From Camelus dromedarius (taxonomy: Eukaryota), in NCBI RefSeq assembly GCF_036321535.1, contig NC_087440.1, forward strand, positions 32,240,001 through 32,304,000: a DNA stretch of 64,000 bases, written 5' to 3'. Each line of letters opens with the position of its first letter. Position 1 is the stretch's first letter. This document shows, piece after piece, positions 1 to 64,000 of the stretch. The notes under the pieces are model-generated. The model searched no databases. It saw nothing but the letters and a program-made list of their open reading frames with translations, and was not told the DNA's origin. The translations under genes were made by a program, and so were the position numbers.

Positions 1-204
1 CTGCTGGGTGAGCTGGGCTCGTGTGCCCATGCGGGGCTGGGGAGCGGACACACTGGCCAGAGACTGCCACAGGGACTCCCTCTCACCAGCCTTCTCCTCC
101 CCTCTTCACCAGTGCTTGCCGCACAGGAGATCCTTCGTGTGAAACAAGAGAAGCCATACGGGCGCCTCCTGATCCAGCCGGGGCCCCGATTCCACAGCGG
201 TTAG
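1..204 (+). CDS. REC8: Meiotic cohesin kleisin REC8, 3' end only (last 7 nt of penultimate exon plus last coding exon 113-204)
   Basis: CTGCTGG|gtgagc donor at 8 and ttcaccag acceptor at 111-112. Spliced frame reads LL-VLAAQEILRVKQEKPYGRLLIQPGPRFHSG* (TAG 202-204), matching the Rad21/Rec8 C-terminal winged-helix end. Synteny with IPO4. Confidence 0.93.
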   Translation: MLGELGSCAHAGLGSGHTGQRLPQGLPLTSLLLPSSPVLAAQEILRVKQEKPYGRLLIQPGPRFHSG

Positions 205-332
205 AGCTCATTTACAAAGCGGTCAGGAAACTGACTGCGTAAAACTAGGTCCTGCCTCACTAGGCCCTGCCTGCCTCATTATGAACAGGCATCTCTGTCC
301 TTCCTGTTCTCAGAGCTACTGTTCAAGCAGAA

Positions 333-338
333 AATAAA
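333..338 (+). terminator. Poly(A) signal AATAAA, REC8
   Basis: AATAAA about 130 nt after the REC8 stop. Confidence 0.75.
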
Positions 339-343
339 CTGCC

Positions 344-349
344 TTTATT
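344..349 (-). terminator. Poly(A) signal AATAAA, IPO4
   Basis: TTTATT on + strand, about 180 nt past the IPO4 stop. Confidence 0.75.
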
Positions 350-525
350 ACAGCCTGGTGTCATGACACTGTATTGTCCCACAGCACAAGGCAGCGAGTA
401 GGGCTGAGACTCCAAGTGGGTATGAGGCCCAGGCTCAGAATCTTTGTTAAGGCATAAGCTGGAGCTGGGCTGAGAGCTGGGCCTGGGTGGGCTCTGTCCT
501 CTCTGGCCCAGCTGCACCCCGTAGT

Positions 526-3500
526 CTAGGTGAGGCCCAGGACGGCCTGGAGCTCCTGGGCCTTGTCGCCAGGCAGGGAACCCAGTGCCGAATGGAAGCT
601 GTCGGTGTGCTGTTTGGCCAAGAACGTCAGGAGAAGCAGCAGTGCCGCCTTGGTGTCTGGGTGGAGAGTGAAGAGGGAGAAACCTGGGGAGGGCTGGCCC
701 CCAACTCCTAGCTGCCCCAGGCCCTCTGAAGCCCTGCTCCTCTGCTCTCCCCACAACCCTCCCACGACTGCCACCCTTACCTGGTGGGATCTTGTTCTTG
801 GCCAGAATGAGGCTGTAAATGCGCAGGAGCTCGGGAGCCACATCTACAACCTGTGGGAAAAGGGCCAGCTCAGGGGCAGAAGCACTGCTGGGCCCCAGCA
901 CTGGGGTAGGTGGTAGGAGCCCAGGAGAGGCGGTCTCCCAGTGGGGCCATCTGAGCTTAATACTGATTCAGACATCCTAAACTGTGAAACATGAGAAGGA
1001 CCCATGAAATGGAGTGGAAATAGTCCTTTTTTCTTTCCTTTTTTTTGAGAGGGTGGGATTGTGACCAAAGACACCTGAAATCCTGGCCTCAAGACCAAAA
1101 GAAGCCCACACACCCAGGAGCTCCACCAACACAGTAGTTTCCAAAGGTGCAAGACAGAGGTAATGGAAACAGGAACACTGGAGCATGAGTCCAAAGCTAG
1201 TCACTTGGTGCAGACAAATCTCATTCAGAAAGCAGAGCTGCTCTGATTCAAATAGATGGTGGGGTGGCCAGAGTCCACAGGCTCCATGGAGCACAATCTG
1301 AAAGAGTCCTGATCTAAGCAATCAGCCCAGGAAAGCTGTGACTTCTGGCTCAGATCAGAGAGTGGAAATGGCCAGGGAAGACAGCCTCTCAGAGGAAAAA
1401 TGCTACGTGTCGAGAGGAAGCCCCTCCTCTCCCATTACAGGCCTGGCTACCAAGCCTTGCAGACCAATGAGAAAGCAAAGAGCAGCTTTAACCGATGCCA
1501 ACTCTGCCTGTCCTTGAGACTGGAGCATCAAGCTTCCCTCCAAGGGCCCCAGCATTGGCGTTACCTGGTCAGGGCTGCTCTGGTACAGGAAGCTGAAGAG
1601 GTGCCCTATGGTGACCCACTCCTCCAAGTCCTCCTTCAGTGGCAGGGCGTGCAATAGGGCAGCCAGCACCTGGACGCAGACATGACTTTGGCCCCTAGCC
1701 ATGCGCATTTCACACCCTCCTCGGGTTCCCGACCCTGCCTGATGCCCCGACCCCTCACCTGGGGCTCTGGTTTCCTTGTGGGACTGGCCATCAGCAGGCG
1801 GGCGAGTGCCCCACAGATGTTGTCACGGACACGATCGTGGCGCTCCCGCGCCAGGAGGGGCAGCAGGAGCCCCAGCAGCTTGGGGAAGTGTCTGGTCCCC
1901 AGTCAAGGAACAGGCACATGGAAAGAACTTTCCCATCCCAAGTCCCAGGGACACCCACCCTACCCAACCCCGGCTCCTTCCTGCAAGCTGAGGATACTCC
2001 TGGGCGGGGCGGCCCCCGTGCTCCACCAGCACACCCAGCCCAAAGATGGCATTGCTCCGCACTTCGGGGTCTGCCTCCCGGGCGCTGCTCAACAGCACAG
2101 GAAGCAGTCGGGACACAAACTGAGCCGAGGCAGCACCCAGGCTCTGAATGGACTCCGCCAGCGTCCCCACCGCAAAGGACTTCTCAGCTACTGTGCAGCC
2201 CTGTTTCTGGTAGGGGGAGAAGTGCATGTCAGCCTAGGGCTGGGTGCAGGGCGCATGGGGTTCAAAGCCAGGGGACAGAGCACTCACCATCTTGCAGAGC
2301 AATAATGGCAGGAAGCCGGCAAAGAAAGGGGCAAAGGCATCTCCCCCTGCTGCAGCTGCCAGTGCGGGGATGGCCTCACCAGCGTGCTCGAGCAACATGG
2401 CATCATATTCAGCCTGTGGGGCCAGGTTGGGAGCTGGAGTACCAGGGCCAGCTCTGAGACTGGGGGCACCTCTCACCATGCTCCTCCACTGCCACAGGTG
2501 GTCCCCCTGGGGGCTGCCCCTGGTTGACAGGATCAGCCCCTCCCAGGCTGGGCTTGTTTGCAGCCCAGATTTTTCTCTAGGTCCTCTCACTCTCACTTAT
2601 CAGTCCAAGCCTGCCCTGAATCCCCACCTCCAGGAAGCCTTCCTTAAATCCCTACTAATTTAGGAGCAGCATTGGTCATCCAAAGCCACTGACCAATCTT
2701 TCAGCAGCCCTAGTACCCCCAGGCCAAGCCCAAGCACACGTTCTGCCCTGCCCTGTGGAGACTCTCTGGTCCCAGTTTGCACCCACAGCTCTCACCTGGT
2801 CTTCCTCATCTTCCTCATCGGTGTCCTGACAGGCTGTCTGCGGGGAAGGGGAGCTCAGCTCAGCCTGGGCTCTCCTGCCCCTTCTCCTTCCCAGGGGTAG
2901 AGGAAGGGGGAAGCCAGATAGGTGACCTCTGGCTATCCCCACCTGGGCCTGGGCCACCTCTTCACCCTGCAAGCCCCGCTCACCTTCCTCTGCAGCACAG
3001 CCTTGAGCACACTGCAGAGCTCAGCCAGACGCCCAGGGGGCTGCAGCGTGAGGCTCCCACAGCCACGCAGCACCACCGTCAGGGCCTCCAGCACGGCCAT
3101 CACCACCTGGCGCTCCCGCTCCCCGTGCACTGCCTGCATGTAGGACGGCACCACCCGGGCCAGGGCGGCCTGCAGAGCTGGGGACATGATCGGCTGAAGC
3201 TCTGACCAGGCCTGCCCCTCCCCAACCCCTCTGCTTCCAGAGGACCCAGTACCCGCATCTCACCAGCAGTGTTGGGTTCCGAGGGGCAGCTTTGACAGGC
3301 TTTGTGCAGCGCGCAGCAGAACTGACCCAGGGCCTCATGGGCTGCCTTCCGCACATTCAGGTTAGGGCACTGCGGCACGAGGAGGGGGCAGGATGTGCCT
3401 GCTGGGTACAGGGCGAACACAGGGCCCCTAGGCCTCTGACCCCCACCCCTCCGCCCACCAGCCCACTCACCTCCAATAGTCTGAACACTTCTTCAAAGAC

Positions 3501-6500
3501 AGTCTCCATGTAGGGAAGGAAGGCCACACTGTAGACAGACACAGGGCCATGGGGAAGGGGTTCCTAGCAGGGGCTCCCAGTGCCGGGGATAGGCCAAGGC
3601 TCACCTGGCGTTCACAGAGATCTCCCCCAAGGCAGCACAGGTGTCTTCCTTCTCATCGAAGAAGGCATTTTCCACGCTATACCTGGAGTAAAGAGGGGAT
3701 ACAGCAGTGATCGGGTACCAGTAGGAGCACAGCTGACCCTGGGCCATCATCTAAACCAGGATTCCTCCGACCAGAACGGCAGGCACCCCTCCACACCCTG
3801 AGATCTCTGAGTCCTCCTCCTCCTCCTCCTCCTCGTCCATGAGCTCCTCCTCTTCCTCCCCATCGCTCTCGTCATCAAACAGGAGGAAGGCGCTGCTTCC
3901 ATCATACTGAGGCTGGACAGGAGAGGCACAGCAGGGAGTCTGGCTCAACTGGGCCCAGGAGAGAGACCCCATCCCAGGGCTGGCCTCCCCAGTCTCGCTG
4001 GGCCCATCTGCTCTCGGCTCACCACAACGCCCTCAGTGGAACGCAGTGACGACAGCATGAGTGTGGTGATTTGTGGCAGGTGGGGCGCCAGGCTCTCACC
4101 CATCAGCCCCGATAAGGCTGCAAACAGGCTGTACCTGGCGAAGGCAGGTGGAAGCTCTACCATCCTGTCGGCAGTATCTAGACAGGAGTGGGGAGCCCAG
4201 GGAACCCCTGGTCCAGAACCAGAGGACTCAGGTGGGGTAGGGGCACAGCAGGGTGAGGGCTCACTCACGTGCACCGCCGCAAGTCAGGGTCGTCTACCTG
4301 GTCGCACAGGCCCAGCCCCAGCTGGCAGCATTCCTCAGCCAGGGGCCTCATGGGCTCCCCCACTGCTCGAGCCAGCACCCCAAGCGTCTCTGTGGGGGAG
4401 GGGCTTGGTTAGCACAGCAATGTGGAGCTAGGCCAGAGGTGAGTCGGGCCAAGGCCCAGGGGACCAGAGGTGGCAGCTAGGGTGAGTTTAGAAACCACTC
4501 CTACTCCTAGCTACGGTGTGGAGGGGAGGAAGACACCTGTGCTGCTCAGGGGCGATCTTCTCTGGGCATCCGCCCTTCCCTGGCACTGGGAAGCCCACCT
4601 GGGAGCTCCTCACTCACCCAAGCTCTGGATCCGCACAGGCTGAAGGTCCTCGTGGCCTGTCAGCAGGAACTCCCGCAGGTGCTCCATAATGGTGAGGAAG
4701 TAGGGCAGCATGGAGCCCTGGGCAGCTGTGGCTGCAGGGCAGTAGGACAGAATCAGAGCTGGAGGGTGAGCAAGGATCACATGCCATAGGCGCCAGATGA
4801 ACCCCATGCTCCCGCCTCCAACTCACCAATGGCCCCCAGGGCGCTCACAGCCAGCTCCTTGGCCCGAGAGCTGCTGGGTTCCCTTAGAGGCTGCAGCATA
4901 CACTCCATGAGCTCCGGAAGGTAGGGCTGTACTTTAGGTCCTATGGGAAAGGCAGCTCGCTAACAACCAACCTAGGTCTCCTACTTGCCTCCAGGCTGAC
5001 CCTCCTTGCGGGCCCACCACATCCCACTCCCCACCACAGGCAGTGGTTCCGGGAGCAGCACATCCTGCCCCCTTCAGCCAAGACTACAGCCCCATCCCCT
5101 CCCTCGTACCCCCAAATGTCATCACTACCTAGATTCTCCACAAAATTCTCTAGGGCATAGCAGGCCTTGGCCAGGTGGTGTGTGTGCCCAGGAGGCACTG
5201 ACTTCAGGTAGGCGAGGAGCAGTGGCATCACCTCACCGGAGTAGCTGCTGATGTGGGGCTGGGGGAAGGAAAAAGGGGGCCTGAGTCAGCTCAACTGCAG
5301 GGCACACGCCAAAGTGTTGAGGGCAGCAGGGATGCCTGAGAAGATGAAGCTGGGGGGCTGGTCCCTGGGACAGGCGGGAACTTTGAAATGGTGGCTGCCC
5401 AAATTTGGCCTTGCTGACCTGTAGGTTCTCTGAGAACTGGCCCAGAGCGAACAGTGCAGCATTGCGTACAACCTGCGACGGATCCTCCAGGCTCTTGCAC
5501 ACAACCTGCAGCAGTGGGGGCAGCAGCCTGGATGGGGCGGGACAAGAAGATGCAGACTGACAGGCAGGATCCGAGAGCCCTAGGCCAAGCCATTCTCCCG
5601 TTTCCCCTAGGAAAACCCAGCTTTCTGTCACCAGATGGTGAGCACCACTCACTGGTCCCTATAGCTGGGGTAGCCATTTATTTTCTAAACCAGGATGCGT
5701 ATGAGAGCAACAAGAAGATGCTATTGATAATTAGGCTTAAACAACAAACAGACCAGCACTGCTGTGGGTGGTGTGGTCCCCCTCCCCACGGCCCATCCTC
5801 ACTCCAGGACAGGGGAATAAATACCTCTGTCTGATATGGTCACCAGCTCCATCAGACAGCACCGCCAGCACCAGGAGACCAGCCTTGCGTTGGTAGGGGC
5901 TCTCACTCCTCAAGGCCTCTTCCAGCATGGGCATCTAGGAAAGGAGATGGCGCTCTCCTGAAACCCCAGCACGAGCCTGCCTGGTCATGCAGCAACAGGC
6001 CTCAACACCTACCAGGACACAAACATCCTCAGCCTCAGGGGACTACGCAAACCTAGGGGTAAGAGTCACACTTACCAGCAGGGGACAGAGCTTCTCAGGG
6101 GGCAAATGGAGTGCCAACATGTCCACGACCTGCAAAAGAACAGGGAGACTTTGCTGAACTCCACCTCTGCCCCTCAACCTCCCCTAACCACCTAACACCC
6201 TGTCCCCAGGCCCTCTCCCACATCCCACCTGTACAGCAAAGTGCTTGGGTGTCTCCCCCACCAGCCCAATCTCCAGCTCTTCCTCCTCCGAATCCTGGTC
6301 CTCAGGATCCAGCTGGCCCAGTGGGGGCTCGGCAGCCATAATGGGGAAGAGGGTGTGCAGCAAGGGTGGCAGGAGACGATTTTTCAGTAAGGCCTGAAGA
6401 GGGAGGGCAGAATGGGCTCCCTGAGAATCTGCTCCGAAGATGGATTCACATTAAAAATTCCAGCCGTTCAGGCCACAGGGGGTCCAGCCGGAGATTCCCA

Positions 6501-8735
6501 ATCCCCCAGCCAAGAGCTGGGCTGAGTCCAGATCAAGTCTTGAACATCTTGGCTATGGTACTTTAGACACCCTGAGATGGACAGAAAGCCCCGGGAGTGA
6601 GATAAAGGACAGAGATGGGGATGGGGTGATGGGCGTCAGAGGGCACTCACCTTGCTCTTGACTTTAACCAAGAAAGTGAGGCAGCAGAGAATACGCACAC
6701 GTACTGCATCGCCCAGGGCCACGTTTCTAGCCACCTGCCCGGAGACCAGTGAGACTCAGAAATAGGCAAGGAAACTCCCAGTAGAACAAGCAGCAGGGAT
6801 GGTGCCGACCCTGGGCTCACCTCCAGGCAGAATGTGAGGACCTCTGAGAGGTGGGAGGTGATGATAGGCACCTCTGACTCCAGCAATTCATCCAGGGCTT
6901 CCACAGCCTCACAGGCCTTTGCCTGCCAGACAGGAAAGTCATAGGGTTACTATCCTCTTCTTCAGTGGACCAAGCCGATTGCTTCTGTACTTTCCCTCCA
7001 ACAGAGCTCCTATCCAAATGTCCTCACCTCATCTACAGGGATCAGACTCTGCACAGCCATGATGAGCTTAGGCACCAACATTCGAGCAAGAGGCTGGAGG
7101 ACACAGAATGAGCTGAATCACAGAGAGTACGATGTAGCCTAATCCCAAGCTCCAGAAACTGGCAGCTTTCTTGAAGCCTGGACATCGGGGGAGCCCACAC
7201 ACAGCCACCCACAGGTTCCCCTCGCAATTGCTAGGCAGGACAAGCAGAGAAAGTGTCTGAAATAGCTCTGCATCCCGCAAGGGTGAGGACATGAAAGCCC
7301 GAGGACAGGGAGCCAGGGAAGGTGAGGGCCCATAGCTCACCACATCGTCAGTGCCGAGGTAAGGGGCCATTGTGGTCAGGGTGCGCAGGGAATAAAAGAG
7401 GAGCCCAGGAGAGCCCACCTCACCAAGGGTCTCATTCAGAAGCCGAAGAAGCTCCCGGTGGTGTGGTCGGAAGGCCTCGGGCCGGGAGGTCACCAGCACA
7501 CTTAGCAGCAAAAGCCCCATCTGCCCAGGAGTTGGGGTTGAGAGAGAGAAGCTTACATGGTCTGTCCAGCTTCCAGATCCCTTCCTCCCACCAACCACGT
7601 GATAGTACCTCTCTCTCTGGGATGCGGGGGCTGTGTGTACTGTGCTGAAGAAGCTGCATGAGCTGAGGCCAGGCCTCCAGGCCTTCCTTTCGAAAAATGG
7701 TGGCTGAGAGCTGGGCCAGGCTAAGTCTCACAGAATGCCTGCGAACAGGAGAGATTCCCCACCCCTAATCACCCTCCAGTACCCTCCCCTGCACACGATG
7801 GCCCTACCTCTGTTGGATGGCCAGGAGAGAAACCTCCAGGTGTGGGCAGAGGGTCTCTGCCAAATTGGGACACATAAAACAGCAGCTCAGAGGGAAACTG
7901 GCAGCATCGTGGATGTGCAATCTGGTAAGTTCTGACCTCACTCATACTCAATTTCACTCCCATTCTTCTGACTTGGGTTTGGGAGACCATCACAGCCCAC
8001 TCTCAAGAACTTTAGTCTTTAACACAGCCTGAGAATTCTTCCTCCATTCTTGGTCTAGAACTGAAGCCCCTGATCCCCAAGTCCCAGCCTGGCGCTGAAA
8101 AAGGCAGAAATCCCGGGAAGGTCAGTCTGGAGTCAGTTAGGACCCGGAGAGGAGGCAGGTAGGCACTTACTCTGTCTCTCTCTGGAGGACCGTCAGGACC
8201 AGGGACTTGATGCTGGAACACAGGTGGCAGACGTTTGGTACCCAAGAGCCGCCTCAGCCTGGCCCCGCCCCGCCCCTGGCCCAGCCCACCTCTCCCGTTG
8301 CTCCGCAGCCAGCCGCCGCCAGCAGGTGCTCAGTCGTCTGCGGGTCAGCACAGCCGCGAACTGGCGGATCTGGGATAAGGAACCGGGCATGTGAGGGTCA
8401 GGGCAGGAAGGTGATGAGTGGGCCGCCGGGGGCGGGAACTGGGGCCTGACCAATGGCGTACTATGGGACGCTCAGTGGCAAGGGGCAGGAGCTTCACCTG
8501 AGGGTCGCCCGCTGAGGCCAAAAGGTCGCAGAGCGCGGGCAGGGCGGCGGGGTCTCGAAGAGCGGTCTGGAGCTGCTCGGTGGCCTGGGGGAGGCTGGGG
8601 GGTCAGTGTCAAACCTTTCCCGCAACACCCCCCGTTCACTCCGGCCCGTTCCCGCCTGCCCCGTACCCGGCGGATGCGCTCGGTGTCCGGCAGCAGCAGC
8701 TCCCGCAGGATCTGTTCCAGGCCGGCGGGCTCCAT
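526..8735 (-). CDS. IPO4: Importin-4, complete, 30 coding exons, 1078 aa
   Basis: Exons (minus): 8735-8667, 8584-8498, 8369-8290, 8212-8171, 7738-7609, 7520-7341, 7093-7028, 6922-6821, 6734-6651, 6393-6229, 6129-6076, 5934-5825, 5527-5419, 5258-5129, 4940-4827, 4731-4618, 4389-4269, 4134-4023, 3912-3797, 3682-3605, 3528-3471, 3369-3264, 3177-2984, 2837-2796, 2413-2288, 2206-1998, 1891-1759, 1669-1565, 850-781, 656-526 (sum 3237 nt, all GT-AG). Starts MEPAGLEQILRELLLPDTERIRR and ends QELQAVLGLT*. HEAT-repeat protein with acidic loops. Confidence 0.97.
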
Positions 8736-9060
8736 GGCAGCAGCTGAGCCGCCGCTGTGGGGCCGGGAGGGGGGAGGGACAGCACGTGGAGGTTCTGTAA
8801 CCCACTTCCGGCGGAAAGGGCGTTGCTCCGCGCCTCTCCCGTCGCCAGGGTGATTCAACTCGCTTCACCCCGAGCTCGGGCCCGGCTATTTCCGTTGGGC
8901 TGAGCTCCGGCTGAGCCGCGGAAACAGAGCCCCGGTAATATAGGTTCCCAGAGCCAACAGTTCCCAAGTTCCGGGGAGAGTTCGAGTTCCGTACATTCCG
9001 CGGCGGAGCCGGATTACTATGGGACAGTGCCCTTAACGGCAGGACACGAGTTCCTATATC
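8250..9060 (-). promoter_or_regulatory. CpG-island promoter of IPO4
   Basis: CpG-rich. ETS/GABP-type CACTTCCGG near 8803, E-box CACGTG 8783-8788, and G-run cluster GGGGCCGGGAGGGGGGAGGG near 8759-8778 (G4-capable on +). Confidence 0.75.
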
Positions 9061-9103
9061 CAGACCAAACCCTCCAAATACAGGATCCTTTTTCTTAATA
9101 AAT

Positions 9104-9109
9104 TTTATT
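9104..9109 (-). terminator. Poly(A) signal AATAAA, TM9SF1
   Basis: TTTATT on +, about 245 nt past the TM9SF1 stop. Confidence 0.7.
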
Positions 9110-9352
9110 TTGGTATTGTAAAAAGAAAAATCAGGACCCAAGCTAAAGGCAACTTAAAAAGTTCAAATATATACTCCTTATATAATAGAGATTTGTAATT
9201 TCCAGGCCCTCTGGGGAAGGAAGGCCCAAAGGGCAAAGGGGAAGACAACAAAGCCATCACACAACTCCGTCACTCAATCAGAAGAGATGTGGTAAGAGAT
9301 CAATGGGGCGTAAAGAAAGGGAGACAAGAACAATAGTTTTGCCATTCAAAAC

Positions 9353-12300
9353 TCAGTCCATCTTGAGGTTAACATAGATATAACGGATGAACTTTAGGGA
9401 AGAAAAAAAGGAGATGGTGCCCAGCATGAGGAAGAAGACATATCCAGTGAGTAAGGAGTAGCCAAAGAACTCTACTGTCTGGACCGCCCCTGACATGTTG
9501 GAGCGCCGAGCATAGTAGAAAACTGAATAGAAGAAGATGAAGAGCCCAGTGGAGCCAACACTCAGCACTGATCGCCACCACCAGCGGTAATCCTCGCCAG
9601 ACAACTGGAAGTAGGTGAGTGCGATGGAGATGCAAGCCCCCACACTCAGCAGGATGGCGAAGACGAAGAAGAGGATGCCATACAAAGTGTACTGCTCCCG
9701 ACCCCATACTGTGGCAAAGATGTAGTAGAGCTCCACAGAGATGGCACTGTGAAGAGAAGACACGATACATACCATTAAAGGGCTGTGCGTTGCCAGCACA
9801 GTGGTCAGGCCAAAATCCAGCCACCACCCCTCCATGTTACTGCATCACTGTGGAAAGTGGGCCCATTCTACTCCCTGCCCTGGAGTTCCTGGCTTGATGG
9901 GAATTCTTTTACCTATGATTAGCTGCTCTCACTTCAAGAACATCTTCAGAAAGTTGAGAGCAGGGATCTTGTCTGTTTTATTTTCCACTGTATTTGCCTG
10001 GCACTAAGAGGTACTCAACAGACTGAGCAATCAAATGAGCTTCAGGCCCCACATGGTGTTGCTAAATTCAGAAACCAGGAAGACGGTGAAAGCAGCAGTG
10101 TCTCTGGAGAGCTTTACAAGTGAGACACCTGATACTTGAACTGATTCAAGCTCAGTCCTGCTTGGAGAAAGGAGGAACCACTTAGTGATCTCTTAATGGT
10201 ATAGCTGAACCAGGGATTATTTCTGACGTTGTGTTAGGGTACAGGGTGAGCACAGAAGGGAAAAGTTAAGGTCAGGAACCTGAAAGTGATGCCATGGAAT
10301 AAAGAGAGGATACCTGAAAGGCAGGAAGCCTCCAACAGTCATGTGGACCAGAGTAGACTTGTACCAGGGCTGGGGCGGAATTTCCCGGGCGATGTTCTTG
10401 GTGCGACAAGGTGCGTCAAAGGGGCTAGCGTTGTTCTTCCCGAAGATGCCTCCAATGACAGTGAGGGGAAAGCCGACCAGCAGCCAAACCGTCAGAAGCA
10501 GCAGGATGGTGGTGGCTGGCAGAGCCTGTGTTGAACCATTGGCCCAATGCACGGAGTTCACCACACTCCACGTGAGGAAGAAAGGCACTGCAGGGATGGG
10601 CCCCCAGAGGGAGGGTCAGCACTGGGAGCTACATGCCTGGACGCACTTAATCAGACTGGACCTAAAGGGGTGAGGAATGAAACATCCTGCTCCCAGGCCA
10701 ACTCCACCCTTTCGTGTCTCATTCCTTGTTCCTTGGCTTACCGAAATCTCCTCACCTATCCATTATCATTATTAAGGATCAAGGCAAGTCGTTACATAAT
10801 GACCTAAGAGTGACACAAATCCACCTGCCTCCAAGGGCCTGTCCTGCTATAGCATTGGAGATTCCTAGTGTGAGACATTCCTTTGAATTAAGGCCGTTTT
10901 CAGAAAGCCCTGGTTCAAACATAAATGTGATGGAATAGAAGACATGTGGGGTTGGAAACACAAAAGGTTCAGATTACAAACTACTACTGCCTTTGAAAGG
11001 ACAAGCTGGCTTGAAAGGCTAGAGTCGGGTAGCCCACTTCCAAAATAAAAAAAGCTAGGGGGCGAAAAGAAAAAGGAGTGTCAAAAAATAAATTCAAGAG
11101 TGTTACTTCAGTGTAATGGTTGAGAATAGAGGCTCTAGAGTTTGACTGCCTAGGTCTGAAACCTCATTTGCTGCTTTTTAGGAGTATAATCTCACGCAAG
11201 TTACCTAACCAGTCTGAAGTTCAACTTCCTCATCTGTAAAATGGGGATAATATTACCTGCTTCCTACAGTCAGTGTGAAGATTAAACGAGATGAAAGCCT
11301 GTCAAGTGTTTATCACATTGCCTAGCACATAGTAAGGGCTTAATAATGTTTATGCAAAAAATGCGTTTCTGTCTTTTCAATGGTTTTCTTATTGTTTCTT
11401 TTGTCTATTTTCATTGCTTTAATCTGACTCTATCTTGGGTTCCACAACGTGTTCTAAGTCCCTGAATCGGCCCNNNNNNNNNNNNNNNNNNNNNNNNNNN
11501 NNNNNNNNNNNNNNNNNNNNNNNNNNNNNNNNNNNNNNNNNNNNNNNNNNNNNNNNNNNNNNNNNNNNNNNNNNNNNNNNNNNNNNNNNNNNNNNNNNNN
11601 NNNNNNNNNNNNNNNNNNNNNNNNNNNNNNNNNNNNNNNNNNNNNNNNNNNNNNNNNNNNNNNNNNNNNNNNNNNNNAATGCCTGCAGGGTGGTAGTGGA
11701 AAGCCCATGTTAGGTCTCCCCTGTCCCTCTTCTGGCAATTTCAGAAGAATCAGCCGCTTTTCTCCCAGACCCAGGGCCTCCAGCAAAACAATATCCCCCA
11801 ATTCTGTTGTCCAGAAAGCCCACAATAGAATATACTCATCCTTGCTAGAGCCATCCCACCCCTTAGGTCTGCCCCTCACCTTGGACAGAAGACAAGATCA
11901 GCATATCTTTTCTGAACAAACCACCTACTTAGTTGTACCCCTTGAGAGANNNNNNNNNNNNNNNNNNNNNNNNNNNNNNNNNNNNNNNNNNNNNNNNNNN
12001 NNNNNNNNNNNNNNNNNNNNNNNNNNNNNNNNNNNNNNNNNNNNNNNNNNNNNNNNNNNNNNNNNNNNNNNNNNNNNNNNNNNNNNNNNNNNNNNNNAGT
12101 CATCACCAGACCCTCCAGAGGTTGTCTCCTCATCCAAGTTGTACCGAGCCAGGTCATTCCGAAGCACACGCATGAGAATGACAGCCACAAAGCCCACCAG
12201 TAAAAACACAAGCACCATGGAATTGATGATGGACAACCAGTGGATTTCCAGTGTTCGGGGAAAGAAACCACCGTCATCACCACGGCGCCTGTCACTCCGA

Positions 12301-13729
12301 CGCTCGACTGAAGTCTCAGACCAGCGCACGCTGTAGGTGTGGGTGAGGCCTAGGAACTCATCAGGTCGTAACCCATCTAAACTGTGGGGCTTGACATCCC
12401 GCACTGAGACATTGGCAAATATAATTCGATCTCTGTGGAATTCTAAGTGGAAGTCCAAATGGGTCCAGAGTCCTATCTTGTGGCTGTGAGGCAGGAAGCC
12501 ACTCTCCTCCATGTAGCCCACAAAGCCCCGGATTGGCAAGTCATCCACCACAAATTCAAAGTAGTAGAGTTCTTCAATGGCCTGGCGCAGCTGTTCCACC
12601 TACAAAAACAAGTCAGGAGTCAGACAGGCCTTGAAAGGCCTCGCCAGGCCTCCCCAGCCACTGGATTTGAGAAGGGTTTCACCTCAGCACTACTGACATT
12701 TTGGGCTGGATAACTTGTGGGGGACTGTCCTGTGCACTGTCAGATGCTCCACCCCTGGCTTCTCACTAGATGTCAGTAGCACCCTCTAATAGAACAAAAA
12801 TATCCCCAGACATTGCCAAAAGTCTCTTGGGAGACAAAACTGCCCCCTGTTGAGAACCAGTGGGTTAGACCCTAGTATGCTGGGATTCTCCGAAATAAGC
12901 AAGTATGACTTGACAGGGTTAAGACCTAGAAAAAGAGAGGCAAGGTGTAAGAAGTTCTGAAGTAGACTAAGGAAAAGTGCCCTAAGATGGGAATCACTGA
13001 AGAAAAAAGCATCACTGGGAAAATTAGGTAGACTGTAAAGGAGACAGTTAAACATGAGCCAAGAGGTAGGAATGGAAAAAAATGACTATGTAGGAGTGGC
13101 AGTTGGCACCTCACTACCAACGGACAAGCTTGGAGTCAGGAGCCCTGGGCTCTACTATCAGCTGTGCAATTTACTATTCATGTCTTGGAAAAGTTACTTC
13201 TGAGCAAGTACGTTTAACAACTGAATGCAAACAATACTATCTGCCCTACCTGCCACGTGGGGTTGTAGTTAGAATCAAATCAAATCACTTCCATAAAGTT
13301 GCTTTGAAAACTATAAACGTAAGGCACTGTTACTAGTCCCTGGGAGGGAGGGCTAATTCTAGTCAACATGGAGAGGCTGACCTGTGCAGGACTGAGCTGC
13401 ATGTGGCACAGAATTCTCTTCTCCACATTCTCCCGAAAGCGGATCTCGTACAAAGACTCAGCCATCCGATCCCCATCCAGAACTTCACCCAGGCTAAGGC
13501 TTTTGTGGCGTATCTTCTCAGGGCTGCAAACTGGAAGCTGATAGTAGTGGTAAGTCTCCTGAGGGTTGTGGTAAGGTCCCACTTTGTTGACATATAGAAT
13601 GACAGGGTCGCCGGCCTTGTAGTGTGTCACACCTTCCACCCCTGGCTCACGTCCTGTGCCCAGCAGAAGCAGCAGCAGGAGTGGTAACCACCAGCAGCTC
13701 CAACTTCGAGGGTGCCCTAGAACTGTCAT
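9353..13729 (-). CDS. TM9SF1: Transmembrane 9 superfamily member 1 (about 607 aa; exon 3 end and most of exon 4 lie in N gaps)
   Basis: Coding exons 13729-13382 ([24 protein letters not shown] signal peptide), 12599 to inside gap 11950-12097, 11682 to inside gap 11474-11677, 10587-10314, 9746-9353 (ends YIYVNLKMD*). EMP70/nonaspanin motifs such as YHYYQLPVC and [10 protein letters not shown]. Exon 2 acceptor at 13747 leaves a 17-nt UTR; non-coding exon 1 donor at 14274. Confidence 0.95.
11110..11355. mobile_element. MIR SINE fragment in TM9SF1 intron 4
   Basis: MIR core-like text: ctctagagtttgactgcctaggtctgaa...aacttcctcatctgtaaaatggggataat...cctagcacatagtaagggcttaataatg. Confidence 0.7.
11474..11677. 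other. Assembly gap (204 N) covering most of TM9SF1 exon 4
   Basis: Run of N. The cag|GCATT acceptor of exon 4 is visible just before it on the minus strand. Confidence 0.98.
11950..12097. other. Assembly gap (148 N) covering the 3' end of TM9SF1 exon 3
   Basis: Run of N interrupting the ORF after ...SGGSGDD. Confidence 0.98.
12672..12862 (-). mobile_element. MER20 (hAT-Charlie) DNA transposon fossil in TM9SF1 intron 2
   Basis: Reverse complement follows the MER20 consensus: cactggttctcaacagggggcagttttgtc...ggcaatgtctggg...gctactgacatctagtg...tgcacaggacagtcc...ccagcccaaaatgtcagtagtgc. Confidence 0.8.
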
Positions 13730-13949
13730 CCTTAACGCAGCGGAACCTGTTTGGGGGAGTTCTGAGGTTATGGGAACCAGGGATCAAATGACACCCCAGG
13801 TCAGGTCCTTCGAACTGAAGCCTGATGGCTCCAATGCCTCCCCTTGGCCTTTCCGATCCTCCCTGAGGCCACCTCCCCACTGCCACACCACACCATCTCT
13901 CTGGCCCGAACAATGGGCTCCCCCTCTGCTCTAGTCCTCTCAACCTAGG

Positions 13950-15010
13950 GTTCCCCCCTCCGGCAGCCCGCCAGCCCGGGGCCTCCCCGTGCACCCCAGC
14001 TCGTTTCCATGGCAACTCCACGCGGCCTCGCACCTCCGGCACCTTCCCGCGGCAACCCCGAGGTGCTCTCCGCCCGGGAAGGGCTGGCCGAGGAGGCGCC
14101 AGCGGCCTCTGCGGCCCCGTAGCCGCCCTTGCACTCCTGCCGGGGTCTCCCTCAGAGCGGCGCGCTAGCTTGGGACCTGGAGAGGACCTGACGACCGACC
14201 TCCCGAGGGCTGGCCACGGTGGTGCCTGATCGCAGCGGCTGCGGTCACACCGCAAGACACCGCGCCCGGCTCACTTCAGTGCTCCCTGAAGAGCTTTCTA
14301 CCACTGGAGGCCTGGCCCAACTCTGAAGACGCCGCGAGGCGAGGCTCGCCCGTCGCCCCGCGGGGGGCCCTCCCGGCGATCGCTAGGGCAGCTCAGGACA
14401 CGTCAGTCTTACCACTTCCGCCTTCACCCGCCGGGCCCTCAGCTCGGCGGAAAGCTCTTCTGCAGCCTAGAGAGGGCCACTCCCCCGCGGTCTTGGCCGC
14501 TCCGACGCTCGGGTTGCCCCGAGAGGGGCTGCGTTAGAGGCCTGGCTGCGAGGACACAAACTCCCTTTTTTGGGTAAGAGTCGGCGCCGGTCCAGCCGCC
14601 CGTCCCCGGGGAGGTTCCAGTTGGACGTCTGAGAGCAGCGCCCGCTGCGCGCGCCCAGTGACTGCCCAGGACACGGGGCCCCGGGGCGGCTGCGCCCACA
14701 CCTAGAGGACGCCGCAAACGTCTGCCGGCTGAACCAATGGGACTCGCCACCGACTGCCGAGGCCGAGCCCGGAGAGGCGGTTCAAGGCCCCCAACCCGGG
14801 CGGGGGTGAGGCTTTGGGCGTAGCTGTGCTAGGACAGAGTCTGGATCTCACCTCCCTGTTGCTCTGCCAACCATCATGAATGGCCTCCCGCCAAAAACCA
14901 AATATGTAAATGAAATTATTTTCCCAAGGCTCTACTGGAGCCCTCCCTGACCGTATAACGACCGTCTGTATCCGGCGGTAGAGGCAAGCCTGGGCCAGGT
15001 CCGGTGTAGA
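13950..15010 (-). promoter_or_regulatory. CpG island, promoter and non-coding exon 1 of TM9SF1
   Basis: CpG-rich. Donor ctgaa|gtgagc at 14274, ETS CACTTCCG near 14413, RFX X-box 14003-14016, E2F-like TTTTGGCGGGAG (minus) near 14885-14896. Confidence 0.75.
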
Positions 15011-15889
15011 GGAACGCAAGGAGATGGGGTGTTCGCTCTTTTACCCCGTGAGTTGATCAGACTGACACTTTTATTGTTAAATGCAGGTAAAAAAAAATCC
15101 TGACACGCTTTGGTCTCTATGTTTTTATTCTTATTTATCTGTATGTGTTTGGGCATATCTTAATTTGTATTGCAGATTATTGTGGAAAAGTTCACCCTGA
15201 TCTGTCCCAGCTATTTTAAGGGGATCTGCTATTAGGGGAGTTCCCCTGGAGATCAGCCCTTGGCGCATTGACTTCCTTTGGCCACCTGGAAGCAACATGT
15301 AAGGAACCTGACTTAAGGTTCCCTCTTCCCTGGTAAAGAAAGTGGAAAATCACAAGTGGCTTCTGGCCTGAAATGTCCTTCATTTATTCACTTCAGCCCT
15401 CTCTGACCCAACCCTCCTCCCTGGAGGAGGGGGTGAGATTCCAGGAAGTACAGGGTTGAGTTTTTAGACAATCAATTAATTTTGTAATTAGAAAAGTAAC
15501 TTAGAAAATGGCTTTGGAGGAGACTTTTAAGTTACAACCACCTGGTCATTAAAGCCAGAAATCTGGGCCTCTTTCACAATTAACAACCCCCTCCTCCCAT
15601 AAGTTCAGTGCCACCAAGACTTCTCTGCTTTTGTCTCGATTATCCTCCAAATTGCCCTCCATGCTGCCTTGGTTCAGGCCCCATCCCCTCACCTAAATTA
15701 CCGTGGCAGCCATGTTGCTAGTCTCTGGGTCACCTCTTCCCTTGGATCCATGTTACACACTGCAGCTGCAAGGATTTTTTTTTCTTTTCTTTTTAATCTT
15801 AAAGGTGCCCTATTTCCTGCAACAGTGATTTTTTTTTTAACTTTTAGTACAAATTTTAAAAGGTCGCTTTCCATTTACAGCTATTACAA

Positions 15890-16060
15890 AATACTCACTA
15901 TATTCCTCATGTTGTACAATACATCCTTTGCCTGTCTTACACGAATAGTTTGTACCTCCCACTCTCCCAACCCTATACTGCCCCTCTCCTCTCATCCCCA
16001 CCGGTAACCACTGGTTTGTTCTCTCTCTCTGTGAGTCTCCTCCTTTTTGTTATGTTCACA
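15890..16060 (-). mobile_element. LINE-1 3'-end fragment (artiodactyl-type)
   Basis: Reverse complement resembles the L1 3' UTR at 49978-50438 (gactcacagagagagagaacaaaccagtggttaccggtgggg...). Confidence 0.6.
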
Positions 16061-16067
16061 AACTGGC

Positions 16068-16225
16068 AACAGTGGTTCTTAAATCTTGGTGTGCATCAGA
16101 TTCAGTCAGAAACTTGTTAAAAATACAGATACCTGGGTCCCACCAAATTAGGATCTTGGGGAAGGAGGTCACTGGGCATCAGTATTTTTTAACAAGCTCT
16201 AATTTTGATGCAAACCAAAATTTAA
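16068..16225. mobile_element. MER5-like hAT fossil
   Basis: cagtggttcttaaatcttgg...gcatcaga...aacttgttaaaaatacagatacctgggtcccacc...tttttaacaagct. Confidence 0.6.
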
Positions 16226-16806
16226 CCATGAGTACATACAATACCTTGCAGTTCTCAGTAATATGCTCACACTCGGATGTCTCGTGCTAGATTTTAAACG
16301 CTAGCAGCACAGGTGATCTACTGGCCTTATTGGTTACCTTCTTCCAGGACTCAGCACACTGCCTGGCACAGAGTAGGTGCTCAATAAATGTGACTGGTTG
16401 AAATGGACCAGATCCATGGAGGGAGTCTCACCGGATTACAGAGGTGCCTCCAGCAATGAATATGTTCCAAATTGCACTTCCTTCTCAAGCCTTGTGGCCA
16501 GTGGTGGATAGAAGGTGAATTATGATGTGTCAGAACATAGGACCTTGGGGAGTTCCGTAACCAAGAGGAGAAAGAAGTAACAACAGCCAGTAAAGACAGA
16601 AAGAACTGCTTCTCCCTTCTTCCCCCTCCAAGTTCCTAGTGGAGAGCTGAGCCCAGCATCCCAGACTTGTGTGACTACACAGGCGAGCTTCTGAAGACTA
16701 ACTTCACTTTGGTACCCTAGCCTTCAGCAGCTCAAGGCGTTGGCTTTCAGAGCAGACAAGAGGCTTTTAAGTAGCAGAGCTCCCTGCTCTCAGCAAGCCC
16801 AACACC

Positions 16807-18978
16807 ATGGGGAAGGGAGACACCTTGGAAGCAGCACCAACCACCTCGACCTACCGCTCTGTCATGGAGGAGTATGGTTACGAAGTAGGCAAGGTCATTG
16901 GCAATGGCTCCTATGGGACGGTGTATGAGGCTTACTACACAAAGCAGAAGGTCATGGTGGCTGTCAAGATGATCTCAAAGAAGAAGGCCTCTGATGACTA
17001 CCTTAACAAGTTCCTGCCCCGTGAGATACAGGTGGGAAAGGGGGCTAGAGGAGGGAACTGGTACCAAGCTGCTTAAGGCTTTTCAGAAAGGGGTTAAAAG
17101 AGGGTGGAGCCGGAAACCCCCAAACCATAACTGAATGACTCACTGGGCAATAAGGAAAATTACTTGATGTAAATTCAGCCTCCTTCCACCTCACCTCCAG
17201 GCCCTCAGAAAGGAAAAGAGCAAAGCATAAGATTTGTCCCTAGGCTACCAGCCCTCTGGGGTTTGATCCTGTTGCAAAGTTCTAAGAAGGTAGCAGTGAG
17301 TGAGTAGGAGAGGTCTGGGAGTGCAGTCAGGGTTCTCCCTTCCTGGCTTTGATGGGTCCCTCTCCCGGGGCCAGGTGATGAAGGTCCTGCGGCACAAGAA
17401 CCTCATCAACTTCTATCAGGCCATCGAGACCACATCCCGAGTGTACATCATTCTGGAGTTGGCTCAGGGTGGTGATGTCCTTGAGTGGATCCAACGCTAT
17501 GGGGCCTGCTCTGAGCCCCTTGCTGGCAAGTGGTTCTCCCAGATGACCCTGGCCATCGCCTACCTGCACAGCAAGGGCATCGTGCACCGGTGAGGGCGCT
17601 GCCACCTGGACACAGGCCTCTGGGCTCTCAAAGGGGTTTTATGCATATCTCCCATTTTCTGCTCTTTTTTCCTCCCTGACCTCTCTCCTCAGTATCTAGG
17701 CCTATTCATCCACTTTATTTTAATCATCTGGTCAAGAACACTTACTAAGTGCCTACTGTGTGCAGAGCCCTTTGCAAAAAGCAATGGTGAGCACCTAGTG
17801 GTCCTCAGGTACCATCCTCTCTCCTCTTTGGGTTCTGCTCACAACTCCAAGGCTTTCCTCCCTCTGCTCCTGTCCTCATAATGGCCTGTCTCTCCCTCTT
17901 TGCCTTTCATCTCTGGCCCTTCAGCTCCCGGTCTAATACTAAGCCCTCTCCTGACCCCCAGCCTTTCTGCTGCTGGTAGGGACTTAAAGTTGGAGAACCT
18001 GCTGCTGGACAAGCGGGAGAACGTGAAGATATCGGACTTTGGCTTCGCCAAGATGGTGCCTTCTAACCAGCCTGTGCGGAGTAGCCCTTCCTACCGCCAA
18101 CTGAACTGCTTTAGCCACCTCAGCCAGACCTACTGTGGCAGCTTTGCTTATGCGTGCCCGGAGATCTTGCTAGGCCTGCCCTACAACCCTTTCCTGTCTG
18201 ACACCTGGAGCATGGGCGTCATCCTCTACACTCTAGTGGTCGCCCATCTGCCCTTTGATGACACCAATCTGAAGAAGCTGCTGAAAGAGACTCAGAAGGA
18301 GGTCACTTTTCCACCCAACTACCCCATCTCCCAGGAATGCAAGGTGTGGGCTCCCCCAGGGGGGCTGAGGCCTCATGGGTGACCCACGGGGAGGAAATGC
18401 CCAACCTAGACCTCCCAGCCCAGGGGGAGGCTCTCCCCCTACCAGAGCCATCTCGCACCCTCACCCTCCCTTAGAATAGTGGGGAGGGCTTTAGGGCCAA
18501 CCCCTGGGCTCCCACCTTGGATGTGAGTGATAAGCAGGTTTCAGCCTCTATCTGTTTAGGCCAGAAGGGAAATCCTGCAAGGATTCCCCACAGGGCACTC
18601 CTCCTCCCCTTACCCCTCAAGGTGTTAGCTTTCTGAGCAGACGGGAGGCTTTTAAGGGTCAAATCAGGGCCACCCTCCCTTTCACCAGAGTGGTGTGATG
18701 GGCTATCCTGCTTCTTTCTTAGGTCCAGCTGCTCACTGCCTGTGTGGCACAATGGGGGGCCAGCTCAGCCAAGACCTCTCTCTCCCCTGCCCTAGAACCT
18801 GGTCCTCCAGACCCTACGCCAAGCCAGCAAGCGTGCCACCATCCTGGACATCATCAAGGATCCCTGGGTTCTCAAGTTCCAGCCTGAGCAACCCACCCAC
18901 GAGATCAGGCTGCTCGAGGCCATGTGTCAGCCCCCCGGCACCACTAATCATCACCAGTCCTTGGCAGTCAATACCTGA
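16807..18978 (+). CDS. TSSK4: Testis-specific serine/threonine kinase 4, 4 exons, 328 aa
   Basis: Exons 16807-17031, 17375-17589, 17980-18343, 18796-18978 (987 nt). GNGSYG loop, VAVK, HRDLKLEN, DFG, YACPE; starts [13 protein letters not shown]. Poly(A) AATAAA at 19054-19059. Confidence 0.96.
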
Positions 18979-20236
18979 AAGAGGCTGAGGGAGGAGGGGG
19001 CTGAGAGGAGAGCACAGCAGGAGGGTCTGGGGCTAAAAATCTTTTATACCAAAAATAAATCTAATTCTGTTTTAGTTTCATCAGGTGGAGTCAAAGACAT
19101 TCTTTCCTCAGAGGAAGCTTAGCAGGGAACACTGTTGAGGGTAGGAGGTGGATTTCTGCCCAGAGCCTGTAACCAGTCATCTTGATAGCCGTTAAGTCAA
19201 CAGTGTAATTCAGTGTAGCTGGCATGTGGCCTGTTCGGGAGGCGGGGAGGTGTGCTCAGATGAACACCTGCTTTGGGGAAGCTTCGTTATCCTGGCTGAG
19301 TACATGCTCATTATTTTATATCTCTGTGCACTCTAAATGTTCAAGCAGTGGGGCAGAGGCCCTGGTTGCTTTGTTTGGTCACAGCTCTGCCTGTCTGTGG
19401 TTCAAAGAGATGACACTTTGTTTTTTATGAAATGAGTATCCGGATGTATGCAATATCTCAGCTCCTTCCTCCTCCAAATACCACCTTAACCACTACTGAA
19501 ACCATCCCAGTGAATCATGGCCCCTCTCGTTACAGCTCCTACACACAGAAGTGACAGTTCAAACCAAGCCTATTAACTGTGTGTTTTGGAAAAAGGAAAG
19601 CTACTTGCCCCCTTATCCCTGTATTCTCCTTCCCTGTCCTTGAAAAGGGGCTTTGTAAAATGAAAATGGGCGGTAAATCACGGGGCTCTCTTGGCAGAGG
19701 CCCAGTTCGGGGGAAGTGATGAGGGAAGACTCAGGGACAGCTCCACACGGTTCTAGAATGAGTAGCAGATGGCAGTTTCCTGACCCTCGGCACTAGACAA
19801 CTCTAGGAGAAACCGCCTTGGAAGTTGGAGCAGTATCTGCCTGGAACAAGGGGGTTAACATGTTGGAAACTCCCATTTGTCCTCTGCTCCATCTCCCCTT
19901 CATCACTCCCATTATTATTCATTTCTTGAAATGAAGCTCCAAGGACCAGGGGACAAGTTTCAGGTGCACACAAGGCAGTATAAGCACTGGGGTTCCATCT
20001 GCCCAGTTTTATTGGGAACGAGGCATTGTAACTGCTAGCCAAGGGAGCCAGGGCTCCTCCCACACCAAGATCCCTCTTCAGAGTTGAGCCAAGGATCCTT
20101 TTCTCAGGCAGGGTCACGCCACCACCCCCAGCAGGACCTCCCAACCAGGCCACGTTCACGTTCCTCTAGCTGAGCACTTGGCACTTAAGGAAAAGCGAAC
20201 AACAAAGGCAGCATCGGGTAGACAAGCCCAGACTCA

Positions 20237-23200
20237 TCAGGATACCCACTCGGCCAACTGCTTTAGTGCTTCTTCATCTTCATCCGCTTTGGGAGCTTTG
20301 GGGACAAGGACACCCAGAGAAAGAAAGAAGTGTTAAGGCTCAGCAACTTCCAACCACTCCCTGCTCTAAGGCTCAGAGCTGGCGGAATTCTCTCTCCTGG
20401 CAAAGAACCTAAGGGTGTGGCCTTGCTGGGCTGCTGCTGATCCCCACAGCACCTTTGCGCAAATTGGAAGGGGACTCTTTCTCCCACAATTTGCAGCCCT
20501 AAACCAGGGAATACAGCTTGCTGAGTGGAGCGCAGACCTGATTTCAGTCTCCATTACCCTTCAGTCAGGTGCCCTTATGCAGTCAACAACCCTGTGCAAC
20601 TCTAGCAGCCACCCTTTCTGCCTGGATCCTCTGAGGCAGGAAGGATGAGAAATAACTTTTCCCCATATCTGTCCCAACCTCTCAAGTCCTTGAGATGACA
20701 GAACAGCCTCAGGTACCTGGCACTGCAGGCAGGTGTGTGGAGGGTACACTGGGCAGCGTGACTGGGGGTTCTTCCTCCTTGTCGCCCACATGTAACAACT
20801 CTCGGGCCAATTCCTCCTGCTCCAGTTCCTCTAGCTCCTCCAACAGTTCATCCTGGATATGGGATGACAAGACCATTCAAGAAGGAGAAAGGAAAATTCT
20901 ACTTCCAAAAATGTACTACTTTTGGAGTACCCCCCAACTTGCCCCACAATTCTCTCGGGCATTCCTTCTGGCTGGTCCCATGCCTTCTCCAGTACTCCCT
21001 GATCCCCTCACTCCCAGTCACCTCATCCACATCATCTCCAAAGCCCACGGGCCGAGAAATGGCATCTGAGATCTGCTGGGCCACCTCCTGTTGTTCTGTG
21101 ATGTCAGCCATCAGTTCATCCACCTTGTCAATGTCCCTGAGAACAGGATACATAGCCCAGAAATCAGGTAACAACGCCCCTGACCTTTTCATCTCACATG
21201 AATGAAGCCTCTCCTGCCTGTGGCTTCAGACTGATAAATCCATGGCTACCAGGTAAGAGATCTCTGGAAAGATATAAAGAGGCAAGTCTGGGCTAAAAGA
21301 TGACAAGAGGACAGGCTGCTCTCTCTTCACTGAAGGATCTTTCAAAATGAGGAAAATCATCTTTCCTCCCTAGAATGCCCCAGCCAGCAAAGAGATCGTC
21401 TTGCAACAAGCAAGGAGGCTGACAGAGGTCTAGGCATCACAGGCATCTCTACTGTAAATTCACATTAGAAGAGGTTTTAGTACCACAAGCTACTCTCCCC
21501 AGTGCCTGGGCCCCCTCCTCCCATCCCCCCGTACCCACATGTCCTGGTAGGCCTTCTTCATGCCTCGGGCAGCAAGCTCCATGGTACGAAGCACTTCTGC
21601 ATTGGTGGTAGCATTCTCAATGGCCTCACGCTGAAACTCCAGGGTGGATAATGTCCCGTCGGTTTGTGCCAGCTGCTGTTCCAACCTTTTCTTTCTCCGC
21701 AAAGCCTGTAGGGCAGCTGACCCAGTCCACACCCTGAACATCAGAGCTGGAAGCCCCTGCTTCCCACCTGGGCCCTCCCAATTGGTGCCTCTTCCCCATT
21801 ACCTCTCTTATTCTTGGTCCCATGCTTCTTGGCGGTTTGTAGCTCCTGCTGAATCTTCTGCTCCAGAAACTCCTGTTTCTTGATCAGTATCTTCTCCGTC
21901 TCCTTCAGTTTCTGTATTGCTTCTTCAGGGGTTGGCCCCTTCTCCTTTTTCCCTGGAGTCCAGTGGAGCAGCCCACATTGTATGAAGGAAAAATATTAGC
22001 CAGCAATCACTGAGCGCATAGTACATGCTATGCACTTGACTGTTATTATTAACCCGCAAATGACTTTCGACAATGAATATACCATCTCCACTTTACAAAT
22101 GTGAAAACAGGCACAAAGATGTTAACATTTTTGTCTAAAACCACAACCAGTAAGAGATTGCACAGGAAATGAAGAGTGGCAGTATGACTTCCAAAGCCAG
22201 TATTCTTTTGCTATTTCAGCCTACCTTTCAAGTCATTCCCCATCTTTTTTTTTTTATTCTTTTTTTTTTTTTTGGTTCACAGCAAACTGAGTAGAAGATA
22301 CAAAGACTTCACATATACTGCCTGCACCCACACATACATAACCTCTTCACGATCATGTCCCTCACCAGAGTTCAGTCACTTTTATAATCACCGTTCCACT
22401 TGCTATCCTAAGAGATATTCAAGGTCTTGATTCCACAGGCTCAAACTGAACAAAGTACAGGGGGCTAGAGAAAAAAAAATATGATCTCAATTTTTCCATT
22501 CATCTTCTGCACTTCTAACAGACTTATTTAAAACAAAAAATCTGATCAAGGTCCTTCAGACCTGGCCCTGTTTACCTCTCCATCCACACTTCTAGTTCCC
22601 TCTTCTTTTGGTACATGCACACGCACATGCACACACACACCTGTACACAGGCACACACACACACTCACTCGCAAGGCAGCCAGAACTTCTCATTTCCCTA
22701 AATACACCACACTTTTTCCTGCCTCTGTTTTGCACAGATACCTCTGCACGGAGCACCTCAATACCCAACCTGGCATACTTCTAGCTTTTTGGATCATCAC
22801 CTGCCACGCCTGCATGTTCAGTGCGCCCCTGGTTTTTAGGAGACTCTCCATCATGGAGTTGCTACACTACACTGCAAATGCCAACTTTGCTTGTCTTCCC
22901 CCACCACGTAGGCAGATTGCCAGAAGATTGCCAGCTGGGATTGCCTGTGGTCCAGGATAAAGTAAGCACCAGTATTCTGGACAGGGCTGGATGCCAGAAA
23001 CTCGCCCCCCAAGTCTAAACAGTGGGAGCCAGCACAGTCGCCACGCCCTCCACTCTCCTCCCCTCCGGGGCCTCGAACTCTTCCCTCGAGGGTGGGGGAA
23101 AGAAGGCAGACGGAGCCTGACAAGGCGGCGCCTCCTGGCCCGGGACAAGGCCTCACTGGGCCTTCGGGGTTTGCGGGACAGCATCTCCCAGGTCTCTCCC

Positions 23201-23280
23201 CGCCCCCTGCGGCCAGCACCTCCCGGTGACCAGTCTCGCCCGGGCTCACCCCTCCCGAAGAGTCGGCCGAGACCACTCAT
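20237..23280 (-). CDS. CHMP4A: Charged multivesicular body protein 4a (Snf7/ESCRT-III), 6 exons, 222 aa
   Basis: Exons 23280-23250, 21952-21803, 21716-21539, 21136-21022, 20852-20717, 20295-20237 (669 nt). MSGLGRLFGRGKKEKGPTPEEAIQKL...EALKQLAEWVS*. Poly(A) signal TTTATT at 20008-20013. Confidence 0.96.
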
Positions 23281-23520
23281 CGCGACCCTCGCCTCTCCCG
23301 CCTCCGCCCCACGGCCGCCCGCGCGCTTCCGCCTCGCTCCCGGGAGGGCGGGGCTCACGACTTCGAGACCCGCCTCGGCCAATCCCTCCTTGGGCACCGC
23401 GGCGACATCATCAACCAGCGCTAGCGAGGCCACTGCTATCACGTGTGAGACACCAGCCTCAAAGCCACGTGCTCCTCTTAAAGCGGCAGCTGGGTTTCCC
23501 ACGACATAAAGGGCCGCCCA
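23000..23520 (-). promoter_or_regulatory. CpG-island promoter of CHMP4A
   Basis: GC box gggcggggc near 23346, CCAAT near 23379, two CACGTG E-boxes (23440-23445, 23465-23470). Confidence 0.7.
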
Positions 23521-23915
23521 ACCCCCACCCCAAAACAAAGTCTTTGTTTCCTGGAGGTTAATGTGCCAGGTAATGCAGCCCACTGCTTGGGGCCAGTGGA
23601 AGAGTTCTTCACGCCCTTGACAGAGCTCCGGAGAGGGGTGGGGATGGGTGGGTACAAAGCGATCATGTTCTTGGGTTTGCCACAAGTTCATAAGGCAGGA
23701 CCTGATGCGGTCTAACGCGTCACACTGCAGTCCTGGTACCTCCCAGTCGCCCACCCCAGGTCACAGTCTAGAAAAAGCAGAAACAACCCACACTGGCTAG
23801 ATCTCTTCTGTCACACAGAAATTCACTTTAATAATTTACAAATGCACCTGAAAATGCCCTCCTGGTGTTCTTGCGGTTCTGTGCCTCAAATGAGGTTCAT
23901 TCACAGGATTGGACT

Positions 23916-25488
<1,573 letters not shown>

Positions 25489-26291
25489 TCACCAACTGAG
25501 ACCTAAAGTGACCCATCATAGCTTGTCACTCCTCACTCCACCTTTCTCCTTATCAGCCTCTCCACCAAAGTATAGAACCCAGAGCCCTCAGCAATATTCC
25601 AGCCATAAAAGAATGTAGTGCCTGCAAAGTCCTTGCGGCCTTTCTTGAACCAGGCTCAACTGCCCAGTAGGGTCACAATGGGAGAGAATTCACTCCCCTA
25701 GTTTCTACCATCCATGTCAGTAGTATGCTGATAGGTATGTAACAGCCAATTTGGGGAGAAGGACTGATCTGTACTGTTTGTTGACTTATATTTCTACCAT
25801 GGCCAATTTTAAGCTACCAACATGAAGTCACTTAATATGGGGTTGAGAAGAAAGGCCAACAGTTAGCTCTGGAGTCAGTCAGAGAGTAGGCTTTCTTAGA
25901 GTCTGATAACCCCTCTAGGGGCACATTTCCTTCCACAGTCCTACTCCTTCAGCCTGGTGTAACTGTGTGTGCCTGGGTCCATTTTGATTTCAGTCACATT
26001 TGTACAATGGAAGAAAGATTCCAGGGAGCCAGGAAATATTTTATTGACAACCAGGGACATAGCCATAAGAGAGGGAAGCACACAGGACTGCAAACTAAAA
26101 CCCAACAGCCAGCAAGGGCCCTTTGGGCTAGGAACACTGCATCCTGGGGTCCTCACAGTCTCCCACCAACAGACACACACGACTGGGCATCCAGGAGAGG
26201 GGGCAGTGGCTCTGGTGTCCCACAGAGTGCGAGGATATATGATGCCTCATTATGAGCGACAGGGTACGGAGGTAAAATGGAGGGGGGTCCA

Positions 26292-35076
<8,785 letters not shown>

Positions 35077-36070
35077 CTTCTTCCCAGTTTGGGGCTGCAC
35101 ACAGATAAATTGCTGCTTCTACCGCTGCGGTCGCCGATGCCGCTCCCCAGCACTCCGCCTATGAGTCACTTCTGCTTCCGGGTCACTGTCTGGCTCCACC
35201 TCCTTCCCCGCGCCCCTCTTCTTTTCTCTGGGTTCCCGAAAGGCGTTTCGTTTCGCTGACGTCGTAAAAAAAGGGGGAAAAAAAGGAGGAGGAGGAGGTC
35301 CGTTTAATTACAGCAGAGTTGATGCCTCTGCGATTCCGAGAGTCCCTAGCGAGCCGGGGCTAGTGGAACGAACTACTTCTCCCATCATGCCAGGGGGCAG
35401 CTCCGCGCATCCCACCCTGGGAGTTGTAGTCTCCTGCCCCTAGGATCCAATGGCATCCTCAGTGTGTGAACTCTGTTACCCAGAAGGCCTCGCAAGACCG
35501 CCACCGAAGCTGGAATTCCTCGGTTAATCGTTCTCTCCTGCAATTAGCGGAACCTGTTAGCGTGGCCCACAAGGCTCGGCGGGTCTCCGCGAGGCTAGCT
35601 GGTAAGTAAGAGGAGCTTCGGTCAACTGCCACCTGGACTACGGCGACAGGAAGTGAGTACCCCTATCCCGGAAGCTGGTTATGGGACCCCACCATTCCTT
35701 CCCGTTCTCAAATCTGCCTCTTACCCCCAAACTGCCCTTTGCAGGGGCGGGAAAACAAGAGTAATGGGGTAACGAATGCATCTTTTTAGGGTCACTCAGG
35801 ATCCCATCCCAATTCTTCTTCCCAACAAATAGTACCTAGGATGGAGACACCAAGAGTAACTGAAACTACGGGACGGGTCCGAGGTGACCGTTTTGAGAGA
35901 CGTGCCTCGGCCGATGAATGCCCCAATCTTCCGCAACTTAAGCAAGGGATGAGCCCTGCCGCCAGTCCAAACGTGGTATTAAGGCCAAAGGAGAGATTGA
36001 TTCAGCTACCCTTTCCTGGCTTTTTCTACTTTCCAGCCCTCAGATTCGTTGCTACCCCAAGGTCCCTGCC

Positions 36071-41567
<5,497 letters not shown>

Positions 41568-41924
41568 ACCCCAGCAGTTCTGCCCTCCCAGGGCGCCAGC
41601 ACCCCACCACAGGGCTGCCAAGTGGGCCCCTGCCCCATCCCGGCTTCTATGGCTATTACTCAGTCACTTCATATCCTCTCTCTCCCGAGGGCTCCGGCAA
41701 TAATTCTGTAATTCTGTCTGCACACGCAAAATGCCCAGGGCACTCCCTGGGGAGGAAGCAAGGAAGGCAGGCTGGGAAAAATGAAGTAAGGTAATCAAAT
41801 GGGAATCTGGGGACCCAGCATCCTGAAGATTATTAAAAGGAAAAGATGCTAATTCATACGTAATTGTTGTTTGGCCCTGGTCTGAAAGAGGTAGGCTTTT
41901 GGAATCATGTTTTGTTAATCAGAT

Positions 41925-41994
41925 TTTATTAAACAGGATCTTTGAATAGCTACCAAGCTCAGAAGTGTTTACATATTTAAAATACCTCAATAAA
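41925..41994. terminator. Convergent poly(A) signals for TINF2 and GMPR2
   Basis: TTTATT 41925-41930 (AATAAA on minus, TINF2). ATTAAA 41928-41933 and AATAAA 41989-41994 on plus (GMPR2). Confidence 0.7.
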
Positions 41995-42575
41995 GCGAGA
42001 TCCCAATGACTATAAAGAGATTCTGGAGTTTTTTGCTCAAGGCTTGCATCTGGCTGCTGCTCCATGGCAAGTGGAGGAGTTGGCATTGACCCAGTGGAGT
42101 CAAGGACAGTGAGGACTTTCCCCATGAAATATCTCCATCCTGTGCCACCACCTCCAGGTACCCTGGCAGCATGAGAATTCCCAAAGTGTATTCTGGCATC
42201 AGGACACACGTCATATTTTCAGAATAGCAAAAGGAAATTTCTCTTCCAGACTCTCAGTCCTGGTAACCCTTTTGGGCATGTCAGAACGACACTTTCGAAA
42301 GGAAGGAAATGGCAAAAAGATTCTTCCAGCCCTGGAGAGGCCGGTTCTGTTCCTAAGCAATGACCTACACTCACCTTACAGAAGCCTCTGGTCCCCTCCT
42401 TCACACCAGGACAGTGTTTTAACAAATCCAAGATTTAATTATCAAGCATTACAAAATAATTTTAGCAGTGTGGTCAGGCAGCCCAAGCCTGGGCTTCCAC
42501 TTGATTCCTCCTGAACTGCGTGCAGAGCTGAGGAGGAAGGAAGACAGGCAGAATGCCACGGGCGCTCCAGTCCTA

Positions 42576-45500
<2,925 letters not shown>

Positions 45501-46049
45501 GTTTCTTTTACAAAACAGGAGAGGGCGCTCGCCTTTAAAAAATTTAAAAAGTCTGGAAAGATACATCAGATTGTTAATCTGGTTTTCTCTGCATGGTGAT
45601 ACTGTGGGTAATTTTTTGTGCTCTTACGTGTTTATCTTTTAAAAAATCATGTAGTTCTTAAATGAATAAAAAGAGTTCCTTTTTCGAATTTCCGTTGACT
45701 GCTTACTCCAGTCAGCCTCCTAATGTAATTGACTGTTTCACTTGTCACCCTTCCCGGTGTCTCCCATTTCCATTGCCAAATACAGAACCTGACACACTGT
45801 ATATTTTCTGTTGATTGAATTATCTACTCTGACTACCTTACAGAGCTTTAGTGAAACTACCCTTTCCTTGGGCCATTCCTTTTCTTAGAGAGAATGGCTC
45901 CTGTCTCCACCCAAGATCCGCCTTCTGAGGTGATTCATACATTCAACTGCCCAGGGAACATCTAGTTGGAGGTCCCAAAGTACCCAAATCGGACATGGAT
46001 GGAAATCTAGTTATCTTCCCTTTTTATATTACCTTTATTTATTCTTTCC

Positions 46050-46410
46050 CTAAAGTTCTACCTTTACGTAGATCTGAGTTTCTGACCTATGTCATCCTTC
46101 TTTCTGAAGAATTTCTTTTCACATATCTTGCAAGTTATCTCTCCTGGTGACATATTCCCTCAATTTTTGTTTGTCTGAGAAAATACTACTCCTTTTGAAA
46201 GATAATTTTGCTGGATATAGAAGTCTAGGGTGGTAGACTTTTTTCCCTCAACACATCAAACATTTCACTGCACTTTCTTCTTGCATGGTTTCTGAAGAGA
46301 AATCCAGTAATTCTTATCCTTGCTCCTCTGTAGGTAAGATGTCCCCTCTCCCACCCCACTGCCCCCAGGCTCTGTTCAAGATTTTCTCTTGCTTTTTGAT
46401 TTTCTGTTAA
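46050..46410 (-). mobile_element. Old LINE-1 5'/ORF1-region fragment
   Basis: ttttgaaagataattttgctggatatagaagtctaggg...cttcttgcatggtttctgaagagaaatccag...ttcaagattttctctt, typical antisense L1M text. Confidence 0.6.
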
Positions 46411-47181
46411 TCTTTCTTAATTGTGAAGACAGAAATGAGAACTTTCAAGCTTCTTACATGCTAAACTGAAAATTGGAAGCTATTTTTCATTTTTAATTCT
46501 CTTTCTCCTGGGCTCTGTGTTTCTGTGCTTGGCACCTTTCTTCTGTGACCGTGAGTCAGAAACCCAGATCACTGCCGGTAACTGTCCTCCCGCCTTTCCA
46601 AATCTAATTCCTCACCAAGTCTAATCAATTCTACTTCCTATAGAACCTTCAAACCTACCCCCTTTTTATCATTCTCACTGCATCTATCCTATTTCAGTTT
46701 CCCTGTCTCTCACATTGAGAAAACTCTAGTTTCCCCACCTCCAGCCCAACTCTTAATTTCTTTTCCATATTGCCTTCATCATAAGCAAATATGAAATGCA
46801 AAACTGATCATATCATCCCTAACTGAAAGTTCCTTCTTACTTTCAAAAGAAAGCCCAAACTCCAAAATATGGCCGAAGGATTTCTAATGATCTGGCTAAG
46901 TTTACCTCTTCATCCACATTCCATGCCACTTTGCACTTACCATGCACCTCTGTGGCCATCCTCTTCAAACTCCTTGCATTTTCCAAATACACTGTGTTGT
47001 CTCATACTTCGTGCCTTGTGCATTCCTCGGTCCTTCTTGCCTCTTGGACTAGACTTTCTTTTATCTTTTGTGGCTCATCTAGTAACCACCTCCATGAAGC
47101 CCCTTATGGTTCTCTTCTCAGGCCCCATAGCATCCTGTCCATCTTTTTATTGACACCATTGTCAGGCAGAATGTATCTTGT

Positions 47182-47310
47182 TTTTTTTTTTTAATACTTT
47201 AAAAAGTTTTAATTTAATTTATTTCCCTTAACAGAGGCCCTGGGGATTGAACCCAGGACCTTGTGAATGCCAAGCACACACTCTACCACTGAGCTACACC
47301 ACCTACCCCC
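47182..47310 (-). mobile_element. tRNA-derived SINE (camelid Vic-1-like) with 14-bp target-site duplication
   Basis: Reverse complement GGGGTAGGTGGTGTAGCTCAGTGGTAGAG...GGTTCAATCCCCAG (A and B boxes) plus A-rich tail. TSD agaatgtatcttgt (47168-47181) / agaatatatcttgt (47311-47324). Confidence 0.85.
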
Positions 47311-48684
47311 AGAATATATCTTGTAATGTTGTTATTAGGATTAAATGAATTAGTAAATATAAAGCACTTGGAACAGTGCCTGGCTCCTAGTAAATACTAC
47401 GTATACATCTACTGTATTTTCAATGTGTACATGTCTGTCACTCGCACTGGGTGGAAGCCCCTGGAGGGAAGGGCTTACTTCTTTCTCATACGTATTATGC
47501 TACTGGTGCCTAATGCAGCTTCTGGTTCATGTGTTCATGGCTAACGTGAACAGCTCCTTTGTTAGTCCTCTGTGTCCTGCCCCAGGAGCCCTTGGAAGCC
47601 TTCTTCAGCTCAAAGTTTCAATAAGACTAGTGGTTGGAACTTAGAACATCATGCACTCCTGGCTACTCCTTATTGTTGCTTTTGTTTTGTTTTTCTTTTT
47701 TGAGGATTTCAAGCGTTTTTGAGCTCTGATACATACAGGGGACTGGGGCAGAATGAACAAGTGTGAAGCAAGTTACAAAGTTGTTAGAAATCTTAAGCTC
47801 TCACGTTGTCTCCTGGGAGTTCAATAAAAAGAGGTACTGTTGCGCTATTGCTCAGCCTTTCTGGAAACTAATTTAACAAAATGCATCAGCCACCTTAAAC
47901 ATGCTCAGTCCCCTTTACAGAATAATTCTCTCTCAGGGGGGTTATCGTAAGGAAATAATTTAAAATGAGCACAAAGATTTACATGCTTGTACAAGGATAT
48001 TTATCACAGCTCTATTTAGAGTAGCAAAACATTGGGAAGACATATTTCCGGGAGTGAGAGTTTAATCAAATAAATCATGTCATTTGTTCACTTTTATTAA
48101 AAATACAGTACAACAAACAGAGTTTGCTCCGTAAGTTCAAAGAACAATTATAAGTTACATCTTGTAATTGTTGCTTTTAAATTTGTAAGTAGCAAACAAT
48201 TCTTGGGCAGCTCGGTGCCGGGCCCTGTTCTAGGTCCTGGGTCACAGGTGTGAACAAGACAGATAAGGTCTCAGCTCTTATGGAGGTTATATTTTAGAGA
48301 AAATAGAGTTTAATTTAAAAAAAAAAACCACTCTGGTTTTAAACGATTAGCGCTAGATGGGATATGAAATAAAATAGGTTGATATGCTAAACAGACTGGA
48401 GGCAACAGAGTAATCAGACTGATGGACAGGGAAGAGCTCTGTCGGGAGGTGACATTTGAGCTGAGACCAGCCATTCCACCTGGGGGAAGAGTGCTCCTCC
48501 AGAAGGAAGAGCAGATACCAAGTCTTAGGTAGAAGGTTGGTGGGTTTGAGAAGCAGAAGGACTGTGGGGCCGAGGCAGCAGGGCCAGGGGCACGTGGTAG
48601 AGTGAGATTGGAGAGGGCTGCAGGGCCAGACAGATGAAGGTAGGACTTTGGATTGTTCCAAGGGTGATGGGAAAGCATTGGAAA

Positions 48685-49197
48685 TGTAGCCATAGCATAA
48701 GCTGCTCCATCTTGAGCAGCACAGATTTTAAAACTTACATGTATTTTCCTTCCCTGCTACCTCTGGCATGTCTTAGAACTATTTGGACAATGACTAACTG
48801 ACCAGGAGAGAATTAGTCTTGCTTGCTTAAGAATTCCAGGGACTCAACTTGAGGTAGGAGCAGATGGACCCTGGAGGAGAAGATTAACTGCGCATAAAGC
48901 AATCAATATGATGCTGATCAGACCACTGCATGACCATTTTTCGATATGATTATAGGAGCTGACTGTGCTGTTCTGCATGTAGCCCCTACCTGTACACCCG
49001 CGAAGCTTTCCTTCAAAACTTTTGTCCCCTAACTGGCAGCTTGGAGATGGCTTGGGGATATTAGTCCATCTTCCCAGGTTGTTGGCCTCCTGAGTAAAGC
49101 AGCCTTTCCTTCCCCACCAACACTTGTCTCTTGAGTATTGGCTTTTCAGGTGGTGAATGGCTGACTTTGGGTTCGGTTTTGGTCTCATCCGGTTACA
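48685..49197 (+). mobile_element. Solo LTR inserted into L2
   Basis: TGTAGC...GTTACA termini, about 510 bp, AGTAAA variant signal near 49093. The L2 text is split at the insertion point. Confidence 0.6.
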
Positions 49198-49977
49198 CAA
49201 GATTTTAAGCAGGAGAGTACCAGGATTTCATTTAGAGTTTAGAAAGCTCACTGGCTGTGTAAAAATTAGATTATTCAGTAATGAGAGTGGAAACACACCA
49301 GGAGGCTATGGCTGTTCTGCAGGGAGGGAGCACTGTGACAGTGTCAAGTGGAGAGGATGACAGATTCAGATATATTTCGGACGAAGAACTGATAACAATT
49401 GCTGATGGAGTGAATATTCGAGGGGAGGAAAAGGAGGAATCAAGGGTGACTTGTAGGTTTTTGGCTGGAACAACTGGGCCATTATAGTAACAATGAGATG
49501 GGAAAAACTCAGGAGGATGAATTTAGGGGTAGAATTCAGAGCTCTGTGGGGCTGCTTTCAGTCTGAGATAAAATATAGCCCTATTTTAATCCATTTCTAG
49601 GCTGCTCAATGATTTTTGGACAGCTTACTTAGCTCCTTTCCCCAGTTTCTGTATCTGTAGAGGGGGCATTACAGCACACTCTACCTTAGGAGGTTGTTTG
49701 AAGATGACAGGCATTATTATATATAAATAGATTAGTGCCAAATTCTTCCTCACTCAGAAAATATTTAGTAAGCATTTCTATGCACTAAATTGTGAACATA
49801 TACCAGAGACCAAAACAGACAAAATTCACTGCTCTTGTGGGGGAAGGGAGACACCATAAATCAATGTAGTGTTAAAATATTTAATATGTTGAATGTGGCT
49901 AAGTGTTATGGAGAAAAATGAAACAGGAAAAAGTGGTCATGAAGAGAGAAGTGGGCTGCAGTTTTAAATAGGATGGC

Positions 49978-50438
49978 CATACTACTCAGCCGCTAAAAAG
50001 AATGAAATAATGCTATTTGCAATAACATGGATGGGCCTAGAGATTATCATACTAAGTGAAGTCAGTCAGGCAGAGAAAGACAATTATCATATGACATCAC
50101 TAATATGTGGAATCTAAAAAAAAATGATACAAGTGAATTTTTTTTACAAAACAGAAAGACTCACAGACATAGAAAACAAACTTACGGTGACCAAAGGGGA
50201 AAGACGGAGGAGGGATAAATTAGGAGCTTGGGGTTAGCAGATACACACCACTATATGTAAAACAGATAAACAACAAGGTCTTACTGTATAGCACAGGGAG
50301 CTACATTCAATATCTTGTTAAAATCTATTACGAAAAAGAATATGAAAAAGAATATATTTTATATGTATGACTGAATCACTGTGCTGTACACCAGAAATTA
50401 ACACAACATTGTAAATCAACTAGACTTCAATAAAATAA
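49978..50438 (+). mobile_element. 5'-truncated LINE-1 3' end (artiodactyl-type)
   Basis: tactactcagccgctaaaaagaatgaaataatg...cactaatatgtggaatctaaaa...gctgtacaccagaaattaacacaacattgtaaatcaac...aataaaataa. Confidence 0.85.
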
Positions 50439-50596
50439 CACGGCTGGAAAAGGTCCCATTAAGACAGTGATATTCGAGGATAAATCTCAAAGGAGGGGAG
50501 AGTGCCAACCATGTGGCTATCAGAAGAAGGGGGAGCCAGGCAGGGAAAATGGCAAGTCCAAAGGCCCTGAGGTGGAGGCTTCAAGAAACAAGAAGA

Positions 50597-50732
50597 GGGG
50601 GGAGGGTATAGCTCAGTGGTAGAGTGCATGCTTAGCATGTGTGAAGTCCTGTTTCAATCCCCAGTACCTCCATAAAGAAATAAATAAACAAGAAAACCTA
50701 ACTATCTCCCCCCTGAAGCAAACAAAGTGCAA
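50597..50732 (+). mobile_element. tRNA-derived SINE (camelid Vic-1-like) with perfect 14-bp TSD
   Basis: GGGGGGAGGGTATAGCTCAGTGGTAGAGTGCATGCTTAGCATG...TTTCAATCCCCAGTACCTCC plus tail aaacctaactatctcccccc. TSD aagaaacaagaaga at 50583-50596 and 50733-50746. Confidence 0.88.
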
Positions 50733-52591
50733 AAGAAACAAGAAGAAAGGTGAAGCAGCAGTGGCTGTTTTTCTGCGAGAGGAGAGGAGCCGCTGGGAGG
50801 AGGGTAGGGGGTGGTGAGCAGATTGGTGACATGATCTGACTGACATTTAAAAACATTCCTCTGGCTGCCAAGTTGAGAATAGACAGGGCAGGGAGGCTAG
50901 TGAGGAGACTGGGGCTTCAATCCAAGTGGGGGAGGATGGTACCTTGGACTAGGATGGGGCAGTACTGGTAGAGAAGATTTGATAATAAATGGTACATGGA
51001 ATTCAATATACAGAATGTTAGATGGTAACACGTGCTAAGGAGAAAAATAATGAATAAGGGGGCATAGGAAACATGGAAGGTGTTGCAATTTTAAAATGGG
51101 ATGGTAGAGAAGCCTAAAGGTGATGGCACTTAAGCTAAGACTTGAAGGAGCTAAGGGAGCCGCATGGGGAAAAACTCCTCAGGCGAGGGCAGCCTTGCAG
51201 AGATGCTGGAGCAGGAGTGTGCCTGGCACTGTCCAGCTAGGAAGGGGCCAGTGAGCTTGTAAGGATTTTGACTTAGGAGGAAGCCAGTGGCAAGTTTGGA
51301 GCAGAGGGCTGACACGATCTGGTCCACCTGCTCATCTGACTCACATGTGAAGAACAGGGTATCAAAGGGCAAGAGCGGAAGTGGCGAAATGACTAGGAAG
51401 TGGGTGCCACGGTCCAGCTGAGAAATGAAGGCAGCTCTGGCAGCCTGGCAGCCCTAGGGGTGATAAGGAGTGGTCAGACTCTGGACACGGAGGAATGGGA
51501 GACAGAACCATCGAGATTTGCTGACAGATTGCACGTGGGATGTGAGAGAAAGAAAGAAGTCAAGGATGACTCCAGGAGTTTGGAAAGAAACTGAAAAGAT
51601 GGAATTGCCATTTACTGATGTAAAGGAGGCTGCAGGAGGAGGTGCCGGCGGGAGGACAGTGTGACTTGCACGTGCTACACCTTGGGTGTCTAGGAGACAT
51701 CCCACAGAGATATTAAGAAGGCAGTAAAGATACAACTTTGAGGTTCAAGAAAAACCTACAATTTTGGGAATGAAGGATCCTTAAAACCACAAGACTGGCA
51801 GAGCTCACCTGGGCAGGGTATAGCTGGATAAAAGAGCGCTTGGGGCGAAGGCCTGAGTCACCCCGACACCCCCAGGTTGAGCAGAGGCAGAGGCACCAGC
51901 CCTGGAGACTGAGAAGGGCAGAGATGCAGGAGGACCAGGAGGGCGGCCGGGAAACCAAGTCTATCATCCAGACTCTAAACATGATGTTTTCAAGGAATGG
52001 TCAGTGCTGTAGGAAAATGCTCACCATGGGTTACATGGGGGAGAAAAGCAGCATGTGAAACACAACGGTAACAGTTACTTTCCGCACCTGGTGGTCATTG
52101 AGCATTATTGTTATTCTCATCTTTACAATTTTCTGTATTTTCTTAATTCTCAACACTGAACAGGTATGACTTTTGTAAAAATCCCCAGGCAAGGATATTT
52201 GAAGATAAATACCAGAAAGTGGCTTTTGCTGCTCAGAGAGAACTCCAGCCTATTTCTACCTCAAACATGTGTCACAGGGGAATTTGGGTCCTTCCCTCCC
52301 ACAGGGGGTGCCATGGAGGGGGCAGTCTCACTCAACCCCCGGGGACTTCAAAAGGGCTTTGGTCAGTAGAAGCACCCTGGGGTCAGGGAAGACTGGTCCG
52401 GTGAGCCCTGGAGGCCATCCTGACACCCCATCTCAAGAGCTGCTGAGCGGTACCATCACTGACCTGCCAGCCACACTTCTCACAACCAGTGGCACCAGAA
52501 GTGCCACATGCATCCCCAAGACAGGCCGTGGGGCCACACCCCTTGGCCTGGCATATGACAGACGGACAGAACAGCAGCTTCATTAAAAAAG

Positions 52592-52597
52592 TTTATT
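52592..52597 (-). terminator. Poly(A) signal AATAAA, TGM1
   Basis: TTTATT on +, about 145 nt past the TGM1 stop. Confidence 0.75.
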
Positions 52598-52740
52598 TGC
52601 ATCTGTGCAAGAGAGGTCAGCTCCCCCTCTAGGTGAGGTCCTCCCTCCTGAGCCCCCGGGAAGCAGCTCTGCTGCGGTCCCCTGTCTTGAGGCAGTGTCC
52701 TTGCTCGTCTGACTCCAGTCCCATTGCTCCTGGCCCAGGG

Positions 52741-63302
<10,562 letters not shown>

Positions 63303-64000
63303 CTGGAGCGGGGAAAGCACTGATTAGCTGGTGAGGCCTCTCCGAGGACAGGGAATGGAGACTTGGACTTCTCCCAACCCCACCCAGGATGTGTACGAGC
63401 CAGTGCGTGTAGTGTCCCTGAGTTGGGCCATCGCCTGGGCCAATCTCTGAGAGCAGCTGTCCCCACCCGATGCTTGCCCACATGTCAGGGCAGAGCTCCA
63501 GCCCAACATCCCAAACCTGTTCCCCTGACACTGAACTCAGAGGTGGGTAGAAGAGACCAGGTCACCGTCACCCTCTGCCTGCCTGTCCCAGCACCTGGGC
63601 TGGAGGAGCAGAGCCACCCTGGCTCAGTCCAGTTGCCCCTGGAAAGGGCAGTTCACATCCTGAAAGCCCACCCTGCCTGTTCCCTGGGGCAGTAGCTTCT
63701 AGAGCCCTGGGCATCCCTGCTGGAGGTGGTGGGGGTACCTGGGAAATTAGAGGCTGGGTGGGCAAGGCTAGGCCCTAATAAAAGGGTAAGAGGAGTCGCC
63801 CGCCCCCGGCAGCAGCATAATCACCAGCCTAGGTAGTCAATGGCCACCGAGCAATGCAGTGAGGGACGCACCTGCCCTGGGCCATGGGGACAGAGAGAGG
63901 GAGACAGAGTTGGACAGAGAGTAGAGCCACTCCCTGGGGAAGGAGGGCAGACCCAGAAAGGAGAAAGACACGCAGAGGCAGCAACACCCAAGGAGATGCT

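What the first reader, a model, noticed from the sequence alone, without database searches (positions are those of the whole stretch)
9353..35076. Same-strand gene train that can be spliced into one in-frame NEDD8-MDP1-CHMP4A-TM9SF1 ORF
Five minus-strand genes are packed with only about 0.3-0.8 kb between poly(A) signal and the next start (NEDD8>MDP1, MDP1>CHMP4A, TM9SF1>IPO4). Using only native splice sites, NEDD8 e1-3 (149 nt) + MDP1 e3-5 (305) + CHMP4A e2-5 (579) + TM9SF1 e2-6 (17 + about 1824) = about 2874 nt, a stop-free ORF of about 957 aa. The TM9SF1 total assumes human-like lengths inside the gaps. The product would join a truncated Ubl, a partial HAD domain, an ESCRT-III core and a nonaspanin. 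Only 2 of the 4 simplest penultimate-exon to exon-2 joins are in frame (about 1.3 expected by chance), so phase alone proves nothing.
Basis: inference. Interest (0 to 1): 0.7.

Follow-up and report, generated by a model that had tools for sequence, protein, structure and literature searches.

The report
Known read-through gene cluster, in frame
This is the camel copy of the tightly packed NEDD8-MDP1-CHMP4A-TM9SF1 gene cluster: neighbouring genes here are already known or annotated to be spliced together pairwise, so the four-gene reading frame is real arithmetic but no better than chance and has no evidence of a product.

Summary
The exon arithmetic holds. NEDD8 e1-3 (149 nt) + MDP1 e3-5 (305) + CHMP4A e2-5 (579) + 17 nt of TM9SF1 5'UTR put the TM9SF1 ATG in frame. 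The chimera is stop-free for 633 codons, up to the first assembly gap.

The rest cannot be verified. Each gap swallows an exon-intron boundary: the end of TM9SF1 e3, and nearly all of e4.

The train is not new biology.
- Junction 1 is exactly the curated human NEDD8-MDP1 isoform 1 join (KQ-I-DGTVRD).
- Junction 3 is exactly the 815/816-aa CHMP4A-TM9SF1 protein filed for human (B7Z6C9), monkeys, cetaceans, sloth, bat and others.
- Camel RefSeq MDP1 isoform X1 already splices into the CHMP4A exon 2 acceptor, but from another donor and out of frame.
- Three-gene models exist in squirrel and desman. I found no four-gene model and no model joining NEDD8 to CHMP4A.

Chance explains the phases. 31 of 300 native-site chains are stop-free.

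Verdict: ordinary conjoined-gene (cis-SAGe) locus, low interest.

The parts
26292..35076 (-). NEDD8 coding exons: e1 35076-35059 (18 nt), e2 27299-27252 (48), e3 27083-27001 (83, ends in phase 2), e4 26388-26292. AATAAA at 26045.
   Evidence: Assembled to an 81-aa ORF with GT-AG borders. Poly(A) signal.
23916..25201 (-). MDP1 coding exons: e1 25201-25165, e2 25051-24991, e3 24919-24809, e4 24470-24363, e5 24267-24182, e6 24007-23916. e3-5 = 305 nt. ATTAAA at 23832.
   Evidence: 164-aa ORF. e3 is 100% identical to Camelus and Vicugna MDP1 models.
23847..24172 (-). Alternative MDP1 donors used by camel RefSeq read-through models: e5 +10 donor (exon ends 24172), and a donor inside e6 (exon ends 23848, GT at 23847-23846), 13 nt upstream of the poly(A) hexamer.
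   Evidence: P0076 (206 aa) and P0002 (198 aa) are reproduced exactly from the window with these sites.
20237..23280 (-). CHMP4A coding exons: e1 23280-23250 (31 nt), e2 21952-21803, e3 21716-21539, e4 21136-21022, e5 20852-20717 (ends in phase 1), e6 20295-20237. e2-5 = 579 nt. AATAAA at 20013.
   Evidence: 222-aa ORF. Snf7 hits on e2, e4 and e5.
16807..18975 (+). TSSK4-like protein kinase gene on the opposite strand, inside the would-be CHMP4A>TM9SF1 intron. The end coordinate is approximate.
   Evidence: ORFs. Pkinase hit, E 4e-22.
13382..13746 (-). TM9SF1 exon 2: acceptor at 13746, 17 nt of 5'UTR, ATG at 13729, donor after 13382. In the fused frame the UTR reads as the linker G-S-A-A-L-R.
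   Evidence: The same 17-nt spacing is seen in three other mammalian contigs, and a 6-residue linker in 21 annotated fusion proteins.
9353..12599 (-). TM9SF1 e3 (12599 to gap 1), e4 (11682 to gap 2, 5 nt visible), e5 10587-10314, e6 9746-9353 (stop). Assembly gaps at 11950-12097 and 11474-11677.
   Evidence: EMP70 profile coverage is 62-234, then 342-429 and 431-516.

Best explanation
The window is the Camelus ortholog of the compact same-strand cluster NEDD8 > MDP1 > CHMP4A > (TSSK4 antisense) > TM9SF1 > IPO4.

In such clusters RNA polymerase II sometimes fails to terminate at the upstream poly(A) site. The spliceosome then joins an upstream donor to the first acceptor it meets downstream, usually exon 2. 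The donor is usually that of the second-to-last exon, or one inside the last exon. These are conjoined genes, also called cis-SAGe (cis-splicing of adjacent genes).

Each neighbouring pair here does this, or is modelled as doing it. NEDD8-MDP1 and CHMP4A-TM9SF1 are in-frame fusions already on file in other mammals. MDP1>CHMP4A e2 is in the camel RefSeq models, out of frame.

The three joins can be concatenated into one frame because the intron phases happen to match (2/2, 1/1, 1/1). Those phases are kept for each gene's own coding needs. The 17-nt leader is short and sits between an acceptor and a start codon.

Shown: exon structure, phases, the stop-free frame to gap 1, and identity of junctions 1 and 3 to public models.
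Inferred: the read-through mechanism in camel, and that a four-gene mRNA, if made at all, is a very rare by-product without a dedicated function.
For: - Exon models and the 633-codon open chimera.
- Junction 1 peptide is identical to human NEDD8-MDP1 isoform 1 (P0056). The same join appears in macaque, ground squirrel, hamster, takin and galago models.
- Junction 3 with its 6-residue linker is identical in form to the 815/816-aa proteins of human (B7Z6C9/BAH13215.1), Cercopithecinae (F7EHH2), dolphins, sperm whale, golden mole, elephant shrew, sloth, lynx, muntjac and Myotis.
- The camel prediction is 97.6% identical to dolphin P0382 over 492 aa.
- Camel RefSeq MDP1 isoform X1 is reproduced exactly from the window by joining donor 23847 to the CHMP4A e2 acceptor 21952.
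- Chance tests: 31 of 300 native-site chains are stop-free.
- Literature, PMC2953495: the commonest conjoined pattern skips the upstream terminal exon and the downstream first exon; 8 of 10 random same-strand pairs under 10 kb apart gave conjoined mRNA; 98% of conjoined genes have two parents, 13 have three and 4 have four.
- RNA-labelled runs hold 62-74% of the sampled words of a 5.95-kb stretch that by my exon coordinates is only about a quarter exonic. This is compatible with unspliced or read-through RNA, or with DNA carry-over.
Against:
- Most public fusion proteins are automatic predictions (Gnomon, Ensembl, submitter pipelines), so they show that predictors accept the joins, not how abundant or translated the products are.
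- The naked mole-rat MDP1-CHMP4A model sits on a gap-ridden assembly and is probably an artefact.
- The 17-nt leader keeps its length across at least five placental orders. This could also reflect selection on the fused frame.
Confidence: 0.85

Rival explanations
1. The pairwise fusion proteins (NEDD8-MDP1 and CHMP4A-TM9SF1) are selected, functional products. Their frame compatibility is maintained by selection, and the four-gene frame is a side effect of two or three maintained joins.
For: - Junction 1 is curated in human RefSeq and recurs in primates, rodents and an artiodactyl.
- The junction 3 linker is always 6 residues and stop-free in primates, cetaceans, a bat, a sloth, a squirrel, a muntjac and the camel.
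- A human 815-aa entry carries a BAH accession. From my own knowledge these come from full-length cDNA projects.
- Four of six variable leader sites fall at third codon positions (my binomial p is about 0.1).
Against: - Exon phases are conserved for each parent gene's own sake.
- 17 nt next to a start codon is too short to expect indels.
- The linker residues vary (GSAALR, GSTALR, GSAASR, GPAATR, DSTALR).
- The NEDD8 part lacks the C-terminal third and the Gly-Gly end. The MDP1 part lacks the catalytic DxDxT motif.
- The TM9SF1 signal peptide would sit 209 residues inside the CHMP4A fusion.
- No literature on function turned up.
Confidence: 0.1
2. A genuine four-gene mRNA encoding a fusion of about 956 aa (truncated NEDD8, partial MDP1, CHMP4A core, TM9SF1) is made in a regulated way, for instance when termination is impaired.
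For: - The frame is open as far as it can be read.
- Each junction, or at least its acceptor, is used in some public model.
- Three-gene models exist: squirrel P0454 = MDP1 e1-5 > CHMP4A e3-5 > TM9SF1, and desman P0436 = CHMP4A > TM9SF1 > IPO4.
- Four-gene conjoined transcripts are on record in human, 4 of 751 (PMC2953495).
Against: - No model with NEDD8 plus CHMP4A, and none with all four genes, among proteins holding MDP1 e3 (125-397 aa) or the TM9SF1 N-terminus (320-1017 aa, best 120 rows, which reach past the mammalian score range).
- Three read-through and exon-skipping events must coincide, and the last crosses 7 kb antisense to TSSK4 and the TM9SF1 promoter.
- The chain needs MDP1 e3 as acceptor instead of e2.
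- The camel RefSeq MDP1>CHMP4A join uses another donor and is out of frame.
- TM9SF1 e3/e4 are unread.
- The three-gene models come from submitter pipelines that may merge neighbours.
Confidence: 0.03
3. The apparent train is an assembly artefact: the gaps mark a mis-join, and TM9SF1 is not contiguous with the upstream genes.
For: Two gaps lie inside TM9SF1.
Against: - The exon order e2, e3, e4 acceptor, e5, e6 is colinear, and EMP70 profile coverage increases monotonically across the gaps.
- The neighbour order MDP1, CHMP4A, TSSK4 is repeated in the naked mole-rat locus. The adjacency of MDP1, CHMP4A, TM9SF1 and IPO4 is implied by the fusion models of other mammals.
Confidence: 0.02

Closest known systems
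NEDD8-MDP1 read-through gene (human RefSeq 'NEDD8-MDP1 protein isoform 1', Ensembl ENSG00000255526)
   Same: Same parent genes, same donor (NEDD8 e3) and acceptor (MDP1 e3), and the same junction peptide KQ-I-DGTVRD. The gene name is used in 19 papers and the Ensembl id is given.
   Different: No camel NEDD8-MDP1 model was among the hits.
CHMP4A-TM9SF1 815/816-aa proteins (human B7Z6C9/BAH13215.1, Cercopithecinae F7EHH2, Tursiops XP_033707152.1 and others). Ensembl ENSG00000254692 (AL136295.1) is probably the human gene model.
   Same: Same donor (CHMP4A e5), same acceptor (TM9SF1 e2), and a 6-residue linker translated from the 17-nt leader. The camel linker GSAALR is identical to the dolphin one. 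ENSG00000254692 is on chr14 minus and its product is called TM9SF1 in a proteomics preprint.
   Different: These start at the CHMP4A ATG, not in NEDD8. That ENSG00000254692 is this read-through model is my recollection and was not verified here.
Conjoined genes / cis-SAGe chimeric RNAs in general (Prakash et al. 2010, PMC2953495; Chwalenia et al. 2017, PMC5704251; Chanfreau 2026, PMC13501980)
   Same: Same-strand neighbours under 10 kb apart, GT-AG joins that skip the upstream terminal exon and the downstream first exon, occasional in-frame chimeric proteins (16% of conjoined genes keep all parental frames), and rare three- and four-parent cases.
   Different: Here the multi-parent form is only a computed possibility, with no transcript behind it.
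Three-gene gene models at this locus: Sciurus carolinensis MBZ3881343.1 (889 aa), Galemys pyrenaicus KAG8509401.1 (1,953 aa)
   Same: They chain MDP1 e5 > CHMP4A e3 > ... e5 > TM9SF1 e2, or CHMP4A > TM9SF1 > IPO4, in one frame. The first is one of the 31 open chains I enumerated.
   Different: They come from submitter annotation pipelines that may simply merge neighbours. Neither includes NEDD8.

Membership tests
Conjoined gene / cis-SAGe read-through chimera | Parent genes adjacent on the same strand, close together | tested here: met
   All four genes plus IPO4 are on the minus strand. Poly(A) signal to next ATG is 844, 552 and 374 nt. The CHMP4A signal (20013) to the TM9SF1 e2 acceptor (13746) is 6.3 kb, with TSSK4 antisense in between.
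Conjoined gene / cis-SAGe read-through chimera | Joins use canonical splice sites, typically skipping the upstream terminal exon and the downstream first exon | tested here: met
   All donors are GT and all acceptors AG. [quoted passage not shown]
Conjoined gene / cis-SAGe read-through chimera | An actual transcript joins exons of both parents in this organism | tested here: inconclusive
Indirect support only: camel RefSeq MDP1 isoform X1 is reproduced exactly by a MDP1 e6-internal donor > CHMP4A e2 join. Junctions 1 and 3 are seen only in other species' models.
Four-parent conjoined gene | One molecule carrying exons of all four genes | tested here: not met
   No protein model combines NEDD8 or MDP1 with CHMP4A and TM9SF1 beyond the squirrel three-gene model, and none has all four. 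There is no chimeric retrocopy in the genome. Reach was limited to annotated or predicted proteins.
NEDD8-MDP1 read-through protein | NEDD8 residues 1-49, then MDP1 from exon 3, in frame | tested here: met
   The predicted camel join gives the same junction peptide as P0056, P0058, P0059, P0045 and P0088.
CHMP4A-TM9SF1 fusion protein (815 aa class) | CHMP4A e1-5, a 6-residue leader-derived linker, then full TM9SF1 | tested here: inconclusive
   The first 492 aa of the camel prediction are 97.6% identical, ungapped, to dolphin P0382, linker included. The part through TM9SF1 e3/e4 is unread because of the gaps.
Functional ubiquitin-like modifier (NEDD8) | Complete beta-grasp fold and C-terminal Gly-Gly for conjugation | tested here: not met
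   The chimera keeps only ubiquitin-profile positions 1-49 of 72 (on P0056) and lacks e4, which carries the LRGG end.
Active HAD phosphatase (MDP1) | Motif I DxDxT with the nucleophile Asp | tested here: not met
   The motif (FDLDYT) straddles e1/e2. The chimera starts at e3, and the Acid_PPase profile is matched only from position 32.

The most novel reading that the evidence does not exclude
Under impaired termination, camel (and other mammalian) cells make a single mRNA running from the NEDD8 promoter to the TM9SF1 poly(A) site. This mRNA uses all three in-frame joins and is translated into a four-part fusion of about 956 aa. The conserved 17-nt leader and matching phases would then reflect weak selection to keep such read-through products translatable rather than targets of nonsense-mediated decay.
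Probability: 0.03. Interest if true: 0.45.

Novelty: already known. Interest (0 to 1): 0.15.

Why it matters
It matters little as a discovery. It shows that a tool-less reader can rediscover, from phases alone, two read-through fusions that are already in databases (NEDD8-MDP1 and CHMP4A-TM9SF1).

Practically, the locus is a trap for gene predictors. Two- and three-gene merged models are on file for many mammals, and proteomics or expression tables can mis-assign TM9SF1, CHMP4A, MDP1 or NEDD8 signals to the read-through ids.

If a four-gene molecule were ever seen, it would add one more case to the handful of four-parent conjoined genes reported in human.

Tried and rejected
- **Read laying.** I asked for window 21490-27440 on two raw-read and two contig RNA runs.
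- **Literature.** Searches for MDP1-CHMP4A, CHMP4A-TM9SF1 and similar names found nothing.
- **Nematode query.** A homolog search with a nematode TM9SF1 as query reached only invertebrates and was uninformative for mammals.
- **Representative library.** Searching it with TM9SF1 e2 gave only short upstream-extended fragments and no fusion. The fusions hide inside larger clusters.
- **Bat MDP1-CHMP4A model.** It is not on record by contig.
- **Naked mole-rat MDP1-CHMP4A model.** It lies on an assembly missing MDP1 e5-6 and CHMP4A e1-3, so I discount it.
- **Retrocopy search.** Searching this genome with a NEDD8-MDP1 fusion protein found only the locus itself and ubiquitin genes.
- **Codon-position pattern in the 17-nt leader.** Four of six variable sites are at third positions, p about 0.1, not significant.
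- **Assembly mis-join.** Considered and rejected, because the exon order is colinear.
- **Gaps.** I did not use other species' TM9SF1 sequences to fill the gaps.
Full report
**What is there.** The window holds, on the minus strand, NEDD8 (ATG 35076), MDP1 (ATG 25201), CHMP4A (ATG 23280), TM9SF1 (ATG 13729, stop 9353) and the start of IPO4 (ATG 8735). A TSSK4-like kinase gene lies on the plus strand at 16807 to about 18975, between CHMP4A and TM9SF1. I fixed every coding exon by anchor strings. All borders are GT-AG, and NEDD8, MDP1 and CHMP4A assemble to intact ORFs of 81, 164 and 222 aa. MDP1 exon 3 and an alternative MDP1 C-terminus are 100% identical to Camelus models. Two Camelus RefSeq isoforms are reproduced exactly from the window, so the genome is a camel.

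**Checking the observation.** NEDD8 e1-3 is 18+48+83 = 149 nt. MDP1 e3-5 is 111+108+86 = 305 nt. CHMP4A e2-5 is 150+178+115+136 = 579 nt. There are 17 nt from the TM9SF1 e2 acceptor (13746) to the ATG. The phases match: 2 into 2, 1 into 1, 1 into 1. Concatenated with TM9SF1 e2 and the readable part of e3, the chimera is 1,900 nt, 633 codons, with no stop. The poly(A)-signal-to-next-ATG spacings are 844, 552 and 374 nt.

**The gaps.** Gap 1 (11950-12097) has e3 coding sequence on one side and sequence with stops in all frames on the other. Gap 2 (11474-11677) begins 5 nt after the e4 acceptor and ends in intron. Both gaps therefore hide an exon-intron border. EMP70 profile positions 235-341 are unread. 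Continuity of the frame from e3 to e5 cannot be established. It needs a hidden coding length of 1 mod 3, which a 606-codon protein (298 nt) would satisfy. With 606 codons the total would be 2,871 nt and 956 aa.

**Is it more than chance?** No.
- Of the 300 chains that use only native donors and acceptors, 31 are stop-free as far as gap 1.
- The textbook chain (second-to-last exon to exon 2 throughout) is not among them.
- With random intron phases, about 70% of such four-gene trains allow some native-frame chain.

**What the joins really are.**

*Junction 1.* A search with MDP1 e3 returned human 'NEDD8-MDP1 protein isoform 1' (193 aa). Its join, KQ-I-DGTVRD, is letter for letter the one predicted here. 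The same join appears in macaque, Arctic ground squirrel, a hamster, takin and galago models. A second in-frame route, from a donor inside NEDD8 e4 after YKIL to MDP1 e2, is filed for orangutan and a singing mouse. The same GT is present in the camel, at 26350.

*Junction 3.* A search with a fish TM9SF1 returned 815/816-aa proteins carrying Snf7 plus EMP70. They come from human (B7Z6C9/BAH13215.1), Cercopithecinae (F7EHH2), gibbon, bonobo, gorilla, capuchin, squirrel monkey, dolphins, pilot whale, sperm whale, golden mole, elephant shrew, sloth, lynx, hyena, muntjac, goat and Myotis. In 21 of them the join is CHMP4A e5, a 6-residue linker, then the TM9SF1 Met. The linker variants are GSAALR, as predicted for camel, plus GSTALR, GSAASR, GPAATR and DSTALR. 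The camel prediction is 97.6% identical to the dolphin protein over its first 492 aa. Three other mammalian contigs also have exactly 17 nt between acceptor and ATG. Human Ensembl carries a second gene id here, ENSG00000254692/AL136295.1 on chr14 minus, whose product a proteomics preprint calls TM9SF1. That it is this read-through model is my recollection only.

*Junction 2.* Camel RefSeq 'MDP1 isoform X1' (XP_031309354.1, 206 aa) is reproduced exactly by MDP1 e1-4, e5 with a +10 donor, e6 up to a donor at 23847 (13 nt before the ATTAAA), and then CHMP4A e2 from its native acceptor 21952. It reads CHMP4A e2 out of frame and stops after 15 codons. The CHMP4A e2 acceptor is therefore already modelled as captured by MDP1 transcripts in camels, but not from e5 and not in frame. 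Two Myotis species have a 343-aa MDP1-CHMP4A model that takes another route.

**Multi-gene models.** A grey squirrel entry of 889 aa chains MDP1 e1-5 > CHMP4A e3-5 > TM9SF1. A desman entry of 1,953 aa chains CHMP4A > TM9SF1 > IPO4. Both come from submitter pipelines and may be merges. I saw no model combining NEDD8 with CHMP4A, and none with four genes. This covers proteins of 125-397 aa holding MDP1 e3 and the TM9SF1 search for proteins of 320-1017 aa. In the latter the listed rows extend beyond the mammalian score range, and the cluster representatives I checked were among the longest members of their clusters. A search of this genome with a NEDD8-MDP1 fusion protein found no chimeric retrocopy.

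**Mechanism.** The most likely process is transcriptional read-through past a poly(A) site, followed by cis-splicing to the next available acceptor. Prakash et al. (PMC2953495) report several relevant figures:
- The commonest pattern drops the upstream terminal exon and the downstream first exon.
- 8 of 10 randomly chosen same-strand pairs less than 10 kb apart gave conjoined mRNA by RT-PCR.
- 16% of conjoined genes keep all parental frames.
- 98% have two parents, 13 have three and 4 have four.

Reviews link the process to termination efficiency and stress, but not every read-through condition gives chimeric splicing (PMC13501980 and PMC5704251).

The putative four-part protein looks unfit. 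The NEDD8 part stops at ubiquitin-profile position 49 of 72 and lacks the Gly-Gly end. The MDP1 part lacks the DxDxT motif of e1/e2. CHMP4A would lose its first 10 residues and its e6 tail. The TM9SF1 signal peptide would sit about 350 residues inside the chain. The last point is inference.

**What I could not do.** There are therefore no split-read counts for camel. RNA-labelled runs hold 62-74% of the sampled words of a 5.95-kb stretch that by my exon coordinates is only about a quarter exonic. This fits unspliced or read-through RNA but equally fits DNA carry-over.

**Verdict.** The arithmetic is right as far as the sequence can be read. The joins are real splice-site pairs. Two of them are already annotated in-frame fusions, and the acceptor of the third is used in the camel RefSeq models. 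The four-gene ORF is an extrapolation at chance level with no supporting molecule. This is an ordinary, already described kind of locus: low interest.

Noticed in passing
window 16807-18975 (+): A TSSK4-like serine/threonine kinase gene lies on the opposite strand between CHMP4A and TM9SF1, convergent with CHMP4A.
   Followed up: partly
window 33475-33585 (-), NEDD8 intron 1: An Rfam mir-544 match (81.9 bits) folds as a hairpin (z = -3.05). It is a dispersed repeat: the first look found 1,184 candidates in this genome, and the 40 scored were 81-88% identical. It is a repeat-derived hairpin, not evidence of a specific miRNA gene.
   Followed up: yes
window 24172, 23847 and 22464 (-): The MDP1 e5 +10 alternative donor shifts e6 into a frame that reads through the normal stop. 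A donor 13 nt before the MDP1 ATTAAA then splices either to CHMP4A e2 or to a cryptic exon at 22464 in CHMP4A intron 1. These are camel RefSeq isoforms X1 and X2, reproduced exactly. With the canonical e5 donor the MDP1 stop lies 68 nt upstream of that donor, which would make such read-through mRNAs likely targets of nonsense-mediated decay.
   Followed up: yes
window 26350 (-), inside NEDD8 e4: A GT right after the codons for YKIL gives phase 1 and would join MDP1 e2 in frame. This second NEDD8-MDP1 route is filed for orangutan and Scotinomys (P0042, P0013).
   Followed up: partly
window 13730-13746 (-) and loci L002, L003, L004: In four mammals the TM9SF1 leader is always 17 nt. Four of its six variable sites are third positions of the frame shared with the ATG (my binomial p about 0.1), which is not significant. 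The frame continues open upstream of the acceptor in several species, which is why short upstream-extended 'proteins' are on file.
   Followed up: partly
L001 (naked mole-rat, GCA_000230445.1 JH168072.1): The 189-aa 'CHMP4A' model that fuses MDP1 e3-4 to CHMP4A e4-6 sits on a stretch with 3,504 N. tblastn finds no MDP1 e5-6 or CHMP4A e1-3 there, so it is probably a gap-induced merge.
   Followed up: yes
window 47232-47303 (-) and 50602-50672 (+): Two weak tRNA-model matches (45.4 and 30.9 bits). They are possibly tRNA-derived SINE heads or pseudogenes.
   Followed up: no
window 26389-26430 (-): A run of about 28 T directly upstream of the NEDD8 e4 acceptor, an unusually long polypyrimidine tract.
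   Followed up: no
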